Part shown: positions 1-64,000 of the stretch, in pieces | Layout of the letters: the number at the start of each line of letters is the position of its first letter | Numbering within the stretch: position 1 is the stretch's first letter | DNA from: Escherichia coli | Lineage (GTDB): Bacteria > Pseudomonadota > Gammaproteobacteria > Enterobacterales > Enterobacteriaceae | Assembly: GCF_046105845.1 (NCBI RefSeq) | Contig: NZ_CP151004.1 | Length of the DNA: 64,000 bases | Reading direction: 5' to 3' (one strand) | Position numbers and translations under genes: made by a program | Notes under the pieces: generated by a model | The model's database searches: none | Told to the model about the DNA's origin: nothing | Seen by the model: the letters and a program-made list of their open reading frames with translations, nothing else

Positions 1-10426: not shown

Positions 10427-11287
10427 TTAAGATGCCTTTCTAATCAACCGATGCCCCTCATTCATCATCAGGATTTTGCTATACACATCTTCCTCGACGG
10501 CGTTTTTTGCTGATGCCATCACTCGTGCCAGATTCGCCTCGTTGTGATTATTCACATACGCTTTGCCGACGGCGGTGATAAACGCTTTGCGCAGATCGCT
10601 GGCGATATTTACTTTAGCGACGTGATAATTAACAAAGCTGCGCAATATCTCCGGGGCGATACCGGAGCCGCCGTGAATAACCAACGGCACCGGACAGACT
10701 TCGGCAATGCGCTTCAGCAAGGGGATATCGATCCGCGGTATATCGTCCAGACCATGAACGTTACCAATAGAAACTGCCAGCATGTCGCAACCGGTGCGCT
10801 CGACAAAGGTCTTCACCTTTTCCGGTTCCGTTTTGCAATCGGCTTCGCTGACGTGATCATCTTCTTTGCCGAGAATCGCCCCCAGCTCCGCTTCAACCGG
10901 TACGCCATAGGATTTACAGAAATCGACAGCTTCCTGGGTGAAAGCGATATTCTCTTCAAAAGAGAATGCGGCACCGTCAATCATGACCGAGGTAAAGCCC
11001 GCGCGCACCGCCTGTTTAACATCCTCCTGAGTTTTCCCGTGATCCAGATGAAGACTGACCGGAACATCCATTTTATCGGCGTGACGTTTCACGATTTCAT
11101 AAATGTAATCGTATCCCGAGAGTTGTGCATTGGTGGGCGCAATCTGAATGAAGTTGGGTAATCCTGAACGCTCAATGGCGTTTAAAATTGAAATCGTCGT
11201 CTCCAGATTGGTGGTATTAAACGCGCCCGCTAATACCCGTTTTTCCTGAATGCGGTCGAGCAGTATCCGTCCATTAACTAATGGCAT
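10427..11287 (-). CDS. Class II ketose-bisphosphate aldolase (FbaA/GatY/KbaY family)
   Basis: 286-aa ORF with LLDRIQEKRVLAGAFN, LHLDHG and VIHGGSG motifs typical of class II zinc aldolases; GAGG SD upstream. Confidence 0.8.
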   Translation of the reverse strand: MPLVNGRILLDRIQEKRVLAGAFNTTNLETTISILNAIERSGLPNFIQIAPTNAQLSGYDYIYEIVKRHADKMDVPVSLHLDHGKTQEDVKQAVRAGFTSVMIDGAAFSFEENIAFTQEAVDFCKSYGVPVEAELGAILGKEDDHVSEADCKTEPEKVKTFVERTGCDMLAVSIGNVHGLDDIPRIDIPLLKRIAEVCPVPLVIHGGSGIAPEILRSFVNYHVAKVNIASDLRKAFITAVGKAYVNNHNEANLARVMASAKNAVEEDVYSKILMMNEGHRLIRKAS

Positions 11288-11317
11288 TTGAAAACCTCAT
11301 CTTTTAATATCAGTTAA

Positions 11318-11587
11318 TTATTCAGCTTCACCGAAGCGGTCACGAAATAAGGCGGTGAGAGTTTGTATTGCCTCATTTTCATCATCGCCTTCGCAGCGTA
11401 TTTCCACCGTTTTACCGCCTTTTATTCCGGCGCGCATAATATTCATCATGCTGGTGGCATTAATATCATTACCCTCATAATGCAGCGTCACTTTACAGCT
11501 AAACTTTTTGGCGGCTTTTACCAGACAAGCCGCCGGACGTGCATGCAGGCCAGTACTGTTTCTGACCTCCACGGTTTTACTCAACAT
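11318..11587 (-). CDS. HPr-family phosphocarrier protein (operon-encoded HPr paralog)
   Basis: 89-aa ORF with GLHARPA (His15) and a Ser at position 46; GGAGG SD upstream; overlaps the 3' end of the kinase gene by 11 bp. Confidence 0.75.
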   Translation of the reverse strand: MLSKTVEVRNSTGLHARPAACLVKAAKKFSCKVTLHYEGNDINATSMMNIMRAGIKGGKTVEIRCEGDDENEAIQTLTALFRDRFGEAE

Positions 11588-13085
11588 AGTGCTCCTCCCG
11601 ATGGTGTAATGGCATCACGCCTTCTTGCTGTAATTTCAACTGATACCAGCTTTTCCATTTGTGCTGATAACGCTGTAATTGATGGTATCTCGCCCGATTC
11701 GGTAACAAACGTTGGGCTATGGTAACTTGCGGCGGTGGAATATCCGGTGCGGCAGTTAATAATGCTCCGACAGAAACCGCCTCGTTAAATGCAATTGCCT
11801 CAACCGGACGCTGTAAAATATCCGCCTTTAATTGCAGCCAAAGGGGATTATGGGTTGCCGGGCCGATTACTTTTAACGCGCTGGTGCCAGGCACATTAAA
11901 ACAGGCGAAGCAGTTGGCAAATTCCATGGTTAATCCCAGTGAGACGCTGGCAATTAACATGTCAATATTTAACGTATCGCTAAGCCCATAAAATAATCCA
12001 CGGGTATGGCGATTTTTATAGGGCGAACCCGAACCGCGAAGATGTGGAATAAAGAGGGGAATGTCATCGAGCGACCAGTTCCCCGCCAGGTAATCCGCAT
12101 GTCCGCGAGTAAGTGATGCGGCGATCTCCTCATCGGTTAGCCGGAACGTGTTACGCAGCCACTCCAGAGCGAAACCGCCCACGGGCAGCGACGCAAACAG
12201 GGTGAACTGGTTTGCAAGCGAATAACAGCCGTTTGCCAGCTTGTCACGTTTGGCCTGTTCATCCAGCGTCGGTTGTGTATCCAGTTGCAGAATGCCTTCT
12301 GTGGTCCCCGTCGAGTTAAGGATATCGCCCGGCATCATCTGCAACGCCCGTGCACCCACCATATGGTCATGTCCGGCCAGCGTCACGCTGACCGGTTGCG
12401 AGAACCCAAGCGTTTTGCAGAGCGACTCGCTGACCCATCCGGCGTGTTCGCCTGGCTGCACCAATGGCGCAAATGCTGAACAGGGAACGTGTAACAACGC
12501 CGCCGCTTTCGCTGACCATTCGCCTTTGCGCACGTCCAGACACAGCGTGCGGCTGGCTAAGGTGATATCCGTGCGCTGTTCGCCGGTCAGCCGCCAGAGC
12601 AGTACTTCCGGCGCATGTAGCCAACGCAGGCCGCGGCGATTACGCAGTGGGTAATGTTCCAGCAACCAACGCATTTTGAAGGCAGAGTAATTGCTGTGCA
12701 GCGGTAACCCGCAAATGTCATAAAGTGCCGCACTGTCTGCCTCGCTAAGTGTAGCCAGATACTCTTCACCGCGACGGTCATACCAGGCCAGCATTGGCGT
12801 CAGGATCTCGCCATGCTCGTCAAGGAACACGCCTGACTCGCCAAAACTGGCAATGCTTATCCGCCTGACTGGCAGCGGCGAAGCGGCGTTCAGTTGCGCT
12901 ATCGCCTGGCGGACCTCCTGCCAGAGGGCGTCGATATCGAAATCGACATCGCCCTGTGGGGAGATCTGTTTTGCCGTCACGAATTTATGCGCGCCCAACG
13001 TCGTTGCGTCCAGGCAGGAAAAGCAGGTGACTTTGCAATTGGTGGTGCCAATATCGATAACGATAGCTGCGCTGTTATCAGGCAT
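11577..13085 (-). CDS. FGGY-family carbohydrate kinase
   Basis: 502-aa ORF with N-terminal AIVIDIGTTNCKV (FGGY phosphate-1 motif) and two-domain actin-like fold size; overlaps the EIIC stop by 8 bp. Confidence 0.8.
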   Translation of the reverse strand: MPDNSAAIVIDIGTTNCKVTCFSCLDATTLGAHKFVTAKQISPQGDVDFDIDALWQEVRQAIAQLNAASPLPVRRISIASFGESGVFLDEHGEILTPMLAWYDRRGEEYLATLSEADSAALYDICGLPLHSNYSAFKMRWLLEHYPLRNRRGLRWLHAPEVLLWRLTGEQRTDITLASRTLCLDVRKGEWSAKAAALLHVPCSAFAPLVQPGEHAGWVSESLCKTLGFSQPVSVTLAGHDHMVGARALQMMPGDILNSTGTTEGILQLDTQPTLDEQAKRDKLANGCYSLANQFTLFASLPVGGFALEWLRNTFRLTDEEIAASLTRGHADYLAGNWSLDDIPLFIPHLRGSGSPYKNRHTRGLFYGLSDTLNIDMLIASVSLGLTMEFANCFACFNVPGTSALKVIGPATHNPLWLQLKADILQRPVEAIAFNEAVSVGALLTAAPDIPPPQVTIAQRLLPNRARYHQLQRYQHKWKSWYQLKLQQEGVMPLHHREEHYVE

Positions 13086-14436
13086 AAACCGTGCTCCGCG
13101 TCATTCGGAAAATACCATACAGTACCAGGGCGATAACCGGCACCAGACCAATGGCGATGAGATTGCCGTTGAAGATTTCCAGCAGCCAGAAGCGGAACGG
13201 GTTACCGCCATCAAGGAAACTGGAGACCTGGCCGCTGGAGCCTTCGGCAAATTTGAAATTAACGTCTTTCGCCATTCCGGTAATAAACGGCGCGATTTTA
13301 GTCGCAATCCACAGATCGGCAATAATCACCGGGATCGCCGCCAGAACGGTGCGGAAAATGTTGCCACGGCTGGCTAAAGCAATCATCGACGCCATTACCG
13401 CCAGGTTGGCAAGGTCGCCAAGCGGCAGGACTTCATTACCCGGAAGGACAAACGCGATAAAGACCGAGATTGGCGTCAGCAGCAGGGCGGTGGAGATAAT
13501 CGCCGGGTTACCTACGGCAACGGCGATATCCAGGCCGATATAGAGATCGTCACGGTCAGGGTATTTGGCATTGAGATACTTTTTAATGGCTTCAGACAGC
13601 GGTAATAAACCTTCCATCAGGATGCGTACCATGCGTGGCAGGATGAACATCACACCGCCAATGCTGATGCCAAGCAGCAAGACTTTTTTGAAATCGTATC
13701 CGGCAATTACGCCGAGCAGAATGCCCAGAATAGTACCAACCATCATCGGTTCGCCGAATATGCCAAACTTTTTCTGTACGGTTTCCGGATCGATATGAAT
13801 ACGATTGAGGCCGGGGATATGGTCGATGATTTTGTCGACCAGCAGACCGACCGGAAAGAACACCACCGAAGAGAGCGTCGGCAATGAGATCCCTTCCAGG
13901 CCAAAGTATTTTTGTACCAGTGGCGCAGACCAGTCGGCGAGTTTAAGTACTACCACCGCAGCAATCGCCGCCGCCAGTAAACCAAAAAACAGGCTGCCGG
14001 TGCTGTAATAAACCAGCGTACCAGCAAGGGCAAAATGCCAGTAGTTCCACATATCTACATCAACGGTGCGGGTTTTATTTAACGCCAGCATCGCCACGTT
14101 AATCAGAATAGTCAGGGGAATAACAAACGGGGCAATTGGCGAACCCCATGTAATAGCGGAAAGCGGCGGCCAGCCTAAATCCACCACCGGTAAATTAATT
14201 CCGGTGCGTTCAACCATCGCCTGGGCCGCTGGCCCGACATTGCTGGTAAGAATATCGAAAATGGCATAAATACCGACAAAACCAATGCCGACCGTTAATG
14301 ACGAACGTAAGGCTTTAGCGGGTTTTACTTTAAAACAGAGAGCAAGAATAAATAACACCAACGGCAACATTACCGTGGGACCAAATCCCAATATATATTG
14401 CACTATATTATAGAGGGTATGCGCGATATCGTTCAT
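13078..14436 (-). CDS. PTS galactitol-family EIIC permease
   Basis: Track ORF 13078..14466 (GTG); start refined to ATG 14436 with AAGAGG SD; multi-TM protein colinear with GatC (LGPTVMLP, GIGFVGI, GEP motifs). Confidence 0.85.
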   Translation of the reverse strand: MNDIAHTLYNIVQYILGFGPTVMLPLVLFILALCFKVKPAKALRSSLTVGIGFVGIYAIFDILTSNVGPAAQAMVERTGINLPVVDLGWPPLSAITWGSPIAPFVIPLTILINVAMLALNKTRTVDVDMWNYWHFALAGTLVYYSTGSLFFGLLAAAIAAVVVLKLADWSAPLVQKYFGLEGISLPTLSSVVFFPVGLLVDKIIDHIPGLNRIHIDPETVQKKFGIFGEPMMVGTILGILLGVIAGYDFKKVLLLGISIGGVMFILPRMVRILMEGLLPLSEAIKKYLNAKYPDRDDLYIGLDIAVAVGNPAIISTALLLTPISVFIAFVLPGNEVLPLGDLANLAVMASMIALASRGNIFRTVLAAIPVIIADLWIATKIAPFITGMAKDVNFKFAEGSSGQVSSFLDGGNPFRFWLLEIFNGNLIAIGLVPVIALVLYGIFRMTRSTVYA

Positions 14437-14450
14437 AATAAACCTCTTTT

Positions 14451-14483
14451 TCAGGCGAGAGCGCACCTCGCGTTAGCGCCTGA
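14451..14483 (-). other. Intra-operon stem-loop between PTS EIIB and EIIC genes
   Basis: TCAGGCG...CGCCTGA 7-bp stem enclosing a GC-rich sub-hairpin, in the 76-bp EIIB-EIIC spacer. Confidence 0.35.
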
Positions 14484-14512
14484 TGGAGTGGGTTGAAATT
14501 AATTATTATTAA

Positions 14513-14794
14513 TTACTTTTTAAGGATCGAAACAATTTGCGCCAGTACTTTCTCTTCGCCAATACCGGTAATAATCGGCAAGCCGTTAACCACCGGGACG
14601 TCGAGTTCATAAGGCACTTTAGTCGTTGAGACTACCAGTGCTACGCCATCAGTATTTCCAGGTAAAGAGGCAACGTTGGTTTGGGAATAATTGACGTTAA
14701 GACCGTGCTCTTTACAATATTCCATGACTTTTTCTGTTACCGCCGTGGATGTGGCAATACCCGTGGCGCAGACAAATAAAATGGTTTGACTCAT
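14513..14794 (-). CDS. PTS galactitol-family EIIB component
   Basis: 93-aa ORF with ILFVCATGIATS (phosphoryl-Cys loop) resembling GatB. Confidence 0.8.
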   Translation of the reverse strand: MSQTILFVCATGIATSTAVTEKVMEYCKEHGLNVNYSQTNVASLPGNTDGVALVVSTTKVPYELDVPVVNGLPIITGIGEEKVLAQIVSILKK

Positions 14795-15264
14795 ATTTCA
14801 CCTCGTTCTTTCATTTTGTTTAAGATTACTGTGTGTATTTCTGTTGTTTCCATCGTAAGCAGGGCGCGCATAAAGGGCGTATCCTGAATCATCTCCATAA
14901 TCCAGCCCAGGGCATTTAATTGTTTATTACTTTCGCTTAAGGCGAGCAAAAAAATCACCCTGACAGGTACGGGGTCAGGATCGCCGCCCATATCGGCAAA
15001 CTCTACCGGTTCCGGCAGGATGCCGACGGCAATTGCATTGTGCCTGACATGTTTATGGTCCGTGTGCGGAATGGCGACACACGGTGGTTCGGTAGGCAGC
15101 CCCGTTGGGTACGTCGCCTCACGTTTCAGTACGTGATCGGCAAAATCAGGGACCACCAGCTCGGCGGCAACCAACGGTTGCGCTAACTGACGGATGATCT
15201 GTTCAACGCTTAACCCTGCCGGAAGTCGTTGAATATAATTTTCCTGAAACTGTATGCCTTGCAT
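14791..15264 (-). CDS. PTS EIIA component (mannitol/fructose/galactitol type fold)
   Basis: 157-aa ORF with CVAIPHTDHKH active-site His region resembling GatA; 4-bp overlap with the EIIB start. Confidence 0.8.
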   Translation of the reverse strand: MQGIQFQENYIQRLPAGLSVEQIIRQLAQPLVAAELVVPDFADHVLKREATYPTGLPTEPPCVAIPHTDHKHVRHNAIAVGILPEPVEFADMGGDPDPVPVRVIFLLALSESNKQLNALGWIMEMIQDTPFMRALLTMETTEIHTVILNKMKERGEI

Positions 15265-15288
15265 TTTATTCCTCTTAAAAAAGTGTAC

Positions 15289-16035
15289 TTAACTCACTTC
15301 CCGCCGTTGCAGCACGGTGCCCAGATAATATTTATTTCCTTTTAACCAGACGTTGCCAAACTCAACGGGTAACTCTCGGGAGAAAAAGACTAACTGCTCC
15401 AGATGCAAAACGGGTGCATCTTCACTGATATCTAAAAAATGACCGCGTTCATTACCAATTAATCGCGCGGCATAGCGACTTTCAGAGTAACGAATTTTTC
15501 TTTGCGACAAACTTTCTATTGTTGGAAATAAATTGTGTTGATTAAAATCGATTTCCACGATGCCGGGACATAGCTCAATATTGATACGGTTCTCTATCAG
15601 CATCGCTTTTTCATCACCAATTGAACGTAACCGCTCAAGGTAAAGAATATCCTGACCGGGCGTTATTCTTAATTTCTCTGCCACATAACGATTAGCCGGT
15701 TCAATCCGTGACGTAATAACTTCAGTGGTAAAGTGTATTTTCTGGCTTTCCAGCGATTCCGCGAATGACAATAATCCTTCACCTAACGGATATGCCACGT
15801 TCTCTTTTTTGACAAATGTTCCCTTCCCCTGGACCTGAATCAACACGCCTTCTTTTACCAGTTGGGCGACCGCTTTTTTAACGGTTCCCCGACTCACTTC
15901 CAGCATATCCATAATCTGGTATTCCGAAGGAATGCGATCGTCTTCCACCAGATCCCCGGTATAAATACTTTCTCTTATCCACTCCACCACTTGTTGATAG
16001 AGCGGTATTTGTGACGACTTACTTAATGATTTCAT
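15289..16035 (-). CDS. GntR/HutC-family transcriptional regulator (HTH + UTRA effector domain)
   Basis: Track ORF 15289..16044 (GTG); start refined to ATG 16035 (AGGTG upstream); N-terminal wHTH (IPSEYQIMDMLEVSRGTVKKAVAQLVKEGVL) and C-terminal UTRA-like domain. Confidence 0.8.
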   Translation of the reverse strand: MKSLSKSSQIPLYQQVVEWIRESIYTGDLVEDDRIPSEYQIMDMLEVSRGTVKKAVAQLVKEGVLIQVQGKGTFVKKENVAYPLGEGLLSFAESLESQKIHFTTEVITSRIEPANRYVAEKLRITPGQDILYLERLRSIGDEKAMLIENRINIELCPGIVEIDFNQHNLFPTIESLSQRKIRYSESRYAARLIGNERGHFLDISEDAPVLHLEQLVFFSRELPVEFGNVWLKGNKYYLGTVLQRREVS

Positions 16036-16058
16036 GGCGCGCACCTGAACATTTACAG

Positions 16059-16072
16059 TTGTCTATGGACAA
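16059..16072. promoter_or_regulatory. Palindrome TTGTC-TATG-GACAA upstream of the island GntR/HutC regulator gene; candidate operator
   Basis: Perfect 5-bp inverted arms 24 bp upstream of the regulator ATG, followed by a third TGGACAA half-site at 16076-16082. Confidence 0.4.
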
Positions 16073-16233
16073 TCATGGACAACTTCAAGCGTATAGTAGG
16101 TGAACGGGAGAAAAAGAGGATCGAAGCGTCTCACATTTTGAGGGACCAAATCGTGATCAAAAAAATGTGACGTGAGTCGATATTTGTCAGAAGTTTACTG
16201 CGCCGTAAGGAAATAACGGCGCGTTGGTAGGTG

Positions 16234-19037
<2,804 letters not shown>

Positions 19038-19041
<4 letters not shown>

Positions 19042-19982
19042 GCGTGCGCTCCTTCATGACGACGAATGCGCGGGTCCAGCGCGGCGTTGAGTAAATCAAC
19101 AATCAAATTACAGACGACAAAAACCACCACCATCATCAGCGTAAAGCACTGGATCACCGGATAGTCACGGTTAAAAATCGCCGACACCGCATAGCGCCCG
19201 ACGCCCGGCCAGGCAAAGATGTTTTCGATAATCATCGTCCCGCCAATCAGTTCGCCAATGTGCATCCCCACGGCGGTGATCATCGGCAGCGAGGCATTGC
19301 GCAGAATATGGCGACGTTCGGTCTGTTTGTCGTTCAGGCCGCGTAGCCGCGCCCAGGTGACGTGACGCTGACCGGCGACGTCCAGCATACTGGCGCGCAG
19401 CAGCCGCGCGTTAATCGCCAGCGACATAAAGGCAATGGAAACCGCAGGCAAAATGATGTGCTGCCAGCCGCCGTAGCCCATCGCGGGTAGCCATTGCAGA
19501 TACACCGAAAACGCCATCACCAGTAAAAACGCCAGCCAGAAGTTAGGCATCGACACGCCAAGAAACGCGATGAAACGTACGGCGAAATCCGGCAGACGAT
19601 CGCGATGGCGCGCCGCCCAGATACCGAGCGGTACGGAAGTGAGCAGAATTAACACCAGCGCGGCACCTGCAAGTTCCAGCGTGGCGGGCAGGAAGTTCAG
19701 CATATCGTCCAGCACCGGGCGTTGGCTGGCGAATGAGATACCAAAGTCAAGATGCAGCGCCTTCCACAACCAGGTGCCGTACTGGACGTACAGCGGCTGA
19801 TCCAGCCCGAGCATGGTGCGGGTAGAAGCCAGCATCTCCGGCGTCGGCGGCAGGTTAGATAAACGCAGATAATCGAGCGCCGGGTCGCCGGTGCCGAGGC
19901 GCAGCATCAGAAAAATGATCACCGAGGCGGCGAGCACCATCGGGATCAGCAGCAGAAAGCGGCGTAATACGTAACGCAACAT
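19038..19982 (-). CDS. nikB: Nickel ABC transporter permease NikB
   Basis: 314-aa Opp/Dpp-type permease starting [14 protein letters not shown]. Confidence 0.93.
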
Positions 19983-21556
19983 TAAGGTTTCACCGGTTTA
20001 ATCTGTTCGAACGGAATTTCGGTGGCGATCGGCGCGTAGGGGATATTACCCAGCTCCGGTTTTGATACCACCATCATCGAGATGTAGCTGATAGGCAGAT
20101 AAACCGCCTCGTCATGCAGACGGGTCAGAATGTCGCGATACAGCGCCTGACGTTGCGTTTCGTCATGGGTTGCCAGCACTTCGCCGATCTCTTTATCAAT
20201 CAGCGGCTTGTCGGCTAATCCTTGCTGTGCCTGGAAATCAGCGTGCGACGGTACGCGCATTGAACTCAGGAAGGCGTGTGGATCGTATGGCGCGCCCCAG
20301 GTGCGATGGAAAATCATGCCAAAACGACCGTCGCGCTGACGAGCATAGATACTGCTCTCTTCTTCGCCAACCAGTGAGACATCTGCGCCAATCTGGCGCA
20401 TATCAGCCTGAATGATTTCCGCCATCGATTTGCTTAACGCATCGGTGCCGATGAACGACAGTTCAATGCGCAGCGGCTGACCATTTTTCTCGCGGATGTC
20501 TTTGCCCGCAGGAAGCGTCCAACCGGCTTTTTCCAGCAACGCTTTCGCTTTCTGCGGATCGTACTGGCGCGGTTTCAGGCCGAGGTTGGCGTAGGGCACA
20601 GAAGGGGCAAACAGGGTGTCGGCGACCTGCTGGGTGCCATACAACGCGTTATCAATCAGCGATTTTTTGTTTACCGCGTAATTAAGAGCTTCACGTACTG
20701 CCAGCTCGTTGGTAGGGGCTTTGGCGGTGTTGAGTGCCAGCATCACGGTTTCGATCGGCTGTGACAGTTGGGTGTGGTAAGCCGGGTTCTGGCTAAAGCG
20801 GGCGAAGGTATCGAGCGGTAATAACCCTTCGTTTCCGTACAGCAGGTCGATATCGCCAGTTTCAAACGCTACCGCGCGGGTAGTCGGGTCCGGGATCACG
20901 TTAAAAGTGATCTTCTTAATCGCCGGCTTCTCGCCCCAGTAGTTTTCGTTACGGACGAAGACATCGTACTGATTCAGTTTCGATTCCTGTAAAACCCACG
21001 GCCCGGTGCCAATTGGCGCTTTAATCCCGTTCATGGTTTCATGGTTTTTAAACTGCGAGGGGGCGATAAAGCGGAAAGGGCGCGGCAGGGCCAGTTCTTG
21101 CAGGAAAGGATAGTAGGCGCTTTTCAGGGTGATTTGCAGCTCTGTTTTACTGAGTGCTTTGACATCAACAATCTGGTTTGCCAGCTCCAGCCAGGCGTGA
21201 CGTTGACGGTTATCGAGTACTGCGCGGAAGTTTTCTGCCGCCGCCTCGGCATCGAACGGTTCACCGTTGGAGAATTTCACGTCATCACGCAGGGTGAAGG
21301 TCCAGGTTTTACCATCTTCTGAATGAGTCCAGCTTTTTGCCAGCCACGGGATCACCGAACCGTCTGCCTGATATTTCACCAATGGTTCATAAACCATGCT
21401 CTGGGCGAACATCTGGTTAGGTGTGTAAAGGTGCGGGTTTAGTGGCCCGACATTCACCGGCCAGGCGGTGGTGATTTCATCTGGTGCAGCGGCATGGACG
21501 ATAAAAGACGCACAAGCCAGCAGCACAAATAGAGTGCGGCGGAGTGTGGAGAGCAT
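19982..21556 (-). CDS. nikA: Periplasmic nickel-binding protein NikA
   Basis: 524-aa family-5 solute-binding protein with signal peptide; preceded by a NikR operator. Confidence 0.95.
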
Positions 21557-21593
21557 GGTAACCCCAATGGATTAAAATAGATGGCGGAAATAA

Positions 21594-21621
21594 GTATGAC
21601 GATTTTAAGTATTCGTCATAC
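21594..21621. promoter_or_regulatory. NikR operator (GTATGA-N16-TCATAC) in the nikA promoter
   Basis: Exact GTATGA-16 nt-TCATAC dyad 38 bp upstream of the nikA start codon. Confidence 0.85.
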
Positions 21622-21666
21622 TGATAACCTGTTCTGGATCAAAAGATGGGCAGTCGGGTGGGCGGA

Positions 21667-22254
21667 TCAGTTAACTGAATCGATCCATTGCACACTGTCG
21701 GCGGAGAGCGTAAAGGGGGTGGGAGTGCAGATCGCCAGGCTTAAATTATCAAGCTGGCAATGGCTGACCGACAGTGATGAGTGATAGGTGCTGTCTACGC
21801 TGACGATTTGCCATGCGCTGCCGCCACGCTGTTTAACGATGGCTTCTTTGCGCGTCCAGATGCGCCAGAACATTTCCAGTTGCTGATCAGGATGCACGGC
21901 GTCCATCTCGGCATGTTCCCCAAGGCTGAATACGGCGTTCGCCAGCCAGCGCCAGTTGGCGCGCGGGCGAATCACTTCGATATCGCAGCCGACTTCGCCT
22001 TCATCGCTCAACAGCAGGGCGATATCGTCACCGCTATGGCTTAAGTTGAACCATAGCGGCGTTTCCGGCGCGAATGCCGGTTTGCCTTGTTCGCCATAGA
22101 TGATCTCCGGTAGCGGGGAAAGCGTGTGCGAAAGCAATGCACGCCCCGCCAGCCAGCGTTCGCGTCGTGGACCTTGCGGTGCTTGCTCGCGTAAACCCGG
22201 TGGCAGAGGAGCTGCGCTTAAGGTCGAAACTTTCCCCAGAACTATCCGATACAT
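21667..22254 (-). CDS. acpT: 4'-phosphopantetheinyl transferase AcpT
   Basis: 195-aa ORF, PPTase family; position between nikA and yhhT. Confidence 0.9.
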   Translation of the reverse strand: MYRIVLGKVSTLSAAPLPPGLREQAPQGPRRERWLAGRALLSHTLSPLPEIIYGEQGKPAFAPETPLWFNLSHSGDDIALLLSDEGEVGCDIEVIRPRANWRWLANAVFSLGEHAEMDAVHPDQQLEMFWRIWTRKEAIVKQRGGSAWQIVSVDSTYHSSLSVSHCQLDNLSLAICTPTPFTLSADSVQWIDSVN

Positions 22255-22308
22255 ATCAGGGCCAACGTTTAATGGAAAATGAAAGTGCGTATCGTATCAC
22301 TTGTCGCC

Positions 22309-23358
22309 TCATCCCGGTAACCGACTTTTCGGTCTGCCTGGCCCCAGTAAAATCGCCAGTTTGCTACCGCCTTTCGTAGTTTCCATCCAGATTTTACACA
22401 CGCTGGTTAATGGCACCGAAAGTAGCATCCCTACCGGGCCGAGCAGCCATCCCCAAATTAACAATGAAAGAAATACCACCATGGTGGACATCCCCAGGCG
22501 ATGGCCCATCATCCGTGGTTCTAAAATATTGCCGATGACCATATGGACCACTAAAAACAATGCGCCGACCAGAATACATTCGTAAATACCATTAAACAGC
22601 AGCACCTGAACCATTGGCGGTACGGCGGAAATTACCGCGCCGATATTGGGCACGTAGTTGAGCAAAAACGCCAGTACTGCCCACATCAGCGCAAACTGTA
22701 CGCCCATTAGCGCCAGCCCCAGCCAGACGATGACACCTGTCCATAAACTGAGTAGCGTCTTCAATGCAAGATAGTGCGAAACGCCTTTAAGTGCGCGGTG
22801 TAATCCTGCGATGTGAATCTGTGGGTTATTCAGCGCAAAACGCATTTTGTAAGGGACGTGGCGCACTTCAAACAGCATGAAAACTACGGTCATCACCAGC
22901 AAAAGCACGCTCGCCATTGCCCCGGAAAGCCCGGTCATTAGCGCCGTGGTGAAGGTAACCACTTTTTCCGAGTCCATCCGCTGCAGCATTCGCTCCGGCG
23001 ACATATGTAAATTAAGAAAAGGCAACATCTCCTGCAATTTAAAAAGTTTGCGCGTCAGCTCCTTATTAAACTTCGGCAGCATAGAGATAAATTCGTTAAA
23101 CGATGCCGCCAGTACGCCGACCAGCGCAGTTAGTGCGATCAGCATCACCACCACCACAATCGTAATGGCAACGGGGCGTTGTACTCCCCGACGAATAAAC
23201 CAGGTGACGAGCGGGTTGAGGACGATGGCAAAAAACAGCGCCAGTAACAGCTGCACAATGATATCTGCCGCTGCGTGAATGCCCGCGAGGATCACTACCA
23301 GCGAGGCCAGCTTGAGCAGAATGTGCATGCCCGTTTTATCGGGTTGAGGGGTTTCCAT
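22309..23358 (-). CDS. yhhT: AI-2E family transporter YhhT (putative permease)
   Basis: Track ORF 22309..23439; start refined to ATG 23358 (METPQPDKTGMHILLKL...); multi-TM protein. Confidence 0.88.
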   Translation of the reverse strand: METPQPDKTGMHILLKLASLVVILAGIHAAADIIVQLLLALFFAIVLNPLVTWFIRRGVQRPVAITIVVVVMLIALTALVGVLAASFNEFISMLPKFNKELTRKLFKLQEMLPFLNLHMSPERMLQRMDSEKVVTFTTALMTGLSGAMASVLLLVMTVVFMLFEVRHVPYKMRFALNNPQIHIAGLHRALKGVSHYLALKTLLSLWTGVIVWLGLALMGVQFALMWAVLAFLLNYVPNIGAVISAVPPMVQVLLFNGIYECILVGALFLVVHMVIGNILEPRMMGHRLGMSTMVVFLSLLIWGWLLGPVGMLLSVPLTSVCKIWMETTKGGSKLAILLGPGRPKSRLPG

Positions 23359-23489
23359 TGGGGCTTCCTTGTGACTTTTTGTATTAAGTGTAGCGGGAGT
23401 CACGCCAGCAATATTCTGATTCTTAATGCTGATTTTCACGTCAGCACGTGGTAAAAATGAAACACTGTTGTAAAAATGTGGTGATCCTC

Positions 23490-24707
23490 ATGCCCGAACC
23501 CGTAGCCGAACCTGCGCTAAACGGATTGCGCCTGAATTTGCGCATTGTCTCCATTGTCATGTTTAACTTCGCCAGCTACCTCACCATCGGGTTGCCGCTC
23601 GCTGTATTACCGGGCTATGTCCATGATGTGATGGGCTTTAGCGCTTTCTGGGCAGGATTGGTTATCAGCCTGCAATATTTCGCCACCTTGCTGAGCCGCC
23701 CTCATGCCGGACGTTACGCCGATTTGCTGGGACCCAAAAAGATTGTCGTCTTCGGTTTATGCGGCTGCTTTTTGAGCGGTCTGGGATATCTGACGGCAGG
23801 ATTAACCGCCAGTCTGCCCGTCATCAGCCTGTTATTACTTTGCCTGGGACGCGTCATCCTTGGGATTGGGCAAAGTTTTGCCGGAACGGGATCGACCCTG
23901 TGGGGCGTTGGCGTGGTTGGCTCGCTGCATATCGGGCGGGTGATTTCGTGGAACGGCATTGTCACTTACGGGGCGATGGCGATGGGTGCGCCGTTAGGTG
24001 TCGTGTTTTATCACTGGGGCGGCTTGCAGGCGTTAGCGTTAATCATTATGGGCGTGGCGCTGGTGGCCATTTTGTTGGCGATCCCGCGTCCGACGGTAAA
24101 AGCCAGTAAAGGCAAACCGCTGCCGTTTCGCGCGGTGCTTGGGCGCGTCTGGCTGTACGGTATGGCGCTGGCACTGGCTTCCGCCGGATTTGGCGTCATC
24201 GCCACCTTTATCACGCTGTTTTATGACGCTAAAGGTTGGGACGGTGCGGCTTTCGCGTTGACGCTGTTTAGCTGTGCGTTTGTCGGTACGCGTTTGTTAT
24301 TCCCTAATGGTATTAACCGTATCGGCGGCTTAAACGTGGCGATGATTTGCTTTAGCGTTGAGATAATCGGCCTGCTACTGGTTGGCGTGGCGACTATGCC
24401 GTGGATGGCGAAAATCGGCGTCTTACTGGCGGGGGCAGGGTTTTCGCTGGTGTTCCCGGCATTGGGTGTAGTGGCGGTAAAAGCGGTTCCGCAGCAAAAT
24501 CAGGGGGCGGCGCTGGCAACTTACACCGTATTTATGGATTTATCGCTTGGCGTGACCGGACCACTGGCTGGGCTGGTGATGAGCTGGGCGGGCGTACCGG
24601 TGATTTATCTGGCGGCGGCGGGACTGGTCGCAATCGCGTTATTACTGACGTGGCGATTAAAAAAACGGCCTCCGGAACACGTCCCTGAGGCCGCCTCATC
24701 ATCTTAA
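23490..24707 (+). CDS. yhhS: MFS transporter YhhS
   Basis: Track ORF 23448..24707; start refined to ATG 23490 (MPEPVAEPALNGLRL...); 12-TM MFS-like protein. Confidence 0.88.
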   Translation: MPEPVAEPALNGLRLNLRIVSIVMFNFASYLTIGLPLAVLPGYVHDVMGFSAFWAGLVISLQYFATLLSRPHAGRYADLLGPKKIVVFGLCGCFLSGLGYLTAGLTASLPVISLLLLCLGRVILGIGQSFAGTGSTLWGVGVVGSLHIGRVISWNGIVTYGAMAMGAPLGVVFYHWGGLQALALIIMGVALVAILLAIPRPTVKASKGKPLPFRAVLGRVWLYGMALALASAGFGVIATFITLFYDAKGWDGAAFALTLFSCAFVGTRLLFPNGINRIGGLNVAMICFSVEIIGLLLVGVATMPWMAKIGVLLAGAGFSLVFPALGVVAVKAVPQQNQGAALATYTVFMDLSLGVTGPLAGLVMSWAGVPVIYLAAAGLVAIALLLTWRLKKRPPEHVPEAASSS

Positions 24708-24710
24708 AAC

Positions 24711-25268
24711 TTACTGAATAACCAGCGTATTAATGATGTTTTCTGCGGTGGTCTGCGCTTTTTGCTGATCGTCAGCGGGCAGCGTAATTTGCATGGTCAG
24801 CAGTTGATTACCCACGTTACCCAGAATAACGGAAGAGTACGCCGTCTGGCCTTTTGCGGAGATAATGCTGTCTAACTGCTGCATTTTGTGACCTTTCAGC
24901 TCAATGGCTTTATTGGTTACCACTTGCAGCTGCGGATCGCGGCTACGTTGCTGATCTTCCAGACGCTTCGCCAACACCGCCAGATCTTCTTTCGGATCAT
25001 CGCCCATGATGACGATGACTGCTTTCTGCCCGGTGGCGTCGGACCAGACATGCATGTTATTGGCCTGCGTTCCCAGCTTACCGCTCTGGTCGGTCATATC
25101 CGCTGGCAGCGAGAAACTTAACTTGCCATCAAGCAGGTTGACGGGATTCCCGGTAGCGTTACTATCCGCGACCGAACCCTGCGCCGTAGCGTTAGTGTCT
25201 TTATCATCACAGGCCGCAAGCCCCATAACCAGCAGGCCAATTCCGACATATTTAACCAGATTGCGCAT
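24711..25268 (-). CDS. dcrB: Periplasmic lipoprotein DcrB
   Basis: Track ORF 24711..25322; start refined to ATG 25268 ([20 protein letters not shown] lipobox). Confidence 0.9.
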
Positions 25269-25340
25269 TGACTTCTTCCTTTCGATAAACGGCCATAACG
25301 GCTCATTCATCCATCTTATCACAACTCTGATAACGAACCT

Positions 25341-26006
25341 TTAACTCGCCTGCAAAGCGTTGATTTCGGATTTATCTGCCAGTCTTTTCAACAGCATATT
25401 GAGTAATACGCCATACATTGGCAGGAAGAAAACGATACTGATTAACACTTTGAAACAGTAATCGACCAGCGCGATTTCCATCCAGTGTTCAGCCATAAAG
25501 GCATCCGGGCTACGCCAGAAGGCTATGAAGAAGAAGGCCAGCGTGTCGCTGACGTTACCAAACAGGGTGGAAGCCGTCGGTGCCAGCCACCAGCGACGAC
25601 TCTGACGCAGGCGGTTAAAAACGTGCACGTCGAGGATTTGCCCCAGCGCGTAGGCCATGAAACTGGCGGTGGCGATACGGGCGACAAACAGGTTGAAGTG
25701 GGCGAGCGCGCCGAATCCCTGCCAGGAACCCATATAGAACAGCGACGAGATGACGTAGGAGATCAGCAACGCCGGGATCATCACCGCAAAGATGATACGA
25801 CGGGCCAGCGGTGCGCCAAAAATACGCACGGTCAGGTCGGTAGCAAGGAAAATAAACGGAAAGCTAAATGCGCCCCAGGTGGTATGGAAACCAAAAATGG
25901 AGACGGGAAGCTGAACCAGATAGTTACTGGAGGTGATCACCAGAAGATGAAATAACGATAACCAGAACAACGCCTTATAGCGTTGAGTTTGCGAGAAAAC
26001 GTTCAT
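25341..26006 (-). CDS. yhhQ: Queuosine precursor (preQ0/preQ1) transporter YhhQ
   Basis: 221-aa multi-TM ORF starting MNVFSQTQRYKALFWLSLFHLLVITSSNYL (COG1738 family). Confidence 0.92.
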   Translation of the reverse strand: MNVFSQTQRYKALFWLSLFHLLVITSSNYLVQLPVSIFGFHTTWGAFSFPFIFLATDLTVRIFGAPLARRIIFAVMIPALLISYVISSLFYMGSWQGFGALAHFNLFVARIATASFMAYALGQILDVHVFNRLRQSRRWWLAPTASTLFGNVSDTLAFFFIAFWRSPDAFMAEHWMEIALVDYCFKVLISIVFFLPMYGVLLNMLLKRLADKSEINALQAS

Positions 26007-26048
26007 ATTGTACCTTTTTGATTAACCATTGGGGTGAGGGAACCCAAT
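26007..26048 (-). promoter_or_regulatory. Candidate preQ1-I-like riboswitch / translational control hairpin in the yhhQ 5' leader
   Basis: Leader RNA reads AUUGGG-UUCCCUCAC-CCCAAU followed by the A-rich tail UGGUUAAUCAAAAAGGUACAAU-AUG: a 5-6 bp stem, 9-nt loop and A-rich tail containing the SD, as in class I preQ1 aptamers. Confidence 0.35.
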
Positions 26049-26226
26049 ACGTACGACACGTCTGTTACCTTAACATAATAACGTGCTGACCCTTTTTTCG
26101 AGCCGCCGCATGATACTGCTTTACGTTGACAATGCAATGGTTAATTTTCACGCAATCGTTAACCTGGTTTGCTTACGGACTCACAGGGCGTAAACTAGCG
26201 CCGTTTTTTTATGTGATGAGAAGAAA

Positions 26227-26472
26227 ATGACCGATCTCTTTTCCTGCCCTGACCACACACTCGACGCACTTGGCCTGCGCTGCCCGGAACCAGTAATGAT
26301 GGTGCGCAAAACAGTGCGCAATATGCAGCCAGGTGAAACGTTGCTGATTATCGCCGACGATCCGGCCACTACCCGCGATATTCCTGGGTTTTGTACCTTT
26401 ATGGAACACGAACTGGTTGCTAAAGAGACGGATGGATTGCCTTATCGTTATTTGATTCGCAAAGGCGGTTGA
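26227..26472 (+). CDS. tusA: Sulfur carrier protein TusA
   Basis: 81-aa ORF with CPxP motif ([14 protein letters not shown]). Confidence 0.95.
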
Positions 26473-26503
26473 TGGGGAAAGATTGGCTTCGATGCCGCCT
26501 TTT

Positions 26504-26568
26504 CCCCTCACCCTAACCCTCTCCCCAGAGGAGCGAGAGGACCGATCGCGCTCAATGTTGCGATCGGT
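26504..26568. repeat. GC-rich intergenic repeat (CCCCTCACCCTAACCCTCTCCCC...) plus hairpin between tusA and zntA; same family as the ugpB-ugpA repeat
   Basis: Shares the 21-mer CCCTCACCCTAACCCTCTCCC and GACCGATCG with 44238-44280; adjacent ACCGATCGC-N10-GCGATCGGT hairpin likely terminates the convergent genes. Confidence 0.6.
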
Positions 26569-26573
26569 TTGCC

Positions 26574-28772
26574 TTATCTTCTGCGCAACAACCTTAACGC
26601 ATTCGCCGTTACCAGCACCGTCGCACCCGTATCTGCCAGCACCGCCAGCCATAGCCCGGTCATTCCTAACAGTGTGGTGACGAGGAAGATCCCTTTCAGC
26701 CCCAGCGCAATAGTGATGTTCTGGCGGATATTGGCGTGAGTGGCGCGTGCCAGTTCAATCATTTGCACCAGGCCGCGCAGGTGGTTATGGGTTAATGCTG
26801 CATCGGCGGTTTCCAGCGCCACGTCTGTGCCACTGCCCATTGCAATCCCGATGGCGGCGGCTTTCATCGCTGGCGCGTCGTTAATACCGTCACCGACCAT
26901 CGCCAGCGGCGCATGTTGATTCAGTTCGGTTACCGCTTTGACTTTATCTTCCGGCAATAGGCCCGCTTTAAACTCCAGCCCCAGTTCCCCGGCGATTGCC
27001 GCCGCTGCGCGTGGATTATCGCCGGTGAGGATCACTCCTTTAACCCCCAGCGCGTTCAGTTCACTTATGGCAGTTGCAGCATCGGCGCGTAGAGTATCCT
27101 GCAATGCAATGATACCCAGCACGTCATCGTTACGTACTACCAGCACTACCGTTTGCCCGGCGCTTTCCAGTTCATTAATCAAACCAGCAAATGCAACAGC
27201 CGGATGTTTCCCGGCAGCGCATATCAACACGCGCTCACCGTTAACCTGCGCTTCAATGCCAGACCCAACCAGCGCCCGCTGTGATTCGGCGGCGGGAATG
27301 GCGAGTTCAGCAACCTGTGCTTCGCGTACGATGGCTTGCGCCAGTGGATGCGTCGCGCCTTGCTCGACCGCCGCTGCCAGTGTCAGCAGTTCAGATTCAC
27401 TAATACCCGTTGCCGGATGAATCGCGGTAACGCGCGGTTTACCGACGGTCAGCGTACCGGTTTTATCAAACGCCACCTGGGTAACACGACCTAGTTGTTC
27501 CAGCGCCGCACCGCCTTTAATCAACGCCCCACGACGCGCTGCTGCTGCCAGCCCGGAGGTTATCGCCGCAGGCGTTGAGATAACTAACGCACACGGGCAA
27601 CCAATCAGCAGCAGCGTCAGCCCTTTATAAATCCACTCTTGCCAGCTGGCGGCAAACAGCAGCGGCGGCACCAGCGTTACCAGCAGGGCGACGGCCATAA
27701 TCGCGGGCGTGTAGATACGGCTGAAACGGTCGATAAACCGCTCAATGGGGGCGCGACGCTCTTCGGCTTCTTCGATCAGTTTCAGAATCCGGTCAATGGC
27801 GCTGGCACCCGGTTCTGACAGCACTTCCAGCGTTACCAGACGGTCTACGCTGGTGGCTCCTGCAGGAACTTTTTCGCCCGTCGCGCGCTCCACAGGAATG
27901 GATTCTCCGGTCAGGGCGCTTTCATCAAAACTGGCAAACGGTGAGAGCAGTTTACCGTCGGCAGGCAAACGTCCACCTGCGGCGACTTCAATCACATCGC
28001 CAGGGCGCAGGCTGTTAATCGCCACCTCTTCACGCTCACCGTTACGCAGGCGCGTGGCGGTTTCTGGTTTCAGCGCCATTAACGCGCTAACGCCCTGACG
28101 CGCGCGGCTGGCGGCCCAGCCTTCCAGTCGTTCACCAATCAAAAACAGCAGCAACACCATCGCAGCTTCAGCCGTTGCGCCAATAAACAGCGCACCAATA
28201 GCGGCTACGCTCATTAAGGTTTCAATGGCGAAGTAGCTGCCGGATTTGATCAGCCGTAATGCCTGACGAGCAATCGGGTACAGCCCAACCAGCGTGGTCG
28301 CGATAAACGCCAGTTGACCGAACGGATGATTAAACTGCTCCAGCCCCCAACTGATTGCCATCAACACGATTAGCGTAATCAGCGGCAAATTCTCTTTCAG
28401 GCGTGATGCTTGCGGTTCGTCGGCGGCCTGTTCATCGCGCAGGGAGTAGCCCGCTTTTTGCACCGCAGATTCAACCTGGGCACGGATGTCATTGTCGGCA
28501 TCCACCACCAGTTTTTCGGTGGCGAACAACACCTGCACCTGATTCACGCCTGCAAGCTGGCGCACGGCATTTTCCACTTTGCGCGCACAGGCGGCGCAGT
28601 CCATGCCGCTGACTTTCCAGCTATAGCGGGTGCCGGAGACGTTTTCAGAGAGCGTTGGCGTGCTGGAACATGCGCCGTCGCAGCAACAGTCGTTGGCGTT
28701 CTGTACCGTGGTTAGCGGTTTGAACGCAGCAAAGTGAGGGGCTTTCTTGCCGTGATTGTCAGGAGTCGACAT
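26574..28772 (-). CDS. zntA: Zn/Cd/Pb-translocating P-type ATPase ZntA
   Basis: 732-aa ORF with N-terminal GMDCAACARKVE metal-binding motif, CPC transduction motif and DKTGTLT phosphorylation site. Confidence 0.96.
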   Translation of the reverse strand: MSTPDNHGKKAPHFAAFKPLTTVQNANDCCCDGACSSTPTLSENVSGTRYSWKVSGMDCAACARKVENAVRQLAGVNQVQVLFATEKLVVDADNDIRAQVESAVQKAGYSLRDEQAADEPQASRLKENLPLITLIVLMAISWGLEQFNHPFGQLAFIATTLVGLYPIARQALRLIKSGSYFAIETLMSVAAIGALFIGATAEAAMVLLLFLIGERLEGWAASRARQGVSALMALKPETATRLRNGEREEVAINSLRPGDVIEVAAGGRLPADGKLLSPFASFDESALTGESIPVERATGEKVPAGATSVDRLVTLEVLSEPGASAIDRILKLIEEAEERRAPIERFIDRFSRIYTPAIMAVALLVTLVPPLLFAASWQEWIYKGLTLLLIGCPCALVISTPAAITSGLAAAARRGALIKGGAALEQLGRVTQVAFDKTGTLTVGKPRVTAIHPATGISESELLTLAAAVEQGATHPLAQAIVREAQVAELAIPAAESQRALVGSGIEAQVNGERVLICAAGKHPAVAFAGLINELESAGQTVVLVVRNDDVLGIIALQDTLRADAATAISELNALGVKGVILTGDNPRAAAAIAGELGLEFKAGLLPEDKVKAVTELNQHAPLAMVGDGINDAPAMKAAAIGIAMGSGTDVALETADAALTHNHLRGLVQMIELARATHANIRQNITIALGLKGIFLVTTLLGMTGLWLAVLADTGATVLVTANALRLLRRR

Positions 28773-28814
28773 GGCATCCTCCGGTTAAGTTTTTTCTCAT
28801 TAACCGAAGGATAC

Positions 28815-28836
28815 ACTCTGGAGTCGACTCCAGAGT
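28815..28836. promoter_or_regulatory. ZntR (MerR-family) operator palindrome in the zntA promoter
   Basis: Perfect 22-bp palindrome ACTCTGGAGTCGACTCCAGAGT between a TTGACT -35-like hexamer (reverse strand) and the zntA start. Confidence 0.75.
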
Positions 28837-28845
28837 CAAGTTTTA

Positions 28846-29472
28846 TCAGAGATACAGTGAGCGGACGATGAGGAAGTGACCAGCAAAGTAGCAGGCCGCA
28901 GCAATCGCGTTGTCCGCACGGAAGCGTCGGCGATAGTGACTACCCAGCCAGACAAAGTTACTGATAAACAGCAACGAAGCGCCGACAAACGCAGAGAGCG
29001 CCGGAGCGGTCGGACGGAAGAACCACAGTTCACCTGCCAGCCACACCATCACCAGCGTCATGCCGATAAACGTGCAGATAGGCCAACGATACTCTTCCAG
29101 ACGCGTCCAGATAATCGCCAGTAACAGCGCGCCCAGAACCAGCAACACCAGTGGCAGAGGCCAGAAGAAAGAGAGCGTCATCTGACTGGCGAAATAGATG
29201 GTGTACAGCAGGTGTGAGAGGAAAAACGCGCCGATGGCGTACATCAGACGTTGACGAGGCAACAGGGTTAGCGCATCGCCCAGCAGTGAGGCGCACAGTC
29301 CCGCCAGCACCAGATAGCTAATGGCGTCGAACATTGGCGCTTGCCAGGCCAGCAATAGCAGGAGAAGAAGGGTTAATGGTTTAAATACCCAGCGTTGCCA
29401 GGTTGGCCCACGATACGATGCATCCACAGATAGCCATGCGGAAAGACAGACAGCGATAAACGACCAAAGCAT
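28846..29472 (-). CDS. yhhN: Inner membrane protein YhhN
   Basis: 208-aa multi-TM ORF starting [23 protein letters not shown]. Confidence 0.9.
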
Positions 29473-29612
29473 CTTAGTTCCTTGAATTCGTTATTTTTTC
29501 GTAAGCGGAATGCCTACGGTCTTGCTTCCAGTTTAGTGGCGAGGGTGGACGGATGACAACACCATAACTGGCAGGGTATGCTTAATTCCGCATTTTCCGA
29601 TGAGGGATAAAG

Positions 29613-29972
29613 ATGAGCAAACCACCTCTTTTCTTTATTGTTATCATTGGCTTAATCATCGTCGCCGCATCGTTTCGTTTTATGCAACAACGACGGGAAA
29701 AAGCTGATAATGATATGGCACCGCTCCAGCAAAAGCTGGTGGTGGTGAGCAACAAGCGGGAAAAACCGATTAACGATCGCCGTTCGCGCCAGCAGGAAGT
29801 AACTCCGGCAGGCACCAGTATGCGCTATGAGGCAAGCTTCAAACCGCAAAGCGGAGGAATGGAGCAGACGTTTCGCCTCGACGCCCAGCAGTACCACGCC
29901 CTGACAGTGGGCGATAAAGGTACGCTGAGCTATAAAGGAACGCGCTTTGTTAGCTTTGTTGGCGAACAATAA
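29613..29972 (+). CDS. yhhM: Uncharacterized protein YhhM (DUF2500)
   Basis: 119-aa ORF with N-terminal TM segment (MSKPPLFFIVIIGLIIVAASF). Confidence 0.88.
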   Translation: MSKPPLFFIVIIGLIIVAASFRFMQQRREKADNDMAPLQQKLVVVSNKREKPINDRRSRQQEVTPAGTSMRYEASFKPQSGGMEQTFRLDAQQYHALTVGDKGTLSYKGTRFVSFVGEQ

Positions 29973-29974
29973 GG

Positions 29975-30244
29975 TTATTTTTTAACTTTAAATTTCTTCT
30001 GCCAGACCAGCAGTTCAAACACGCCGAAAAGGAAAATCCGCACCTTTTCGGCGGTGGTCATCTGCGGGCCATCTTTCGGTAAAGTGGATTTCAATAGCGC
30101 CAGCTGCATACCATGCATCAGCACGGTAAAAATCAGCGCCACGTTAACGAAAATATTCAGCGGGCGCGGGAAGGGATGCACCAGGTTGAGGATTAAAAAT
30201 CCCCAAACGCAGAGCATTAACAAACGTCCAATATTAATCAGCAT
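29975..30244 (-). CDS. yhhL: Small membrane protein YhhL (DUF1145)
   Basis: Track ORF 29975..30367; start refined to ATG 30244 (MLINIGRLLMLCVWGFLILNL...), which overlaps the 3' end of rsmD by 11 bp. Confidence 0.85.
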   Translation of the reverse strand: MLINIGRLLMLCVWGFLILNLVHPFPRPLNIFVNVALIFTVLMHGMQLALLKSTLPKDGPQMTTAEKVRIFLFGVFELLVWQKKFKVKK

Positions 30245-30830
30245 CACTTTCTCCTTGTGCTTCGCGTTGATACAGCCGATAAGCCACCTGACCCGCCACT
30301 TTTTCCCGATGCAATGACCAGTTTGCCGGAACAGTGGGCAGACCGTTTTCGACTTCGCTTTCGACATAAATCAGGGCTTCGTCAGCCAGCCAGCCGTTAT
30401 CTTCCAGTAAATTTATCGTCTCTTCTAACAAGCCACGGCGGAACGGCGGATCGACAAACACGATATTATGCGGTGTGCCTTTTTGCGCCAGGAATGACAT
30501 CGCGTTGCTGTTCACCACGCGTGCATTGCCTGCTTTTAGTGTCGCCAGATTCTTAATTAACTGCTGAGAAACCGCGCGATCCATCTCAATCAACGTGGCC
30601 CCCGCAGCGTAGCGCGATAACGCTTCCAGCCCCAGCGCGCCGCTCCCGGCGAAGCAATCCAGACATTGGGCATCAACAATGACCGGAGCCAGCCAGTTAA
30701 ACAACGTTTCGCGTACGCGGTCGGTGGTGGGGCGCAGACCTGGGCTATCAGGAACCGGGAGTTTACGGCCTCGCCACTGCCCGCCAATAATGCGGATTTG
30801 GCCGCTGCCGGAATGATTCGGTTTTTTCAT
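30234..30830 (-). CDS. rsmD: 16S rRNA m2G966 methyltransferase RsmD
   Basis: 198-aa ORF with SAM-binding LDCFAGSGALGLEALSR motif and DPPF motif. Confidence 0.93.
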   Translation of the reverse strand: MKKPNHSGSGQIRIIGGQWRGRKLPVPDSPGLRPTTDRVRETLFNWLAPVIVDAQCLDCFAGSGALGLEALSRYAAGATLIEMDRAVSQQLIKNLATLKAGNARVVNSNAMSFLAQKGTPHNIVFVDPPFRRGLLEETINLLEDNGWLADEALIYVESEVENGLPTVPANWSLHREKVAGQVAYRLYQREAQGESDAD

Positions 30831-30979
30831 GATAAATTGCTCAATCCGCCAGATAACACATACTTGCAGGCGGTGATGTGAATTAAGTTAAGTGATAGAC
30901 TATTTCATCATTTTTTTAGCTGCTATGTACATAGCGTTAACGCTGTGCCATGAAGCAACAGCGAGGAGTGTAGTCGCAA

Positions 30980-32476
30980 ATGGCGAAAGAAAAAAAACGT
31001 GGCTTTTTTTCCTGGCTGGGCTTTGGTCAAAAAGAGCAGACCCCGGAAAAAGAGACAGAAGTTCAGAATGAACAACCGGTTGTAGAAGAAATCGTTCAGG
31101 CGCAAGAGCCTGCGAAGGCTTCGGAACAAGCCGTTGAAGAGCAGCCGCAGGCGCATACTGAGGCCGAAGCGGAAACTTTTGCTGCCGAAGTTGTGGAAGT
31201 CACTGAACAGGTTGCTGAAAGTGAAAAAGCGCAGCCTGAAGCGGAAGTCGTTGCACAGCCGGAACTGGTCGCAGAAGAAACGCCGGAGCCAGTGGCTATC
31301 GAACGTGAAGAGCTGCCGTTGCCGGAAGACGTCAACGCCGAAGAGGTTTCGCCAGAAGAGTGGCGGGCTGAAGCGGAAACCGTAGAGATTGTCGAAGCGG
31401 CGGAAGAAGAAGCGGCTAAAGAAGAAATCACCGACGAAGAGCTGGAAGCACAGGCGCTGGCTGCCGAAGCGGCAGAAGAGGCGGTGATGGTGGTTCCTCC
31501 GGCAGAAGAAGAGCAGCCGGTGGATGAAATCGCTCAGGAGCAGGAAAAACCGACCAAAGAAGGTTTCTTCGCGCGCCTGAAACGCAGCCTGTTAAAAACC
31601 AAAGAAAATCTCGGTTCCGGATTTATCAGCCTGTTCCGCGGTAAAAAAATCGACGATGATCTGTTTGAGGAGCTGGAAGAGCAGCTTTTGATCGCCGATG
31701 TGGGTGTGGAAACCACACGTAAAATTATCACCAATCTGACGGAAGGCGCATCCCGCAAGCAGCTTCGTGATGCCGAGGCGCTCTATGGCCTGCTGAAAGA
31801 AGAGATGGGCGAGATTCTGGCGAAAGTCGATGAGCCGCTGAATGTTGAAGGTAAAACGCCGTTCGTGATCCTGATGGTGGGCGTCAACGGTGTGGGTAAA
31901 ACCACGACGATTGGTAAGCTGGCACGTCAGTTTGAGCAGCAGGGTAAATCGGTGATGCTGGCGGCGGGCGATACTTTCCGTGCAGCAGCGGTTGAGCAGC
32001 TTCAGGTCTGGGGTCAGCGCAACAATATTCCGGTGATTGCCCAGCATACCGGGGCGGATTCCGCCTCTGTTATCTTCGACGCCATTCAGGCCGCTAAAGC
32101 GCGTAATATCGACGTCCTGATTGCCGATACCGCCGGACGCCTGCAGAACAAATCGCACCTGATGGAAGAGTTGAAGAAAATCGTCCGCGTGATGAAGAAA
32201 CTCGACGTTGAAGCGCCGCATGAAGTTATGCTGACTATCGATGCCAGCACCGGGCAGAACGCGGTAAGCCAGGCCAAACTGTTCCATGAAGCCGTTGGCT
32301 TAACCGGCATCACGCTAACGAAACTGGACGGCACGGCGAAAGGCGGGGTAATTTTCTCGGTGGCTGACCAGTTTGGTATTCCTATCCGCTACATTGGTGT
32401 CGGCGAACGTATTGAGGATTTGCGTCCGTTTAAGGCGGACGACTTTATAGAGGCACTTTTTGCCCGAGAGGATTAA
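30980..32476 (+). CDS. ftsY: Signal recognition particle receptor FtsY
   Basis: 498-aa ORF; acidic Glu/Ala-rich N-terminal A domain followed by NG GTPase domain (GVNGVGKTT, DTAGR). Confidence 0.96.
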   Translation: MAKEKKRGFFSWLGFGQKEQTPEKETEVQNEQPVVEEIVQAQEPAKASEQAVEEQPQAHTEAEAETFAAEVVEVTEQVAESEKAQPEAEVVAQPELVAEETPEPVAIEREELPLPEDVNAEEVSPEEWRAEAETVEIVEAAEEEAAKEEITDEELEAQALAAEAAEEAVMVVPPAEEEQPVDEIAQEQEKPTKEGFFARLKRSLLKTKENLGSGFISLFRGKKIDDDLFEELEEQLLIADVGVETTRKIITNLTEGASRKQLRDAEALYGLLKEEMGEILAKVDEPLNVEGKTPFVILMVGVNGVGKTTTIGKLARQFEQQGKSVMLAAGDTFRAAAVEQLQVWGQRNNIPVIAQHTGADSASVIFDAIQAAKARNIDVLIADTAGRLQNKSHLMEELKKIVRVMKKLDVEAPHEVMLTIDASTGQNAVSQAKLFHEAVGLTGITLTKLDGTAKGGVIFSVADQFGIPIRYIGVGERIEDLRPFKADDFIEALFARED

Positions 32477-32478
32477 CA

Positions 32479-33147
32479 ATGATTCGCTTTGAACATGTCA
32501 GCAAGGCTTATCTCGGTGGGAGACAGGCGCTGCAGGGCGTTACGTTCCATATGCAGCCGGGTGAGATGGCGTTTCTGACCGGTCATTCCGGCGCAGGGAA
32601 AAGTACCCTCCTGAAGCTGATCTGTGGGATTGAGCGGCCCAGCGCCGGGAAAATCTGGTTTAGCGGCCATGACATCACGCGTCTGAAAAACCGTGAAGTT
32701 CCGTTTCTGCGCCGCCAGATTGGCATGATTTTCCAGGATCACCATCTCCTGATGGACCGTACTGTCTACGATAATGTGGCGATCCCGCTGATTATCGCCG
32801 GTGCCAGCGGTGACGATATTCGCCGCCGTGTATCCGCGGCACTGGATAAAGTCGGGCTACTGGACAAAGCGAAGAACTTCCCTATTCAGCTTTCGGGCGG
32901 TGAACAACAACGTGTTGGCATTGCCCGCGCGGTGGTGAACAAGCCCGCGGTACTGCTGGCGGACGAACCGACTGGTAACCTGGACGACGCGTTGTCGGAA
33001 GGCATTTTACGTCTGTTTGAAGAGTTTAACCGCGTTGGGGTAACCGTATTGATGGCAACGCACGACATCAACCTGATCTCGCGGCGTTCCTATCGCATGC
33101 TCACCCTGAGCGATGGTCACTTGCATGGAGGCGTGGGCCATGAATAA
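32479..33147 (+). CDS. ftsE: Cell division ABC ATPase FtsE
   Basis: 222-aa ABC ATPase ([17 protein letters not shown]). Confidence 0.96.
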
Positions 33148-34198
33148 GCGCGATGCAATCAATCATATTCGGCAGTTTGGCGGGCGTCTGGATCGCTTCC
33201 GTAAATCGGTCGGCGGCTCAGGCGACGGCGGTCGTAACGCGCCAAAACGCGCGAAATCCTCGCCAAAACCGGTAAATCGCAAAACCAACGTTTTCAACGA
33301 ACAGGTGCGCTATGCCTTCCACGGCGCATTGCAAGATCTGAAAAGTAAACCGTTCGCCACGTTTTTAACGGTGATGGTTATCGCCATCTCTCTGACGCTG
33401 CCCAGCGTCTGTTATATGGTGTACAAAAACGTTAACCAGGCGGCGACGCAATATTATCCGTCACCGCAAATCACTGTTTATCTGCAAAAAACGCTGGACG
33501 ATGACGCTGCTGCGGGCGTGGTGGCACAGTTGCAGGCCGAGCAAGGCGTGGAGAAAGTGAATTATCTTTCTCGTGAAGACGCACTGGGTGAGTTCCGTAA
33601 CTGGTCTGGTTTTGGTGGTGCGCTGGATATGCTGGAAGAAAACCCGCTTCCGGCAGTGGCGGTGGTGATCCCGAAACTCGATTTTCAGGGGACGGAATCA
33701 CTCAATACGCTGCGTGATCGTATCACGCAGATTAACGGCGTTGACGAAGTGCGGATGGATGACAGCTGGTTTGCCCGTCTGGCGGCGTTGACCGGGCTGG
33801 TCGGGCGCGTTTCGGCGATGATCGGCGTGTTGATGGTGGCGGCAGTGTTCCTCGTCATCGGCAACAGTGTGCGTCTGAGCATCTTTGCTCGCCGTGACTC
33901 CATTAACGTGCAGAAACTGATTGGTGCGACGGATGGTTTCATCCTGCGCCCGTTCCTGTACGGAGGCGCATTGCTGGGATTTTCTGGCGCATTGCTGTCA
34001 TTAATTTTGTCAGAAATTCTGGTACTGCGTTTGTCATCGGCGGTTGCGGAAGTGGCACAGGTTTTCGGAACGAAGTTCGATATCAATGGCTTATCGTTCG
34101 ATGAATGCCTGCTATTGCTGCTGGTATGCTCGATGATTGGCTGGGTGGCAGCGTGGCTTGCCACGGTACAACATTTACGCCACTTTACGCCGGAATAA
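33140..34198 (+). CDS. ftsX: Cell division ABC permease-like protein FtsX
   Basis: Track ORF 33113..34198; start refined to ATG 33140 ([15 protein letters not shown]...), overlapping the ftsE stop. Confidence 0.93.
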
Positions 34199-34213
34199 TA
34201 AAATCGTGTTATA

Positions 34214-34250
34214 CTCTTTCCCTGCAATGGGTTCCGTAGCAGGGAAAGAG
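34214..34250 (+). other. 12-bp perfect inverted repeat downstream of ftsX, within the rpoH upstream region
   Basis: CTCTTTCCCTGC-N13-GCAGGGAAAGAG read directly. Confidence 0.45.
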
Positions 34251-34322
34251 ACCCCGTTGTCTCTTCCCGGTATTTCATCTCTATGTCACATTTTGTGCGT
34301 AATTTATTCACAGCGTTGCATT

Positions 34323-34349
34323 GAACTTGTGGATAAAATCACGGTCTGA
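34323..34349 (+). promoter_or_regulatory. Sigma-E-type promoter of rpoH (GAACTT-N16-TCTGA)
   Basis: GAACTT at 34323-34328 and TCTGA at 34345-34349 with a 16-nt spacer, about 95 bp upstream of the rpoH ATG. Confidence 0.7.
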
Positions 34350-34442
34350 TAAAACAGTGAATGATAACCTCGTTGCTCTTAAGCTCTGGCACAGTTGTTG
34401 CTACCACTGAAGCGCCAGAAGATATCGATTGAGAGGATTTGA

Positions 34443-35297
34443 ATGACTGACAAAATGCAAAGTTTAGCTTTAGCCCCAGTTGGCAACCTGGATTCCTACA
34501 TCCGGGCAGCTAACGCGTGGCCGATGTTGTCGGCTGACGAGGAGCGGGCGCTGGCTGAAAAGCTGCATTACCATGGCGATCTGGAAGCAGCTAAAACGCT
34601 GATCCTGTCTCACCTGCGGTTTGTTGTTCATATTGCTCGTAATTATGCGGGCTATGGCCTGCCACAGGCGGATTTGATTCAGGAAGGTAACATCGGCCTG
34701 ATGAAAGCAGTGCGCCGTTTCAACCCGGAAGTGGGTGTGCGCCTGGTCTCCTTCGCCGTCCACTGGATCAAAGCAGAGATCCACGAATACGTTCTGCGTA
34801 ACTGGCGTATCGTCAAAGTTGCGACCACCAAAGCGCAGCGCAAACTGTTCTTCAACCTGCGTAAAACCAAGCAGCGTCTGGGCTGGTTTAATCAGGATGA
34901 AGTTGAAATGGTGGCCCGTGAACTGGGCGTAACCAGCAAAGACGTACGTGAGATGGAGTCGCGTATGGCGGCACAGGACATGACCTTTGACCTGTCTTCC
35001 GACGACGATTCCGACAGCCAGCCGATGGCTCCGGTGCTCTATCTGCAGGATAAATCATCTAACTTTGCTGACGGCATCGAAGATGATAACTGGGAAGAGC
35101 AGGCGGCAAACCGTCTGACCGACGCGATGCAAGGTCTGGACGAGCGTAGCCAGGATATCATCCGCGCGCGCTGGCTGGACGAAGACAACAAGTCCACGTT
35201 GCAGGAACTGGCTGACCGTTACGGTGTTTCCGCTGAGCGTGTGCGCCAGCTGGAAAAGAACGCGATGAAAAAACTTCGCGCTGCCATTGAAGCGTAA
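34443..35297 (+). CDS. rpoH: RNA polymerase heat-shock sigma factor sigma-32 (RpoH)
   Basis: 284-aa [46 protein letters not shown]...; sigma-70 family regions 2 and 4. Confidence 0.97.
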
Positions 35298-35316
35298 TTT
35301 CCGCTACTCAGCAGAG

Positions 35317-35351
35317 AACCCTGGATGAGAATCCGGGGTTTTTGTTTTTTG
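35317..35351 (+). terminator. rpoH rho-independent terminator
   Basis: AACCCTGGAT-GAGA-ATCCGGGGTT hairpin followed by TTTTGTTTTTT. Confidence 0.8.
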
Positions 35352-35568
35352 GACCTCTGCAATAATCAGTTTCCCCCTCCGGCAAAACGCCAATCCCCAC
35401 GCAGATTGTTAATAAACTGTCAAAATAGCTATTCCAATATCATAAAAATGGGGTATGTTTTAGCAGAGTATGCTGCTAAAGCACGGGTAGTCATGCATAA
35501 AACGAAATAAAGTGCTGAATCACAACACCACAACACACGTAATAACCAGAAGAATGGGGATTCTCAGG

Positions 35569-36672
35569 ATGAATATAAAGGGTAAAGCGTTACTGGCAGG
35601 ATGTATCGCGCTGGCATTCAGCAATATGGCTCTGGCAGAAGATATTAAAGTCGCGGTCGTGGGCGCGATGTCTGGTCCGGTGGCCCAGTACGGTGACCAG
35701 GAGTTCACTGGCGCAGAGCAGGCAGTAGCGGATATCAATGCTAAAGGCGGCATTAAAGGCAACAAACTGCAAATCGTAAAATATGACGATGCCTGTGACC
35801 CGAAACAGGCGGTTGCGGTGGCGAACAAAGTCGTTAACGACGGCATTAAATATGTGATTGGTCACCTCTGTTCTTCATCAACGCAGCCAGCGTCAGACAT
35901 CTATGAAGATGAAGGCATTTTAATGATCACCCCAGCGGCAACCGCGCCGGAGCTGACCGCCCGTGGCTATCAGCTGATCCTGCGCACTACCGGCCTGGAC
36001 TCCGACCAGGGGCCGACGGCGGCGAAATATATTCTTGAGAAAGTGAAACCGCAGCGTATTGCTATCGTCCACGACAAACAGCAGTACGGCGAAGGTCTGG
36101 CGCGTGCGGTGCAGGACGGCCTGAAGAAAGGCAATGCTAACGTGGTGTTCTTTGATGGTATCACCGCTGGGGAAAAAGATTTCTCAACGCTGGTGGCGCG
36201 TCTGAAAAAAGAGAATATCGACTTCGTTTACTACGGCGGTTATCACCCGGAAATGGGGCAAATCCTGCGTCAGGCACGCGCGGCAGGGCTGAAAACTCAG
36301 TTTATGGGGCCGGAAGGCGTGGCTAACGTCTCGCTGTCTAACATTGCGGGTGAATCAGCGGAAGGACTGCTGGTGACCAAGCCGAAGAACTACGATCAGG
36401 TTCCGGCGAACAAACCCATTGTTGATGCGATCAAAGCGAAAAAACAGGACCCAAGCGGCGCATTCGTTTGGACCACCTACGCCGCGCTGCAATCTTTGCA
36501 GGCGGGCCTGAATCAGTCTGACGATCCGGCAGAAATCGCCAAATACCTGAAAGCGAACTCCGTGGATACCGTGATGGGACCGCTGACCTGGGATGAGAAA
36601 GGCGATCTGAAAGGCTTTGAGTTCGGCGTATTTGACTGGCACGCCAACGGCACGGCGACCGATGCGAAGTAA
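35569..36672 (+). CDS. livJ: Leu/Ile/Val periplasmic binding protein LivJ
   Basis: Track ORF 35512..36672; start refined to ATG 35569 ([32 protein letters not shown]); highly similar to the livK product in this window. Confidence 0.93.
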
Positions 36673-36731
36673 TCATTAATCGGCAACTTTGGGTTGCCGC
36701 CAAATTGCTAATATCGAGTACGTTGCTTCAT

Positions 36732-36831
<100 letters not shown>

Positions 36832-36871
36832 ATTTCTCGTTGGTCATCACTTTTGAAATCAAACTTGACGA

Positions 36872-37255
36872 TTAACGCTTCTCCCAGCCGCCCTTTTGTG
36901 CCGTAAACCCCAATGCCTGCATAAACGTCGCCATCACGCCGCGATCTTCCACGCCAGCATCCGCCATCCACCAGCATGAAACGCCAGGATTGTTACGCAA
37001 AACCTCTTCCAGCAGATATTGCCCCACACCGCGACGGCGGGTGACTTCCCGCACGCGCAGGGAATCCAGTGCGCCCTCCGTGCCGCTTAAGGTTACCCGC
37101 ACGGCCGCGAGCAGGCGCTCGTTAAAACGCGCGGCGTAGATACGGTGGTTATCGTCAACCTGTAACGAGGAAGGGGAATACTCCGGCCAGATCTTTTGCA
37201 GGTCAATCCGGTCCTGGTCGCTAAAGTTTTCTAATCGAATGATGGTCAGCTTCAT
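36872..37255 (-). CDS. panZ: PanD maturation factor PanZ/PanM (GNAT fold; formerly YhhK)
   Basis: 127-aa ORF MKLTIIRLENFSDQDRIDLQKIWPEY...; located between livJ and livK. Confidence 0.88.
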   Translation of the reverse strand: MKLTIIRLENFSDQDRIDLQKIWPEYSPSSLQVDDNHRIYAARFNERLLAAVRVTLSGTEGALDSLRVREVTRRRGVGQYLLEEVLRNNPGVSCWWMADAGVEDRGVMATFMQALGFTAQKGGWEKR

Positions 37256-37678
37256 GGGGAACCCGTGTAAATCACAAAAGTGGAACCAGTGTAGCGAAAT
37301 AATTTAATCGGAGGCTTTCTCTTTTTTATTTCTTTTGGCAGGTGATTAATTTTTTTTCAGCAATAATTACAAAGTTAAAACATTAGAGAATGAAAAATAC
37401 CCAGCATAATCCCCTGAATGGTAGTGAATTATTCCGCTCTTTTTGCCGTTATTTTATGCTGACAACGGCACTTTTTTCTGTTTATCTATCAATAAATTCA
37501 GAATATTATCTGTTCTTAATCGACTGAAAAATAGGGATTTTAATCGCTATTATCACAAAATACTGCGCTAAACCCTTAATCAGACAGGCAAAAACAGTGC
37601 AGTATAAAAAAAGAACAGTCTGATTTGTTAACACATAAAAACAAAGCAACACAACATCACGAATGGGGATTTTTGACT

Positions 37679-38788
37679 ATGAAACGGAATGCGAAACCTA
37701 TCATCGCAGGGATGATTGCACTGGCAATTTCACACACCGCTATGGCTGACGATATTAAAGTCGCCGTTGTCGGCGCGATGTCCGGCCCGATTGCCCAGTG
37801 GGGCGATATGGAATTTAACGGCGCGCGTCAGGCGATTAAAGACATTAATGCCAAAGGGGGAATTAAAGGCGATAAGCTGGTGGGCGTGGAATATGACGAC
37901 GCCTGCGACCCGAAACAAGCCGTTGCGGTCGCCAACAAAATCGTTAACGACGGCATTAAATACGTTATTGGGCACTTGTGTTCCTCCTCTACCCAACCTG
38001 CATCAGATATCTACGAAGACGAAGGTATTCTGATGATCTCGCCGGGTGCGACCAACCCGGAGCTGACCCAACGCGGTTATCAATACATCATGCGTACTGC
38101 CGGGCTGGACTCCTCCCAGGGGCCAACGGCGGCAAAATACATTCTTGAGACGGTGAAGCCCCAGCGCATCGCCATCATTCACGACAAACAACAGTATGGC
38201 GAAGGGCTGGCACGTTCGGTGCAGGACGGGCTGAAAGCGGCTAACGCCAACGTTGTCTTCTTCGACGGTATTACCGCGGGTGAGAAAGATTTCTCCGCGC
38301 TGATCGCCCGCCTGAAAAAAGAAAATATCGACTTCGTTTACTACGGCGGTTACTACCCGGAAATGGGGCAGATGCTGCGCCAGGCCCGTTCTGTCGGCCT
38401 GAAAACCCAATTTATGGGGCCGGAAGGTGTGGGTAATGCGTCGCTGTCGAACATTGCTGGCGATGCTGCCGAAGGCATGTTGGTCACCATGCCAAAACGC
38501 TATGACCAGGACCCGGCAAACAAAGGCATCGTTGATGCGCTGAAAGCAGACAAGAAAGATCCATCCGGGCCATATGTCTGGATCACCTACGCGGCGGTGC
38601 AATCTCTGGCAACTGCCCTTGAGCGTACCGGCAGCGATGAGCCGCTGGCGCTGGTGAAAGATTTAAAAGCTAACGGTGCAAATACCGTGATTGGGCCGCT
38701 GAACTGGGATGAAAAAGGCGATCTTAAGGGATTTGATTTTGGTGTCTTCCAGTGGCACGCCGACGGTTCATCCACGGCAGCCAAGTGA
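37679..38788 (+). CDS. livK: Leucine-specific periplasmic binding protein LivK
   Basis: Track ORF 37625..38788; start refined to ATG 37679 ([32 protein letters not shown]). Confidence 0.93.
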
Positions 38789-38796
38789 TCATCCCA

Positions 38797-38822
38797 CCGC
38801 CCGTGAAAAACGGGCGGGTTTA
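38797..38822 (+). terminator. Hairpin plus short U-tract between livK and livHMGF; likely partial terminator
   Basis: CCGCCCG-TGAAAAA-CGGGCGG followed by GTTTA, 9 bp after the livK stop. Confidence 0.5.
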
Positions 38823-38835
38823 GAAAGGTTACCTT

Positions 38836-39762
38836 ATGTCTGAGCAGTTTTTGTATTTCTTGCAGCAGATGTTTAACGGCGTCACGCTGGGCAGTACCTA
38901 CGCGCTGATAGCCATCGGCTACACCATGGTTTACGGCATTATCGGCATGATCAACTTCGCCCACGGCGAGGTTTATATGATTGGCAGCTATGTCTCATTT
39001 ATGATCATCGCCGCGCTGATGATGATGGGCATTGATACCGGCTGGCTACTGGTGGCGGCTGGATTCGTCGGCGCAATCGTCATTGCCAGCGCCTACGGCT
39101 GGAGTATCGAACGGGTAGCCTATCGCCCGGTGCGTAACTCTAAGCGCCTGATTGCACTCATCTCTGCAATCGGTATGTCCATCTTCCTGCAAAACTACGT
39201 CAGCCTGACCGAAGGTTCGCGCGACGTGGCGCTGCCGAGCCTGTTTAACGGTCAGTGGGTGGTGGGCCATAGCGAAAACTTCTCTGCCTCTATTACTACC
39301 ATGCAGGCGGTGATCTGGATTGTCACCTTCCTCGCCATGCTGGCGCTGACGATTTTCATTCGCTATTCCCGTATGGGGCGCGCCTGTCGTGCTTGCGCGG
39401 AAGATCTGAAAATGGCGAGTCTGCTTGGCATTAACACCGACCGGGTGATTGCGCTGACCTTTGTGATTGGCGCGGCGATGGCGGCGGTGGCGGGCGTGCT
39501 GCTCGGTCAGTTCTACGGCGTAATTAACCCCTACATCGGCTTTATGGCCGGGATGAAAGCCTTTACTGCTGCGGTGCTCGGTGGGATTGGCAGCATTCCG
39601 GGAGCGATGATTGGCGGCCTGATTCTGGGGATTGCGGAGGCGCTCTCTTCTGCCTATCTGAGTACGGAATATAAAGATGTGGTCTCATTCGCCCTGCTGA
39701 TTCTGGTGTTGCTGGTGATGCCGACCGGTATTCTGGGTCGCCCGGAGGTAGAGAAAGTATGA
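38836..39762 (+). CDS. livH: Branched-chain amino acid ABC permease LivH
   Basis: 308-aa multi-TM ORF; first permease of livHMGF. Confidence 0.95.
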
Positions 39763-41036
39763 AACCGATGCATATTGCAATGGCGCTGCTCTCTGCCGCT
39801 ATGTTCTTTGTGCTGGCGGGCGTCTTTATGGGCGTGCAACTGGAGCTGGATGGCACCAAACTGGTGGTCGACACGGCTTCAGACATCCGTTGGCAGTGGG
39901 TGTTTATCGGCACGGCGGTGGTCTTTTTCTTCCAGCTTTTGCGACCGGCTTTCCAGAAAGGGCTAAAAAGCGTTTCCGGGCCGAAGTTTATTCTGCCCGC
40001 GATTGATGGCTCCACGGTGAAGCAGAAACTCTTCCTCGTGGCGCTGCTGGTGCTTGCGGTGGCGTGGCCGTTTATGGTCTCACGCGGAACGGTGGATATC
40101 GCCACCCTGACCATGATCTACATTATCCTCGGCCTCGGGCTGAACGTGGTGGTAGGGCTTTCCGGCCTGCTGGTGCTGGGGTACGGTGGCTTTTACGCCA
40201 TCGGCGCTTACACCTTTGCGCTGCTCAATCACTATTACGGTCTGGGGTTCTGGACCTGTCTGCCTATTGCCGGGTTAATGGCAGCGGCGGCGGGCTTCCT
40301 GCTCGGCTTCCCGGTGTTGCGTTTACGTGGCGACTATCTGGCGATCGTTACCCTCGGTTTCGGCGAAATTGTGCGCATATTGCTGCTCAATAACACTGAA
40401 ATCACCGGCGGCCCGAACGGAATCAGTCAGATCCCGAAACCGACGCTCTTCGGACTCGAGTTCAGCCGTACCGCCCGTGAAGGCGGCTGGGATACGTTCA
40501 GTAATTTCTTTGGCCTGAAATACGATCCCTCCGATCGTGTCATCTTCCTCTACCTGGTGGCGTTGCTGCTGGTGGTGCTAAGCCTGTTTGTCATTAACCG
40601 CCTGCTGCGGATGCCGCTGGGGCGTGCGTGGGAAGCGTTGCGTGAAGACGAGATCGCCTGCCGTTCGCTGGGTTTAAGCCCGCGTCGTATCAAGCTGACC
40701 GCTTTTACCATCAGTGCCGCGTTTGCCGGTTTTGCCGGAACGCTGTTTGCTGCGCGCCAGGGCTTTGTCAGCCCGGAATCCTTCACCTTTGCTGAATCGG
40801 CGTTTGTACTGGCGATAGTGGTGCTCGGCGGTATGGGATCGCAGTTTGCGGTGATTCTGGCGGCTGTTCTGCTGGTGGTGTCGCGCGAATTGATGCGTGA
40901 TTTCAACGAATACAGCATGTTAATGCTCGGTGGTTTGATGGTGCTGATGATGATCTGGCGTCCGCAGGGCTTGCTGCCCATGACGCGCCCGCAACTCAAG
41001 CTGAAAAACGGCGCAGCGAAAGGAGAGCAGGCATGA
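39759..41036 (+). CDS. livM: Branched-chain amino acid ABC permease LivM
   Basis: 425-aa multi-TM ORF; 4-bp overlaps with livH and livG. Confidence 0.95.
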
Positions 41037-41800
41037 GTCAGCCATTATTATCTGTTAACGGCCTGATGATGCGCTTCGGCGGCCTGCTGGCGGTGAACAA
41101 CGTCAATCTTGAACTGTACCCGCAGGAGATCGTCTCGTTAATCGGCCCTAACGGTGCCGGAAAAACCACGGTCTTCAACTGCCTGACCGGATTCTACAAA
41201 CCTACCGGCGGCACCATTTTACTGCGCGATCAGCATCTGGAAGGTTTGCCGGGGCAGCAAATTGCCCGCATGGGCGTGGTGCGTACCTTCCAGCATGTGC
41301 GTCTGTTCCGTGAAATGACGGTGATTGAAAACCTGCTGGTGGCGCAGCATCAGCAACTGAAAACCGGGCTGTTCTCTGGCCTGTTGAAAACGCCTTCTTT
41401 CCGTCGCGCCCAGAGCGAAGCGCTCGACCGCGCCGCTACCTGGCTTGAGCGCATTGGTTTGCTGGAACATGCCAACCGTCAGGCGAGTAACCTGGCCTAT
41501 GGTGACCAGCGCCGTCTTGAGATTGCCCGCTGCATGGTGACGCAGCCGGAGATTTTAATGCTCGACGAACCGGCAGCAGGTCTTAACCCGAAAGAGACGA
41601 AAGAGCTGGATGAGCTGATTGCCGAACTGCGTAACCATCACAACACCACTATCTTGTTGATTGAACACGATATGAAGCTGGTGATGGGGATTTCAGACAG
41701 AATTTACGTGGTCAATCAGGGGACGCCGCTGGCAAACGGTACGCCGGAGCAGATCCGTAATAACCCGGACGTGATCCGTGCCTATTTAGGTGAGGCATAA
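41033..41800 (+). CDS. livG: Branched-chain amino acid ABC ATPase LivG
   Basis: 255-aa ABC ATPase (GPNGAGKTT). Confidence 0.95.
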
Positions 41801-41801
41801 G

Positions 41802-42515
41802 ATGGAAAAAGTCATGTTGTCCTTTGACAAAGTCAGCGCCCACTACGGCAAAATCCAGGCGCTGCATGAGGTGAGCCTGCATATCAATCAGGGCGAGATT
41901 GTCACCCTGATTGGCGCGAACGGGGCGGGGAAAACCACCTTGCTCGGCACGTTATGCGGCGACCCACGCGCCACCAGCGGGCGAATTGTGTTTGATGATA
42001 AAGACATTACCGACTGGCAGACGGCGAAAATCATGCGCGAAGCGGTAGCGATTGTCCCGGAAGGGCGTCGCGTCTTCTCGCGCATGACGGTGGAAGAGAA
42101 TCTGGCGATGGGCGGCTTTTTTGCTGAACGCGACCAGTTCCAGGAGCGCATAAAGTGGGTGTATGAACTGTTTCCGCGTCTCCATGAACGCCGTGTTCAG
42201 CGGGCGGGAACCATGTCCGGCGGTGAGCAGCAGATGCTGGCGATTGGGCGCGCGCTGATGAGCAATCCGCGTTTATTGTTGCTTGATGAGCCATCGCTCG
42301 GTCTTGCGCCGATTATCATCCAGCAGATTTTCGACACCATCGAGCAGCTGCGCGAGCAGGGGATGACCATCTTCCTCGTCGAGCAGAACGCCAACCAGGC
42401 GCTGAAGCTCGCTGATCGCGGCTACGTGCTGGAAAACGGTCATGTGGTGCTCTCCGATACCGGCGATGCGCTGCTGGCAAACGAAGCGGTGAGAAGTGCG
42501 TATTTAGGCGGGTAA
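41802..42515 (+). CDS. livF: Branched-chain amino acid ABC ATPase LivF
   Basis: Track ORF 41790..42515; start refined to ATG 41802 (MEKVMLSFDKVSAHYGKIQAL...); ABC ATPase (GANGAGKTT). Confidence 0.93.
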   Translation: MEKVMLSFDKVSAHYGKIQALHEVSLHINQGEIVTLIGANGAGKTTLLGTLCGDPRATSGRIVFDDKDITDWQTAKIMREAVAIVPEGRRVFSRMTVEENLAMGGFFAERDQFQERIKWVYELFPRLHERRVQRAGTMSGGEQQMLAIGRALMSNPRLLLLDEPSLGLAPIIIQQIFDTIEQLREQGMTIFLVEQNANQALKLADRGYVLENGHVVLSDTGDALLANEAVRSAYLGG

Positions 42516-42575
42516 TAACACGTTGATTGATAAGGAGTCAAAAGACTCCTTTGAGACAGGTTACAAATGTAAAAT

Positions 42576-42676
42576 TGCCTGATGCGCTGCGCTTATCAGG
42601 CCTACTGGATGAGTTGCAATATATTGAATTTGCACGATCTTGTAGGCCGGATAAGGCATTTACGCCGCATCCGGCA
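42576..42676. repeat. REP elements downstream of livF
   Basis: TGCCTGATGCGCTGCGCTTATCAGGCCTAC and inverted TGTAGGCCGGATAAGGCATTTACGCCGCATCCGGCA. Confidence 0.9.
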
Positions 42677-42912
42677 TGAAACGATGAGCAATCTGTAGAG
42701 TTTGATTCAGACCTTCTATTTTTCCCGCTTATCCGTGCCCCATCTCCCATTTTCCCTCACCCGTACCGTCACCGCCTTGTCATCTTTCTGACACCTTACT
42801 ATCTTACAAATGTAACAAAAAGGTTATTTTTCTGTAATTCGAGCATGTCATGTTACCCCGCGAGCATAAAACGCGTGAATTCGCGCATTCGGTACAACAA
42901 GAGAGATAAACG

Positions 42913-44229
42913 ATGAAACCGTTACATTATACAGCTTCAGCACTGGCGCTCGGACTGGCGTTAATGGGGAATGCACAGGCAGTGACGACCATTCCGTTCT
43001 GGCATTCTATGGAAGGGGAACTGGGTAAAGAGGTGGATTCTCTTGCCCAACGTTTTAACGCCGAAAACCCGGATTACAAAATTGTACCGACCTATAAAGG
43101 CAACTACGAACAGAATTTAAGCGCGGGGATTGCCGCATTTCGTACCGGCAACGCTCCGGCTATTTTGCAGGTTTATGAAGTTGGCACCGCCACCATGATG
43201 GCGTCGAAAGCCATTAAACCGGTATATGACGTGTTTAAAGAGGCGGGGATTCAGTTCGATGAGTCGCAGTTTGTGCCGACGGTTTCAGGCTACTACTCCG
43301 ACAGCAAAACCGGCCACTTACTCTCCCAGCCGTTCAATAGCTCGACTCCTGTTCTCTATTACAACAAAGACGCCTTCAAGAAAGCGGGGTTAGACCCGGA
43401 ACAGCCGCCGAAAACTTGGCAGGATCTGGCGGACTATGCCGCAAAACTGAAAGCCTCCGGCATGAAGTGCGGCTACGCCAGCGGCTGGCAGGGCTGGATC
43501 CAACTGGAAAACTTTAGCGCCTGGAACGGTCTGCCGTTTGCCAGCAAAAACAACGGCTTTGACGGCACGGACGCGGTGCTGGAGTTCAACAAGCCGGAGC
43601 AGGTGAAACACATCGCCATGCTCGAAGAGATGAACAAGAAGGGCGACTTCAGCTACGTCGGTCGTAAGGATGAATCCACCGAGAAGTTCTATAACGGTGA
43701 TTGCGCGATGACCACCGCCTCTTCTGGTTCTCTTGCCAATATTCGTGAGTACGCCAAATTTAACTACGGCGTAGGCATGATGCCTTACGACGCTGACGCG
43801 AAAGATGCGCCACAAAACGCCATTATCGGCGGAGCCAGCCTGTGGGTAATGCAGGGTAAAGATAAAGAAACTTATACGGGTGTGGCGAAGTTCCTCGACT
43901 TCCTCGCGAAGCCAGAAAACGCTGCCGAGTGGCATCAGAAAACTGGTTATCTGCCAATCACCAAAGCGGCGTATGACCTGACCCGTGAGCAAGGCTTTTA
44001 TGAGAAAAACCCAGGTGCGGATACCGCGACGCGTCAGATGCTGAATAAGCCGCCGTTACCGTTCACCAAAGGGCTGCGTCTGGGCAACATGCCGCAGATC
44101 CGCGTGATTGTGGATGAAGAGCTGGAGAGCGTGTGGACCGGTAAGAAGACACCACAGCAGGCACTGGATACCGCCGTTGAGCGTGGGAACCAGTTACTGC
44201 GCCGCTTTGAGCAGTCTACGAAGTCTTAA
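42913..44229 (+). CDS. ugpB: sn-glycerol-3-phosphate periplasmic binding protein UgpB
   Basis: 438-aa ORF with signal peptide [23 protein letters not shown]. Confidence 0.95.
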
Positions 44230-44237
44230 TTCTCTTA

Positions 44238-44381
44238 CCCTCACCCTAACCCTCTCCCAAAGGGAGAGGGGACCGATCGGCGTGGTATCCAGGTGCCGTG
44301 TCGGTTTGCAACTTCGCTCGGTGGGAAAGTATGCACCGCCTTTCTCCCTCGCCCCTCTGGGGAGAGGGCCGGGGTGAGGGG
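44238..44381. repeat. Pair of inverted GC-rich repeats (CCCTCACCCTAACCCTCTCCC ... GGAGAGGGCCGGGGTGAGGGG) in the ugpB-ugpA intergenic region
   Basis: Two oppositely oriented copies ~100 bp apart, each with its own short hairpin (CCCTCTCCC-AAA-GGGAGAGGG; CCCTCT-GGGG-AGAGGG). Confidence 0.65.
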
Positions 44382-44404
44382 ATCACAACACGAAGAGTTT
44401 AACT

Positions 44405-45292
44405 ATGTCATCATCCCGTCCGGTGTTCCGCTCGCGCTGGCTGCCCTATTTGCTGGTCGCGCCGCAGCTCATCATCACCGTTATCTTTTTTATCTGGCCT
44501 GCGGGCGAAGCGTTGTGGTACTCGCTGCAAAGCGTCGATCCGTTTGGTTTCTCCAGCCAGTTTGTCGGCCTGGATAACTTCGTCACGCTGTTTCATGACA
44601 GCTACTATCTCGACTCCTTCTGGACGACGATAAAATTCAGCACCTTTGTCACCGTCAGTGGTTTGCTGGTGTCGCTGTTCTTTGCGGCGCTGGTGGAGTA
44701 CATCGTGCGCGGCAGCCGTTTCTATCAAACCTTGATGCTGCTGCCGTATGCCGTGGCTCCCGCCGTTGCCGCCGTATTGTGGATCTTCCTGTTTAACCCT
44801 GGTCGCGGGCTGATCACCCATTTTCTCGCTGAGTTCGGCTACGACTGGAACCACGCGCAAAACAGCGGTCAGGCGATGTTTCTGGTGGTGTTTGCCTCGG
44901 TGTGGAAGCAAATCAGCTACAACTTTCTGTTCTTCTATGCCGCGCTGCAATCCATTCCCCGTTCGTTGATCGAAGCCGCAGCCATCGACGGTGCAGGCCC
45001 GATTCGCCGCTTCTTTAAGATTGCGCTGCCGCTTATCGCTCCGGTGAGTTTCTTCCTGCTGGTGGTGAACCTGGTGTACGCCTTCTTCGACACCTTCCCG
45101 GTGATCGACGCCGCCACGTCCGGCGGGCCGGTTCAGGCCACCACGACGCTGATTTATAAGATTTACCGCGAAGGCTTTACCGGACTGGATCTGGCTTCGT
45201 CTGCCGCGCAGTCGGTGGTGTTGATGTTCCTCGTCATCGTGCTGACGGTGGTGCAGTTCCGCTATGTTGAAAGCAAGGTGCGTTACCAATGA
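44405..45292 (+). CDS. ugpA: sn-glycerol-3-phosphate ABC permease UgpA
   Basis: 295-aa MalF-type permease. Confidence 0.95.
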
Positions 45293-46134
45293 TTGAGAAC
45301 CGTCCGTGGCTGACAATATTCAGCCATACCATGCTGATCCTCGGGATCGCGGTGATCCTCTTCCCGCTGTACGTGGCGTTTGTCGCGGCGACGCTGGATA
45401 AACAGGCCGTCTATGCCGCGCCGATGACGCTCATCCCCGGCACACATCTGCTGGAAAATATCCACAACATCTGGGTTAACGGGGTAGGTACGAATAGTGC
45501 GCCGTTCTGGCGGATGTTGCTTAACAGCTTTGTGATGGCGTTTAGCATTACGCTCGGCAAAATTACCGTCTCGATGCTCTCGGCATTTGCCATTGTCTGG
45601 TTTCGTTTTCCACTACGTAACCTCTTCTTCTGGATGATTTTTATCACTCTGATGTTGCCGGTTGAAGTGCGTATTTTCCCGACGGTGGAAGTCATCGCCA
45701 ACCTGAAGATGCTCGACAGCTACGCCGGTTTAACGCTGCCGCTGATGGCCTCGGCGACCGCCACGTTTCTTTTCCGCCAGTTCTTTATGACGCTGCCGGA
45801 TGAGCTGGTGGAAGCGGCGCGGATCGACGGTGCGTCACCAATGCGCTTCTTTTGCGACATCGTTTTTCCGCTCTCCAAAACTAATCTGGCGGCGCTGTTT
45901 GTGATCACCTTTATTTACGGCTGGAACCAGTATTTGTGGCCGTTGTTGATTATTACCGACGTGGATCTCGGCACCACCGTGGCGGGGATTAAAGGGATGA
46001 TCGCCACTGGCGAAGGCACCACGGAATGGAACTCGGTGATGGCGGCGATGTTGTTAACGCTGATCCCACCAGTAGTGATTGTTTTAGTGATGCAGCGTGC
46101 CTTCGTGCGCGGCCTGGTCGATAGTGAGAAATAA
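45289..46134 (+). CDS. ugpE: sn-glycerol-3-phosphate ABC permease UgpE
   Basis: 281-aa MalG-type permease; 4-bp overlap with ugpA. Confidence 0.95.
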
Positions 46135-46135
46135 G

Positions 46136-47206
46136 ATGGCAGGACTGAAATTACAGGCAGTAACCAAAAGCTGGGATGGCAAAACCCAGGTCATTAAACC
46201 GCTGACCCTTGATGTGGCGGATGGCGAATTTATCGTGATGGTCGGGCCGTCTGGCTGCGGGAAATCGACGTTATTGCGAATGGTGGCCGGACTGGAGCGG
46301 GTGACGGAAGGCGATATCTGGATCAACGACCAGCGGGTGACCGAAATGGAGCCGAAAGATCGCGGGATTGCGATGGTGTTCCAGAACTACGCTCTCTACC
46401 CACATATGAGCGTCGAAGAGAACATGGCGTGGGGGCTGAAAATTCGCGGCATGGGCAAGCAGCAAATTGCCGAACGTGTTAAAGAAGCGGCGCGCATTCT
46501 GGAGCTGGACGGCCTGCTTAAGCGCCGCCCGCGTGAGCTATCTGGCGGTCAGCGTCAGCGTGTGGCGATGGGGCGTGCGATTGTGCGTGAGCCGGCAGTG
46601 TTCCTGTTTGATGAGCCGCTCTCTAACCTCGATGCCAAGTTGCGTGTGCAGATGCGTCTTGAACTGCAACAGCTGCACCGTCGCCTGAAAACGACTTCAC
46701 TCTACGTTACCCACGATCAGGTTGAAGCGATGACGCTCGCCCAGCGAGTAATGGTGATGAACGGCGGCGTTGCCGAACAGATTGGCACGCCAGTTGAAGT
46801 GTACGAAAAGCCCGCCAGCCTGTTTGTGGCGAGTTTTATCGGCAGTCCGGCGATGAATCTGCTGGCAGGGCGTGTGAATAACGAAGGCACGCATTTCGAA
46901 CTGGATGGCGGTATCGCGCTGCCGCTAAACGGTGGCTACCGTCAGTATGCTGGACGTAAAATGACTCTCGGCATTCGCCCGGAACATATAGCGCTAAGCT
47001 CGCAGGCAGAAGGTGGTGTGCCGCTGGTGATGGACACGCTGGAGATCCTCGGCGCAGATAATCTGGCGCACGGACGCTGGGGCGAACAGAAGCTGGTGGT
47101 GCGACTGGCGCATCAGGAGCGCCCGACGGCAGGCAGCACGCTGTGGCTGCATCTGCCGGAAAATCAGCTGCATCTTTTTGATGGTGAAACAGGACAACGA
47201 GTATGA
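46136..47206 (+). CDS. ugpC: sn-glycerol-3-phosphate ABC ATPase UgpC
   Basis: Track ORF 46097..47206; start refined to ATG 46136 ([23 protein letters not shown]...); MalK-like ATPase. Confidence 0.93.
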
Positions 47207-47946
47207 GTAACTGGCCTTATCCCCGCATCGTCGCCCATCGTGGCGGCGGTAAACTGGCCCCGGAAAACACCCTGGCGGCAATCGACGTGGGGGCAAAATA
47301 CGGTCATAAGATGATCGAATTTGACGCGAAGTTATCGAAAGATGGCGAGATCTTCCTGCTCCATGACGACAATCTCGAACGTACCAGCAACGGCTGGGGC
47401 GTCGCGGGTGAACTGAACTGGCAGGATTTACTGCGCGTGGATGCGGGCAGTTGGTACAGCAAAGCGTTTAAAGGTGAGCTGCTGCCGTTGCTTTCGCAGG
47501 TGGCGGAACGCTGTCGCGAACACGGGATGATGGCGAATATCGAAATCAAACCCACCACTGGCACCGGGCCATTAACGGGCAAAACGGTGGCGCTGGCGGC
47601 ACGCGAACTGTGGGCCGATATGACGCCGCCGCTGCTGTCATCGTTTGAGATTGATGCTTTAGAAGCTGCACAACAGGCTGCACCGGAACTGCCGCGCGGT
47701 TTGTTGTTGGATGAGTGGCGCGACGACTGGCGAGAATTGACCGCGCGGCTGGGCTGCGTCTCTATTCATCTCAATCATAAGTTGCTCGATAAAGCGCGAG
47801 TGATACAGTTGAAAGACGCCGGATTACGGATTCTGGTTTATACCGTCAATAAACCCCAGCGCGCGGCAGAGTTGCTGCGCTGGGGCGTGGATTGCATCTG
47901 CACCGATGCGATTGACGTGATTGGTCCGAACTTTACGGCCCAATAG
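47203..47946 (+). CDS. ugpQ: Glycerophosphodiester phosphodiesterase UgpQ
   Basis: 247-aa [26 protein letters not shown] (GDPD motif HRG); 4-bp overlap with ugpC. Confidence 0.95.
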
Positions 47947-48373
47947 TTTTCAACGGAATATCAGGCTGCGGCGTGCTGGGCTGATTCAGCATGTCGCCGT
48001 TTCTCCTCTCCGGCAACATATGCTGCTGATTCAACGAACTATCCGGATTACGGTTGCTGTTTAACATCCCGCCGTTGGTGTTGGGCAGCATTTGCTGCCG
48101 GGCGGGATTTCGCTCCCCCGGCTGTGACTGCAACACCCGCTGAGAATTATTGTTTATCTGGTTTTCTAAATGCTGTTGTTGCAACTGAGTTTGCGTTTTC
48201 AGTTGCTGATTCAGCATCCCTTTTTGCTGGATTTGCTGCGTTTGCATTTGAGTTTGCATCCGCTGCTGGCTGGGGATCTGATATCCCGGTTGGTTGGGGT
48301 TGTTCAGAGTATTAATGGGCTGTGCAAAGCCGACAAACGGCAGGAGTGCCGTAAGAATCAGAAGTCGTTTCAT
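47933..48373 (-). CDS. yhhA: Secreted Gln/Asn-rich low-complexity protein YhhA
   Basis: 146-aa ORF with signal peptide ([17 protein letters not shown]) followed by Q/N-rich repeats; its 3' end overlaps the ugpQ 3' end by 14 bp. Confidence 0.85.
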
Positions 48374-48492
48374 CGCGTATCCTCCTCTGAAGATATTCTT
48401 TAAGTTTACTCCTTTCCTGCAATCATCAGGATTAATTCAGAGTTATATACCAGGCTTAGCTGGGGTTGCCCCTTAATCTCTGGAGAATAACG

Positions 48493-50238
48493 ATGATAAA
48501 ACCGACGTTTTTACGCCGGGTGGCCATTGCTGCTCTGTTCACAGGAAGTTGTTTTAGTACGGTAGCCGCGCCACCTGCGCCGTCTCCTGTTTCTTACGGC
48601 GTGGAGGAAGATGTCTTTCATCCGGTACGCGCGAAACAGGGGATGGTGGCGTCTGTAGATGCTACTGCCACTCAGGTGGGGGTGGATATCCTCAAGGAGG
48701 GCGGGAATGCCGTTGATGCCGCCGTGGCTGTGGGCTACGCGCTGGCGGTAACGCATCCGCAGGCAGGGAATCTGGGCGGTGGTGGTTTTATGCTGATCCG
48801 CTCGAAAAATGGCAATACCACTGCTATCGATTTCCGCGAAATGGCACCCGCCAAAGCGACCCGCGATATGTTCCTTGATGATCAGGGTAACCCGGACAGC
48901 AAAAAATCACTCACTTCGCATCTGGCTTCTGGTACGCCCGGTACGGTAGCAGGTTTCTCGCTGGCGTTGGATAAATACGGCACCATGCCGTTGAACAAAG
49001 TGGTGCAACCGGCGTTTAAACTGGCACGCGATGGTTTTATCGTTAACGACGCGTTGGCTGACGATCTCAAAACCTACGGTAGCGAAGTGCTGCCGAATCA
49101 CGAAAACAGCAAGGCTATCTTCTGGAAAGAGGGCGCGCCGCTGAAAAAGGGCGACAAGCTGGTGCAGGCGAACCTGGCAAAGAGCCTGGAGATGATTGCC
49201 GAAAACGGCCCGGACGAATTCTACAAAGGCACGATAGCGGAACAGATTGCCCAGGAGATGCAGAAAAACGGTGGCTTGATCACTAAAGAAGATTTAGCGG
49301 CGTATAAAGCGGTCGAGCGCACACCAATAAGCGGCGATTATCGCGGGTATCAGGTTTACTCCATGCCACCGCCATCTTCCGGCGGGATTCATATCGTGCA
49401 GATCCTCAATATCCTGGAAAACTTCGATATGCAGAAATACGGCTTTGGCAGCGCCGATGCGATGCAAGTCATGGCAGAAGCGGAGAAATACGCCTACGCC
49501 GACCGCTCGGAATATCTTGGCGACCCGGATTTTGTCAAAGTCCCGTGGCAGGCGCTGACCAATAAAGCCTATGCCAAATCTATTGCCGATCAAATCGATA
49601 TCAATAAAGCGAAGCCATCCAGCGAAATTCGCCCCGGCAAGCTTGCGCCTTATGAGAGTAATCAAACTACCCATTACTCAGTGGTGGATAAAGACGGCAA
49701 CGCGGTAGCGGTGACCTATACGCTGAACACCACCTTCGGTACGGGCATTGTCGCGGGTGATAGCGGTATTCTGCTTAATAACCAGATGGATGATTTCTCC
49801 GCCAAACCTGGCGTACCGAACGTTTACGGGCTGGTGGGCGGTGACGCCAACGCGGTCGGGCCGAATAAACGCCCGCTGTCGTCGATGTCCCCAACCATTG
49901 TGGTGAAAGACGGTAAAACCTGGCTGGTTACCGGTAGCCCTGGCGGGAGCCGGATTATCACCACCGTGCTGCAAATGGTAGTGAATAGTATCGATTATGG
50001 CATGAACGTCGCCGAAGCGACCAATGCGCCGCGTTTCCACCATCAGTGGTTGCCGGACGAGCTGCGTGTCGAAAAAGGGTTTAGCCCGGATACGATCAAG
50101 CTGCTGGAAGCAAAAGGTCAGAAAGTGGCGCTGAAAGAGGCGATGGGTAGTACACAAAGCATTATGGTTGGGCCTGACGGTGAGCTGTACGGTGCATCTG
50201 ACCCGCGCTCGGTAGATGATTTAACGGCGGGGTATTAA
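48493..50238 (+). CDS. ggt: Gamma-glutamyltranspeptidase Ggt
   Basis: Track ORF 48466..50238; start refined to ATG 48493 (MIKPTFLRRVAIAALFTGSCFS signal peptide) with GGAGAA SD; Ntn-hydrolase motifs incl. TTHYSVVD autoprocessing site. Confidence 0.95.
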   Translation: MIKPTFLRRVAIAALFTGSCFSTVAAPPAPSPVSYGVEEDVFHPVRAKQGMVASVDATATQVGVDILKEGGNAVDAAVAVGYALAVTHPQAGNLGGGGFMLIRSKNGNTTAIDFREMAPAKATRDMFLDDQGNPDSKKSLTSHLASGTPGTVAGFSLALDKYGTMPLNKVVQPAFKLARDGFIVNDALADDLKTYGSEVLPNHENSKAIFWKEGAPLKKGDKLVQANLAKSLEMIAENGPDEFYKGTIAEQIAQEMQKNGGLITKEDLAAYKAVERTPISGDYRGYQVYSMPPPSSGGIHIVQILNILENFDMQKYGFGSADAMQVMAEAEKYAYADRSEYLGDPDFVKVPWQALTNKAYAKSIADQIDINKAKPSSEIRPGKLAPYESNQTTHYSVVDKDGNAVAVTYTLNTTFGTGIVAGDSGILLNNQMDDFSAKPGVPNVYGLVGGDANAVGPNKRPLSSMSPTIVVKDGKTWLVTGSPGGSRIITTVLQMVVNSIDYGMNVAEATNAPRFHHQWLPDELRVEKGFSPDTIKLLEAKGQKVALKEAMGSTQSIMVGPDGELYGASDPRSVDDLTAGY

Positions 50239-50242
50239 TATC

Positions 50243-50273
50243 TTAAGCCCTCTCCCGATAGGCGAGGGCTTAA
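50243..50273. terminator. Bidirectional hairpin between convergent ggt and yhhY
   Basis: TTAAGCCCTC-N11-GAGGGCTTAA perfect 10-bp stem in the 60-bp intergenic gap. Confidence 0.6.
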
Positions 50274-50298
50274 ATGACAAACTTAGATTGCAAATTCT

Positions 50299-50787
50299 CT
50301 ATTTCACCCGCGCCATATAATACGCATCGACATATTCACCATTACGTAATGCGTACTTCTTGCCAGTCCCTTCAATCTCAAAGCCGAATTTTTTATAGAC
50401 CTTAATTGCTGGCGCGTTATCGACGAACACCGTTAGCTCAATACGATCTACCCGCAACCAGTTGTCGCACATTTCAATCATCTCTCGCATCAGGGCGCTG
50501 GCGACGCCGCGATTCTTCCAACGGGAGTCGACACAAATACCAAAATCGGCAACATGACTGCGGCGTGGGCGCTGTTGCACGTCAATGGTGAGGTGACCCA
50601 CGACGGTTCCATCAATACAGGCAACTAACTGTTTGATGCCGGGACGATCGGCGAGTCGCTCCTGCCACATATGATCGGAAGGATGAGGCACCTGTAGTGT
50701 GTTGCAATACACCTCCGGCTGGGCGTGAATCTGCCTGATGGCCTCGTAATCGCGCGTTTCAGCATGGCGTATCACTATCTCACTCAT
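50299..50787 (-). CDS. yhhY: GNAT-family N-acetyltransferase YhhY
   Basis: Track ORF 50299..50865; start refined to ATG 50787 (MSEIVIRHAETRDYEAI...). Confidence 0.88.
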   Translation of the reverse strand: MSEIVIRHAETRDYEAIRQIHAQPEVYCNTLQVPHPSDHMWQERLADRPGIKQLVACIDGTVVGHLTIDVQQRPRRSHVADFGICVDSRWKNRGVASALMREMIEMCDNWLRVDRIELTVFVDNAPAIKVYKKFGFEIEGTGKKYALRNGEYVDAYYMARVK

Positions 50788-50887
50788 TCCTTTGTCCTCT
50801 TTGGGGTAAATGTCCCTTTCAACATCATTGACTTTCCAATGCGAGTCAAATGCATTTTTTTGCAAAAAGTGTTGGACAAGTGCGAAT

Positions 50888-50906
50888 GAGAATGATTATT
50901 ATTGTC
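50888..50906 (+). promoter_or_regulatory. Fur box overlapping the ryhB promoter
   Basis: GAGAATGATTATTATTGTC immediately upstream of the RyhB 5' end resembles the Fur consensus GATAATGATAATCATTATC. Confidence 0.7.
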
Positions 50907-50908
50907 TC

Positions 50909-50998
50909 GCGATCAGGAAGACCCTCGCGGAGAACCTGAAAGCACGACATTGCTCACATTGCTTCCAGTATTACTTAGCCAGCCGGGTGCTGGCTTTT
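50909..50998 (+). ncRNA. ryhB: Fur-regulated iron-sparing small RNA RyhB
   Basis: GCGATCAGGAAGACCCTCGCGGAGAACCTGAAAGCACGACATTGCTCACATTGCTTCCAGTATTACTTAGCCAGCCGGGTGCTGGCTTTT matches RyhB; ends in a GC hairpin plus U-tract; Fur-box-like AT-rich sequence immediately upstream. Confidence 0.92.
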
Positions 50999-51119
50999 TT
51001 TTGATCTTTCGTTTTCAATTTATCCACGGGAAGTGCTTGTGTTCGTTATGCGCACTCCAGTAGGAACCACGTCCGCTTTGCGCTAAGGTGTAAATAATCA
51101 CCTTAAAAAGGACGAAATC

Positions 51120-52157
51120 ATGGTCATCAACTGCGCCTTTATTGGCTTCGGCAAAAGCACCACCCGTTACCATCTGCCGTATGTACTTAACCGCAAGGAT
51201 AGCTGGCATGTCGCGCATATTTTTCGCCGCCATGCGAAGCCGGAAGAACAGGCCCCCATTTACTCTCATATCCATTTCACCAGCGATCTCGACGAAGTAC
51301 TAAACGATCCCGATGTTAAGCTGGTTGTGGTCTGCACCCATGCAGACAGCCACTTCGAGTACGCGAAGCGCGCGCTGGAAGCCGGGAAAAATGTGCTGGT
51401 CGAAAAACCGTTCACCCCGACGCTTGCCCAGGCGAAGGAGCTGTTTGCGCTGGCGAAAAGCAAAGGACTGACCGTCACGCCGTATCAGAATCGTCGTTTT
51501 GACTCCTGCTTCCTGACAGCGAAAAAAGCGATTGAAAGTGGCAAGTTGGGAGAGATTGTCGAAGTGGAAAGCCATTTTGACTATTACCGCCCGGTGGCAG
51601 AAACCAAACCTGGGCTGCCGCAGGATGGCGCGTTTTATGGCCTTGGTGTGCATACGATGGACCAGATTATTTCTCTGTTCGGTCGCCCGGATCACGTCGC
51701 TTATGACATCCGCAGCCTGCGTAATAAAGCCAATCCTGACGACACCTTTGAAGCGCAGCTGTTTTATGGCGACCTGAAAGCCATCGTCAAAACCAGCCAT
51801 CTGGTGAAAATCGATTATCCGAAATTTATCGTTCACGGTAAGAAAGGTTCGTTTATTAAATACGGTATCGACCAGCAGGAAACCAGTCTCAAGGCTAATA
51901 TTATGCCGGGCGAACCGGGATTCGCAGCGGATGATTCGGTCGGTGTGCTGGAGTATGTCAATGACGAGGGTGTGACGGTCAGAGAAGAGATGAAGCCGGA
52001 GATGGGCGATTACGGGCGCGTTTATGATGCGTTGTATCAAACCATCACCAACGGTGCGCCAAATTACGTCAAGGAATCTGAAGTTCTTACCAATCTGGAA
52101 ATCCTTGAACGCGGATTTGAGCAAGCCTCTCCCTCCACAGTGACTCTCGCGAAGTAA
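51120..52157 (+). CDS. yhhX: Gfo/Idh/MocA-family NAD(P)-dependent oxidoreductase YhhX
   Basis: 345-aa ORF MVINCAFIGFGKSTTRYHLP (Rossmann N-terminus). Confidence 0.92.
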   Translation: MVINCAFIGFGKSTTRYHLPYVLNRKDSWHVAHIFRRHAKPEEQAPIYSHIHFTSDLDEVLNDPDVKLVVVCTHADSHFEYAKRALEAGKNVLVEKPFTPTLAQAKELFALAKSKGLTVTPYQNRRFDSCFLTAKKAIESGKLGEIVEVESHFDYYRPVAETKPGLPQDGAFYGLGVHTMDQIISLFGRPDHVAYDIRSLRNKANPDDTFEAQLFYGDLKAIVKTSHLVKIDYPKFIVHGKKGSFIKYGIDQQETSLKANIMPGEPGFAADDSVGVLEYVNDEGVTVREEMKPEMGDYGRVYDALYQTITNGAPNYVKESEVLTNLEILERGFEQASPSTVTLAK

Positions 52158-52165
52158 GTTTGATG

Positions 52166-52200
52166 GCCCCTCGAATAGTTCAATTTTTTTGAACAGAGGG
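52166..52200 (+). terminator. Hairpin downstream of yhhX
   Basis: CCCCTC...GTTCAA-TTTTTTT-GAAC...GAGGGG imperfect stem-loop followed by TCAATTTT. Confidence 0.45.
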
Positions 52201-52279
52201 GTCAATTTTCACCCTCTATCATCCCAGGCAGATCGGGTCCACACTAAGCCCATCGAAAACATTCAGGGGGCGAATACAA

Positions 52280-52975
52280 ATGATCTACTTACGCAAAGCA
52301 AATGAACGTGGTCATGCAAATCATGGCTGGCTGGACTCCTGGCATACTTTCTCTTTTGCCAACTATTACGATCCGAACTTTATGGGCTTCTCCGCGCTGC
52401 GCGTGATTAACGACGACGTGATTGAAGCAGGGCAGGGCTTCGGCACTCACCCGCATAAAGATATGGAAATTTTGACCTACGTGCTGGAAGGTACTGTTGA
52501 GCATCAGGACAGCATGGGCAATAAAGAGCAGGTTCCGGCGGGTGAGTTCCAGATTATGAGTGCGGGTACGGGTATTCGTCACTCAGAGTACAACCCAAGC
52601 AGCACCGAGCGTCTGCATCTGTATCAGATCTGGATCATGCCTGAAGAAAACGGTATTACGCCGCGTTATGAACAGCGTCGCTTCGATGCCGTACAGGGCA
52701 AACAGCTGGTGCTCTCGCCGGATGCGCGAGATGGTTCGCTGAAAGTGCATCAGGATATGGAACTGTATCGTTGGGCATTGCTGAAAGATGAGCAGTCGGT
52801 GCATCAGATTGCCGCTGAACGCCGCGTCTGGATCCAGGTGGTGAAAGGCAATGTCACCATTAACGGCGTGAAAGCCTCGACCAGCGATGGTCTGGCAATC
52901 TGGGATGAGCAGGCAATCTCCATCCATGCGGATAGCGACAGCGAAGTGTTACTGTTCGATCTGCCGCCGGTTTAA
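52280..52975 (+). CDS. yhhW: Pirin-like quercetin 2,3-dioxygenase YhhW
   Basis: 231-aa cupin-fold ORF with HPHKDMEI metal-binding motif. Confidence 0.92.
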   Translation: MIYLRKANERGHANHGWLDSWHTFSFANYYDPNFMGFSALRVINDDVIEAGQGFGTHPHKDMEILTYVLEGTVEHQDSMGNKEQVPAGEFQIMSAGTGIRHSEYNPSSTERLHLYQIWIMPEENGITPRYEQRRFDAVQGKQLVLSPDARDGSLKVHQDMELYRWALLKDEQSVHQIAAERRVWIQVVKGNVTINGVKASTSDGLAIWDEQAISIHADSDSEVLLFDLPPV

Positions 52976-53198
52976 AACTCAACGGCATCTTTGAAGCCTG
53001 CCTTTTTGCAGGCTTCCTCGCTCGCTCCGGTCGCGTGCTGATGTACGCTTCCGGGGTTTTGCCGCGTCGTTAGCACAATGCGATGCAATTGATTTAGTGT
53101 ATATCTAATAATTGTAAACAAGCACTGTTTTCCCCGGGAAGGTTCTGATGCGTCCGTGTTAAACTAAGAGAATCTATCTCTTTTGTACCTTCAGGACG

Positions 53199-54194
53199 AT
53201 GAAAAAGAAAAGACCCGTACTTCAGGATGTGGCTGACCGTGTAGGCGTGACCAAAATGACGGTCAGCCGCTTTTTGCGTAACCCGGAGCAGGTTTCCGTC
53301 GCTCTACGCGGCAAGATTGCCGCCGCTCTTGATGAACTGGGTTATATTCCCAATCGCGCACCCGATATCCTCTCTAACGCCACCAGCCGGGCGATTGGCG
53401 TCCTGTTACCTTCTCTCACCAACCAGGTTTTTGCGGAAGTATTACGCGGAATCGAAAGCGTCACCGACGCGCACGGTTATCAGACCATGCTGGCCCACTA
53501 CGGTTATAAACCGGAAATGGAGCAAGAACGCCTCGAATCCATGCTCTCCTGGAATATCGACGGCCTGATCCTCACTGAACGTACGCACACGCCGCGCACC
53601 TTAAAGATGATTGAAGTGGCGGGGATTCCGGTGGTGGAGTTGATGGACAGCAAGTCGCCGTGCCTCGATATTGCCGTCGGTTTTGATAACTTTGAAGCGG
53701 CACGCCAGATGACCACCGCCATTATTGCTCGCGGGCATCGCCACATTGCCTATCTCGGCGCACGTCTCGACGAACGTACTATCATCAAACAGAAGGGATA
53801 CGAACAGGCGATGCTGGATGCAGGCTTGGTGCCGTATAGCGTGATGGTTGAGCAATCTTCTTCTTACTCTTCCGGTATTGAACTGATTCGCCAGGCGAGG
53901 CGGGAATATCCGCAGCTGGATGGCGTGTTCTGTACTAATGATGACCTGGCGGTCGGCGCGGCGTTTGAATGTCAGCGTCTGGGGTTAAAAGTTCCTGACG
54001 ATATGGCGATTGCCGGTTTCCACGGTCATGACATTGGTCAGGTGATGGAACCACGGTTGGCGAGCGTACTGACGCCGCGTGAGCGGATGGGCAGTATTGG
54101 CGCTGAACGCCTGCTGGCGCGTATTCGTGGCGAATCTGTGACACCGAAAATGTTAGATTTAGGTTTCACCTTGTCACCGGGCGGATCTATTTAA
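53199..54194 (+). CDS. gntR: Gluconate repressor GntR (LacI family)
   Basis: 331-aa ORF with N-terminal LacI-type HTH (VLQDVADRVGVTKMTVSRFLRN). Confidence 0.95.
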   Translation: MKKKRPVLQDVADRVGVTKMTVSRFLRNPEQVSVALRGKIAAALDELGYIPNRAPDILSNATSRAIGVLLPSLTNQVFAEVLRGIESVTDAHGYQTMLAHYGYKPEMEQERLESMLSWNIDGLILTERTHTPRTLKMIEVAGIPVVELMDSKSPCLDIAVGFDNFEAARQMTTAIIARGHRHIAYLGARLDERTIIKQKGYEQAMLDAGLVPYSVMVEQSSSYSSGIELIRQARREYPQLDGVFCTNDDLAVGAAFECQRLGLKVPDDMAIAGFHGHDIGQVMEPRLASVLTPRERMGSIGAERLLARIRGESVTPKMLDLGFTLSPGGSI

Positions 54195-54273
54195 GCCCAC
54201 AAATTTGAAGTAGCTCACACTTATACACTTAAGGCACGGATGGATATTGCTTCTGATATTGTCCGGCCGGAGA

Positions 54274-54302
54274 ATGTTACCGATAACAGTTACCCGTAAC
54301 AT
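54274..54302. promoter_or_regulatory. Tandem GntR operator-like palindromes upstream of gntK
   Basis: ATGTTACCGATAACAG and GTTACCCGTAACAT (LacI-family type dyads) 30-60 bp upstream of the gntK start. Confidence 0.65.
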
Positions 54303-54332
54303 TTTTAATTCTTGTATTGTGGGGGCACCACT

Positions 54333-54860
54333 TTGAGCACGACTAACCATGATCACCACATTTACGTCTTGATGGGCGTATCGGGCAGCGGCAAATCTGC
54401 GGTCGCAAGTGAAGTGGCGCATCAACTTCATGCCGCGTTTCTTGATGGCGATTTCCTCCATCCACGGCGCAATATCGAAAAAATGGCGTCTGGCGAACCG
54501 CTGAATGACGACGATCGCAAACCGTGGTTGCAGGCGCTGAACGACGCCGCGTTTGCTATGCAGCGCACTAATAAAGTGTCGCTGATCGTCTGTTCTGCAT
54601 TGAAAAAACACTATCGCGACTTGCTGCGTGAAGGTAATCCGAATCTCTCTTTCATCTACCTGAAAGGCGATTTTGATGTGATTGAAAGCCGCCTGAAAGC
54701 GCGCAAAGGCCATTTCTTTAAAACCCAAATGTTGGTGACGCAGTTTGAAACGCTGCAGGAGCCGGGTGCGGACGAAACCGATGTACTGGTGGTGGATATC
54801 GATCAACCGCTGGAAGGTGTTGTGGCAAGCACCATTGAGGTTATTAAAAAAGGCAAATAA
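54333..54860 (+). CDS. gntK: Thermoresistant gluconokinase GntK
   Basis: Track ORF 54312..54860; start refined to in-frame TTG 54333 giving (M)STTNHDHHIYVLMGVSGSGKS (P-loop). Confidence 0.9.
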   Translation: MSTTNHDHHIYVLMGVSGSGKSAVASEVAHQLHAAFLDGDFLHPRRNIEKMASGEPLNDDDRKPWLQALNDAAFAMQRTNKVSLIVCSALKKHYRDLLREGNPNLSFIYLKGDFDVIESRLKARKGHFFKTQMLVTQFETLQEPGADETDVLVVDIDQPLEGVVASTIEVIKKGK

Positions 54861-54863
54861 GTA

Positions 54864-64000: not shown

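Follow-up and report, generated by a model that had tools for sequence, protein, structure and literature searches.

How does an operon that combines a galactitol-type phosphotransferase system (PTS) with an FGGY-family kinase, an HPr-like protein, and a class II aldolase break down its sugar? The operon lies on the minus strand of the 64,000-nucleotide stretch of Escherichia coli DNA analyzed here (the window), where seven genes (10427 to 16035) encode, from first to last, a regulator, the PTS components EIIA, EIIB, and EIIC, the FGGY kinase, the HPr-like protein, and the aldolase. All five proteins that a sequence-only reading had named in the interval 10427 to 15264 were found there on this strand; the interval itself had left out the operon's first gene (the regulator, 15289 to 16035) and the promoter and operator (16057 to 16180). 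Together with hicAB, the operon forms an accessory island between yhhJ and nikR. Among the open reading frames from yhhJ to nikR, no PfkB kinase, dehydrogenase, or GatZ-like protein was found, the latter two absences having been noted already in that reading. A hairpin (ATAGCGGC...GCCGCTAT, 10381 to 10413, assigned to neither strand), read directly from the sequence where the aldolase and hicB genes converge, is likely a bidirectional terminator; its weak T-run kept it from being called in a simple terminator scan.

The island was present in 1,631 of 5,426 complete E. coli genomes (about a third), O157:H7 (Z4875-Z4877) among them, and its Salmonella ortholog is STM3779-STM3785. The orthologous Salmonella and O157:H7 (Z4874-Z4880) modules, at different chromosomal sites, match the operon here in all seven gene families, in a kinase 63% identical to this one, and in a conserved operator; in Salmonella, the last two genes are swapped (kinase-aldolase-HPr) and HPr carries Gly46. 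Two papers, from 2013 and 2024, still describe the Salmonella genes as a PTS of "unknown specificity" (PMC3604774) or for "unknown sugars" (PMC11000858), the latter paper listing STM3253-5 as "Tagatose." A transcriptome paper, which names only Z4875-Z4877 of Z4874-Z4880, labeled them a galactitol transporter and found the O157:H7 copy induced 2- to 4-fold in bovine gut contents (PMC6199705). In the literature searched, no substrate was assigned to the Salmonella or E. coli operon, and we found no report characterizing its pathway or any pathway with this exact gene content, in keeping with the earlier suggestion that the substrate and pathway logic may be undescribed.

A cross-species scan (one genome per species) looked for a Gat-type EIIC adjacent to a kinase of this FGGY clade. 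The scan gave 61 loci in 61 species (Enterobacterales, Gilliamella, Enterococcus, Lactobacillaceae, Bacillaceae, Negativicutes, and Coriobacteriia). In every one, EIIABC is accompanied by a single FGGY kinase, with PfkB absent from the surrounding 7 kb, and 60 also have an aldolase of the PRK07998 subfamily. Flanking genes vary between genera, and the arrangement of EIIC, FGGY kinase, and aldolase is conserved far beyond chance. One to three Zn-dependent, GatD-like dehydrogenases are added in 21 of the 61 loci; in each of two tested (Pantoea L006 and Bacillus-type L062), GatD (galactitol-1-phosphate 5-dehydrogenase) was the best match of one dehydrogenase (232 to 238 bits). These dehydrogenase-bearing clusters reproduce the gat pathway (polyol phosphate to ketose phosphate to bisphosphate to aldolase), with this FGGY enzyme as sole kinase. 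A SurE-type phosphatase is also encoded in nine dehydrogenase-containing loci. In some actinobacterial loci (L047 and L066), the kinase and aldolase are found beside an ABC transporter, with no PTS and one FGGY only, which would mean that the kinase can use free sugar and the aldolase a monophosphate. Extra FGGY proteins in other actinobacterial loci are near true XylB (318 to 330 bits versus a cutoff of 380) and may be part of a separate pentitol pathway.

The EIIC (13078 to 14436) belongs to the Gat family (TC 4.A.5), and its orthologs carry Pfam PF03611, but it is not a GatC ortholog (TIGR00827, 476 bits versus a cutoff of 542); its open reading frame reaches 14466, and 14436 is the PGAP start in E. 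coli genomes. The EIIB (14513 to 14794; GatB model, 60 bits versus a cutoff of 95) has a phosphorylatable Cys9, invariant in 64 homologs along with Gly12, Thr15, and Ser16, and its gene overlaps that of EIIA by 4 bp. The EIIA (14791 to 15264; PTS_EIIA_2 type) matched the GatA (57, cutoff 139), FruA-IIA, and PtsN models below their cutoffs, and its phosphorylatable His67 is invariant in 64 homologs. The first description, a "galactitol-type EIIABC," holds for the family and no further; the scores fall short of an assignment to GatABC.

The HPr-family phosphocarrier paralog (11318 to 11587) scored above the cutoff of TIGR01003 (105.9 versus 47.9 bits) and below those of PtsH (56.5 versus 153) and NPr (51.9 versus 119). 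A direct count placed His15 and Ser46 where the sequence-only reading had them, and the reported 11-bp overlap with the kinase gene is real (11577 to 11587); 4 nt 5' of the HPr ATG is a Shine-Dalgarno sequence, GGGAGGAG. His15 is invariant in 35 HPr homologs, while Ser46 is not conserved, position 46 being Gly in most orthologs. The HPr-kinase partnership hinted at by the overlap is not general: the overlap was seen in Escherichia and Citrobacter, the order in Salmonella and most genera is kinase-aldolase-HPr, and 30 of the 61 PTS-linked loci lack the gene, among them every copy from Enterococcus, Listeria, and Negativicutes. General HPr does partner FGGY kinases (the LsrK-HPr complex; HPr~P activates Gram-positive GlpK), an association that a kinase-HPr pairing here would resemble; LsrK and GlpK use general HPr, whereas this paralog is not part of every copy of the module, and its gene usually does not adjoin that of the kinase.

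The kinase (11577 to 13085) represents a distinct FGGY clade with motifs AGHDHM and LNSTGTTE. It matched Pfam FGGY_N (2.8e-44) and FGGY_C (5.7e-24) and reached no NCBIfam equivalog cutoff (top, XylB, 147 bits versus 380; FucK, 119 versus 471; RhaB, 59 versus 528). Its AlphaFold2 model (pLDDT 92) had TM scores of 0.80 to 0.85 to xylulokinase/glycerol kinase folds at no more than 23% identity, and GlpK was among the top sequence and fold matches. Pfam, NCBIfam, and the predicted fold agree with the earlier assignment of the sole kinase to FGGY; a PfkB/ribokinase-like identity was ruled out by profile search and predicted fold. Motifs AGHDHM and FGESG resemble those of the E. coli ketose 1-kinases FucK (AGHDTQ, FGVDG) and RhaB (ASHDTA, WGVDF), and AGHDHM is unlike XylB (GGGDNA) and GlpK (AGDQQA). 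The GlpK glycerol contacts, which we take to be Arg83, Tyr135, and Phe270, are absent from the aligned positions. K39, H130 (two residues off the position aligned with GlpK Tyr135), and H348 are conserved across 62 PTS-linked kinases and neutral in six ABC-transporter-linked actinobacterial kinases, a contrast confounded with phylogeny (six sequences, one phylum). The kinase gene is directly 3' of the EIIC gene in nearly all PTS-linked loci and overlaps it by 8 bp here, an overlap that recurs in 28 of 62 loci.

The aldolase (10427 to 11287) is a class II (zinc-dependent, F_bP_aldolase fold) ketose-phosphate aldolase of the PRK07998 subfamily (NCBIfam NF005943 "class II aldolase," 556.6 bits versus a cutoff of 364). 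It fell below every equivalog cutoff tried (GatY, 240 versus 383; KbaY, 183 versus 542; FBA), and the profile and structure classification suggested earlier gives an FGGY kinase and a class II NF005943 aldolase not assigned to GatY/KbaY. It keeps the catalytic and zinc residues that align with those of GatY/KbaY (D82, H83, H178, H205, the E142 loop, K225, and N227), and its motifs are FBA-like (HLDHG, GFTSVMID, versus HLDHH, GVRSVMID in GatY/KbaY). R255 corresponds in the alignment to the Arg in the DPR motif of GatY/KbaY, a position held by R or K in most members; because Ser or Asn stands there in Bacillus-type (Bacillaceae) and Lactobacillaceae/Sporolactobacillus aldolases, a distal phosphate site is at most putative. 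The distal pocket is neither FBA-like nor GatY-like, with a conserved A50-P51-T52-N53 instead of S-E-G or T-P-G. Aldolases with and without cluster dehydrogenases are nearly identical in all active-site motifs, and E. coli YdjI, annotated for ketose 1-monophosphate, is a homolog (150.6 bits).

The regulator is of the GntR/HutC family (GntR HTH plus UTRA domain; NCBIfam HutC/PhnF/TreR-type GntR models; Pfam GntR and UTRA domains in orthologs), and its start at 16035 is backed by a conserved AGGTG-N6-ATG and PGAP annotation. Its candidate operator (AGTTGTCCATGATTGTCCATAGACAACT, 16057 to 16084) contains a palindrome, TTGTC-N4-GACAA (16059 to 16072), that occurs twice in the window (0.12 expected); in 18 orthologous loci of various genera and chromosomal sites, it is conserved with unchanged spacing to the start of the regulator gene. 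A -10-like hexamer, TACTAT (16093 to 16098), was not called by a simple consensus scan and appears as TAYYAT in the same alignment column in orthologs. In the proximal CRP-like site (TGTGAGACGCTTCGAT, 16120 to 16135), the left half has a conserved GTGA core (15 of 16 aligned orthologs read TGTGA); from its position relative to the -10, the site would lie about 41 nt upstream of the transcription start. The distal CRP-like site is TGTGA-N6-TCACA in most genera in the upstream alignment of 16 orthologous loci; in Escherichia and Citrobacter amalonaticus the right half, TCACA, alone is kept, leaving a remnant (16166 to 16180) with a degenerate left half. The conserved CRP-like promoter and candidate operator would fit a catabolic operon, in which the repressor may bind the palindrome downstream of the CRP-type promoter and presumably be released by a phosphorylated intermediate.

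These proteins could form a gat/tagatose-like route, to which we give an even chance: the PTS would deliver a ketose monophosphate, the FGGY kinase would add a second phosphate, and the aldolase would yield two triose phosphates. That the sugar is a ketose, most simply a ketohexose, with the FGGY kinase in place of PfkA, PfkB, or LacC, we hold with middling confidence. We infer the chemistry of every step, the kinase's specificity for a phospho-sugar, the regulator's effector, and the sugar. PEP would phosphorylate EI, and the phosphate would pass through the HPr-like protein (or general HPr) to EIIA His67 and EIIB Cys9, driving uptake via EIIC, so that the sugar would arrive as a terminal monophosphate. 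The kinase, its gene presumably translationally coupled to that of EIIC, would phosphorylate the other terminal hydroxyl with ATP, probably at C1, the position that FucK and RhaB phosphorylate in free ketoses, and the aldolase would split the resulting ketose 1,6-bisphosphate into DHAP and glyceraldehyde 3-phosphate. Since the PTS gives a sugar phosphate, the kinase must make a bisphosphate if it and a DHAP-type aldolase are to complete the route. We know of no FGGY kinase that accepts a phosphorylated sugar, and none was reported in the literature searched. For this route we counted module conservation, GatD-bearing sister clusters, EIIC-kinase gene coupling, the kinase motifs, K39/H130/H348, the aldolase and phosphorelay residues, the CRP-like promoter/operator, and O157:H7 induction in bovine gut contents; against it, the missing FGGY precedent, the aldolase distal pocket, the non-universal residue 255, ABC-linked L047/L066, the XylB-like extra FGGY, and the phylogeny-confounded basic-residue contrast.

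Known systems resemble parts of this route. E. coli gatYZABCD with PfkA has a Gat-family EIIABC, an aldolase of the same class and fold, and the same passage from ketose phosphate through 1,6-bisphosphate to two triose phosphates, but it includes GatD and GatZ, uses PfkA where a cluster-encoded FGGY kinase stands here, and has GatY and a DeoR-type GatR instead of a PRK07998-subfamily aldolase and a GntR/HutC regulator. The D-tagatose PTS pathway (tagKTH plus gatYZ; Klebsiella oxytoca, Salmonella, and Bacillus licheniformis) and the Gram-positive tagatose-6-phosphate pathway (lacABCD) likewise join PTS uptake of a ketose or precursor, a second phosphorylation, and aldol cleavage of a ketohexose bisphosphate, and TagH is a dedicated HPr-like carrier; they differ in the PfkB-family kinases TagK and LacC, the fructose-family EII TagT, and the class I aldolase LacD. 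In the L-fucose and L-rhamnose pathways, an FGGY ketose 1-kinase (FucK, RhaB) with the same H-D catalytic and FGxxG motifs, though of low global similarity, feeds a metal-dependent, DHAP-forming aldolase (FucA, RhaD), but the substrates are unphosphorylated 6-deoxyketoses taken up via symporters and the aldolase fold is PF00596.

A fructolysis-like order seems unlikely to us: the PTS would make a ketose 1-phosphate, the aldolase would release DHAP and a free aldehyde (e.g., glyceraldehyde), and the FGGY enzyme would be a glycerol-kinase-like triose kinase. Unphosphorylated substrates are normal for FGGY kinases, and the GlpK matches, the YdjI homology, and an aldolase with a distal pocket unlike that of bisphosphate aldolases and a non-universal basic residue all suit this order; the dehydrogenase-containing clusters are compatible with it, since Zn-dependent dehydrogenases acting next to a phosphorylated carbon exist (sorbose-1-phosphate reductase). 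The kinase, however, lacks the aligned GlpK glycerol-binding residues and has FucK/RhaB-like sugar motifs, its gene is coupled to that of EIIC and not of the aldolase, and in PTS-free L047/L066 it is the sole candidate maker of the aldolase substrate and so must phosphorylate the sugar itself. Such PTS-free pairs, the SurE-type phosphatases, and the overlap of HPr, with its own strong Shine-Dalgarno sequence, with the kinase 3' end in Escherichia and Citrobacter would agree with a kinase acting on free sugar in parallel to the PTS (second entry or salvage) and regulated mainly by the HPr paralog. This is improbable given where the HPr gene lies in most other genera and how often it is missing; moreover, the kinase sequence has no His at the Gram-positive GlpK phosphorylation-loop position, and PTS plus aldolase alone would be an incomplete catabolic module without a second phosphorylation.

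The database name "PTS galactitol transporter subunit IIC" and the transcriptome paper's label for Z4875-Z4877 (PMC6199705) imply a second galactitol or D-tagatose PTS pathway, which we consider very doubtful. GatC, GatB, and GatA are the best named matches of EIIC, EIIB, and EIIA, and D-tagatose 1,6-bisphosphate would be the simplest candidate for what the aldolase cleaves, provided that the family 3S stereochemistry holds. Yet the equivalog scores for Gat, GatY, and KbaY fall far short of curated cutoffs, the aldolase motifs are FBA-like, and the cluster alone cannot process galactitol because it has no galactitol-1-phosphate dehydrogenase. Salmonella and Klebsiella oxytoca carry the module, and a separate tagKTH system already serves D-tagatose in them.

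For the route through a ketose bisphosphate, the GatD-like dehydrogenases of sister clusters help explain the pathway logic. With its gene content, intact catalytic and phosphorelay residues, and 5' control region conserved, the operon is a real and widely conserved module for sugar uptake and breakdown, and it may, as an evenly balanced proposition, be a self-contained, horizontally mobile catabolic unit.

The window comes from an Escherichia chromosome and, between yhiM and ugpQ, is collinear with E. coli. The interval between yhhJ (end, 9674) and nikR (16234-16635) holds hicAB and seven tightly packed, co-oriented minus-strand genes encoding a GntR/HutC regulator (15289-16035), EIIA (14791-15264), EIIB (14513-14794), a Gat-family EIIC (13078-14436), an FGGY kinase (11577-13085), an HPr-like protein (11318-11587), and a class II aldolase (10427-11287). 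Genes overlap by 4 bp (EIIA/EIIB), 8 bp (EIIC/kinase), and 11 bp (kinase/HPr), the last having been pointed out in the sequence-only reading, which had described the operon accurately, with the named genes at their positions on the minus strand. Its interval (10427-15264) left out the regulator gene and control region. A hairpin (10381-10413) lies between the aldolase gene and convergent hicB. All public sources give the operon proteins generic names.

The hicA/hicB type II toxin-antitoxin pair (PGAP names; 9746-10377, plus strand) adjoins the operon, is convergent with the aldolase gene, and is part of the same accessory yhhJ-nikR segment; its two open reading frames (ORFs), with hicA translated as a shorter N-terminally truncated 9791-10021, had no match in NCBIfam at an E value of ≤0.001. 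Elsewhere in the window, two DUF4049 (yhiJ/yhiL-like) paralogs of low GC content (912-2501 and 2763-4385, plus strand; 35 to 37%) are without other annotation; they share GD-x-TGDRF ... VLAGNHE, a possible signature of calcineurin-type metallophosphoesterases. The island also lies between yhhJ and nikR in IAI39 and in an O169:H41 strain, which is the closest E. coli genome (island 98.8% identical; locus L094) and has one extra gene there, a DUF3829 gene between the GntR gene and nikR (L094 16361-17341) that is absent from the window (16045-16233).

The kinase is an FGGY and not a PfkB protein, since it carries both FGGY Pfam domains (PF00370, 2.8e-44, residues 7-245; PF02782, 5.7e-24, residues 257-446) and its AlphaFold2 model (pLDDT, 92) has the FGGY fold, an actin-like ATPase fold of two domains as in glycerol kinase and xylulokinase. 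Foldseek matched the model to 3ifr, 3g25, 2itm, 3ezw, and others (TM, 0.80 to 0.85; identity, ≤23%), which are xylulokinases, glycerol kinases, and gluconate kinase, confirming the fold and returning no nearer functional neighbor. A phmmer search of solved structures found no close relative (best E value, 7e-25, for a glycerol kinase), no PfkB domain was matched in Pfam or NCBIfam, and no second kinase ORF was found within the island. The profile- and structure-based classification proposed in the sequence-only reading, run as asked, thus gave FGGY with no PfkB/ribokinase (TagK, LacC, FruK) match, and the claim that the only kinase is of FGGY type is upheld by Pfam, NCBIfam, and the predicted fold together. 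Scored in bits versus curated NCBIfam cutoffs, the kinase fell below every equivalog (XylB, 147 versus 380; GlpK, 129 versus 590; FucK, 119 versus 471) and could not be placed with any FGGY kinase of known specificity (XylB, GlpK, FucK, RhaB, GntK, LsrK, AraB); the FucK score leaves the "L-fuculokinase" label used in some genomes unsupported.

The kinase clade alignment comprised 15 kinases. The N-terminal D-x-G-T-T phosphate-binding motif is present in the kinase, with D11, G13, T15, and K18 invariant, and D240 aligns with the catalytic-region Asp of GlpK, XylB, FucK, and RhaB. Its motifs AGHDHM and FGESG resemble those of E. coli FucK (AGHDTQ, FGVDG) and of RhaB (ASHDTA, WGVDF), unlike XylB (GGGDNA) and GlpK (AGDQQA). 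Where GlpK contacts glycerol through Arg83, Tyr135, and Phe270, the aligned residues of the kinase are Gly, Asn, and Glu/Gly. Four positions (K39, H130, H348, and K484) carry basic residues in the 62 PTS-linked kinases, and the six actinobacterial kinases linked to ABC transporters have neutral residues there; this contrast fits recognition of an anionic substrate and is confounded with phylogeny. In Escherichia and Citrobacter, the kinase has a short C-terminal extension (…HHREEHYVE; 11577-11610, minus strand) that other orthologs lack. Its codons supply the GGGAGGAG Shine-Dalgarno sequence and the HPr gene start, and the extension looks like a by-product of HPr insertion there.

The aldolase scored above the cutoffs of NF005943, an equivalog named just "class II aldolase" (556.6 versus 364), and TIGR00167 (221.6 versus 215.6). 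Membership in class II (F_bP_aldolase, PF01116) is borne out by family models, Zn-binding His, the catalytic Asp, and the Glu loop: conservation is 100% at D82, H83, H178, H205, and E142, all of which line up with residues of GatY and KbaY, and the G140-K-E-D-D loop, K225, and N227 are also retained. The GatY (240 versus 383), KbaY (183 versus 542), and FBA cutoffs were not reached, and an identity as GatY/KbaY was rejected on these subfamily scores, the HLDHG and GFTS motifs, and the absence of a GatZ/KbaZ partner. No GatZ-like gene was found in the island and no dehydrogenase gene in the operon, in line with the earlier statement that neither is present. The aldolase has HLDHG and GFTSVMID in common with FBAs, whereas GatY/KbaY have HLDHH and GVRSVMID; GKEDD is a GatY-like feature. 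The Ser/Thr of the second distal-phosphate contact is replaced by a conserved A50-P51-T52-N53 of the aldolase's own, where FBAs have S-E-G and GatY has T-P-G. R255 lines up with the Arg in the DPR motif of GatY/KbaY, a residue that binds the distal phosphate; this position is R/K in most members and S/N in Bacillus-type (Bacillaceae) and Lactobacillaceae/Sporolactobacillus members. Read by motifs for FBP versus TBP specificity, the aldolase mixes FBA-like and GatY-like features and adds its own APTN.

The EIIC matched TIGR00827 end to end (476 bits; subfamily cutoff, 542), and PF03611 was found in its orthologs. An EIIC-GAT domain with separate EIIB and EIIA proteins places the transporter in the Gat family (TC 4.A.5), and EIIA His67 and EIIB Cys9 are invariant (64 sequences each). 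The earlier description "galactitol-type EIIABC" therefore holds at the level of the family; a galactitol-specific GatABC identity was rejected, with GatA (57 versus 139) and GatB (60 versus 95) scores far under the cutoffs and GatD absent from the operon. The HPr-like protein scored 105.9 versus 47.9 against the HPr family model TIGR01003 and fell below both the PtsH and NPr models. The HPr paralog had been credited with His15 and Ser46: GLHARPA with active-site His15 is invariant in 35 HPr homologs, whereas Ser46, present here, is confined to Escherichia, Citrobacter, and Bacillus copies and is Gly in Salmonella and most Enterobacterales, so that the family lacks the conserved Ser46 expected for HprK/P-type regulation.

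To compare loci, one genome per species was scanned, and all neighboring ORFs were clustered. Of the 77 species loci that carry the kinase, 61 have a Gat-type EIIC no more than 7 kb away; the range includes the Enterococcus avium group, Pectinatus, Pantoea, and Gilliamella. This species distribution spoke neither for nor against L-sorbose, D-psicose, D-tagatose, or heptuloses as the substrate. All 61 PTS-linked loci have exactly one FGGY gene, 60 have the aldolase subfamily, 31 have an HPr gene, and 21 have Zn-dependent dehydrogenases. Gene orders are written with R for regulator, A, B, and C for EII subunits, K for kinase, H for HPr-like protein, Y for aldolase, and D for dehydrogenase. Type 1 loci are without dehydrogenase and read R-A-B-C-K-(H-Y or Y-H) in Escherichia, Citrobacter, Salmonella, Klebsiella oxytoca, Cedecea, Rahnella, Trabulsiella, and others or, without HPr, R-Y-A-B-C-K in Enterococcus, Listeria, Lacticaseibacillus, Pediococcus, Enterobacter cancerogenus, and a Pantoea; in Pectinatus, a PRD/Mga-type activator takes the place of GntR. 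Genes flanking type 1 loci vary from genus to genus, which argues that the unit is a mobile, self-sufficient module. Type 2 loci read A-B-C-K-D-R-Y-H-(SurE)-D in Pantoea, Erwinia, Raoultella, and Serratia and M-A-B-B-C-D-Y-K-D-(D)-H in Bacillus-type loci. GatD was the best match of one dehydrogenase in each of the two loci tested, from Pantoea (L006) and a Bacillus-type locus (L062), at 232 to 238 bits (cutoff, 550). In actinobacterial loci that have no PTS, the aldolase and kinase adjoin ABC transporters, and some of these loci contain one or two additional FGGY paralogs. Four ABC-linked loci have two or three FGGY genes (the extra one being nearly a true XylB) and other loci have one, which gives mixed evidence on whether two phosphorylations are required.

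Further arrangements were seen in these loci. A SurE-type 5'/3'-nucleotidase/phosphatase (285.7 versus 233) occurs in nine dehydrogenase-containing clusters (L006, L040, L048, L049, L052, L073, L075, L083, and L084). Demequina and Microbacteriaceae loci (L061, L063) have three full-length FGGY paralogs in tandem after the aldolase, one of the window-kinase clade, one XylB-like, and a third with GHDHP, with a polyol-type ABC transporter alongside. In Enterococcus raffinosus, E. malodoratus, and E. avium (L033 to L035), a second module directly 3' of the Gat-type module (~10.8 to 19 kb) comprises a same-family aldolase, a PRD/Mga-type regulator, a four-component mannose-type PTS, and a Zn-dependent dehydrogenase; an XylB-like FGGY kinase then follows in L033 and L034 (L034, 355 versus 380), and the L035 stretch ends earlier.

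We propose that the PTS would hand over the sugar as its monophosphate (ketose to ketose-P), the FGGY kinase would convert ketose-P to a ketose 1,6-bisphosphate at the expense of ATP, and the aldolase would cleave this to DHAP and GAP. This would be the simplest complete route, because the PTS gives a monophosphate and the other enzymes kept across phyla are one kinase and one DHAP-forming aldolase; we give it an even chance. Type 2 clusters follow the gat pathway step for step (hexitol-P dehydrogenase, kinase, aldolase), with FGGY as the only kinase and an aldolase near-identical to the window aldolase in active-site motifs, which speaks for a ketose phosphate as the substrate of the kinase. 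The kinase's H-D and FGxxG motifs, also present in the ketose 1-kinases FucK and RhaB, and its recurrent translational coupling to EIIC would likewise fit a 1-kinase acting directly on the PTS product. We consider unlikely a fructolysis-like sequence of steps (aldolase first, then phosphorylation of the triose by the kinase), and we rate just as low a kinase acting on the free sugar with the HPr paralog as regulator. An HPr-kinase partnership finds no support in gene order or in presence across lineages, since HPr in most genera comes after the aldolase gene, is absent from half of the PTS-linked loci, and does not conserve Ser46; a dedicated phosphocarrier to EIIA, like FPr or TagH, would be the more economical role. 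Because the aldolase fold gives 3S products, plausible substrates are D-tagatose, L-sorbose, L-psicose, or fructose-type bisphosphates, or a heptulose. A conventional galactitol or tagatose system is less likely still; as regards tagatose, the module carriers Salmonella and K. oxytoca already possess tagKTH for D-tagatose, which weighs mildly against it.

Returning to the bisphosphate route, we class the system as a PTS route from ketose or hexitol to bisphosphate to aldolase, with a non-homologous kinase replacement. More tentatively, and at somewhat below an even chance, the kinase may be the founder of an FGGY clade acting on a phosphorylated ketose (ketose-6-phosphate 1-kinase), an activity that, to our knowledge, is new to FGGY kinases. 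Paired with the PRK07998 aldolase, it would constitute a "lower pathway" cassette that had escaped recognition and that bacteria of several phyla would couple to a Gat-type PTS, a mannose-type PTS, or ABC transporters, in some cases together with polyol-phosphate dehydrogenases, and the E. coli/Salmonella substrate would be a gut-available ketose outside known pathways.

The regulator has a GntR helix-turn-helix and a UTRA domain, and a conserved inverted repeat, TTGTCYATAGACAA, lies in its own promoter (18 orthologous loci). The 190 bp 5' of its gene are conserved between genera in different chromosomal contexts. Sites on the minus strand are a candidate operator, AGTTGTMCATGATTGTCYATAGACAACT (16057-16084), a -10 element, TAYYAT (16093-16098), and, at roughly -41 relative to the inferred start, a proximal TGTGA half-site (16120-16135); the regulator gene begins with AGGTG-N6-ATG. 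The operator core, TTGTC-N4-GACAA, occurs twice in the window versus 0.12 expected and in 18 orthologous loci. We read this region as a probable CRP-activated promoter, autoregulated by the GntR/HutC repressor at the predicted operator. Alignment of orthologous upstream regions also located a distal TGTGA-N6-TCACA site (16166-16180, minus strand). Most genera (Salmonella, Cedecea, Rahnella, Trabulsiella, and others; L002, L012 to L027) retain this CRP-like site in full; Escherichia and Citrobacter amalonaticus have lost its left half, so that catabolite control of the operon may differ between lineages.

The island (coverage, ≥80%) is present in 1,631 of 5,426 complete E. coli genomes (~30%), including O157:H7, and is chromosomal every time. 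In O157:H7, the EII genes are Z4875-Z4877, which were up 2- to 4-fold in bovine rumen, small-intestine, and rectal contents and were taken by the authors for a galactitol transporter (PMC6199705). Induction of the operon is also seen in chicken cecal communities. In Salmonella enterica, the same seven genes adjoin the uhp region as STM3779-STM3785 (kinase, 63% identical), and the 90%-identity cluster of the kinase has 2,353 Salmonella member sequences. STM3779-STM3785 is reported to be an AT-rich, H-NS-repressed island encoding "a complete PTS with unknown specificity" and is placed by comparative genomics among islands that the subspecies enterica ancestor acquired (PMC3604774); a 2024 paper continued to list it under "unknown sugars" (PMC11000858). 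The vpe operon, considered as a counterpart, is unrelated to the cluster. A full-text literature search found no functional characterization of the cluster and no characterized pathway with this exact gene content, which agrees with the suggestion that the pathway may be undescribed. The cluster itself has already been sighted, as a PTS island without known specificity in Salmonella and mislabeled in O157:H7. New here are the kinase-aldolase pair as a cassette conserved across phyla, its link to sister clusters with dehydrogenases, the FucK/RhaB-like kinase motifs, the conserved candidate operator with its CRP-type promoter, and, as an explicit hypothesis, a ketose-phosphate kinase of the FGGY family.

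By supplying a conserved three-enzyme core, sister clusters with dehydrogenases, and a conserved candidate operator, the comparative data narrow the question to a small number of direct tests. No bacteria are better annotated than E. coli and Salmonella, and even there this operon is without an assigned substrate. Given its prevalence and induction in gut contents, it may be a marker of a nutrient niche relevant to pathogen colonization. If the proposal is true, action of an FGGY kinase on a sugar phosphate would broaden the chemistry known for a large and intensively studied family and would be a clean case of non-homologous replacement of PfkB/PfkA in a tagatose-like pathway.

Follow-up and report, generated by a model that had tools for sequence, protein, structure and literature searches.

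Stop and start codons of neighbouring genes overlap repeatedly in the window, a stretch of 64,000 nucleotides of Escherichia coli DNA (assembly GCF_046105845.1, contig NZ_CP151004.1). One of these junctions joins the gene of an FGGY-family carbohydrate kinase to that of an HPr-family phosphocarrier by an overlap of 11 nt, and it raises two questions: are such junctions translationally coupled, and do they tell anything about the origin of the genes that carry them? That adjacent genes of bacterial operons share a few nucleotides at stop and start, and that this is linked to translational coupling, is textbook knowledge. An earlier note on this DNA had gone further, reading the overlaps in the island that contains this pair as a mark of native, tightly coupled operons rather than of recent mosaic insertions.

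Gene Overlaps in the Window

The gene order of the window runs from yhiM through yhiI-rbbA-yhhJ to the island, and from there through nikREDCBA, acpT, ftsYEX, rpoH, liv, ugp, ggt, gnt and asd to glgBXCA. The island lies between yhhJ and nikR and spans positions 9675-16233. The nearest complete genome is that of E. coli SC418, which is 98-99% identical to the window; its PGAP gene coordinates were moved onto the window via blastn, and each reading frame was then checked. The starts of the nik and yhiI-rbbA-yhhJ genes are concordant with the curated starts of K-12. The window is without the DUF1778/ataT toxin-antitoxin remnant that SC418 carries between livJ and panM (36673-36871), its TPR gene between livF and ugpB (42516-42912) and its yrhB-yrhA-tssD (Hcp) genes between ggt and yhhY (50239-50298). 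Canonical REP pairs (GCCGGATGCGGCGTAAACGCCTTATCCGGCCTAC and an inverted partner) are found downstream of livJ and livF, at 36732-36835 and 42570-42681.

Overlaps are present in 18 of the 45 adjacent same-strand gene pairs of the window, the commonest length being 4 nt (ten pairs), followed by 1 nt (four pairs) and by 8 and 11 nt (two pairs each; Table 1). Five more same-strand pairs are spaced by 1-5 nt. The overlaps that had been claimed for the island (kinase/HPr, EIIC/kinase, EIIA/EIIB and hicA/hicB) are all confirmed, with lengths of 11, 8, 4 and 4 nt, respectively. The accompanying list of 4-11 bp overlaps in the core stands for yhiI/rbbA, nikB/nikC, nikD/nikE, livH/livM, livM/livG, ugpA/ugpE, ugpC/ugpQ and glgB/glgX, each of 4 nt, but has to be corrected elsewhere. 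The overlaps at rbbA/yhhJ, nikC/nikD and glgC/glgA measure 1 nt only, below that range, and ugpE/ugpC and glgX/glgC do not overlap at their annotated starts, being separated by 1 and 17 nt. The latter two pairs overlap solely when the longest ORF is used and the annotated start is disregarded.

The geometries of kinase/HPr and EIIC/kinase both recur in the core, at rsmD/yhhL (11 nt, ATGnTGAnTAA) and ftsE/ftsX (8 nt), respectively; these core genes are universal in E. coli, whereas the two island junctions lie in a variable segment. Two further arrangements were noticed: gntK starts with TTG (54333) and gntU with GTG (54864), with 3 nt between these two genes, a pair that the earlier list did not contain, and ugpQ (+) and yhhA (-) are convergent, with a 14-nt overlap of their 3' ends (47933-47946).

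Table 1. Coordinates of genes, overlaps and signals in the window.
Feature	Position	Strand	Remarks
yhiI/rbbA overlap	5815-5818	+	4 nt
rbbA/yhhJ overlap	8550	+	1 nt (TGATG)
hicA	9791-10021	+	76-codon TTG-initiated ORF with the whole HicA_toxin domain (PF07927); 5' end putative
hicA stop/hicB start overlap	10018-10021	+	4 nt, GTGA
hicB, antitoxin	10018-10377	+	PF05534
Class II ketose-bisphosphate aldolase	10427-11287	-	PF01116; NF005943 above cut-off
HPr-family phosphocarrier	11318-11587	-	89 aa; PF00381, E=2e-30; His15 in GLHARPA
Kinase/HPr overlap	11577-11587	-	11 nt, ATGTTGAGTAA; HPr ATG 11587-11585, FGGY-kinase stop TAA 11579-11577
HPr Shine-Dalgarno	11592-11599	-	GGGAGGAG, within the kinase gene, 4-5 nt before the ATG
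FGGY-family carbohydrate kinase	11577-13085	-	502 aa; PF00370, PF02782
EIIC stop/kinase start overlap	13078-13085	-	8 nt, ATGCCTGA
PTS EIIC, galactitol (GAT) family	13078-14436	-	PF03611, E=1e-91
PTS EIIB	14513-14794	-	PF02302
EIIA stop/EIIB start overlap	14791-14794	-	4 nt, ATGA; GAGGTG 5 nt upstream
PTS EIIA (type 2)	14791-15264	-	PF00359
GntR/UTRA (HutC-type) regulator	15289-16035	-	PF00392, PF07702; first gene of the minus-strand cluster
nikD/nikE overlap	17444-17447	-	4 nt
nikC/nikD overlap	18208	-	1 nt
nikB/nikC overlap	19038-19041	-	4 nt (GTGA)
nikA/nikB overlap	19982	-	1 nt; absent from the earlier note
rsmD/yhhL overlap	30234-30244	-	11 nt, ATGCTGATTAA; core pair, absent from the earlier note
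ftsE/ftsX overlap	33140-33147	+	8 nt, ATGAATAA; absent from the earlier note
livH/livM overlap	39759-39762	+	4 nt
livM/livG overlap	41033-41036	+	4 nt
ugpA/ugpE overlap	45289-45292	+	4 nt
ugpC/ugpQ overlap	47203-47206	+	4 nt
glgB/glgX overlap	60605-60608	+	4 nt
glgC/glgA overlap	63891	+	1 nt (TAATG)

The overlap pattern is non-random, yet of an already well-known kind. Distances of exactly -4 or -1 were counted in 14 of the 45 pairs, where about 1.5 would be expected from uniform distances between -11 and +50 (p ~1e-10). The range of -8 to +6 holds 21 pairs, compared to 24% (707 of 2987) of the pairs in the whole E. coli genome (p = 7e-4; PMC10666635), and the overlap lengths agree with the published E. 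coli ranking of -4 > -1 > -8 (PMC10666635). The abundant ABC-transporter operons of the window (nik, liv, ugp, rbbA-yhhJ and ftsEX) fit its excess of short overlaps, as such overlaps are 4.5-fold enriched among the subunits of heteromeric complexes (PMC10666635). A Shine-Dalgarno core is present inside the upstream gene at 15 of the 18 overlaps under a strict definition and at 17 under a relaxed one, against 4% of control coding windows, and at none of the 18 junctions could a promoter or terminator fit between the genes. Island and core are indistinguishable in their overlapping fraction (4/7 vs 14/38, Fisher p = 0.41).

Published E. coli overlap pairs share the same-strand layout, the ATGA, TGATG and 8-nt overlaps and the Shine-Dalgarno inside the upstream gene, and are likewise enriched in transporter and complex subunits (PMC6728339, PMC10666635). 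One difference is the kinase/HPr overlap, which at -11 exceeds the range regarded as predictive.

The Kinase/HPr Junction

The stop codon of the kinase gene lies 8 nt past the HPr start codon. The downstream product belongs to the HPr family, as both the PTS-HPr domain and the active-site His at position 15 are present, and in a profile search positions 1-81 of TIGR01003 match HPr residues 1-81. The start codons of HPr and kinase are backed by homology and by their conservation in other genera. Based on the profile alignment, the position of His15 and the conserved start codons, the 11-nt overlap is real and does not result from the choice of start. A match of at least 95% identity to the 81-nt sequence of the junction was found in 1629 E. 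coli genomes, and in all matches listed for E. coli both kinase and HPr are annotated across it. The aldolase gene follows 30 nt after HPr, without overlap. To our knowledge, no kinase-HPr complex has been described.

Conservation across Enterobacterales

The kinase protein was used to scan one genome per species, which gave 18 loci, 16 of them with the operon. The cluster of PTS, FGGY-kinase, HPr, class II aldolase and GntR genes (10427-16035 in the window; loci L005-L021) is shared by about ten enterobacterial genera and occurs in three gene orders. Both the ATGA of IIA/IIB and the ATGCCTGA of IIC/kinase occur unchanged at all 16 loci, over a range of kinase identity of 61-98%; the homologous operons in other genera were checked for a missing IIA/IIB or IIC/kinase overlap, and all retain both. 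At 11 of the 16 loci, no nik or yhhJ homologue is present within 5 kb. The overlaps therefore belong to the operon and travel with it from one genomic context to another.

The kinase/HPr junction is labile in comparison. The overlap of 11 nt occurs only in the Escherichia/Citrobacter order (kinase-HPr-aldolase), in which the GGGAGGAG Shine-Dalgarno of HPr is also kept. In Enterobacter cancerogenus and Pantoea the distance is -32, the TAA having become TCA, and the aldolase gene is relocated upstream, where it overlaps IIA by 20 nt. Ten loci (~8 genera) have the order kinase-aldolase-HPr, and the junction is missing there.

The identities within the cluster are unequal, at 42-66% for kinase, EIIA and HPr and 83-93% for EIIC, EIIB, regulator and aldolase. 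A recombination mosaic was considered, but the same ranking is seen in Citrobacter amalonaticus and in distant genera, which fits differences in rate better. HPr is excepted from this reading, since its position changes too.

Translational Coupling

The window overlaps are probably ordinary E. coli operon junctions at which translation would proceed by termination-reinitiation, inherited with their operon and uninformative on its residence time. The downstream start, with its Shine-Dalgarno lying in the preceding gene, overlaps the stop of that gene by 1, 4, 8 or 11 nt, and a ribosome ending the upstream gene would reinitiate locally at this overlapping start. The output of the downstream protein would thereby be tied to that of the upstream one, for instance in the case of ABC-transporter and PTS subunits. 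At positions 11577-11587, a ribosome that has stopped on the kinase UAA would be caught again by the GGGAGGAG upstream of the HPr AUG. Reporter assays on other E. coli pairs, in which four of five native 4-nt-overlap pairs were coupled by termination-reinitiation (PMC6728339), allow coupling at most junctions of the window to be reasonably inferred. Coupling drops steeply with distance, and a range of -8 to +10 nt is regarded as predictive (PMC10666635); 16 overlaps of the window fall within it, while kinase/HPr and rsmD/yhhL, both at -11, fall outside.

Three other explanations were weighed. The overlaps might be artefacts of calling the longest ORF, with the true starts further downstream, as indeed holds for the listed ugpE/ugpC and glgX/glgC pairs. 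As an account of the overlaps in general this is hardly credible: the start codons in the island coincide with position 1-2 of the family profiles, His15 of HPr is in its canonical place and every related locus retains the ATGs. It is also very improbable that an mRNA hairpin closes off the HPr initiation region and can be opened only by a ribosome translating the kinase. Unmasking of structure is an established mechanism at other E. coli pairs (see PMC6728339 for review), but the folding energy of the 120 nt around the HPr start (-24.9 kcal/mol) practically equals the mean of the shuffles (-24.8; z = -0.03), and the Shine-Dalgarno and AUG are mostly unpaired in the centroid structure. A masking hairpin at the HPr start was thus rejected, its folding amounting to nothing beyond that of the shuffles.

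More deserving of consideration, though still unlikely, is that the overlaps result from genome compaction and from drift of stops and starts, each downstream gene being initiated de novo at its own Shine-Dalgarno. The native 4-nt pair bioBF was uncoupled in the reporter assay (PMC6728339). At kinase/HPr, the Shine-Dalgarno is near-consensus and lies in a region of no unusual structure, the overlap length shifts by the plain loss of a stop codon, and the junction vanishes with changes in gene order. Against this stand the majority of tested E. coli pairs, which were coupled (PMC6728339), and the -4 and -8 junctions, which are invariant at a wide divergence at which the neighbouring third codon positions are saturated. 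Such invariance implies selection on the exact geometry. Termination-reinitiation is therefore kept as the preferred explanation for the window, with a weaker case at kinase/HPr than elsewhere: its overlap is long, and its strong Shine-Dalgarno is not sequestered by RNA structure, so that independent initiation could suffice.

The hicAB Genes

The hicAB genes form a type II toxin-antitoxin pair, with the HicA_toxin gene directly upstream of the HicB gene and a 4-nt overlap between them. The 5' end of hicA is polymorphic. A run of A is one residue shorter in the window (A6, ~9781-9786) than in SC418 (A7), so that the ATG at 9747 is out of frame and its ORF stops at codon 33; only the TTG-initiated ORF of 76 codons reaches the hicB start in the window. 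Strain AMA1167 has A7 yet reads ATG-TAA, and PGAP calls a CTG start and a HicA of 76 aa; further variants occur among other strains. Our initial view of hicA as a frameshifted pseudogene was softened, as the 76-codon ORF contains the full HicA domain and a HicA of the same length is annotated in AMA1167. The polymorphism could be real phase-like variation, decay of the toxin or a homopolymer sequencing error.

The PTS Operon and Known Systems

The domains PF03611, PF02302 and PF00359 are co-encoded in the cluster, all above their gathering scores, as is found in operons of the Gat family. The GatA, GatB and GatC equivalogs are unmatched: the scores are 57, 60 and 476 bits, where 139, 95 and 542, respectively, are required. 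The FGGY kinase likewise falls short of all specific kinase equivalogs of NCBIfam, and no component of the cluster reaches any specific NCBIfam equivalog cut-off, save that of the generic 'class II aldolase' model. The operon shares with gatYZABCD of E. coli the Gat-family EIIA, EIIB and EIIC and a GatY-like class II ketose-bisphosphate aldolase. It differs in adding an FGGY kinase, its own HPr and a GntR/UTRA regulator, in being without a GatZ or GatD homologue and in that all its components score under the gat equivalog cut-offs.

A further counterpart may be STM3779-STM3785 of Salmonella Typhimurium, a cluster for an HPr, a class II aldolase, a pentulose/hexulose kinase, the Gat-type IIC, IIB and IIA and a GntR regulator. 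Presumably, it has the kinase-aldolase-HPr order, as in most genera scanned. No Salmonella locus was among the 18 loci of the kinase scan, with its one genome per species, and a search of the literature on the PTS/FGGY/aldolase operon or the yhhJ-nikR island found nothing relevant.

A joint reading of these data, in which the cluster is an uncharacterised catabolic route and its kinase and HPr are functional partners rather than merely compacted, is quite improbable. If it were true, the FGGY kinase would add another phosphate to a sugar phosphate delivered by the PTS, and the class II aldolase would then cleave the product. The translational fusion of HPr to the end of the kinase gene in Escherichia and Citrobacter would be a derived arrangement that reflects the partnership.

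History of the yhhJ-nikR Site

The yhhJ-nikR site is a hypervariable site of the chromosome. Among 5426 complete E. coli genomes, the PTS operon is present in 1637 (30%) and hicAB in 2073. The site is occupied by hicAB and the PTS operon in the window, by hicAB only in AMA1167, and elsewhere in E. coli by hicAB, the PTS operon and a DUF3829 gene, which lies, where present, between the GntR regulator and nikR. The PTS operon alone is found in E. whittamii, with a REP pair replacing hicAB, and such PTS-only occupancy occurs among E. coli genomes as well. In K-12 the site contains rhsB-yhhH-yrhC'-yhhI. The independent presence of hicAB, the PTS operon and the DUF3829 gene across genomes makes the island modular, which contradicts the earlier 'not mosaic' for the island as a whole. 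The REP pair of E. whittamii (L006 7652-7760), which resembles those downstream of livJ and livF (~80% identical), is located between the aldolase gene and yhhJ. An alteration of the aldolase 3' end by insertion of hicAB was rejected, as the end in the window matches that of C. amalonaticus; in the alignment, it is the E. whittamii-type end that is changed, by the REP pair (283 vs 286 aa).

The composition of the island differs from that of the core. The comparison of codon usage that had been proposed as a check was run, and it shows that the island departs from the core (p = 3e-5 for the codon-usage score), with a GC3 of 0.52 against 0.63 (Mann-Whitney p = 2e-5). The GC content is 44% for hicAB, 50% for the PTS operon and 55% for the core. 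The lowest GC of the window (35-38%, GC3 ~0.30) was observed in two DUF4049 paralogues, a yhiL-like gene (894-2501) and yhiJ (2763-4385), which are more 'foreign-looking' than the island. The yhiL-like gene is intact in the window and 89% identical to that of SC418; the yhiL of K-12 is a pseudogene.

By its sequence divergence, the PTS operon itself looks like an old resident of the yhhJ-nikR site. Compared with E. whittamii, the operon genes have an identity of 0.82-0.85 at 4-fold degenerate sites and the nik, yhhJ and rbbA genes of the flanks one of 0.78-0.86, indicating that operon and flanks diverged together. In C. amalonaticus the operon is likewise situated between nikR and yhhJ. Its identity among E. 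coli (96.8-99.2%) is within the range of the flanking core (97-98%), which is consistent with a long residence. Variable presence and a distinct composition and codon usage, as expected for a recent island, are both found here, while the operon is neither less diverged than its flanks against E. whittamii nor at another site in E. whittamii or C. amalonaticus, as would also be expected of a recent island. No integrase or transposase gene is annotated by PGAP in the SC418 equivalent of 9675-16233.

These data bear on the claim that the overlaps show the island genes to be native and tightly coupled, with no recent mosaic insertion. The co-divergence of the PTS operon with its flanks, the shared site in C. 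amalonaticus and the core-like identity among E. coli agree with it, and 'not recent' can be retained for the PTS operon, on grounds of divergence and shared site that are unrelated to the overlaps. The step from overlaps to native origin fails: the same overlaps are equally present in other genera and at other loci, and cannot discriminate native from acquired genes. Together with the deviating codon usage and GC3 of the island and the separate variation of its modules, down to the rhsB and REP-pair occupants in K-12 and E. whittamii, this makes the claim unlikely.

Pervasive overlaps do exist in the window, but they are commonplace, and their biology has already been described and quantified genome-wide for E. 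coli. Overlaps pass along with their operon and are therefore silent on the time an island has resided in the chromosome, which makes them unusable for dating or classifying it. The yhhJ-nikR site is best pictured as harbouring an old PTS operon and a hicAB module inserted separately, with other occupants in other genomes.

Follow-up and report, generated by a model that had tools for sequence, protein, structure and literature searches.

A helically phased array of TTGT boxes as the candidate operator of a GntR/HutC-type regulator heading an accessory sugar operon of Escherichia coli

The best functionally characterized relative in the PDB of the regulator described here is NagR (YvoA), matched with an E value of 3e-21, which together with DasR has the same layout of a wHTH and a UTRA domain. 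NagR is a repressor that is released by sugar phosphates (PMC4333415). In the NagR-DNA structures 4U0V and 4WWC, each GntR-type wHTH reads a 4-nt box, the two boxes lying 6 nt apart, and the contacts are made by an arginine at the start of the recognition helix, an arginine at the start of helix 2, and a glycine of the wing that enters the minor groove; Arg48 recognizes the half-site G, with Gly69 as the wing contact (PMC4333415). AraR, which carries a GntR-type DNA-binding domain, accepts half-sites that are 6 or 8 nt apart (PMC4333415). Suvorova et al. 2015 describe GntR-family palindromes flanked, at one side or at both, by an additional and weaker half-site, and proposed that such boxes recruit further subunits (PMC4494728).

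The regulator considered here is encoded on the minus strand of the window, the whole 64-kb stretch of E. coli DNA that was analyzed, as part of an operon of seven genes that all lie on that strand, 3' of nikABCDE-nikR and ahead of hicAB and yhhJ. The genes are as follows.

15289-16035, minus strand: GntR/HutC-family regulator of 248 amino acids, first gene of the operon, matching PF00392 and PF07702
14791-15264, minus strand: EIIA
14513-14794, minus strand: EIIB
13078-14466, minus strand: EIIC-Gat (Gat-family EIIC)
11577-13085, minus strand: FGGY kinase
11318-11587, minus strand: HPr-like protein
10427-11287, minus strand: class II ketose-bisphosphate aldolase
10427-15264, minus strand: the putatively regulated structural genes together, a gene set shared with the regulator from Enterobacterales to Firmicutes

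The regulator gene is placed first in the operon because EIIA begins only 24 nt past its stop codon, and the space for a promoter is confined to the 198-bp intergenic region at 16036-16233, which is 100% identical to that of O157:H7 strains. The island is found in 1635 to 1637 of 5426 complete E. coli genomes (about 30%), O157:H7 included. It is not the vpe operon, an identification that was rejected since the vpe locus lies in another region, adjoining deoK. The hicA/hicB toxin-antitoxin pair at 9791-10377 is flanked by the aldolase gene and yhhJ; lying at the far edge of the island, it may mark the island boundary. At the other end, a hairpin GCGCCGT-N9-ACGGCGC without a T-run lies at 16200-16222, right after nikR; it was not called as an intrinsic terminator, and read-through from nikR into the island operon is therefore possible. 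For the kinase, no NCBIfam match reaches its cutoff; the aldolase exceeds that of the generic class II aldolase model but of no substrate-specific NCBIfam model, and a PDB search returned no close homologue of either enzyme.

The regulator itself is a bona fide member of the GntR/HutC subfamily by its domain matches, with a GntR wHTH at residues 12-75 (PF00392, E 4e-16, 58.8 bits against a cutoff of 27 bits) and a UTRA domain, the effector domain of chorismate-lyase fold, at residues 98-236 (PF07702, E 1e-26). It scored under the cutoff of every named NCBIfam equivalog to which it was compared (HutC, PhnF, TreR, LSA1692, and the MngR-like PRK09764 and PRK11402), its best NCBIfam match being NF041547 at 119 bits against a cutoff of 275, so it represents an unnamed orthologous group. 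The searchable literature yielded no description of the regulator, the operon, or the motif discussed below, and no binding, expression, or TSS data for the regulator or its operator. PDB entry 3HFI ("putative regulator," 170 amino acids) corresponds to the effector domain of this very protein, residues 79-248 (15289-15801; E 8e-109); the structure carries no functional assignment and would be usable for docking or ligand screening. A metagenomic protein of 388 amino acids (P0002) consists of the regulator, at 100% identity, fused to an EIIA domain, and this fusion probably reflects a frameshift or read-through over the 24-nt gap.

On the plus strand, positions 16059-16082 read TTGTCTATGGACAATCATGGACAA. 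The original prediction had pointed to TTGTC-TATG-GACAA with an extra TGGACAA upstream of the regulator start, and both are present there as described. The 14-bp palindrome occupies 16059-16072 within this motif, and ATGGACAA occurs twice, 10 bp apart, at 16065-16072 and 16075-16082. The motif lies 24 to 47 nt 5' of the regulator ATG (16035-16033, minus strand), between a conserved -10 box and the start codon of the GntR-plus-UTRA gene. In the direction of transcription it reads G-TTGTCCATGA-TTGTCCATAG-ACAAC, with 22 nt between its end and the start codon. Comparison with related promoters, given below, places it in a frame of 10-bp boxes, and these are listed here with the features upstream of them.

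16073-16082, minus strand: operator box 1, TTGTCCATGA, a direct-repeat half-site, the "extra TGGACAA" of the original prediction
16063-16072, minus strand: operator box 2, TTGTCCATAG, left arm of the 14-bp palindrome TTGTCCATAGACAA (16059-16072)
16053-16062, minus strand: operator box 3, ACAACTGTAA, an inverted TTGT box, right arm of the palindrome
16043-16052, minus strand: candidate operator box 4, ATGTTCAGGT, overlapping the Shine-Dalgarno sequence AGGTG (16042-16046)
16093-16098, minus strand: inferred -10 hexamer TACTAT, a TAnnAT footprint conserved in 20 aligned upstream regions
16120-16135, minus strand: candidate proximal CRP site TGTGAGACGCTTCGAT, centered at -41.5 from the predicted TSS
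16166-16181, no strand assigned: candidate distal CRP site, TGTGACGTGAGTCGAT on the plus strand, centered near -87.5

In the 10-bp frame, the E. coli element runs from 16082 down to 16043 as TTGTCCATGA, TTGTCCATAG, ACAACTGTAA, ATGTTCAGGT. Across 18 promoter instances, T1, T2, and G3 of box 1 are invariant, and the G of each box is strongly kept, being found at position 3 in 18/18 instances, at position 13 in 16/18, and at position 33 in 15/18; box 3 has G at position 23 when direct and C at position 22 when inverted. Boxes 1 and 2 are direct repeats with 10-bp spacing in 16/18 instances, and the TTGT of box 2 is invariant in the 16-sequence alignment A1. Several genera carry a perfect palindrome, TTGTCTATAGACAA, as the core. 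Box 4, which the original prediction had missed, stands in phase 20 bp beyond box 2 as an invariant ATGTTCA ahead of the ribosome-binding site, with T34 kept in 14/18 instances, and its block is 95% identical within the closest group of orthologous loci. Since box 4 overlaps the ribosome-binding site, its conservation may be translational in cause. Read from the sequence, the candidate operator is a helically phased array of about 40 bp, at 16043-16082 (16083 with the flanking G), in the order direct, direct, inverted, direct, boxes 2 and 3 making the palindrome TTGTCCATAGACAA.

A strict sigma-70 scan of the intergenic region found no full -35/-10 pair and no terminator, and the E. coli -10 box was for that reason derived from conservation; it predicts a TSS near 16086. 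The array begins 4 to 10 nt past the -10 box in 18/18 promoter instances, with this conservation-derived box used for E. coli, and box 1 begins about 4 nt past the predicted TSS. The lack of a recognizable -35 box in E. coli counts against the operator model, and it fits an activator-dependent promoter. The missing -35, the TGTGA half-site at -41.5, and the CRP-type site near -87.5 together make activation by CRP likely, and CRP-cAMP bound at the upstream sites probably activates the promoter. In the proximal candidate, placed relative to the predicted TSS, the AAAATGTGA half is kept in all loci of the closest group and the right half is weak. The distal site is a near-perfect TGTGA-N6-TCACA in most orthologues, such as TGTGATGTTCATCACA in Klebsiella oxytoca (L012), and has decayed in E. 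coli to TGTGA-N6-TCGAT; CRP-type sites also occur in loci L005-L019 and L028, about 100 to 150 nt 5' of the regulator ATG. Between the two CRP-like sites, at 16136-16160 (minus strand, TTGATCACGATTTGGTCCCTCAAAA), lies a conserved TGATC, containing the Dam site GATC, adjoined by an imperfect inverted repeat TTTGn5-6CAAAA, and this region may be a site for a further regulator. Near the start codon, at 16024-16049 (minus strand, TTCAGGTGCGCGCCATGAA), the last 17 nt 5' of the ATG are invariant across genera and include GGTGCGC(G/A)CC, a 10-bp palindrome in its A variant. A small hairpin predicted there would sequester the Shine-Dalgarno sequence and the AUG, with the G/A polymorphism keeping a U-G or U-A pair, and translational control of the regulator through this predicted hairpin is possible.

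Simple counts within the window say little about the motif. The sequence TTGTCNNNNGACAA at up to one mismatch has 3 matches against 2.2 expected, and ATGGACAA alone likewise has 3 against 2.2, so the counts of palindrome and half-site were rejected as evidence by themselves. A second exact TTGTC-N4-GACAA at 41817 falls within the first codons of livF and was set aside as a chance match. The composite TTGT-N6-TTGT-N6-ACAA is rare, occurring once in the window with 0.24 expected even when one mismatch is allowed. A chance palindrome without function would agree with the unenriched simple patterns and with the second copy in livF, and the comparison of orthologous loci decides against it.

That comparison, with one genome per species, gave 28 loci with regulators 66 to 100% identical to that of E. 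coli. They fall into a group 1, with 83 to 100% regulator identity, and a group 2, with 66 to 70%. Group 1 includes Escherichia, Citrobacter, Enterobacter, Klebsiella oxytoca, Pantoea, Rahnella, Cedecea, Trabulsiella, Mangrovibacter, Izhakiella, Winslowiella, Phytobacter, and others, and its loci carry the same operon in differing chromosomal contexts. Their upstream regions show a common series of footprints, namely the distal CRP-type site, TGATC, AAAATGTGA, and the TAnnAT -10 box, then the block GTTGTACATGATTGTCYATAGACAAC, five variable bases, and ATGTTCAGGTGCGCRCC-ATG. As mean pairwise identities over 17 non-redundant group-1 loci from more than a dozen enterobacterial genera, both the 26-nt block and the last 17 nt before the ATG reach 0.95, the linker 0.71, the promoter spacer 0.44, and third codon positions 0.50. 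Within E. coli, 9/9 intergenic SNPs lie upstream of the -10 box. The pattern TTGT-N6-TTGT-N6-ACAA occurs once per enterobacterial locus, always 47 nt before the regulator ATG, and once in the Firmicute locus L049, 62 nt before the ATG; it is found nowhere else in the 52 loci compared. The original prediction had named absence of the motif from orthologous loci as one finding that would speak against it, and the motif occupies the same place in every orthologous locus. Because it is conserved and recurs in this way, the motif is more than a chance sequence. Conservation of 95% against about 50% for neutral positions, the fixed position in more than 20 loci, and the recurrence at independent promoters leave a functionless palindrome with a negligible probability, and on the strength of the conservation we take chance to be excluded.

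The independent promoters are those of group 2, consisting of Raoultella, Enterobacter spp., and Superficieibacter, in which the genes are split into two units, one of EIIA-EIIB-EIIC-FGGY with a GatD-like Zn-dehydrogenase and one of regulator-aldolase-HPr. The EIIA promoter of these loci carries TTGAACATGGTTGTACATAGACAA with a CRP site ahead of it, and the regulator promoter carries a weaker version, TTGTTCATACTTGTATACAGATGA. A PWM built from group 1 ranked the site upstream of EIIA first in 7/7 group-2 loci scanned (24.6 to 29.1 bits) and the site upstream of the regulator second in 6/7. Conversely, a PWM built from the group-2 EIIA sites, and thus from other genomes only, gave 16059-16082 a score of 23.7 bits with the next best site in the 64 kb at 9.9, which leaves this site as the sole outlier in the window. 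The expectation that matching half-sites would also stand upstream of EIIA holds in the split-operon relatives and fails in this genome, where the PWM scan found no operator for EIIA in the 24-nt gap and no other high-scoring site in the operon or the window. A candidate at 15229 was rejected as noise, scoring 8.2 to 9.6 bits on the wrong strand and within the EIIA coding sequence. As EIIA has no promoter of its own, a single operator would serve the whole operon in E. coli. The GatD-like Zn-dependent dehydrogenase follows the FGGY kinase in the split-operon relatives L021-L029 (5778-6812) and in L048 (4808-5845), and this extra enzyme suggests a polyol as the substrate taken up by the split versions and the corresponding ketose as that of the E. 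coli version.

More distant homologues, at 52 to 62% regulator identity, come from Enterococcus, Clostridium, Caldibacillus, Niallia, other Firmicutes, and a gammaproteobacterial MAG, and most of them keep the regulator, the aldolase, EIIA, EIIB, EIIC, and the FGGY kinase. One further homologue, P0120, has no contig on record and stands outside the locus comparison. The Firmicute homologues with the same operon (52 to 57% identity) show 3 to 5 TTGT boxes with 10-bp spacing right behind a promoter matching the consensus at 10/12 positions, TTTACT-17-TATAAT in L046 and TTTACA-17-TACAAT in L051. Representative arrays are given here by locus.

L046: TTGTACATAG TTGTATATAG ATGTCTATAG TTGTGTACAA TTGT...
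L045: TTGTACATGG TTGTCTATAG TTGTCCATGG TCGTGTACAA
L049: TTGTACACGG TTGTATATAG ACAACTATAG TTGTACACAT, an E. coli-like pattern
L048: four direct TTGT boxes 5' of each of two different EIIA genes

The ACAA of box 3 is thus kept in Enterobacterales and one Firmicute (L049), and the box is a direct TTGT or ATGT in L045, L046, L051, and the L048 EIIA promoters, loci that carry four or five direct boxes. Because box 3 is direct in most Firmicute homologues, the palindrome is only a part, or a lineage-specific aspect, of the element. In L048, a second EIIA-EIIB-EIIC set has a four-box array of its own. The Enterococcus regulator of L045, annotated with 264 amino acids, begins with an N-terminal extension, MVVYSCPWSCTKIVEVV (7001-7070), that is the translated operator array; its true start probably lies about 20 codons downstream, which would make the annotated start wrong. 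The homologue L050, at 56% identity, has no TTGT array upstream of its gene, which counts against the operator model. Its upstream region (5830-6000) instead contains ATAACA-TGC-TGTTAT, with ACA and TGT in the reverse arrangement, and its operator may have diverged.

These arrays also bear on what else the repeats might be. If they formed a second promoter, TTGTnC would be its -35-like element and TATAG its -10-like one, and within the arrays of L046 and L051 a scan does find TGTACA-18-TATAGT (9/12), but promoter-like matches in these two loci are no more frequent than in shuffled sequences, and neither the window nor K. oxytoca contains such a pair. Promoters do not show up to five boxes in strict 10-bp phase, nor an inverted box, and we consider this reading extremely improbable. 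An RNA element would be a hairpin in the 5' UTR, UUGUC-CAUA-GACAA or an outer GUUGUC/GACAAC stem, acting on stability, translation, or attenuation. The array would indeed be transcribed, as it lies downstream of the inferred TSS, and the minimum-free-energy fold pairs the outer arms; this fold is nevertheless not significantly stable (z = -1.7, with 14/200 shuffles folding at least as well), an Rfam search gave no match, and an alignment of 16 promoter instances contains no compensatory change at any pair, with a covariation score no higher than that of shuffles. The all-direct arrays of several Firmicute promoters and of L048 cannot form the hairpin, yet they keep the TTGT boxes, which makes an RNA element very unlikely.

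A third possibility is that the boxes are bound by another transcription factor, such as a global or PTS-linked regulator. In favor of it, the further conserved blocks of the promoter (TGATC, TTTGn5-6CAAAA, and TGTGA) show that more factors act here. However, the motif accompanies the regulator gene in Enterobacterales and Firmicutes alike, which differ in their global regulators, and this makes another factor unlikely. The regulator is also the sole transcription factor gene common to all clusters, and the TTGT and ACAA half-sites agree with the GT/AC core of GntR-family sites. Loci that share the motif have the same DNA-binding residues throughout, with VSRGTVKKAV as recognition helix and VQVQGKGTFVKKE as wing in both group 1 and group 2. 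We would give a different protein only a slim chance of being the one that reads these boxes.

The reading that we favor is that the motif is the core of the operator by which the adjacent HutC-type regulator represses its own seven-gene operon, and from the sequence evidence assembled here we hold this to be likely. What is observed directly is the sequence of the motif and where it lies, how well it is conserved, that it recurs at independent promoters, and which domains the protein contains; with 95% conservation of the block, these observations lend in silico support to the original proposal of an autoregulatory operator for the HutC regulator of the island. The binding, stoichiometry, sign of regulation, inducer, and TSS that we infer would fit together as follows. 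Each wHTH would read one TTGT box through the conserved arginine of VSRGTV and the glycine-containing wing, and two dimers, or a tetramer or dimer of dimers, would line one face of the DNA over the four phased boxes. Counted from the TSS near 16086, the array would span about +5 to +44, a typical position for a repressor, and the bound protein would block RNA polymerase. A phosphorylated sugar intermediate of the pathway would bind the UTRA domain and release the repressor, with CRP-cAMP upstream activating the promoter. Direct repeats pose a difficulty for a symmetric dimer, and this too counts against the operator model. Apart from the phased boxes, the arrangement is that of a standard repressor and operator.

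A broader and more tentative suggestion, which we put forward as possible and on balance doubtful, is that the operator grammar of the whole orthologous group is a phased array of four to five single-G TTGT boxes whose orientation flips between lineages. If true, the flexibly tethered wHTHs of at least two dimers would bind one DNA face largely regardless of box orientation, and an array reaching from the TSS through the ribosome-binding site would control a sugar pathway of PTS, FGGY kinase, and class II aldolase that is conserved from Firmicutes to about 30% of E. coli, O157:H7 included. Phased boxes with one of variable orientation would offer a natural test case for HutC-family dimers on non-palindromic DNA. 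More immediately, the analysis provides a precise candidate operator for the regulator of an accessory carbohydrate operon for which the effector-domain structure 3HFI exists, and a reporter built directly on this operator and its promoter could reveal the inducing sugar in a screen, by which the pathway would be assigned.

Among known operators, those of HutC (TTGTMTAKACAA, for example ATTGTATAGACAAT) come from the same protein subfamily and have near-identical arms, TTGT(A/C)TA and TAGACAA. The short GT/AC palindrome expected for a HutC-type regulator is accordingly borne out in its arms, and those of TTGTCCATAGACAA match the canonical HutC operator NyGTMTAKACNy, but the spacing fails, with GT and AC 6 nt apart and not 4, and the four-box array is longer. 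The classical HutC site is 12 bp (GT-N4-AC), whereas the site here has two more central base pairs (GT-N6-AC), and this gap of 6 against 4 in most HutC operators also counts against the operator model. The placing of the canonical HutC operator, overlapping or just downstream of the core promoter, is the same here. The regulator scores 103 bits with the HutC equivalog model against a cutoff of 220. A precedent for the added 2 bp is the variable spacing of AraR, a member of another subfamily with an effector domain of LacI type.

Direct-repeat operators have been reported for MngR (FarR: TGTATTAWTT) and NagQ (TGGTATT), and the units here are also directly repeated. The FarR unit has 10 nt with TGT at its start, resembling the TTGTACATRG found here. 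MngR also controls a PTS operon. The locus differs from MngR and NagQ in its unit sequence, in having up to four or five units, and in that one unit is invertible. As for extra half-sites, Suvorova et al. 2015 place such boxes 7 to 12 nt from the site center and describe them as weaker, whereas here they lie about 13 to 15 nt away and are as conserved as the palindrome (PMC4494728). The motif was not found among the HutC sites in the accessible part of the tables of that survey.

NagR offers a further close parallel. Its dre site GTGG-TCTAGA-CCAC and the TTGT-CCATAG-ACAA found here are both 14-bp palindromes of 4-nt boxes with a 6-nt gap, and in a by-eye sequence comparison the recognition-helix arginine (of VSRGTV) and the wing glycine (of QGKGTF) are kept. 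In contrast to NagR, each half-site here contains only one G (TTGT in place of GTGG/TGGT) and the equivalent of Arg38 is Tyr, Phe, or Asn, and the lack of this second arginine would match a single-G box rather than a two-G box. The GT...AC pair of the family is 6 nt apart here instead of 4, and extra phased boxes lie on both sides. With these differences, operator and regulator are an uncharacterized member of a well-known type of switch.

Follow-up and report, generated by a model that had tools for sequence, protein, structure and literature searches.

A K-12-identical NikR operator upstream of nikABCDE in an Escherichia coli genome

The closest described system is the nikABCDE promoter of Escherichia coli K-12, for which an operator recognised by NikR, GTATGA-N16-TCATAC, was reportedly described by Chivers and Sauer in 2000, and for which a crystal complex (PDB entry 2HZV) is said to have been presented by Schreiter et al. 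in 2006. 2HZV is the complex of NikR with its operator, and the K-12 operator reads GTATGACGAATACTTAAAATCGTCATAC. A review gives this palindrome in the nikABCDE promoter as the sequence bound by Ni(II)-NikR with nanomolar affinity (PMC7055735), and GTATGA-N16-TCATAC is also given as the Ni(II)-NikR binding site in a second source, PMC4486848. In the complex the β-strands of NikR are inserted into the major groove at both half-sites (PMC4486848; PMC2875016). Genome-wide ChIP of FNR in K-12 found that nikABCDE is directly activated by FNR from one site at −40.5 (PMC3688515). Even divergent NikR signals are inverted repeats of 27-28 bp, and the nickel sensor that binds them is a ribbon-helix-helix tetramer (PMC545781; PMC2875016), and the enterobacterial consensus has been quoted as GTATGAT-N13/14-ATCATAC (PMC545781). 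The δ-proteobacterial signal, GTGTTAC-N13/14-GTAACAC, differs in its half-sites from the site considered here, which is also not of the type found with Helicobacter pylori NikR, a pleiotropic regulator that has a weak consensus and can activate.

We analysed a 64-kb stretch of E. coli DNA (the window), in which a preliminary description had noted a canonical NikR operator upstream of nikA. A pattern search confirmed the exact dyad and its spacing. GTATGA-N16-TCATAC occurs only once in the window, at 21594-21621, in comparison to 0.003 exact sites predicted from base composition, and it was found in none of 100 dinucleotide-preserving shuffles of the window. The plus strand of the site reads GTATGACGATTTTAAGTATTCGTCATAC and the gene (minus) strand GTATGACGAATACTTAAAATCGTCATAC, with the two 6-bp half-sites, GTATGA and TCATAC, in dyad symmetry on either side of a 16-bp spacer; the whole measures 28 bp and the half-sites lie two helical turns apart. 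The symmetry extends beyond the core, the arms reaching 9 bp (AGTATGACG/CGTCATACT, 21593-21622). A relaxed search of the window that allowed up to three mismatches returned 17 matches against 17.9 expected. Since these relaxed matches are no commoner than chance, extra NikR sites were rejected and we regard 21594-21621 as the only real NikR site in the window. Its placement upstream of nikA holds once the minus-strand orientation of the operon is considered, the operator lying 38-65 bp before the start codon of nikA within the 110-bp acpT-nikA intergenic region (21557-21666).

The genes that such an operator would serve are all present (Table 1). The nikABCDE-nikR operon lies on the minus strand in the gene order of annotated E. 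coli chromosomes. The nikA product matches the NCBIfam equivalog model TIGR02294 (nickel_nikA) with 839.7 bits against a cut-off of 393, in agreement with the syntenic annotation. The genes nikB to nikE (16641-19982) encode the permeases and ATPases of the ABC transporter; their open reading frames have the same lengths as the annotated E. coli genes and their products are 96-100% identical to Escherichia homologs in tblastn searches. All five genes, nikA to nikE, are full length, as is nikR. The cognate repressor, with its ribbon-helix-helix domain and His3Cys nickel site, is encoded by nikR, as judged by the equivalog models and by an identity of 133/133 residues with the PDB chains 1Q5V, 2HZA, 2HZV and 3OD2. 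Hence the earlier statement that the nickel-responsive control region is intact stands at the level of sequence, with respect both to the 133 identical residues of NikR and to the full-length nikA-E.

Table 1. Features of the nik locus and its neighbours, in coordinates of the window.
Feature	Position	Strand	Remarks
NikR operator core	21594..21621	.	unique exact match; 28/28 identical to K-12; invariant in 8 E. coli alleles
FNR box TTGATCCAGAACAG	21629..21642	-	consensus TTGAT-N4-ATCAA; left half perfect, right half 3/5
-10 hexamer TAAAAT, in operator spacer (inferred)	21602..21607	-	from FNR site at -40.5 and box position
Transcription start, A in promoter-proximal TCATAC (inferred)	~21595	-	FNR-box centre + 40.5 bp
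Likely nikA ribosome-binding site TGGGGT	21561..21566	-	5-10 nt upstream of ATG
nikA	19982-21556	-	periplasmic nickel-binding protein, 524 aa; first operon gene; ATG 21556-21554
nikB	19038-19982	-	314 aa
nikC	18208-19041	-	277 aa
nikD	17444-18208	-	254 aa
nikE	16641-17447	-	268 aa
nikR	16234-16635	-	nickel-responsive ribbon-helix-helix repressor, 133 aa; NCBIfam NF002815 and TIGR02793 equivalogs
acpT	21667-22254	-	core gene upstream of nikA; stop codon 21667-21669
yhhT	22309-23439	-	
yhhS	23448-24707	+	

Alignment with E. coli K-12 DH10B showed that 28 of the 28 operator bases are identical, the spacer included, and the description of the site as canonical is thereby borne out, this being the K-12 operator that reviews cite (PMC7055735, PMC4486848). 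The locus also resembles K-12 in the position of the operator between acpT and nikA, in its NikR (133/133) and in the place of the FNR box. Within the 110 bp between acpT and nikA only two bases differ from K-12, and both lie upstream of the operator: an A to T change at 21643, just 5′ of the FNR box, and another at 21626, around −32. Since both NikR and the operator match the K-12 and crystallised forms, the two partners in the window are those that have been studied biochemically and structurally.

With a threshold of 95% identity, the intergenic region was recovered from 5425 of the 5426 complete E. coli genomes. We aligned eight alleles taken across the identity ranking of the 5425 genomes, including the most divergent one. 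The operator was invariant in all eight, and the 12 variable positions (12/12) fell outside it. One rival reading, that the site is a chance palindrome without function, a relic in a strain that has lost its nickel control, can be weighed against these data and appears next to impossible. It is opposed by the 0.003 sites expected and by the empty shuffles, by the complete match to K-12 and by an operator that does not vary across E. coli alleles while its flanks do; it is further opposed by a NikR that is 100% identical to the crystallised protein and by transporter genes that are all intact.

The two A to T alleles, at 21643 and 21626, are natural and are common to strains N3 and AST215, and the promoter allele of the window is found at 99% identity or more in only 87 of the 5425 genomes. 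The window shares 98-99% identity with E. coli genomes and 92-96% with other Escherichia species. In the regions compared, the closest complete RefSeq E. coli genomes reach around 99% (at best 99.0% across 701 bp and 98.8% across 7.2 kb). Some of the nearest strains were isolated from soil/drain sediment and from other sediment, which suggests that the window comes from a sparsely sampled lineage. Its divergence is natural and mostly synonymous, with proteins such as NikB and NikR up to 100% identical. An artificial or otherwise odd divergence of the window was considered and rejected on the same grounds, namely the mostly synonymous changes and the identity of 98-99% to E. coli genomes.

The FNR box, TTGATCCAGAACAG, lies 20 nt upstream of the extended dyad, and together with the K-12 ChIP site at −40.5 it fits a class II FNR promoter, in which the box is near −41.5. 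Counting 40.5 bp from the centre of the box, taken between 21636 and 21635, would place the transcription start at the A of the promoter-proximal TCATAC and the −10 hexamer TAAAAT within the operator spacer. On these coordinates, which follow from the published FNR position, the operator would span about −26 to +2 and so cover both the −10 element and the start; it would thus overlap the core promoter of the nickel-uptake operon. A simple σ70 promoter scan of 21400-21900 called no promoter. This is expected of an activator-dependent (class II) promoter without a −35 element, for which such a scan is uninformative.

Taken together, the dyad is almost certainly the NikR operator of the nikABCDE-nikR promoter, repressing nickel uptake when Ni(II) is sufficient. 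In this model, sufficient cytoplasmic Ni(II) would load the NikR tetramer at its C-terminal sites, and the tetramer would take up a closed cis conformation. Its two ribbon-helix-helix domains would then enter the major groove at both GTATGA half-sites, two helical turns apart. Because the operator appears to span the −10 element and the start, bound NikR would exclude RNA polymerase and promoter occlusion would switch off nickel import, in keeping with the accepted model. With little nickel available the operator would be free, and under anaerobiosis FNR at the TTGATCCAGAACAG box (−40.5) would activate nik transcription. For nickel-dependent binding, for the structure of the complex and for activation by FNR this model draws on the literature, which concerns the same K-12 operator sequence. 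The occlusion mechanism depends on the exact −10, on the start and on where the operator lies with respect to +1, all of which are deduced here from the position of the FNR box.

We considered whether another regulator might use the same DNA, either as well as NikR or in its place, and NarL is the candidate. The NarL heptamer consensus is TACYYMT. Two similar heptamers on the minus strand, TACTTAA in the spacer (21605-21611) and TACTTAT around +1 (21590-21596), overlap the operator and the inferred start. Furthermore, nikA is experimentally NarL-regulated, with the NarL site undefined (PMC2718512, citing Rowe et al. 2005), and repression of nikA by NarL when nitrate is present has been reported. 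Against this, the heptamer is short and degenerate, and by our own estimate around 0.1 matches are expected by chance in the intergenic region. A NarL site would, in addition, add to control by NikR rather than replace NikR binding. We regard a role of the operator DNA as a target of NarL as unlikely.

In order to follow the operator beyond E. coli, we searched 100,044 species, each represented by a single genome, for the extended dyad AGTATGAC-N14-GTCATACT. The scan returned 61 loci against around 70 expected by chance. Because the search pattern itself fixes the half-sites, these are the same in all matches, and only the conservation of position, spacer and FNR box counts as independent evidence. 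By this measure the enterobacterial matches are uniform. All seven, from E. albertii, E. whittamii, two Escherichia sp., an E. coli record, a Klebsiella MAG and Kosakonia arachidis, directly precede a nikA homolog that is followed by the remaining genes of the operon. No match came from the E. coli type-strain representative, E. fergusonii, E. marmotae or E. ruysiae, which is not evidence that the site is absent there.

The Klebsiella MAG and Kosakonia arachidis have NikA proteins 72% and 81% identical to that of the window. Their NikR boxes have the form AGTATGAC-N14-GTCATACT directly upstream of nikA, as in the window, and TTGATCCAG is invariant across the three genera, exactly 20 nt upstream of the dyad, with TA(A/G)AAT retained in the spacer. 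In contrast, the spacer as a whole differs from that of the window at 2-6 positions, the upstream neighbour is not acpT, and the flanks further upstream and downstream of around +6 are not alignable. This pattern is a phylogenetic footprint of the FNR box and of the operator/−10 unit. Thus the operator keeps its orthologous position where the flanks have diverged, both in the eight E. coli alleles and in the seven enterobacterial species. The window site departs from the enterobacterial consensus quoted in PMC545781 at position 7, which is C/G, whereas the consensus has T/A. Our searches and alignments show directly that the site is present and unique in the window, that it is identical to the K-12 operator and its repressor to the crystallised protein, that the transporter genes are intact, and that position and architecture are conserved across genera.

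Two of the Escherichia matches, Escherichia sp. MOD1-EC7003 (L048:4024-4202) and E. sp. E1V33 (L044:3217-3717), have a nikA leader that is interrupted between an intact operator and the ribosome-binding site. One of the two leaders carries an ERIC/IRU-like element of around 112 bp inserted at TA, and the other around 430 bp of tandem REP/BIME-like repeats, after which the right arm of the operator recurs in degenerate form. The end of the ERIC-like element, GAAGTATGACGAGTAT, resembles a NikR half-site. The nikA leader of the window is without an ERIC-like or REP/BIME-like insertion.

In eight alphaproteobacterial genomes, namely five Tardiphaga, one Bradyrhizobium and two MAGs (loci L013, L024, L026, L047, L053, L057, L059 and L061), a nikR homolog starts 15-60 bp from the same dyad. 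The products of these nikR homologs are 50-56% identical to E. coli NikR, and in all eight genomes the gene on the other side of the dyad is divergent and encodes a TonB-dependent receptor with Plug and β-barrel domains. In nine further Bradyrhizobium genomes (L014, L016, L019, L021, L034, L041, L049, L058 and L060) the dyad, with a conserved spacer, stands directly before a similar receptor gene. The boxes in Tardiphaga and Bradyrhizobium share with the window the 8-bp arms and the 14-bp gap, the box lying next to a nikR homolog. Unlike the window, they have no nikABCDE behind them, their spacers are unrelated and they are without an FNR box. This implies the same half-site specificity in these NikR proteins, at 50-56% identity, with an outer-membrane receptor as the target rather than NikABCDE, a finding that is probably covered by earlier comparative-genomics work.

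Around 35 of the 61 matches were unrelated palindromes or chance matches and were left out of the counts of NikR sites; they include Marinobacter hairpins and archaeal and Firmicutes MAG loci without a nearby nik gene. These unrelated matches are an internal negative control for the scan. An actinobacterial Nostocoides MAG contains a 30-bp palindrome three times (L062, L063 and L064), two copies being perfect (AGTATGACGGAGAACGTTCTCCGTCATACT) and the third having one mismatch in the spacer. It is a dispersed repeat that is unrelated to nik genes and shares the NikR arms by chance.

A further reading is that the dyad acts mainly as an RNA hairpin that terminates or attenuates read-through from the co-oriented acpT gene. 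The minus-strand RNA does fold, with a 10-bp stem, a 10-nt loop and a free energy of −15.6 kcal/mol (z = −4.7 in comparison to shuffles). The stop codon of acpT (21667-21669) lies 45 nt before the dyad, and the hairpin is followed by UUAUUUCC. However, any perfect DNA palindrome yields such an RNA fold, and the features of a Rho-independent acpT terminator, a G+C-rich stem, a short loop and an immediate U tract, were not found here: the loop is long (10 nt), the stem is A/U-rich and the U tract, UUAUUUCC, is weak and interrupted. A terminator scan of 21400-21900 found no site. The comparative data weigh in the same direction. Klebsiella and Kosakonia have unrelated sequence upstream, but the distances from the dyad to the FNR box and to nikA are retained, and in the alphaproteobacteria it lies between divergently transcribed genes and cannot be a terminator there. 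We therefore rejected an acpT terminator as the main function, there being no call in the scan and the dyad travelling with nikA or nikR, and consider such a role extremely unlikely. A hairpin or terminator role is at most a secondary effect of the operator sequence. A second role, in which the hairpin formed in acpT read-through RNA would insulate the nik promoter from transcription arriving from upstream, seems to us very unlikely, as does the additional idea that the two A to T polymorphisms of the lineage would retune the anaerobic induction of nickel uptake; both are suggested by the sequence only.

Having assigned the dyad to NikR, we turn to its surroundings, which the preliminary description had called adjacent to an island border. 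This is correct for the operon and nikR, the border being at around 16235, and does not hold for the operator, which is 5.36 kb away beside acpT. Position 16236, at a distance of 2 bp from the nikR stop codon, is where homology with the Rhs-type strain AST215 sets in, and the homology continues unbroken at 97.9% identity to at least 30000. The operator is therefore 5.36 kb inside a conserved block, directly next to the core gene acpT.

Beyond the border, between yhhJ and nikR, lies a variable segment (9675-16233) that encodes a HicA/HicB toxin-antitoxin pair, a class II aldolase, HPr, an FGGY sugar kinase, a galactitol-type PTS (IIC/IIB/IIA) and a GntR regulator. With coverage of at least 80%, the segment occurs in 1635 of the 5426 complete E. 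coli genomes (around 30%). Other, K-12-like strains have an Rhs element in its place, and downstream of nikR the window thus differs from them in carrying the PTS/aldolase/kinase/GntR segment. The G+C content of the segment is 48.6%, in comparison to 57.2% for the nik operon. Elsewhere in the window, the gene for the small RNA RyhB (50938-51002, plus strand; Rfam RF00057, 83.1 bits) gave the only Rfam match at gathering level, and is an unremarkable part of the core genome. A search for tRNA genes in the window was negative.

Collectively, the site at 21594-21621 is the textbook E. coli NikR operator, unchanged and already known, and the value of the finding is for annotation only, with no open question advanced by it. 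As read from its sequence, the strain keeps a complete and unaltered nickel switch, comprising operator, FNR box, repressor and transporter, beside a variable segment. Since nickel import feeds the [NiFe]-hydrogenases under anaerobiosis and the switch is intact, we predict that nickel uptake in this strain would be regulated normally, as in K-12.

Follow-up and report, generated by a model that had tools for sequence, protein, structure and literature searches.

The yhhQ leader in the Escherichia coli DNA analysed here (a stretch of 64,000 nucleotides, hereafter the window) carries a class I type III preQ1 riboswitch, which very probably acts as a translational OFF switch. The minus strand at 26048..26013 is AUUGGGUUCCCUCACCCCAAUGGUUAAUCAAAAAGG, and it showed zero mismatches to the RNA listed as 'WT Eco riboswitch 36-mer' (AUUGGGUUCCCUCACCCCAAUGGUUAAUCAAAAAGG) in Table S1 of Schroeder, Kiliushik, Jenkins and Wedekind, J Biol Chem 2023 (PMC10622847). 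The window contains a single copy of this 36-mer, and none appeared in 100 shuffled sequences. The authors of the published study had located the E. coli 36-mer through a BLAST search with the McCown et al. 2014 consensus for type III, and they pointed out that yhhQ lies downstream of it (PMC10622847). According to PMC10622847 and PMC11625349, McCown et al. 2014 defined the type III subgroup from ca. 293 sequences situated ahead of yhhQ in Pseudomonadota. Publications thus already cover the element together with its ligand, structure and mechanism, and the present result is a rediscovery, not a new find.

A preliminary description of this DNA had proposed a class I preQ1 aptamer upstream of yhhQ and a translational switch acting on that gene. 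The first proposal is supported by the letter-for-letter agreement with the published E. coli type III riboswitch, and the second by the burial of the SD in the co-crystal and the preQ1-dependent repression of a reporter, both obtained with the identical RNA. The description had added that it knew of no such element annotated in E. coli. This remains true of the RefSeq record of the locus, in which no riboswitch feature is placed between tusA and yhhQ, but it does not apply to the literature, given that the subgroup was defined in 2014 and a characterisation of the E. coli element followed in 2023.

Organisation of the yhhQ leader

The minus strand at 26048..26007 reads ATTGGG-TTCCCTCAC-CCCAAT-GGTTAATCAAAAAGG-TACAAT and is followed by ATG at 26006..26004, with 6 nt separating the end of the aptamer from the start codon of yhhQ. 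The arrangement reported earlier, consisting of an AUUGGG stem, a loop running from UUC to CAC and an A-rich tail containing the SD, matched these letters in every detail. The features of the locus are listed below; a window coordinate equals 26049 - n, where n is the position in the 36-mer.

26013..26048, minus strand: full preQ1-I type III aptamer with its expression platform (A1 to G36), assigned by identity to the published 36-mer
26043..26048, minus strand: P1 5' arm AUUGGG (A1-G6), with UGGG (26046..26043) as its conserved portion, from the predicted hairpin and leader comparison
26041..26042, minus strand: UU motif following P1 (U7, U8), invariant in 80/80 loci
26037..26040, minus strand: anti-SD CCCU (C9-U12), invariant in 80/80 loci
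26034..26036, minus strand: L2 loop CAC (C13, A14, C15), with C15 (26034) as the specificity base, the pairing partner of preQ1
26028..26033, minus strand: P1 3' arm CCCAAU (C16-U21), from the predicted hairpin and leader comparison
26020..26027, minus strand: variable L3 linker GGUUAAUC (G22-C29), named in PMC10622847
26013..26019, minus strand: A-tract and SD, AAAAAGG (A30-G36), invariant in 80/80 loci
26019..26016, minus strand: A-tract A30-A33, in which A33 (26016) reads the preQ1 edge
26016..26013, minus strand: SD AAGG
26015..26013, minus strand: P2 3' strand A34-G36
26004..26012, minus strand: 6-nt spacer UACAAU (26012..26007) and yhhQ AUG (26006..26004), from the sequence and the ORF
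25341..26006, minus strand: yhhQ, the regulated gene, an ORF of 221 aa, from the ORF list and the RefSeq name
26110..26137, minus strand: candidate yhhQ promoter, with a -35 box TTGCAT (26137..26132), a 16-nt spacer and a -10 box TATCAT (26115..26110), inferred by species comparison

In RefSeq, the product of yhhQ is named 7-cyano-7-deazaguanine/7-aminomethyl-7-deazaguanine transporter, and the orthologues of YhhQ belong to the Pfam family Vut_1. The gene is flanked by tusA, which is divergent, on its upstream side and by dcrB on its downstream side.

The consensus features of type III, as stated in PMC11625349 and PMC10622847, were found at this site. As is typical of type III in Gammaproteobacteria, the element lies in the 5' leader of yhhQ (COG1738) and overlaps the SD, a layout shared by 80 species of Enterobacteriaceae. 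Its P1 is short and closed by G-C pairs (UUGGG/CCCAA), and folding added one more A-U pair in E. coli. The loop UUCCCUC (26042..26036) is pyrimidine-rich and opens with UU directly after the P1 5' strand, while A14 and C15 (26035 and 26034) form the AC motif that precedes CCCAA and were invariant in 80/80 loci. The variable linker is followed by the tail AAAAAGG, in line with the 4-5 conserved adenines and the AAGG SD of the consensus, the AGG of which can pair with the loop CCU. The P1 hairpin was also recovered by MFE folding of the leader, with a z-score of -0.32 that was no better than those of shuffled sequences; a poor score is expected here, as the hairpin has only 4-6 bp and the pseudoknot depends on the ligand and lies beyond what MFE folding can represent.

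Published properties and proposed mechanism

By ITC, the 36-mer was reported to bind preQ1 with a KD of 57.9 nM at a 1:1 ratio (N 0.9), and the KD improved to 14 nM when the L3 linker was shortened (PMC10622847). A co-crystal structure with preQ1 was solved at 2.30 A for a 30-mer version (PDB 8FZA), in which the SD lies in P2 and A27 in 30-mer numbering, which is A33 of the 36-mer, contacts preQ1 (PMC10622847). In the same structural account, U7 touches preQ1, U8 forms a triple with the SD base A33, and the adenines of L3 dock into the P1 minor groove (PMC10622847). The pseudoknot helix P2 is formed by C10, C11 and U12, which pair with G36, G35 and A34, respectively; the crystal pairs in 30-mer numbering are U11-A28, C10-G29 and C9-G30 (PMC10622847).

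Regulation was demonstrated with a GFPuv reporter in E. coli cells carrying a queC deletion, in which preQ1 repressed expression 6.1-fold with an EC50 of 291 nM, and the substitutions U7C, C15U, C16U and A33C abolished or nearly abolished the response (PMC10622847). U7C caused the loss of binding as well as of regulation, while C15U raised the KD about 64,000-fold and the EC50 311-fold (PMC10622847). A 2024 review treats the E. coli element as the type III representative and describes it as showing 'full SDS occlusion' (PMC11625349).

Based on these data, the regulation of yhhQ is proposed to proceed as described below. As published for this RNA, the 36-mer binds one molecule of preQ1 and folds into a compact H-type pseudoknot, the pocket floor of which is provided by P1 (UUGGG/CCCAA). 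preQ1 pairs with C15 and is additionally recognised by U7 and by the initial SD base, A33, while the remaining SD bases A34-G35-G36 pair with U12-C11-C10 to form P2 and the A-tract of L3 sits in the P1 minor groove. As the SD bases are located either in the ligand pocket or in P2, the whole SD AAGG is buried. On the chromosome, the yhhQ mRNA is expected to contain the aptamer, and a higher intracellular preQ1 level would stop 30S binding at the yhhQ SD. The blocked SD would then shut off production of the preQ0/preQ1 salvage transporter, probably closing a feedback loop in queuosine metabolism.

The published work on the E. coli element was carried out with the isolated aptamer and a modified reporter, whereas the window holds the native context, namely the 6-nt spacer to the AUG, a 5' leader of ca. 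55 nt and a hairpin in the coding sequence. In the reporter, the P1 closing pair had been changed to C-G and the SD had been strengthened to AAGGAGG, and the construct carried a foreign coding sequence and no native flanks (PMC10622847). Since the P1 pair and the SD were altered in this way, the regulation of chromosomal yhhQ is something that we infer from the reporter, and a search of the literature found no experiment on chromosomal yhhQ with its native 5' leader.

YhhQ imports preQ0 preferentially, which raises the possibility that the physiological ligand is preQ0 rather than preQ1 and that the switch senses the transported substrate. YhhQ was indeed characterised as a preQ0 transporter (PMC5372724), and earlier in-line probing of one type III representative suggested a preference for preQ0, as stated by the authors of PMC10622847. 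SPR measurements on the exact 36-mer pointed the other way: the KD was 120 nM for preQ1 and 16 uM for preQ0, a 133-fold discrimination in favour of preQ1, and the half-life of the preQ0 complex was 4.5 s (PMC10622847). preQ0 as the physiological ligand is therefore very unlikely.

Relationship to other preQ1 riboswitches

The element in the window and the published E. coli preQ1-I type III riboswitch (PDB 8FZA) share the same 36 nt, the same gene (yhhQ) and the same organism group, with zero sequence difference. The parallel drawn in the preliminary description was the Thermoanaerobacter aptamer, given there as CUGGG...CCCAG-UUAACAAAACAAGG, which agrees with the published Tte construct CUGGGUCGCAGUAACCCCAGUUAACAAAACAAGG. 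The Tte riboswitch (preQ1-I type II, Thermoanaerobacter tengcongensis, PDB 6VUI) has the H-type pseudoknot plan in common with the E. coli element (Eco). In both, P1 is short and G-C-rich (CUGGG/CCCAG in Tte and UUGGG/CCCAA in Eco), an AC motif with the specificity C precedes the P1 3' strand, L3 is A-rich and the tail ends in the SD bases GG; both are translational. The loop of Tte contains purines (UCGCAGUAAC) and only the first two SD bases are buried, whereas the loop of Eco is pyrimidine-rich (UUCCCUCAC), its P2 has three canonical pairs and all of AAGG is buried. In Eco, unlike in Tte, the ligand is contacted by an adenine of the SD, and the discrimination of preQ1 over preQ0 is 17-fold for Tte and 133-fold for Eco (PMC10622847).

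The preQ1-II riboswitches (Lactobacillus rhamnosus and Streptococcus pneumoniae, RF01054) resemble Eco in that they sense preQ1, fully occlude the SD and exert translational control over a preQ1 salvage transporter gene (queT). Unlike Eco, they have a larger fold (HLout pseudoknot), another mode of ligand recognition and an unrelated sequence, and they occur in Firmicutes.

Conservation of the leader

A set of yhhQ leaders was collected by a protein-anchored scan with one genome per species, which yielded 80 yhhQ loci of Enterobacteriaceae at 88-100% protein identity. The core GGGUUCCCU(C/A)ACCCC, also written GGGTTCCCT(C/A)ACCCC, and the tail AAAAAGG stood upstream of the ATG in 80/80 of these leaders. 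C13 was the sole variable core position, being changed from C to A in 2/80 loci. The invariant runs measured 9 and 5 nt in the core and 7 nt in the tail. Complementarity between loop and tail across enterobacterial yhhQ leaders, which had been named earlier as a feature whose loss would speak against a riboswitch, was retained throughout, AGG being complementary to the loop CCU in 80/80. The surroundings of the core behaved differently: the 30 nt on its 5' side showed essentially no conservation, and the linker was 5-10 nt long and unrelated in sequence in 77 of the 80 leaders and measured 46-72 nt in the other three. In contrast to the aptamer, the coding sequences of the same loci had only 10 invariant third codon positions out of 100, and their longest invariant run was 6 nt in 650 nt. 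Within the species, the 47-nt stretch that runs from the aptamer up to the AUG was identical in 5412 of the 5413 matching complete E. coli genomes, while the 251-nt region around the aptamer was <99% identical in 3035 E. coli genomes.

Whole-leader MAFFT alignments misplaced the invariant AAAAAGG tail because the lengths of the linker and the spacer vary, and the conservation of P2 and the tail was therefore counted by an anchored regular expression. Among the 41 distinct leaders, the three G-C pairs of P1 were invariant, and the fourth pair, U3-A19, was U-A in 39 and A-U in 2 (Buttiauxella). The two outer P1 pairs of E. coli were formed in only 26/41 and 11/41 of these leaders. Covariation in P1 is thus thin, with one compensated pair in one lineage, and 18 of 500 shuffles attained the observed score. 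Both sides of P2 are invariant, so that it offers no test of covariation and is neither supported nor contradicted in this way. The case rests on the conservation contrast and the published experiments rather than on covariation.

We also built a covariance model from 21 equal-length yhhQ leaders of non-Escherichia origin. In the window, this model found a single site at 26013..26049 on the minus strand, with a score of 38 bits (E 8.5e-11), the next best score being 11.3 bits. The signal of the aptamer exceeds chance.

These data bear on whether the leader is simply a ribosome-binding region of the usual kind that happens to contain a small hairpin, in which the conservation would stem from constraint on the SD and initiation or from a DNA operator, and no ligand would be sensed. 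Such a reading agrees with the MFE stability of the leader, which is indistinguishable from that of shuffled sequences, with the lack of a match to Rfam and with the presence of a conserved PurR-box-like site in the same intergenic region. Against it, the 15-nt pyrimidine-rich core lies about 20 nt upstream of the SD and, apart from C13, is invariant in 80 species; the linker that joins it to the SD drifts, a pattern for which constraint on the SD alone is insufficient. Furthermore, the identical RNA bound preQ1 with nanomolar affinity, gave a co-crystal structure and conferred preQ1-dependent repression that was sensitive to mutation (PMC10622847). An incidental hairpin is extremely improbable in the light of these observations, and we retain the riboswitch.

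Rfam searches

Infernal searches with Rfam 15, proposed in the preliminary description as a check, gave an unfavourable outcome. No PreQ1 match was obtained at E<=10 on 25800-26300 or 26000-26060, and none at the gathering threshold in the whole window; the site at 26013..26048 on the minus strand thus falls short of the gathering-threshold score that defines membership of RF00522. The same search at E<=10 returned no PreQ1 match for 12 orthologous yhhQ leaders from other genera (L007, L017, L021, L032, L036, L037, L049, L058, L060, L068, L076 and L079). Since the type III leaders of these 12 genera were missed as well, the silence of Rfam was not counted against the riboswitch, and it seems to reflect insufficient sensitivity of the Rfam class I model towards the type III subgroup, whose members are very short and pyrimidine-rich. 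The absence of a covariance-model hit, which had been put forward as grounds for refutation, is a false negative on a validated riboswitch, and a scan equating the lack of an Rfam match with refutation would have thrown out a true positive. The standard pipeline (Rfam covariance models and RefSeq) leaves unmarked a validated riboswitch whose leader occurs in over 5400 complete E. coli genomes. The practical value of the present analysis lies in a calibration case, in which a riboswitch called by eye was confirmed, and in an annotation note. The sole Rfam match at the gathering threshold in the window was the RyhB small RNA at 50938..51002 on the plus strand (RF00057, 83.1 bits, E 3.6e-14).

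Flanking sequences

A promoter-like pair consisting of a -35 box TTGCAA or TTGCAT, 16 nt and a -10 box TAT(C/G/T)AT was found in 79 of the 80 enterobacterial loci, and the candidate yhhQ promoter of the window is its E. coli counterpart. A scan with the sigma-70 consensus returned no promoter at its threshold, below which the candidate -35/-10 pair scores. Between the -10 box and the aptamer core lay 14 to 164 nt, depending on the species, and 64 nt in the window, and the native E. coli 5' leader ahead of the aptamer would measure ca. 55 nt. Because this distance varies, the stretch between the -10 box and the aptamer (26049..26109, minus strand) is a hotspot of insertions specific to individual lineages. 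The E. coli segment has a AAAAAAGGG run at about 26096..26088 that resembles the SD-containing tail.

On the other side of the start codon, a hairpin CAACGCU-AUAA-GGCGUUG at 25968..25985 on the minus strand, corresponding to +22..+39 of the yhhQ coding sequence, was flagged as terminator-like. Among 55 distinct enterobacterial sequences, 98.5% of the cells of its 6-bp core (CAGCGC/GCGYUG) were paired, and the one pair that varied was GC in 26, GU in 23 and AU in 6, A.C being absent. Outside Met and Trp codons, only four third positions are invariant over the first 100 codons, and Ala codon 12 (GCG) supplies one of them. Since a conserved Q-R-x-K-A-L motif is encoded where the hairpin lies, coding constraint confounds this conservation signal, and the U-tract of the hairpin is weak.

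It was considered on this basis whether the switch has outputs beyond SD occlusion, through the hairpin at +22..+39, through Rho-dependent termination or decay, or through the E. coli-specific leader of ca. 55 nt. The terminator-like hairpin at 25985..25968 (minus strand) with its largely paired core, the variation of the distance between the promoter-like box and the aptamer from 14 to 164 nt and the fact that the reporter carried none of the native flanks leave room for such outputs. On the other hand, the 36-mer joined to a foreign coding sequence suffices for 6.1-fold repression, and the hairpin lies inside the conserved Q-R-x-K-A-L codons and has little of a U-tract. We regard further outputs as unlikely; they would add to the explanation by SD occlusion and would not replace it. 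The more specific idea that the native platform exceeds the 36-mer, with the coding-sequence hairpin, located just past the 30S footprint, cooperating with the preQ1-bound pseudoknot, is slightly less probable still. If it were true, the hairpin could reinforce translational repression or cause the untranslated mRNA to be terminated prematurely or degraded, and the native regulation of yhhQ would depart from the result obtained with the minimal reporter.

The three long linkers in the leader set are due to an L3 insertion of 46-72 nt, seen in Raoultella terrigena, Enterobacter sp. 10-1 and a Klebsiella-like MAG. The insertion loci are L075:~490-600, L079:~490-600 and L076:~55-138, and insertions were also present in L082, L083 and L085. 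The inserted sequence folds by itself into a hairpin of -12 to -23 kcal/mol closed by CCC/GGG, and the leaders with the insertion keep the aptamer core and the AUAAAAAGG tail intact. An exact-protein look-up with the Klebsiella-like YhhQ returned only 4 contigs.

The intergenic region between tusA and yhhQ also contains a putative PurR site. The PurR operator consensus is ACGCAAACGTTTGCGT, and AGGTTAACGATTGCGT at 26150..26165 on the minus strand agrees with it at 12 of 16 positions. The PurR-box-like core AACGnTTGCG was found in 79 of the 80 enterobacterial tusA-yhhQ intergenic regions. Judged from its sequence, this PurR-like site fits the membership of yhhQ in the PurR regulon, in which the gene was placed by a remark in the literature (PMC5372724). 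Finally, a terminator-like hairpin GGCGTAAACTAGCGCC followed by GTTTTTTTAT was observed at 26187..26202 on the plus strand, just upstream of the tusA start (26227).

Follow-up and report, generated by a model that had tools for sequence, protein, structure and literature searches.

A perfect 22-bp palindrome in the zntA promoter of Escherichia coli matches the published ZntR operator

The zntA promoter PzntA of Escherichia coli K-12 (Brocklehurst et al. 1999; Outten et al. 1999) is the closest described system for the locus analyzed here, and the presence of a ZntR operator in this promoter is textbook knowledge. The published ZntR consensus, ACTCTGGAGTCGACTCCAGAGT, lies "within a 20 bp promoter spacer" (PMC1526738), and PMC3431237, citing Brocklehurst et al. 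1999, gives PzntA a −35 hexamer TTGACT and a 20-bp spacer; the same paper describes DNase I protection by ZntR, as by MerR and CueR, over the −35, the spacer, and the −10. Direct measurements of PzntA showed that ZntR slightly represses the promoter when zinc is low and activates it ∼10-fold when zinc is high, and zntA is the only known ZntR target (PMC9189660). The latter study gives the PzntA spacer as 19 bp; this value reflects another choice of hexamers, and the pair TTGACT/TATCCT gives 20 bp. The DNA distortion mechanism is attributed to Outten et al. 1999, as cited in PMC9909328 and PMC1526738. PMC9909328 summarizes how the DNA is kinked and underwound and reports that ZntR activates transcription even with distantly related RNA polymerases, as would be expected if activation were independent of polymerase contacts. 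The zntR gene is usually located apart from zntA (PMC1526738). PMC8249747 was rejected as a source on ZntR because "ZntR" in that paper is a misprint for ZraR.

Several other metal-responsive promoters share parts of this layout. Like PzntA, the MerR-controlled PmerT promoters of Tn501 and Tn21 have a dyad operator in an over-long spacer, have the −35 hexamer TTGACT, and are activated by allosteric underwinding (PMC3431237); however, they differ from PzntA in having a 19-bp spacer, another palindrome, a divergent adjacent merR gene, and Hg(II) as the inducer. Similarly, PcopA of E. coli responds to a MerR-family metal sensor, CueR, that has its operator within the spacer, and the structures of the CueR-DNA complex and of the transcription activation complex are the mechanistic template. 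Unlike PzntA, PcopA has a 19-bp spacer and the operator ACCTTCCC-N5-TGGAAGGT and is induced by monovalent metals. The closest ZntR homologue with a solved DNA complex is CadR (PcadA, Pseudomonas; E = 1e-24). CadR and PbrR (PpbrA, Cupriavidus), like ZntR, are divalent-metal MerR regulators that control P-type ATPases, whereas PcadA and PpbrA differ from PzntA in having 19-bp spacers, imperfect dyads, and a regulator gene that is usually adjacent and divergent. The PDB copy that we searched contains no ZntR-DNA complex and, for ZntR, only a C-terminal fragment (1Q08 and related entries); by analogy to the CueR-DNA and CadR-DNA structures, we infer the geometry of the distortion that ZntR may impose on its operator.

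Here, we present an analysis of the zntA promoter in a 64,000-nucleotide stretch of E. coli DNA (the window). Over 8599-48240, the window is co-linear with the closest complete genome, that of E. coli SCU-172, but has only ∼96.4% identity to it over 34 kb, a value that is low for E. coli and suggests that the window comes from a divergent Escherichia lineage. The yhhJ-nikR stretch of SCU-172 (L201 1149-7436, corresponding to ∼9.7-16.0 kb in the window) carries hicAB and a GntR/PTS/kinase/aldolase cluster. Based on an end-to-end match to NCBIfam model NF033775 (P_type_ZntA; 1448 bits with a cut-off of 1240), the 732-aa open reading frame at 28772-26574 on the minus strand is zntA, which encodes a Zn/Cd/Pb-exporting P-type ATPase and is the gene under the promoter. 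Upstream and also on the minus strand is yhhN (29472-28846; Pfam YhhN, PF07947, E = 4e-47), the TGA stop codon of which (28848-28846) is separated by 6 bp from the −35 hexamer and by 9 bp from the palindrome. A 401-bp query around the site matched 5425 of the 5426 complete E. coli genomes, in which the features at this position are annotated as zntA and yhhN. At the end of the zntA transcript, a stem-loop with 12 pairs (26539-26570, minus strand) is located in the convergent zntA/tusA intergenic region. A tblastn search for zntR gave no match in the 64-kb window, and the window contains no ZntR-like open reading frame, which fits the published separation of zntR and zntA. In an Rfam scan of the window at gathering thresholds, nothing matched at the zntA locus, and the sole match was the RyhB small RNA gene at 50938-51002 on the plus strand (RF00057, 83 bits, full length).

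The first-pass annotation of this DNA had reported a perfect 22-bp palindrome at 28815-28836, and this was borne out. The sequence is exactly ACTCTGGAGTCGACTCCAGAGT, which has no strand, equals its own reverse complement, and consists of two 11-nt arms that are 100% complementary with a gap of 0 nt; the dyad center is between 28825 and 28826 in the central TCGA. A search of the window that tolerated three mismatches found no second copy, and its pattern was matched in 0 of 100 shuffles. The second-longest perfect palindrome in the 64 kb has only 14 bp. By itself, the length of the 22-bp palindrome is no more than moderately improbable: when the window was shuffled 200 times with its dinucleotides preserved, 5 of the shuffles contained a perfect palindrome of at least 22 bp, and 0.015 such palindromes are expected analytically per 64 kb, or ∼1 per 4-5 Mb genome. 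Because length alone is not overwhelming evidence, the case for function rests on the context of the palindrome.

On the minus strand, which reads cTTGACTCTGGAGTCGACTCCAGAGTGTATCCTtcggttaatgagaaaaaacttaaccGGAGGatgccATG through the promoter, we identified a −35 hexamer TTGACT (28839-28834) with five of six matches to the consensus, a spacer of 20 bp (CTGGAGTCGACTCCAGAGTG; 28833-28814), and a −10 hexamer TATCCT (28813-28808) with four of six matches. The spacer is 3 bp over the 17-bp sigma-70 optimum, in agreement with the earlier description of a long-spacer promoter. The same description placed the palindrome between the −35 and −10 regions; this is correct in that the palindrome fills the 20-bp spacer and ends 1 bp before the −10, but the palindrome is not strictly between the two hexamers, as its first 3 bp (ACT) are the last 3 bp of the −35. 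A generic sigma-70 promoter scan that only allows spacers of 16-18 bp found no promoter at the operator; since the 20-bp spacer lies outside this limit, the blank result is not evidence against the promoter.

Mapping of the transcription start site in K-12 agrees with this promoter. In the SMRT-Cappable-seq data (PMC6131387, Supplementary Data 1), 184 reads define a start at NC_000913.3:3606421 on the forward strand, and the transcript from this start ends at 3608685 and covers b3469 (zntA) only. In MG1655, zntA starts at 3606451, and from the −35 hexamer through the ATG, MG1655 and the window do not differ. The K-12 start corresponds to window position 28802 on the minus strand, or to 28801 if the table is 0-based, and this 1-nt uncertainty in the coordinate convention places the start 6-7 nt past TATCCT and makes the start nucleotide a T, or an A under 0-based coordinates. 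The start site was judged on K-12 data, and the K-12 sequence is identical here; the outcome that the first-pass annotation had named as refuting its reading, i.e., start-site mapping inconsistent with the promoter, did not occur. The transcript end at 3608685 corresponds to ∼26538, which is at the 3' foot of the 12-pair stem (26539-26570). The supplement of the Cappable-seq study (PMC4782308) has no entry near the zntA promoter locus. The 5' untranslated leader of zntA extends from 28800 to 28773 on the minus strand and, as read from the sequence, has the Shine-Dalgarno motif GGAGG at 28782-28778. In comparison with PzntA of K-12, we found no difference within the element (TTGACT, palindrome, 20-bp spacer, TATCCT, leader, and gene). 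Altogether, the locus has the features of a MerR-type long-spacer promoter: a dyad operator overlapping the spacer, a spacer in the 19-20 bp range, a start just past the −10, and a metal-efflux gene.

The palindrome ACTCTGGAGTCGACTCCAGAGT and the published ZntR consensus agree at 22 of 22 positions. This full agreement (PMC1526738), the 20-bp spacer, and ZntA encoded downstream support the initial assignment of the palindrome as a ZntR/MerR-type site in the zntA promoter, and the suggested comparison with published ZntR footprints points the same way, with the footprint across such promoters being cited in PMC3431237. We conclude that the 22-bp palindrome with its promoter is almost certainly the operator-promoter PzntA, which ZntR would bind and activate. 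For ZntR binding, metal dependence, and DNA distortion, we draw on the literature and on homologues and envision the following mechanism. A dimer of the MerR-family zinc sensor ZntR, presumably encoded elsewhere in the genome, would bind the palindrome. The 20-bp spacer would separate the hexamers too widely, and with the wrong phase, for the sigma-70 RNA polymerase, and because the hexamers are misplaced in this way, the promoter would be weak. While apo-ZntR would repress PzntA slightly, ZntR with Zn(II), Cd(II), or Pb(II) would kink and underwind the DNA at the dyad center and, in this way, realign the hexamers. Transcription would then start at 28802/28801 and yield a monocistronic zntA mRNA encoding the zinc-export ATPase.

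The operator and promoter are conserved within and beyond the species. Of 5425 E. coli genomes, 5397 have the 56 bp around the operator at 99% identity or more, and the copy number per genome has a median of 1 and a maximum of 2. More distant loci were found through the ZntA protein and are thereby unbiased toward the operator; most of those kept are distant P-type ATPases, and five among the matches listed are informative (L001-L005). In Citrobacter werkmanii (88% ZntA amino acid identity; TATCCT as the −10) and Enterobacter sp. (75% identity; CATACT), the −35 TTGACT and the spacer are identical to those in the window, while the flanking noncoding bases differ. In Photorhabdus (65% identity; TTGACT, spacer CTGGAGTAGGCTCCAAAGTG, TAGAGT), Vibrio (58% identity; TTGACC, spacer TTGGAGTAGGCTCCAAGGTT, TACACT), and probably Shewanella (57% identity; TTGACC, spacer TTAGACATTACTCCAAGGTT, TATAGT), the operator has diverged, while the hexamers are still 20 bp apart. 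In Vibrio, both half-sites are changed alike, to ACCTTGGAG, with the spacer still at 20 bp; such a symmetric change would be expected of a dimer-binding site. Across relatives, the −10 is at the same distance and reads TATGCT, CATACT, TACGCT, TAGGAT, TAAGAT, TAGAGT, or TACACT.

We also searched metagenomes for the exact 26-bp −35 and spacer, a pattern that fixes the −35 and the operator by design and, therefore, informs on downstream genes and leader variation only and not on operator conservation; in 118 of 120 such loci, a zntA orthologue is located downstream. In all of these loci, a −10-like hexamer of the TANNNT or CATACT type directly follows the 26 bp. Four of the metagenome loci (L101, L118, L132, and L145) have the same operator before zntA orthologues with a long His/Cys-rich N-terminal extension, a −10 reading TAGGAT or TAAGAT, and, just before the Shine-Dalgarno motif, a different, very stable leader hairpin (CAGTAACGGGCG...CGCCCGTTACTG).

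In two environmental contigs (L084 and L099), the identical 26-bp −35 and operator precede a merR-family gene. The soil contig of the two (L084 7707-9064; Ga0210401_10000220) encodes a MerR-family regulator with 34% identity to ZntR, followed by a weak, sub-threshold DUF2703-like open reading frame and then a MerT-like gene. L084 has the appearance of an autoregulated mer-like operon under the ZntR-type palindrome. The arrangement in L084 and L099 would represent an autoregulation that is not reported for zntR (PMC1526738).

Could the palindrome have a function other than that of a ZntR operator? At the RNA level, it could serve yhhN as an intrinsic, possibly bidirectional, terminator or as a 3'-end hairpin. 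Consistent with such a function, no other terminator is obvious between yhhN and zntA, the palindrome as RNA would fold into a stem of 9 bp closed by a 4-nt loop, and a simple terminator scan flagged the palindrome together with CAAGTTTTAT as terminator-like on the plus strand. However, the T-run belongs to the plus strand, and no plus-strand gene has its end there, while on the minus strand, on which yhhN is encoded, the hairpin is followed by GUAUCCUUCGGUUAAUG and not by a U-tract; an intrinsic terminator in the sense of a GC-rich hairpin with a U-tract at a gene end was, therefore, rejected. Moreover, the RNA fold around the palindrome is not unusual (z = −1.7 and −1.2), SMRT-Cappable-seq transcripts covering both b3468 and b3469 represent read-through from yhhN into zntA, and Term-seq reports no 3' end in the yhhN-zntA intergenic region but a region of Rho-dependent termination ∼195 nt inside zntA instead. 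We consider a role of the palindrome in terminating yhhN transcription very unlikely.

The promoter layout is common to all metal-sensing MerR promoters, raising the question of whether the site belongs to CueR or another paralogue rather than to ZntR, and L084, in which the identical 26 bp precede a mer-like operon with a regulator that is only 34% identical to ZntR, goes in the same direction. Against this, the CueR signal differs from the palindrome in its half-sites, which are separated by N5, and in its 19-bp spacer (PMC1526738), all 22 positions agree with the ZntR consensus, zntA is the downstream gene, and the ZntR-dependent regulation of PzntA was measured directly (PMC9189660), making another MerR-family regulator highly improbable. 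A symmetry without function, arising by chance or resembling a restriction site, has in its favor the roughly one perfect palindrome of this length expected in 4-5 Mb and the five shuffled windows that contained one. This idea is effectively refuted by conservation and the literature, and we assign it a negligible probability: the palindrome is identical in Escherichia, Citrobacter, and Enterobacter while the neighboring noncoding bases diverge, the Vibrio half-sites changed symmetrically, and the site is identical to one that has been characterized experimentally. Because it is placed exactly within the −35/−10 pair of the zntA promoter, upstream of a metal pump gene, is conserved across genera, and is identical to the published site, the palindrome is beyond chance. 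Thus, the ZntR operator remains our preferred reading, and the palindrome itself brings no new biology.

In addition to the operator, we identified an inverted repeat in the zntA leader region (28814-28774, minus strand). The left arm GTATCCTTCGGTTAA (28814-28800) contains the −10 hexamer and the start site, the right arm TTAACCGGAGGATGC (28788-28774) contains the Shine-Dalgarno motif, and the arms are complementary at 15 of 15 positions. As RNA, the hairpin has a folding energy of −21.3 kcal/mol (z = −5.2 compared with shuffles). Among 46 distinct enterobacterial leaders, 89.2% of the pair cells are standard pairs, compared with 27-57% when the partners are slid; five pairs have double changes, in particular U:A to G:C in nine sequences, and the covariation score was reached by 0 of 500 shuffles. 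RNAalifold supports only a 6-pair core of the hairpin. In the same 46 leaders, the loop varies in length and sequence, a pattern that argues for a hairpin over a protein-binding site. The PzntA start site lies within the left arm; RNAs initiated there therefore lack the anti-Shine-Dalgarno sequence, and the complete hairpin, with an occluded Shine-Dalgarno motif, would be confined to RNAs that read through from yhhN. RNAs that include the left arm have a median folding energy of −21.9 kcal/mol, compared with −6.8 kcal/mol for RNAs beginning at the start site. The predicted unpaired probability of the Shine-Dalgarno motif does not separate read-through from promoter-initiated transcripts, and the start of the open reading frame holds CUCC, which is able to pair weakly with GGAG; for the comparison of the two RNAs, only the difference in folding energy is informative. 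In K-12 without added zinc, a region of Rho-dependent termination is located at NC_000913.3:3606645 (Rho score 3.48, p = 7.9e-11), which is ∼195 nt inside zntA and corresponds to ∼28578 on the minus strand of the window.

A third operator half-site, GTCGACTCCTGA (28770-28759, minus strand), begins at the G of the zntA ATG and shares 11 of 12 positions with the operator half-site GTCGACTCCAGA. The corresponding 14-mer is kept with at most two mismatches in 52 of 85 distinct enterobacterial sequences, and the half-site, located at the first codons of zntA, contains the anti-Shine-Dalgarno-like CUCC.

We speculate that the hairpin may be a translational insulator and infer that it would keep the read-through RNA untranslated and exposed to Rho, such that this RNA would be cleared inside zntA and the synthesis of ZntA would strictly depend on initiation driven by ZntR; the third half-site might be part of the same device. 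We regard this model as tentative and rather doubtful. A leader hairpin that pairs the −10/start region with the Shine-Dalgarno motif of zntA is possibly new; a narrow literature check (zntA plus yhhN) did not retrieve a paper describing it.

PzntA and ZntR are a model for zinc sensing in the femtomolar range, for activation by DNA distortion, and for heavy-metal biosensors. In this context, our result is mainly confirmatory and illustrates that a textbook regulatory site can be recovered from raw sequence. If the insulator model is true, the −10/start region would double as the anti-Shine-Dalgarno arm and, in this way, couple the position of the transcription start site to the translatability of the transcript, and the leader hairpin would represent a compact insulation of a toxic-metal pump from upstream read-through.

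Follow-up and report, generated by a model that had tools for sequence, protein, structure and literature searches.

What kind of sequence occupies positions 31020-31560 of the 64,000-nucleotide stretch of Escherichia coli DNA analysed here (GCF_046105845.1, NZ_CP151004.1; hereafter the window)? A preliminary description assigned this interval to the 5' end of ftsY, as about 180 codons dominated by Glu, Ala, Gln and Pro, and noted that such DNA could be mistaken for a repeat element. Several readings have to be weighed, namely that the DNA is a genuine repeat, that one of the ORFs in its alternative frames is a gene, or that the protein segment it encodes is passive filler. We consider it very probable that what is encoded here is the acidic middle of the A domain at the N-terminus of FtsY, and that the mechanism established by K-12 experiments extends to the allele carried by the window. 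FtsY is the SRP receptor and helps ribosomes engaged in making membrane proteins to dock at the membrane.

The identity of the gene is clear. The window is a segment of the E. coli chromosome, and the gene at 30980..32476 on the plus strand is ftsY, encoding 498 aa plus a stop codon, as agreed by the ORF itself, TIGR00064, Pfam, RefSeq position and PDB matches. The product scores 386.2 bits against TIGR00064 (the NCBIfam equivalog 'ftsY', cut-off 260.7), whereas in the same NCBIfam comparison of whole FtsY the Ffh model (233.8 bits, cut-off 473.2) and the SRP54 model (163.5 bits, cut-off 576.25) both remain below threshold. The NG architecture consists of an SRP54_N helical bundle (PF02881, aa 211-276, 4.1e-15) followed by an SRP54-type GTPase (PF00448, aa 294-494, 4.6e-80), together occupying 31610..32461 on the plus strand and covered by structures 2QY9, 1FTS and 6CQP, which span aa 197-498. 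The protein aligns end to end with chains 2YHS and 5GAD of E. coli FtsY, and crystallised constructs begin at aa 195-225. Among complete E. coli genomes, the first 594 nt from 30980 are matched in 5,425 of 5,426, with the RefSeq label ftsY throughout, and are 100% identical to Ecol_316 and 97.1% identical to K-12 MG1655. The RefSeq gene order runs zntA, yhhN, yhhM, yhhL, rsmD, then the divergent ftsY-ftsE-ftsX, rpoH and livJ, with equivalent ORFs in the window; in four RefSeq genomes ftsY-ftsE-ftsX likewise points away from rsmD and has rpoH after it, the enterobacterial arrangement. Because the NG domain is 99.7% identical to that of K-12 FtsY (one substitution in 301 aa), the FtsY of the window would be expected to form a GTP-dependent heterodimer with Ffh and to take part in freeing the ribosome-nascent chain at SecYEG.

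Positions 31020-31560 correspond to ftsY codons 14-194 (181 codons), which form the A domain's acidic core and are composed of 30% Glu, 17% Ala, 12% Val, 9% Gln and 8% Pro. Together Glu, Ala, Gln and Pro make up 64.6% of these residues, compared with 24.9% of the remainder of FtsY; acidic residues number 58 and basic residues 9, giving a net charge of -49, and Shannon entropy, at 3.22 bits, lies below the 3.96 of the remaining, NG part of the protein. The enrichment of the four residues named in the preliminary description is therefore confirmed, but its list omits Val, which exceeds both Gln and Pro. The stretch is an extreme compositional outlier within the 64-kb window: the 35 ORFs that reach 250 aa or more supply 884 segments of 181 aa for comparison, and the most extreme values these show outside ftsY are a net charge of -21, a Glu content of 11% and an entropy of 3.56. 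An acidic, Glu-rich N-terminal extension is what aa 1-197 present (59 Asp and Glu, 13 Lys and Arg; Glu 28-30%), and the pI of aa 1-207, at 4.08, is the same as the published value (PMC5094494). Searched alone, the A domain matches no Pfam or NCBIfam family; the one NCBIfam match, to redoxin_TUGYCR, is noise, at 16 bits where the cut-off is 100. The stretch fits the A domain, since it lies upstream of all Pfam and NCBIfam domains of FtsY and has no family match of its own.

The DNA itself was described as repetitive, and its redundancy is indeed striking. Repeated 9-mer pairs number 22 in the 543-nt acidic tile, whereas mononucleotide shuffles give 1.3 +/- 1.5 and none of 500 comes as high; the tile ranks first in k-mer redundancy among the 635 tiles of the 64 kb. 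A genuine repeat element in or next to ftsY, be it a tandem repeat (VNTR), a mobile or an intergenic repeat, might be suspected on these grounds, and also because the only TRF match in the whole 64-kb window falls within the stretch and E. coli strains differ in its length. However, shuffling the order of the codons yields 17.3 +/- 8.2 such pairs, with 127 of 500 shuffles reaching or exceeding the observed 22 (for k = 8-10, p is about 0.25); observed and shuffled sequences share a longest exact repeat of 12 nt. Consequently, the repetitiveness comes from codon composition (GAA 41, GAG 14, GCG 13, CAG 12 and CCG 10 of the 181 codons; 65% purine) and not from a repeat unit. The TRF match is weak, comprising only 2.2 copies of the 15-nt unit GAAGCGGCGAAAGAA (31394..31426, plus strand; score 52, 88% matches) and encoding EAAEEEAAKEE, and a repeat scan of the region returned just imperfect pairs of 12-26 nt at irregular spacing.

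Further observations speak against a repeat element at the levels of protein, RNA family and genome. Self-comparison of the acidic stretch gave no internal protein repeat, its best off-diagonal match being equalled in 128 of 300 residue shuffles and so not exceeding what composition provides, and a scan of the whole window at Rfam gathering thresholds found nothing in or near ftsY. Neither a head-to-tail unit beyond the short 15-nt array nor dispersed copies were found: the locus is single-copy and chromosomal in essentially all complete E. coli genomes, with a median of one place per genome and none on plasmids. We therefore regard a repeat element at this locus as extremely improbable, and codon composition as the source of the redundancy. 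What stands of the description as repetitive DNA is the k-mer redundancy, which tops the window; no repeat architecture emerges from the comparison with codon shuffles, from TRF or from the protein self-match. The repeated EAEAE/EEAAEE units that had been claimed do not withstand counting, as EAEAE occurs once (aa 61), EEAAEE not at all, and the fragments that do recur are short (AEAE twice, AAEE twice, AEE five times). As a separate observation, the spacing of Glu residues shows a weak periodicity of about 5.66 residues (p = 0.001), which a picture of pure composition does not predict; no finding contradicts the preferred explanation.

Length differences among strains, which could be taken as a sign of a tandem array, leave the reading frame intact in all alleles examined. 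Across 20 evenly spaced records among the E. coli matches, the matched interval measured 594 nt in eleven, 591 nt in seven, 585 nt in one and 474 nt in one, and all length variants are in frame and annotated as intact ftsY. Relative to the window, K-12 lacks one codon, Q158, and strain 98203 lacks three codons inside GCC[GAAGCGGCA]GAAGAG. In strain PSJ-07 a run of 40 codons (aa 126-165) is missing, a loss of 120 nt that, on alignment with the window, falls exactly between two copies of the 8-nt direct repeat CAGAAGAG, the left at 31353..31360 and the right exactly 120 nt (40 codons) downstream at 31473..31480, both on the plus strand. The identical 40-codon junction, EEVSPEEAVMVVPP, occurs in the metagenomic protein P0021. 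The 474-nt deletion allele ranked last among the 5,425 matching records. A potential explanation for these alleles is that a coding sequence heavy in GAA, GAG, GCN, CAG and CCG codons, which makes the DNA purine-rich and k-mer-redundant, would also scatter short direct repeats through it, and that these may promote in-frame slippage and microhomology deletions.

The same codon usage leaves the other frames nearly free of stops and thereby gives rise to shadow ORFs. Three such ORFs were called: one of 111 aa on the minus strand (31096..31431; Ser 34%, Ala 20%), one of 77 aa on the minus strand (30923..31156; rich in Leu, Phe and Arg) and one of 83 aa in the +1 frame of the plus strand (31134..31385; rich in Lys, Arg, Leu and Ser). 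In random sequence such lengths would be unusual, and the frames of the antisense strand hold hardly any stops across about 600 nt (0 stops in 198 codons in the codon-aligned antisense frame), so that one of them, above all the 111-aa ORF, might be proposed as a real overlapping gene. Yet this depletion is forced by the sense codons, since A-domain DNA has 23 stops over its five non-coding frames where codon-order shuffles have 25.1, compared with 42 per equivalent length in the NG domain; GAA/GCN-rich sense codons leave few stops in the other frames. The products are mirror-image low-complexity sequences without a Pfam match at E <= 1; four RefSeq genomes annotate none of the three ORFs, and place no gene on the strand of the 111-aa ORF. 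A second layer of constraint would be expected to lower synonymous divergence in the sense frame, but dS within E. coli is similar in the A domain (0.04-0.10) and in NG (0.05-0.11), with no such layer visible. Promoter and terminator counts across 30700-32600 do not exceed those of shuffles, and no promoter-like site on the minus strand accompanies the antisense ORF. We thus give an overlapping gene scarcely any probability and do not consider any of the three ORFs a gene; the earlier attribution of the antisense ORFs to composition is borne out. Nor is the RNA at the ftsY 5' end (30960-31030, A8/T7 runs included) remarkable in its fold, which has a z-score of -0.64.

With the DNA accounted for by the acidic coding sequence of ftsY, the anatomy of the A domain can be laid out. 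It begins with a basic lipid-binding stretch, MAKEKKRGFFSWLG (aa 1-14, 30980..31021, plus strand; pI 10.29; lipid contact by NMR, PMC5094494), and closes at the A/N junction with a basic amphipathic membrane-targeting sequence, EKPTKEGFFARLKRSLLKTK (aa 189-208, 31544..31603, plus strand; pI 10.45; PMC2928010, PMC5094494). The latter reaches a hydrophobic moment of 0.70 (aa 196-206; net charge +4), the highest in the first 220 aa, and includes the critical Phe197, equivalent to K-12 Phe196; throughout, residue numbers of the window beyond 157 equal the K-12 number of the literature plus one. Both basic ends are identical to those of K-12 and are invariant, or in the N-terminal case nearly so, in ten enterobacterial orthologues. 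Between them lies the acidic low-complexity core (aa 15-188, about 174 residues; 31022..31543, plus strand), which is predicted to be disordered from its composition, its lack of a family, its omission from crystallised constructs, NMR of the K-12 protein and the Uversky charge-hydropathy plot, where an H of 0.417 against a boundary of 0.514 puts it on the disordered side and NG falls on the folded side. The best-conserved island within the core, TDEELEAQALAAEAAEEA (aa 151-168, 31430..31483, plus strand), stands out by its conservation among orthologues and by its correspondence to segments singled out in published work (PMC5094494, PMC4602035).

The A domain of K-12 (residues 1-196/207) is the natural point of comparison. 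It belongs to the same gene and locus, with identical N-terminal 44 residues and junction sequence, a matching acidic composition and an overall protein identity of 98%. The differences, read from the window to K-12, are A45V, E70D, L96P, A98V, E122A, R129Q, A157T and D182E in the A domain and the single substitution T293A in NG, in addition to the extra codon that brings the protein of the window to 498 aa against 497. As the preliminary description held, this is known biology, with both NMR and cross-linking of the A domain published (PMC5094494, PMC4602035, PMC2064314, PMC2928010). NMR of the K-12 A domain gives random-coil shifts and reveals disorder and strong dynamics (Ile38-Ala140), together with a transient helix at Asp152-Ala161; Gly8-Lys18 become immobilised on lipid nanodiscs (PMC5094494). 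For its part, the acidic centre binds SecYEG and not lipid, and keeps its disorder in the bound state (PMC5094494). The Kd for SecYEG is 0.18 uM for the A domain, the same as for full-length FtsY, and binding weakens as salt rises, leading the authors to propose an electrostatic tether that leaves NG free to search for ribosome-bound SRP (PMC5094494). A cross-link from SecY to FtsY residues 143-176 is reported in PMC4602035, which cites Kuhn 2011. The conserved island matches the transient helix and lies within this cross-linked peptide. On the strength of 98% identity, the A domain of the window would likewise be disordered and bind SecY.

The contribution of the A domain has also been examined through its removal. 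The truncated FtsY(NG+1) complements, which makes the A domain dispensable in the laboratory (PMC2928010, PMC4602035), and its targeting efficiency is only 26% lower (PMC2928010). Its association with SecY is no longer carbonate-resistant, and its activity in secY40 vesicles is lowered, their rescue requiring higher NG+1 concentrations (PMC2064314). In the same study, FtsY of 54 kDa migrates at 90 kDa on SDS-PAGE (PMC2064314). The A domain is non-essential and absent in many bacterial homologues (PMC4602035). In nature, the PSJ-07 deletion takes out the transient helix along with the greater part of the peptide cross-linked to SecY, which is consistent with a dispensable A domain. Because NG+1 complements and a natural isolate does without aa 126-165, most of the SecY-contact peptide, the tether function appears to be quantitatively modest.

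Could the acidic core then be a passive spacer, a solubility tag, an 'entropic bristle' or neutral filler with no specific partner? The mild phenotype of NG+1, the occurrence of the 40-codon deletion in a natural isolate and the absence of the domain from many bacterial FtsY proteins all lend this alternative some weight, as does its pattern of evolution. Comparison of E. coli alleles gives dN/dS values of 0.07-0.34 for the A domain, about ten times those of NG (0-0.047). Over larger distances, an A-domain-only protein search matched solely Enterobacteriaceae, mostly as partial, chimeric or frameshifted gene calls, leaving nine orthologue N-termini usable; in a comparison of ten enterobacterial N-termini, including Salmonella, Citrobacter, Enterobacter and Huaxiibacter, close genera differ in A-domain length (152 to 204 aa), with many indels, and identity to the window falls to 44-66%.

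However, other features count against a spacer without a partner. Net charge and composition are held in a narrow band despite sequence turnover (net charge -36 to -52, Glu 24-31%, Glu+Ala+Gln+Pro+Val 67-73% across the ten orthologues), the dN/dS of the A domain remains well under 1, and short islands are retained, namely FAxxVVxVTE and the island at aa 151-168. The two basic ends persist, with 13 of 20 residues invariant at the N-terminus and 37 of 37 over aa 187-223 at the junction. Conserved composition and charge, together with drifting sequence and length and invariant ends, fit the prediction of non-specific electrostatic binding. Moreover, the isolated A domain binds SecYEG nanodiscs in a salt-sensitive manner and as tightly as the full-length protein, and NG+1 lacks the stable SecY association described above and is needed in larger amounts for secY40 vesicles. 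We therefore judge a passive core unlikely, and favour an acidic core that engages SecY.

Comparison with other SRP receptors places the acidic extension in a wider context. The N-terminus of eukaryotic SR-alpha (SRX plus linker) is also an extension of a homologous NG GTPase that holds the SRP receptor at the translocon membrane (PMC2928010), but there a folded X domain dimerises with the integral membrane protein SR-beta, whereas FtsY lacks a subunit of this kind and uses lipid-binding helices and a disordered acidic tether (PMC2928010, PMC5094494); no similarity of the A domain to SR-alpha was detected, as judged from the lack of a Pfam or NCBIfam match. FtsY proteins with a short A domain or none, from Thermus aquaticus, Thermotoga maritima, Mycoplasma and the chloroplast (cpFtsY), share the homologous NG (E 1e-62 to 1e-95; 1VMA, 1RJ9, 1ZU4, 3B9Q) and, at the N domain's N-terminus, a helix that binds lipid, but their chains are about 300-320 aa, align from query residue ~195 onwards and lack the acidic extension. 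Archaeal FtsY (Pyrococcus furiosus; Sulfolobus) carries highly charged N-terminal extensions that are implicated in membrane association (PMC2572998; bioRxiv 10.1101/2022.04.13.488184). These differ in having no detectable sequence relationship to the A domain, which as a query retrieved Enterobacteriaceae alone.

Taken over from K-12 experiments, the working of the domain in the window would be as follows. The basic N-terminus (14 residues) and the amphipathic helix at the A/N junction would bind anionic phospholipids, and the acidic middle would stay disordered and bind SecY at its positively charged cytosolic loops C4/C5 in a non-specific, electrostatic manner (PMC5094494, PMC4602035); the A domain would raise targeting efficiency without being essential. 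A more adventurous hypothesis is that the short direct repeats resulting from codon bias constitute built-in, in-frame length variation that is selected and not neutral, tuning tether length or charge, and hence the efficiency of SRP targeting, across E. coli lineages; the spacing of Glu at about 5.66 residues could share that sequence grammar. We consider this very unlikely, and offer it as a speculation.

The feature is already known, being the A domain of E. coli FtsY in an allelic variant of an experimentally studied protein. Our analyses add a quantification of its relaxed constraint (dN/dS about ten times that of NG at equal dS) and of the conservation of charge and composition despite turnover and indels, and the natural in-frame length alleles, including the 40-codon microhomology deletion, are a small addition to the known picture. 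For annotation, the value of these results lies in avoiding that the locus be flagged as a repeat element or that genes be called in its stop-free frames. As a disordered, charge-driven tether, the A domain is a textbook case among bacteria, and the present results leave that picture unchanged.

In the acidic, probably disordered A domain of FtsY, the glutamates show a weak periodicity: across aa 14-194 (31019-31561 of the window), the spectrum of Glu positions peaks at a period of ~5.66 residues (p = 0.001 in a max-of-spectrum test against 1000 shuffles), and their autocorrelation has bumps at lags of ~5-6, 11, 17, 22-23 and 27. A close relative, P0016, which is a database protein retrieved with the A domain as query, has the same ~5.66-residue peak (p = 0.0005), and Huaxiibacter has it weakly (p = 0.02); neither the Salmonella, Citrobacter and Enterobacter orthologues nor the NG domain (SRP54_N plus GTPase) shows a significant peak. 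This Glu periodicity is probably lineage-specific.

The A domain also exists in a naturally shortened form. E. coli PSJ-07 (NZ_AP027619.1, 1001-2377 of the retrieved region) encodes an intact FtsY of 458 aa that lacks aa 126-165, a deletion of 40 codons corresponding to 31355-31474 of the window, and the metagenomic protein P0021 has the same deletion junction. The missing segment contains the transient helix described in the A domain of K-12 FtsY (PMC5094494), together with most of the K-12 A-domain peptide that cross-links to SecY (PMC4602035). PSJ-07 is a natural isolate from human faeces.

Among the database 'proteins' that the A-domain query retrieved, many are gene calls with a frameshift, and their breaks fall exactly at homopolymer runs within ftsY (A8 at 30990-30997, T7 at 31004-31010 and A7 at 31643-31649). 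Frameshifted calls P0009-P0013, P0022 and P0031 start MYIALTLCHEATARSVVANGERKK... from an upstream ATG at 30926, and others terminate ...RGKKSTMICL.... These frameshifts seem to reflect faulty sequencing or assembly in the public data rather than biology. Several ENA entries (P0014-P0020) are chimeras, joined to unrelated sequence.

From 30741 to 31609, a stretch that takes in the 5' end of rsmD, the region between rsmD and ftsY and the entire A domain, the window and E. coli Ecol_316 are identical, whereas on both sides of it they have diverged by ~1.4% (123 differences over 8.6 kb). The NG domain accommodates 11 differences between them, and the best match to the NG part in the genome collection does not exceed 99.6%. 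This pattern resembles a recombination mosaic whose breakpoint would lie close to the boundary between the A and NG domains.

Elsewhere in Ecol_316, an IS3-family IS1397 transposase (25873-27221 of the retrieved region) lies between panM and livJ. An Rfam scan of the whole 64 kb returned the small RNA RyhB (50938-51002, + strand, 83.1 bits) as the sole family at gathering score. The window tile ranking second for k-mer redundancy is that of yhhA (DUF2756; 47933-48373, - strand), whose 146-aa product is rich in Gln and Asn and has a signal-peptide-like N-terminus. It is a further low-complexity coding region that is open to being mistaken for a repeat.

Follow-up and report, generated by a model that had tools for sequence, protein, structure and literature searches.

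A stem-loop conserved as a structure between livK and livH of Escherichia coli and its likely role at the 3' end of a livK-only mRNA

The intercistronic region between livK and livH of Escherichia coli contains a short GC-rich stem-loop that is under selection as a structure across the Enterobacterales, and a livK-only RNA ending at this hairpin exists in vivo in strain K-12. Most likely a discrete livK-only mRNA has this stem-loop as its 3'-terminal structure, and capping that RNA is the conserved job of the hairpin. As for the way in which it works, we lean towards a barrier as the core function of the stem-loop, with termination of transcription as an add-on. We infer the exonuclease-barrier role, the share of termination and the effect on protein ratios as set out below.

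The DNA analysed here (the window) is a stretch of 64,000 nucleotides from E. coli. The liv genes were identified with NCBIfam as those for a LivK/LivJ-type binding protein, LivH, LivM, LivG and LivF, and the gene order livKHMGF is that of K-12, which confirms the assignment to livK and livHMGF made in a sequence-only reading of the site. The coordinates (38797-38822) and the description that it gave, namely a hairpin plus a short U-run (three U) between livK and livHMGF, were also correct. The features of the locus are as follows.
35512-36672, livJ (NCBIfam)
36872-37255, minus strand, panM/panZ (NCBIfam)
37679-38788, plus strand, livK, leucine-specific periplasmic binding protein, first gene of livKHMGF (NCBIfam NF011933, 700 bits)
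38705-38712, plus strand, TGGGATGA, livK codons Trp-Asp-Glu, tentative 5' strand of a long-range helix with 38789-38796
38789-38796, plus strand, TCATCCCA, conserved flanking motif directly 5' of the stem (conserved columns in alignments A1 and A2)
38797-38804, plus strand, 5' arm of the stem-loop, CCGCCCGT (read from the sequence)
38805-38809, plus strand, loop, GAAAA (read from the sequence)
38810-38817, plus strand, 3' arm of the stem-loop, ACGGGCGG (read from the sequence)
38818-38822, plus strand, G at 38818, TTT at 38819-38821, then A at 38822 (read from the sequence)
38824-38828, plus strand, Shine-Dalgarno sequence of livH, AAAGG (read from the sequence)
38836-38838, plus strand, start codon ATG of livH (read from the sequence)
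38836-39762, plus strand, livH, downstream of the hairpin (NCBIfam equivalog set NF008011, NF008450, NF008449 and NF008626 for livHMGF)
39759-41036, plus strand, livM, one of the permease/ATPase genes (NCBIfam equivalog)
41033-41800, plus strand, livG, one of the permease/ATPase genes (NCBIfam equivalog)
41802-42515, plus strand, livF, one of the permease/ATPase genes (NCBIfam equivalog)

The livK ORF spans 37625-38788 and ends with the stop codon TGA (38786-38788); its start ATG was placed at 37679 according to the sequence and the 1110-nt length of the K-12 gene. The livK-livH spacer has 47 nt and reads TCATCCCA-CCGCCCGT-GAAAA-ACGGGCGG-G-TTT-AGAAAGGTTACCTT-ATG, where the last triplet is the livH start codon. 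The junction is found in 5,425 of the 5,426 complete E. coli genomes, which match an 801-nt query across the site with 96-100% identity. In addition, sub-threshold Rfam matches to naRNA4/ES036 (REP-like) are present at 36707-36873 (3' of livJ) and 42559-42682 (3' of livF), at the ends of both liv transcription units. The ugp operon next door has the same layout, with GC-rich inverted repeats 3' of ugpB (spacer 44230-44404; arms 44238-44271 and 44347-44380, including a perfect hairpin at 44250-44270), in place of which a REP element stands at the ugpB-ugpA junction of K-12. In Serratia and Rahnella the livK-livH spacer contains repeats of the type GGGAGAGG...GGGTGAGGG, similar to those between ugpB and ugpA in the window, and so does the glnH-glnP junction of K-12.

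The stem has 8 bp, seven of which are G-C, and is closed by a 5-nt loop; it is thus the GC-rich stem-loop (about 5-14 bp, short loop) that an intrinsic terminator calls for. It starts 8 nt past the livK stop codon, that is, as a stable stem-loop directly 3' of the proximal cistron, the position of a decay barrier. The fold has a free energy of -17.7 kcal/mol (z = -3.69; one of 200 shuffles as good, for a 29-nt segment) and is kept in contexts of 66 and 211 nt, in the MFE and centroid structures alike. Four distinct perfect 8-bp hairpins with at least six GC pairs occur in the 64-kb window, against 1.55 ± 1.4 per shuffled window; the expectation for one 47-nt spacer is therefore about 0.001, and the livK-livH hairpin is improbable by chance. 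There is a loop polymorphism within Escherichia: the window has GAAAA (38805-38810) closed by U-A, and K-12 has AAAAU or a triloop closed by U.G (6431-6436 of the K-12 locus L001), a difference of three bases with the stem unchanged. The MFE fold also contains a weak second hairpin at 38818-38845 (about -5 kcal/mol), in which UUU and the livH Shine-Dalgarno AAGG face CCUU and livH codons 2-4; it was dropped because it is not conserved in other genera.

Other classes of element were considered for the same site. A terminator on the opposite strand was rejected, since the minus strand has no T-run 3' of the stem. The hairpin is the only copy in the 64-kb window by pattern and covariance model searches, it belongs to no repeat family there, and an Rfam search of 35000-43000 at permissive thresholds gave no match at the site, naRNA4 included, so that it was not assigned to the REP/BIME elements. 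Nor does it look like a 3'UTR-derived Hfq sRNA of the SroC type, having only UUU, a 47-nt spacer and no Rfam family; no sRNA is annotated at livK-livH in K-12. No paper discussing the hairpin was found in the literature searched, and liv entries are absent from the supplements of TERMITe, SMRT-Cappable-seq and Esquerre 2014, the last of which plots the liv cistrons.

The main evidence for function comes from comparison of 80 Enterobacterales loci around LivH homologues (L002-L081), from which the junctions were extracted. A hairpin of -12 kcal/mol or lower ending 14-22 nt before the livH ATG is present in 64% of 77 orthologous junctions, compared with 10% of dinucleotide shuffles. Covariation was measured in 35 junctions on a plain MAFFT alignment that had not been fitted to the structure. 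The eight stem pairs are formed in 89.8% of the cells, sliding the 3' partner by 1-3 columns lowers this to 38-50%, and compensatory changes on both sides occur in all eight pairs (48 cells). Moreover, the covariation score of 0.507, which compares with 0.06-0.16 in the slid controls, was matched by none of 500 shuffles, and RNAalifold, run independently, returned exactly these eight pairs. The stem alignment also contains 20 G.U cells, which would be A.C mismatches on the other strand; this suggests that the structure belongs to the sense-strand RNA. The stem sequences themselves are unrelated from lineage to lineage:
CCGCCCG in Escherichia, Salmonella, Citrobacter and Enterobacter
CTCTGCGGGC in Phytobacter
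CCTTCCGGG in Buttiauxella and Cedecea
GCCCCCG in Pectobacterium
GCCTCTGCC in Shimwellia
ATAGCGCCTG in Photorhabdus

Compensation in every pair and unrelated stems are what selection on a structure, independent of the flanking sequence, leaves behind, as expected of a decay barrier. The hairpin is almost lost in Trabulsiella, and Yersinia, many Serratia, Rahnella and Pantoea have long livK-livH spacers with other elements. That the hairpin has no function, being what is left of a repeat element or a palindrome that arose by chance, might be thought of, since nearby junctions carry REP-like or other repeat elements; its sequence is unique in the window and without an Rfam match, however, and the strong compensatory covariation across Enterobacterales effectively refutes this idea, to which we give almost no credence.

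The sequence past the stem behaves differently. An intrinsic terminator has a U-rich tract of about 7-9 nt directly 3' of the stem, and the 8 nt found here are G-UUU-AGAA, with three U. A consensus terminator scan (at least five T in 8 nt) does not call the livK-livH site, although it does call a hairpin at 35314-35343, just 3' of the ORF 34443-35297, which by synteny with K-12 is rpoH. A score in the style of d'Aubenton-Carafa (with modern energy parameters) was dropped in favour of raw U counts, because the canonical hairpin and U-run 3' of ORF 34443-35297 also scored below zero. The orthologous hairpins have 0-4 T in the 8 nt past the stem, and 0-3 in all but one of them. UUU follows the stem in about nine of the 35 aligned junctions (Escherichia, Salmonella, some Citrobacter, Phytobacter and Pluralibacter); Enterobacter, Leclercia, Buttiauxella, Mangrovibacter, Pectobacterium and Dickeya are without it. 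The post-stem sequences are:
GUAUGAAA or GUAUAAAA in Enterobacter and other Citrobacter
GACUAGAA in Leclercia
CAUUAGAA in Buttiauxella
ACAGAAAA in Mangrovibacter
AGCAUUUA in Pectobacterium
AUGUCUAA in Dickeya

Thus most genera with the hairpin lack the U-run, and selection acts on the stem-loop rather than on a terminator U-tract. Since the stem is kept and the U-run is not, a 3'-exonuclease barrier, which needs no U, explains the conservation better than a terminator does. The stem-loop alone fits the needs of such a barrier, and it is not sufficient for intrinsic termination.

An RNA 3' end at the site is on record for K-12. The Term-seq set of Adams et al. 2021 (PMC7815308) for MG1655 in M63 glucose comprises 1,053 curated dominant 3' ends, and their Supplementary file 1 lists for livK an end at 3596418(-) of the class 'primary' with an average read count of 27,317; the sequence there is given as ...CCACCGCCCGTAAAATGCGGGCGGGTTT before the end and AGAAAGGTTA after it, and is also written as ...GCGGGCGGGTTT followed by AGAAAGGTTA. 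According to the coordinates, which were checked against the K-12 sequence, this position is the last U of GGGUUU and is equivalent to 38821 of the window. Hence an RNA ending at the hairpin exists in vivo, at or just after the stem as for an intrinsic terminator, on the evidence of K-12, whose loop differs by three bases from that of the strain in the window. The end appears only in the M63-glucose (third) sheet, and the LB lists pass from ugpB to rpoH. The liv operon is repressed in rich medium, so its absence in LB is as expected. Furthermore, the mapped end is only 3-4 nt from the base of the stem, against 5-8 nt for the canonical terminators of sgrS, ryhB and dapD in the same table. The 3' ends of intrinsic terminators usually lie 7-8 nt from the stem. 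With an end only 3-4 nt away, trimming is needed under any model. The RNase E consensus RN↓WUU fits GG↓UUU but would put the end 3 nt farther upstream than was mapped, and was not adopted as its origin.

A second Term-seq 3' end in the same table (PMC7815308) is at K-12 3597520 (minus), corresponding to about 37719 of the window, 40 nt inside livK. It has an average read count of 34,570 and is seen in M63 only. Considering that livK is a target of GcvB, this internal end may be sRNA-associated or a processing end.

The 3' end at the hairpin bears directly on the earlier suggestion that the structure attenuates read-through from the binding-protein gene into the permease and ATPase genes. The suggestion is partly supported: the hairpin has an RNA end in vivo, and the U-run of three in eight, the silence of the terminator scan and the absence of UUU from most of the genera that keep the hairpin speak against an origin of this end by transcription attenuation. 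In its full form the suggestion amounts to a leaky intrinsic (Rho-independent) terminator, where the hairpin and UUU free some of the RNA polymerases and read-through alone sets the livK:livHMGF ratio. We regard this as unlikely, while it has several points on its side: the GC-rich 8-bp stem with its 5-nt loop is followed directly by G-UUU, the Term-seq end falls on the last U, and three-U tails behind a strong stem gave 9-33% termination in Clostridia (PMC9045158). There is also the precedent of gltI-gltJ, packed as tightly (19 nt from stem to ATG), and the stem lies 8 nt past the livK stop codon, so that a terminating ribosome could make termination leaky. Besides the U-run, its missing counterparts and the unsuccessful scan, what weakens it is the short distance between stem and 3' end, with the trimming that this demands anyway, and the blindness of Term-seq to the difference between termination and processing. 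Such ends can arise from intrinsic termination, from Rho termination plus trimming, or from RNase processing (PMC7815308), and in Term-seq a termination site and an exonuclease-trimmed end look alike. Probably, UUU adds modest, leaky intrinsic termination in Escherichia, Salmonella and a few other genera.

For the favoured reading as a barrier, we assume that 3'-to-5' exonucleases of the PNPase or RNase II type would halt at the base of the GC-rich stem. The initial end on which they act might be made by weak termination at UUU in Escherichia-type sequences, or by endonuclease cleavage of read-through RNA in the single-stranded, A/U-rich ribosome-binding region of livH. The livK segment would then outlive and outnumber the livHMGF segment, and the periplasmic binding protein would be produced in excess of the membrane complex. 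Two observations do not sit easily with the barrier: a trimmed product of intrinsic termination would have the same end as the one mapped, on the last U, and UUU is retained in Escherichia and Salmonella. Both a barrier and a leaky terminator predict differential expression across the junction, as the sequence-only reading proposed. A third way of making the initial end would be Rho-dependent termination inside a poorly translated livH, with the hairpin as a mere trimming stop. It is known that 3' ends made by Rho are trimmed back to stable stems (PMC7815308), but no sense-strand Rho region is listed at liv, where the BCM data are uninformative, being from LB only, in which liv is repressed. 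We think this origin very unlikely; it is a variant of the barrier and differs from it only in how the initial end is made.

The distance between the stem and livH is nearly fixed. In the window the 3' end of the stem is 18 nt from the livH ATG, and of 49 orthologous hairpins, 29 keep exactly this distance, 11 are one nucleotide closer (17 nt) and three one farther away (19 nt), so that 43 of the 49 are at 17-19 nt although stems and spacers are unrelated. The distance from the livK stop codon to the stem ranges from 8 to 185 nt among the orthologues, and all insertions in the orthologous spacers, among them mobile-element-like ones (for example in L017, L021, L030 and L046), are upstream of the stem. 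The fixed spacing could mean that the stem is relevant to livH initiation or to RNase access. From this one may argue that the hairpin is there mainly for livH, insulating or limiting its standby region or, as a stem-loop, shielding the 5' end of a processed livHMGF RNA, and that it sets the translation or stability of livH rather than ending the livK RNA. In accordance with this, 18 nt is the smallest distance from stem to start among 13 binding-protein junctions of K-12, with gltI at 19 nt. On the other hand, the hairpins of other binding-protein junctions lie 22-73 nt from the next start, the mapped 3' end is left unexplained, and the spacing may merely reflect the closest approach of a stem to the ribosome-binding site together with rare indels in the 6-nt spacer beside this constrained site. 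We therefore consider a role mainly for livH improbable.

The motif TCATCCCA directly 5' of the stem, whose consensus is [TC/TT]ATCCC across Enterobacteriaceae, is a perfect complement of TGGGATGA, 76 nt upstream in livK. A helix of the two, abutting the stem, is predicted in the MFE and centroid structures of the 211-nt fold, and an 8-mer complement of this kind arises in 142 of 20000 shuffles (0.7%). The pairing is formed in 90.5% of the cells in 25 species; the changes are one-sided only, because the coding partner is invariant, and in the Citrobacter youngae group a synonymous GAT-to-GAC change breaks one pair without compensation. The evidence that this modelled long-range helix is real is thus no more than suggestive. 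E. whittamii has AAATCCCT instead of TCATCCCA, and AAATCCCT is perfectly complementary to another site in livK (AGGGATTT). On this basis one could imagine the hairpin as part of a translation-sensing module docked on the ribosome-binding site of livH, a proposal we hold to be doubtful. The TCATCCCA/TGGGATGA helix would stack directly on the stem and be melted by ribosomes finishing livK, as would the base of the stem in Escherichia, where 8 nt separate it from the stop codon. Whether polymerases read through into livHMGF, or RNases reach the ribosome-binding site of livH, would then hinge on the translation of livK, and repression by GcvB would be one condition that changes it. The near-fixed spacing and the flanking complementary motif could in that case reveal a coupling of the formation of the 3' end of one cistron with the translation of the next.

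The result adds liv, in E. coli and related bacteria, to the ABC importers with a standard device, an intercistronic stem-loop behind the binding-protein gene that gives an abundant monocistronic mRNA for this protein; it matters little beyond annotation. There is a methodological lesson as well: since selection acts on the stem and not on the U-run, an intercistronic 'hairpin + few U' should not be annotated automatically as a transcriptional attenuator.

Thirteen K-12 junctions at which the gene of a periplasmic binding protein is followed by another gene of its operon were surveyed; all 13 have a hairpin of -16 kcal/mol or lower, and most lack a U-tract. U-rich tails are found only at gltI-gltJ (7 T of 8), oppA-oppB (6 T) and mglB-mglA (5 T). 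REP hairpins are present at malE-malF, pstS-pstC and ugpB-ugpA, and the tails at hisJ-hisQ, araF-araG, potF-potG, glnH-glnP and liv are poor in U. Making binding protein in excess by means of an element behind the first gene has been documented (PMC4474525, PMC9045158), and it commonly works through 3' stabilisation of a monocistronic mRNA (PMC4474525).

One of the closest known systems is gltI-sroC-gltJKL of Salmonella and E. coli, which has a leaky Rho-independent terminator (Miyakoshi et al. 2015, PMC4474525). As at liv, its hairpin is directly 3' of the binding-protein gene of an amino-acid ABC importer under GcvB and Lrp, it yields a monocistronic binding-protein mRNA plus some read-through, and the packing is alike, the gltI stem ending 19 nt before the gltJ start compared with 18 nt at liv. 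The annotated 3' end of SroC in K-12 gltI-sroC-gltJ (L082, 4670-4844) is 11 nt before the gltJ start codon, so the U-tract of the terminator overlaps the ribosome-binding site of gltJ. The two differ in that the U-tract of gltI is canonical (7 T of 8) and its spacer of 169 nt gives the Hfq-binding sRNA SroC, whereas liv has UUU only, a 47-nt spacer and no sign of an sRNA. In cellulolytic Clostridia, experiments showed that stem-loops 3' of binding-protein genes determine the transcript ratios within ABC importers, through termination efficiency as well as stem stability; many tails have fewer than five U, and at least 15 such stem-loops were predicted in E. coli (PMC9045158). The Clostridia belong to a different phylum with a different RNA polymerase and longer stems, and the experiments there were done on systems other than liv.

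Stable intercistronic hairpins without a U-tract follow the binding-protein gene at malE-malF and hisJ-hisQ as well, and in this they resemble the liv hairpin. According to work of the Higgins laboratory in 1987-88, these REP or stem-loop 3' stabilisers reportedly block 3'-to-5' exonucleases and raise the expression of the upstream gene relative to the permease genes. The liv hairpin is unlike them in being single, unique, non-REP and followed by a short U-run. Chen, Beatty, Cohen and Belasco are said to have described in 1988 an intercistronic 'mRNA decay terminator' hairpin in the puf operon of Rhodobacter capsulatus. There too a stem-loop stands between an abundant proximal and a scarcer distal segment and acts as a decay barrier, in an unrelated operon and organism and as a larger structure. 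All in all, the liv hairpin is one more ordinary case of a well-known design, and its 3' end is already in a public dataset.

Follow-up and report, generated by a model that had tools for sequence, protein, structure and literature searches.

An inverted pair of boxC repeats in the ugpB-ugpA spacer of Escherichia coli, a candidate counterpart of the REP hairpin at the same site

The stretch of Escherichia coli DNA analysed here (64,000 nucleotides, hereafter the window) carries tusA/zntA, ugpBAECQ and RyhB, and it raises the question of what the palindromic repeat between ugpB and ugpA is and whether it matters to the operon. An earlier sequence-only reading had described a GC-rich 21-mer family at two loci, with an inverted pair about 100 bp apart in the ugp spacer. 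Both statements held. The 21-mer CCCTCACCCTAACCCTCTCCC occurs exactly at 26505-26525 and at 44238-44258, both on the plus strand, where no match is expected by chance (0 in 100 dinucleotide shuffles of the window), and GACCGATCG follows directly after both copies. The inverted copy at 44360-44380 has 3 mismatches, all in the central triplet (CGG for TAA), leaving 18 of 21 positions complementary, and lies 101 nt from its partner. The loci had been placed correctly, although two coordinates of the reading (26504 and 44361-44381) were one base off. Around the 21-mers the inverted arms extend to 34 nt with 74% complementarity and with 75 nt between them. With the end of ugpB at 44229 and the start of ugpA at 44405, the spacer between the two cistrons measures 175 bp, and the pair lies within it (Table 1). 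Open reading frames that overlap this spacer (e.g., 44246-44386 on the minus strand, 46 aa) were dismissed as mechanical.

Table 1. Coordinates of the features discussed, in the window unless another sequence is named.
Feature	Position	Strand	Remark
tusA	26227-26472		convergent with zntA; the two genes flank a boxC copy
Degenerate single type A boxC copy	26505-26541	-	between tusA and zntA
Hairpin ACCGATCGCGCTCAATGTTGCGATCGGT	26542-26569	+	3' of the boxC copy, followed by TTTGCC (to 26573); conserved in K-12
zntA	26574-28772	-	convergent with tusA
ugpB	42913-44229	+	stop codon TAA 44227-44229, 8 nt before the first paired base of the element
Whole composite (type A copy, internal segment, type B copy)	44238-44381	.	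144 bp; alignments and consensus matches
boxC/TM_ECO core type A, TTA loop	44238-44270	-	exact match to the published consensus regex
Internal segment	44271-44345	+	75 nt; two family extensions and a central hairpin
A-side family extension GACCGATCGGCG	44271-44282		within the internal segment
Central hairpin	44272-44305		within the internal segment; seen in predicted folds
B-side family extension CACCGCCTTTCT	44334-44345		within the internal segment
boxC/TM_ECO core type B, CCG loop	44346-44381	+	one stem mismatch; exact consensus-regex match 44346-44380
ugpA Shine-Dalgarno-like GAAGAG	44392-44397	+	7 nt before the ATG
ugpA	44405-45292		ATG at 44405
phnL-phnK spacer, boxC allele	L003 356-531
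phnL-phnK spacer, REP allele	L091 356-465		K-12-type

The two arms belong to a repeat family that has carried the name boxC since the 1990s, and whose members were reportedly described as PIT elements by Hoyne and Maher in 2000. BoxC, PIT element and TM_ECO (triplex motif) are successive names for the same family, for which the consensus 5'-CCCTCNCCC-N3-6-GGGNGAGGG-N3-GGGNGAGGG-3' was published, with a second loop of TTA defining type A and of CCG defining type B (Holder et al. 2015, NAR 43:10126, PMC4666352). Strain K-12 has 23 copies, and closely spaced inverted pairs always combine one type A with one type B copy (PMC4666352). Both ugp cores match this consensus, with 0 matches expected in shuffles. 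The left core reads CCCTCTCCC-TTT-GGGAGAGGG-TTA-GGGTGAGGG on the minus strand and the right core CCCTCGCCC-CTCTG-GGGAGAGGG-CCG-GGGTGAGGG-G on the plus strand. The copies face outwards around the internal segment and obey the A+B rule, the left one having the TTA and the right one the CCG loop. The box-C class suggested in the sequence-only reading is therefore the right one, and we regard it as near certain that the ugp feature is an inverted pair of these known elements.

Because the family, its two types and the inverted A+B pairs have all been published, the finding as such is already known. The ugp pair shares the consensus, the loops and the intergenic multi-copy habit of boxC/PIT/TM_ECO and shows no essential difference from them. 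It differs in detail: the ugpB-ugpA locus is absent from the 23 K-12 copies, and its cores are 75 nt apart, against 16-59 nt in the five K-12 pairs. In the available part of the supplements to Holder et al., a study of 62 loci, neither the ugp locus nor the two exact triplex-motif sequences were found. For E. coli BoxC, an independent survey gives 32 copies and a repeat length of 56 bp (PMC2267715). When the spacer was used as a query, it matched 42,317 places in 5,374 E. coli genomes, 37 of them plasmid-borne. With a median of 9 places per genome, the repeat is dispersed and not unique to the two loci of the window; such uniqueness was one of the outcomes that the reading had named as refuting it.

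Other classes of element were considered for the spacer. The arms typical of REP/BIME sequences (GCC(G/T)GATG...CATC(C/A)GGC, a 35-40 nt palindrome) were not present in the window spacer, and REP/BIME identity was rejected. A search of the whole window against Rfam at gathering thresholds returned RyhB only (50938-51002, plus strand, RF00057, 83 bits against a threshold of 55). At E-values up to 10 the spacer gave chance-level matches only, the best scoring 17.7 bits against a threshold of 37. A promoter/terminator scan of 44230-44404 found neither a sigma-70-like promoter nor an intrinsic terminator. The sequence 3' of the hairpin, GGGGAUCACAACACG (also given as GATCACAACACG and GAUCACAAC), contains no U-run, and a GC-rich hairpin without a U-run, together with the empty terminator scan, does not fit the pattern of an intrinsic terminator. 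The ugp pair is neither a promoter nor an intrinsic terminator.

The second locus of the window, also intergenic, was identified by alignment and from Tables 1, S2 and S3 of Holder et al. as the ortholog of K-12 TM_ECO #16 (zntA/tusA). TM_ECO #16 is a 36-nt sequence identical to #9 beside fabI, and Table S3 scores it as 'mutated' in 42 of 56 strains (PMC4666352). In the window copy two G>A substitutions break one consensus block, and only the last two blocks match. The adjoining hairpin may serve as the terminator of tusA; the boxC family extension forms the start of its 5' arm.

Within E. coli, the boxC pair is a minority occupant of the ugp spacer. It was present in 317 of 5426 complete genomes (5.8%; e.g., PCN033 and VCSW7), always as a single copy and at the ugp locus, and 316 of these 317 spacer copies are at least 95% identical. 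K-12 and most strains have a 97-bp spacer with a REP pair that has nothing in common with the window spacer from stop to start codon, and the GTDB representative of E. coli has a third allele, a 100-bp spacer with a Citrobacter-like REP. For the ugpB-ugpA spacer as a whole, E. coli has at least three alleles: two with REP and one with the boxC pair. REP and boxC are unrelated in sequence, the ugp boxC pair lacking the GCCGGATG...CATCCGGC motif of REP/BIME. They take up the same operon site at similar offsets from the stop and start codons, and each is a dispersed repeat family that forms strong hairpins with no U-tract.

Strain N3 carries a second boxC-type sub-allele that is 88% identical to window positions 44230-44404, and in which the type B copy has lost its first block through a 7-nt deletion. 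Its UgpB and UgpA proteins are identical to those of K-12, so boxC alleles occur in more than one coding background. The variant in ECA64 has two substitutions in the type B copy, which are not compensatory. Divergence of the window from K-12 is uniform at 3-4%; only the 3'-terminal 60 nt of ugpB stand out, with 90% identity against 97-100% upstream. The UgpB C-terminus (window 44209-44217) reads ...FEQSTKS in the window, PCN033 and ECA64, and ...FEKSTKS in K-12, E. albertii and the other genera checked. A search for import by recombination identified no donor, because the unique codon changes (EQSTKS for EKSTKS) match none of the other genera.

A similar exchange of alleles was observed at the phnL-phnK spacer, which holds a boxC A+B pair in FDAARGOS_403 and a REP pair in XL1-Blue, the whole spacer being replaced. 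BoxC copies are found in three Pho-regulon operons (K-12 TM_ECO #19 between pstA and pstB, K-12 TM_ECO #22 after phnP and the phnL-phnK pair of FDAARGOS_403, and the window pair between ugpB and ugpA). Their joint presence in pst, phn and ugp is a post hoc coincidence.

We further surveyed the ugpB-ugpA spacers of other Enterobacterales (n = 79; 80 including the window). REP-type sequences were found in 26 of the 79, boxC-type in 15, boxC nested inside a REP pair in one and other hairpins in 37. None of the 79 spacers was empty and none was shorter than 49 nt. A helix of at least 6 bp is present in 80 of 80 spacers, and 82% of the 80 have a fold z-score below -2, compared with 3% of coding controls of the same length. 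In boxC and REP spacers alike, a median of about 9 nt separates the stop codon from the first strong helix, and about 22 nt lie between the end of the last helix and the ATG. REP motifs are present in the spacers of K-12, E. albertii, Citrobacter and Klebsiella, and Escherichia, Pseudocitrobacter, Enterobacter, Leclercia and Buttiauxella each include both allele classes. REP alleles come with a CAGGAA ribosome-binding region and boxC alleles with (A/T)GAG. Since the ribosome-binding region tracks the repeat class, it is haplotypes of the whole spacer that are exchanged or retained. The Kluyvera spacer aligns end to end with that of the window, including the ribosome-binding flank ACAAC..AGAGTTTAACT.

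Several spacers of the survey showed further features. Internal modules of the boxC composite (GGGAGAGGGGACnGTCCGG...) are repeated two to three times in tandem in Superficieibacter, Enterobacter sp., Kluyvera and Buttiauxella (L009, L023, L024, L046), stretching the spacer to 188-308 nt. The 155-nt spacer of a Leclercia adecarboxylata MAG (L032) has a boxC-like hairpin, CCCTCATCCCAACCCTCTCCCACAGGGAGAGGG, nested between the arms of a REP pair, which suggests that one repeat family can insert into, or beside, the other. Five Yersinia and Serratia spacers (L063, L068, L073, L074, L082) have another long repeat-like palindrome in common, GGCTACTGCG..CCAGTCTGGGATTGGGCAGTGCTCG..., possibly an ERIC- or YPAL-type element, and a Rahnella spacer (L085) has three copies of a CCCCTTCGCAGGGGGAGGAGC-type repeat.

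The sequence-only reading had also called the ugp spacer capable of forming a cruciform, and the predicted folds agree with it. The minimum free energy of the ugp element was -84 kcal/mol as RNA (z = -4.4) and -41 kcal/mol as DNA (z = -4.3), with the two copies pairing left to right. The best predicted RNA conformer is one closed hairpin of about 145 nt, which starts 8 nt after the stop codon of ugpB and has its 3' end 24 nt before the start codon of ugpA. This conformer was predicted to be 13 kcal/mol better than a fold with local hairpins only. Taken singly, the type A copy folds locally at 44250-44270 with a predicted -18.4 kcal/mol and the type B copy with -23 kcal/mol; the REP hairpin of the K-12 spacer reaches a predicted -50 kcal/mol. 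The ugpA Shine-Dalgarno sequence GAAGAG was predicted to pair in part, with a probability of about 0.7, with UCUCU at 44232-44236, immediately 3' of the ugpB stop codon. This pairing would permit translational coupling, and we give it little weight because it is not conserved in N3 or Kluyvera.

Comparison with other boxC pairs indicates how the two copies behave together. The ugp composite aligns with the K-12 lldD-trmL pair (TM_ECO 17+18) over 129 bp at 71% identity. Both consist of an outward-facing type A copy on the minus strand followed by a type B copy on the plus strand, the two have extensions outside the triplex cores in common (A side, GGGGACCGnTCGGCG; B side, TTTCTCCCTCGCCCC), and the lldD-trmL pair likewise starts near the upstream stop codon, 11 nt after it. 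These A- and B-side extensions are common to the tusA/zntA, lldD-trmL and phnL-phnK copies and to other genera. The lldD-trmL pair differs in its interior, which is different and shorter, and in its site, the end of the lldPRD operon, whereas the ugp pair lies between the gene for a binding protein and that for a permease. Five length alleles were seen at lldD-trmL. In one of its alleles, from strain STB20-1 (L090, ~255-300), a near-perfect palindrome, GCTGTCTCTTGATCAGATCTCCTGATCAAGAGACAG, stands in place of the interior of the boxC pair; its arms seem to resemble the inside-end sequence of IS50/Tn5.

We compared 20 composites, taken from five E. coli loci (ugp being represented by two strains) and from 14 other species. 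In 17 of them, the outer 9-mers and the inner 9-mers of the two terminal 21-mers are complementary at 9 of 9 positions. Four composites (L017, L018, L021 and L044) have two-sided changes that preserve complementarity. The central triplets are non-complementary in 19 of 20, the exception being L017 (TAA/TTA); they are exactly TAA/CCG in 13 and one-base variants (TAA/TCG or TAG/CCG) in 3 more. In L018, the long-range partner is a perfect match and the local hairpin partner is not, a pattern more in keeping with pairing of the left and right ends, or with conversion between them, than with local hairpins that form independently. In L017, the change in the outer block keeps Watson-Crick complementarity and weakens the triplex.

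Based on these observations, we propose a role for the pair by analogy with REP. REP sequences act as exonuclease barriers and, when located at most 15 nt from a stop codon, as ribosome-stalling elements (PMC12306157). As no promoter was predicted between ugpB and ugpA, the element should be transcribed within the ugpBAECQ mRNA, where it would fold into the closed hairpin of about 145 nt. Such a hairpin would most probably be a barrier to 3'-to-5' exonucleases and stabilise the upstream ugpB segment, as REP does there. It may additionally obstruct terminating ribosomes at the ugpB stop codon, because it begins within 15 nt of that codon. Either the barrier or the obstruction would help to set the ratio of binding protein to membrane components. 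The effect on ugpB versus ugpAECQ expression that the reading had raised is therefore plausible, by analogy with the REP pair in the K-12 spacer. The REP between malE and malF is likewise said to be an RNA stabiliser (Newbury et al., 1987). Stabilising and ribosome-stalling roles have been demonstrated for REP, and not for boxC, and the literature searched yielded nothing usable on 3'-end mapping of ugpB.

The main argument for the hairpin role is that some hairpin, drawn from unrelated families, always lies at the same offsets. Several points speak against it: the constant position of the helix may only reflect a need for insertions to leave the stop codon and the ribosome-binding site intact, palindromic repeats fill many enterobacterial spacers, so that the constant presence of structure may be due to insertion pressure and not to selection, a permissive insertion site could yield much of this picture, the boxC allele is rare and shows no sign of an advantage, and the pairing between the ugpA Shine-Dalgarno sequence and the post-stop region is not conserved. 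We put the REP-like mechanism on its own at roughly even odds. The joint statement, that the feature is boxC and that it acts as a REP-like intercistronic RNA hairpin protecting the ugpB message, is in our view slightly better than an even bet.

With more doubt than conviction, we extend this to a selective account of the spacers: those of ugpB-ugpA and phnL-phnK may be selected for any strong hairpin about 9 nt after the stop codon, boxC and REP pairs being interchangeable, and the two allele classes may be old and shared across genera.

A serious rival is a passive, selfish or neutral repeat: the boxC pair would persist only because insertions are tolerated at the site, and would not meaningfully affect how ugp is expressed. 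In the study of Holder et al., TM_ECO elements showed no connection with gene function, with distance or with position in operons, and earlier assays of PIT elements cited there detected neither promoter nor terminator activity nor an effect on RNA polymerase (PMC4666352); these assays also count against the hairpin role. No consequence is obvious in the 94% of E. coli genomes where REP stands in the place of boxC, and the tusA/zntA copy decays by point mutation, both here and in the strains of Table S3. A passive repeat accounts poorly, however, for the lack of any empty spacer among the species surveyed and for unrelated repeat families at exactly the same position, for two-sided changes that keep the ends complementary, and for the good conservation of the boxC allele within E. 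coli. On balance we doubt this explanation, while taking it seriously.

Holder et al. proposed instability at the DNA level through triplexes or cruciforms (PMC4666352). Such non-B structures, formed in single-stranded or supercoiled DNA, would stall replication and make the ugp spacer a hotspot of rearrangement, which would account for the diversity of REP and boxC alleles. The G-rich strand of type A and type B consensus oligonucleotides, whether or not they contain the mismatch, forms stable intrastrand triplexes in vitro according to CD and NMR, and triplex-motif loci are more variable between strains than controls (PMC4666352). The ugp copies contain the same three blocks as these oligonucleotides. 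The replacement of whole spacers between alleles at ugp, phnL-phnK and lldD-trmL, the tandem expansion of internal modules in four of the spacers surveyed and the predicted DNA fold would all fit. Against this, DMS footprinting in vivo gave no evidence of a triplex and double-stranded TM_ECO behaves as a duplex (PMC4666352), the ugp allele is stable within E. coli, and the outer-block change in L017 spares Watson-Crick pairing at the expense of the triplex. Instability would also be a side effect, not a role in the operon. We consider this explanation improbable for the ugp pair.

The inverted arrangement also invites comparison with transposable elements, and in particular with MITEs and REPINs, the latter reportedly described by Bertels and Rainey in 2011. 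These too, like the ugp pair, consist of two short repeats in inverted orientation, which join in a single long hairpin and behave as one unit. The boxC copies would then be the terminal inverted repeats of a non-autonomous element whose transposase is encoded elsewhere, consistent with 21-nt inverted ends that are conserved across loci and genera, with multiple copies and with interior sequence common to several loci. However, no RAYT or transposase was found in association with the ugp element, and we know of no cognate transposase for the boxC pair. No direct repeats were found at the borders of the element and no target-site duplication at any copy examined. Clean empty sites were absent at ugp, lldD-trmL and phnL-phnK, where alternative alleles differ across the whole spacer or keep remnants. 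MITEs have terminal inverted repeats, which are present, and target-site duplications and precise filled/empty pairs, which are not. Given the lack of a duplication and of an empty site, and the near-absence from plasmids, the MITE reading is unsupported beyond the inverted ends. Association with mobile elements was likewise not found by Holder et al. (PMC4666352). A transposable element seems to us quite improbable.

Finally, an attenuator or terminator within the operon that lowers transcription of ugpAECQ relative to ugpB, suggested by a very stable GC-rich hairpin directly 3' of ugpB and by attenuation reported for BIME/REP (a reference listed in PMC12306157), is very improbable given the missing U-tract, the empty terminator scan and the PIT elements without terminator activity (cited in PMC4666352), and strong termination would abolish expression of the transporter because no internal ugpA promoter is predicted.

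As a finding, the boxC pair between ugpB and ugpA re-identifies a catalogued repeat family and changes little. It makes modest additions: the three alleles of the E. coli spacer, the mutual substitution of REP and boxC, at identical nucleotide positions, in two Pho-regulated operons as well as across genera, and the fact that no species examined has an unstructured ugpB-ugpA spacer. To our knowledge, boxC has had no assigned function in over 30 years. If the pair is truly an RNA stabiliser of the REP type, this would be the first functional assignment for boxC. The family would then have a role in mRNA stabilisation or in the control of translation termination, maybe especially in operons of the Pho regulon (pst, phn and ugp), and the spacer variants would be natural, isogenic-like alleles with which to test how intercistronic hairpins set the subunit ratios of ABC transporters.
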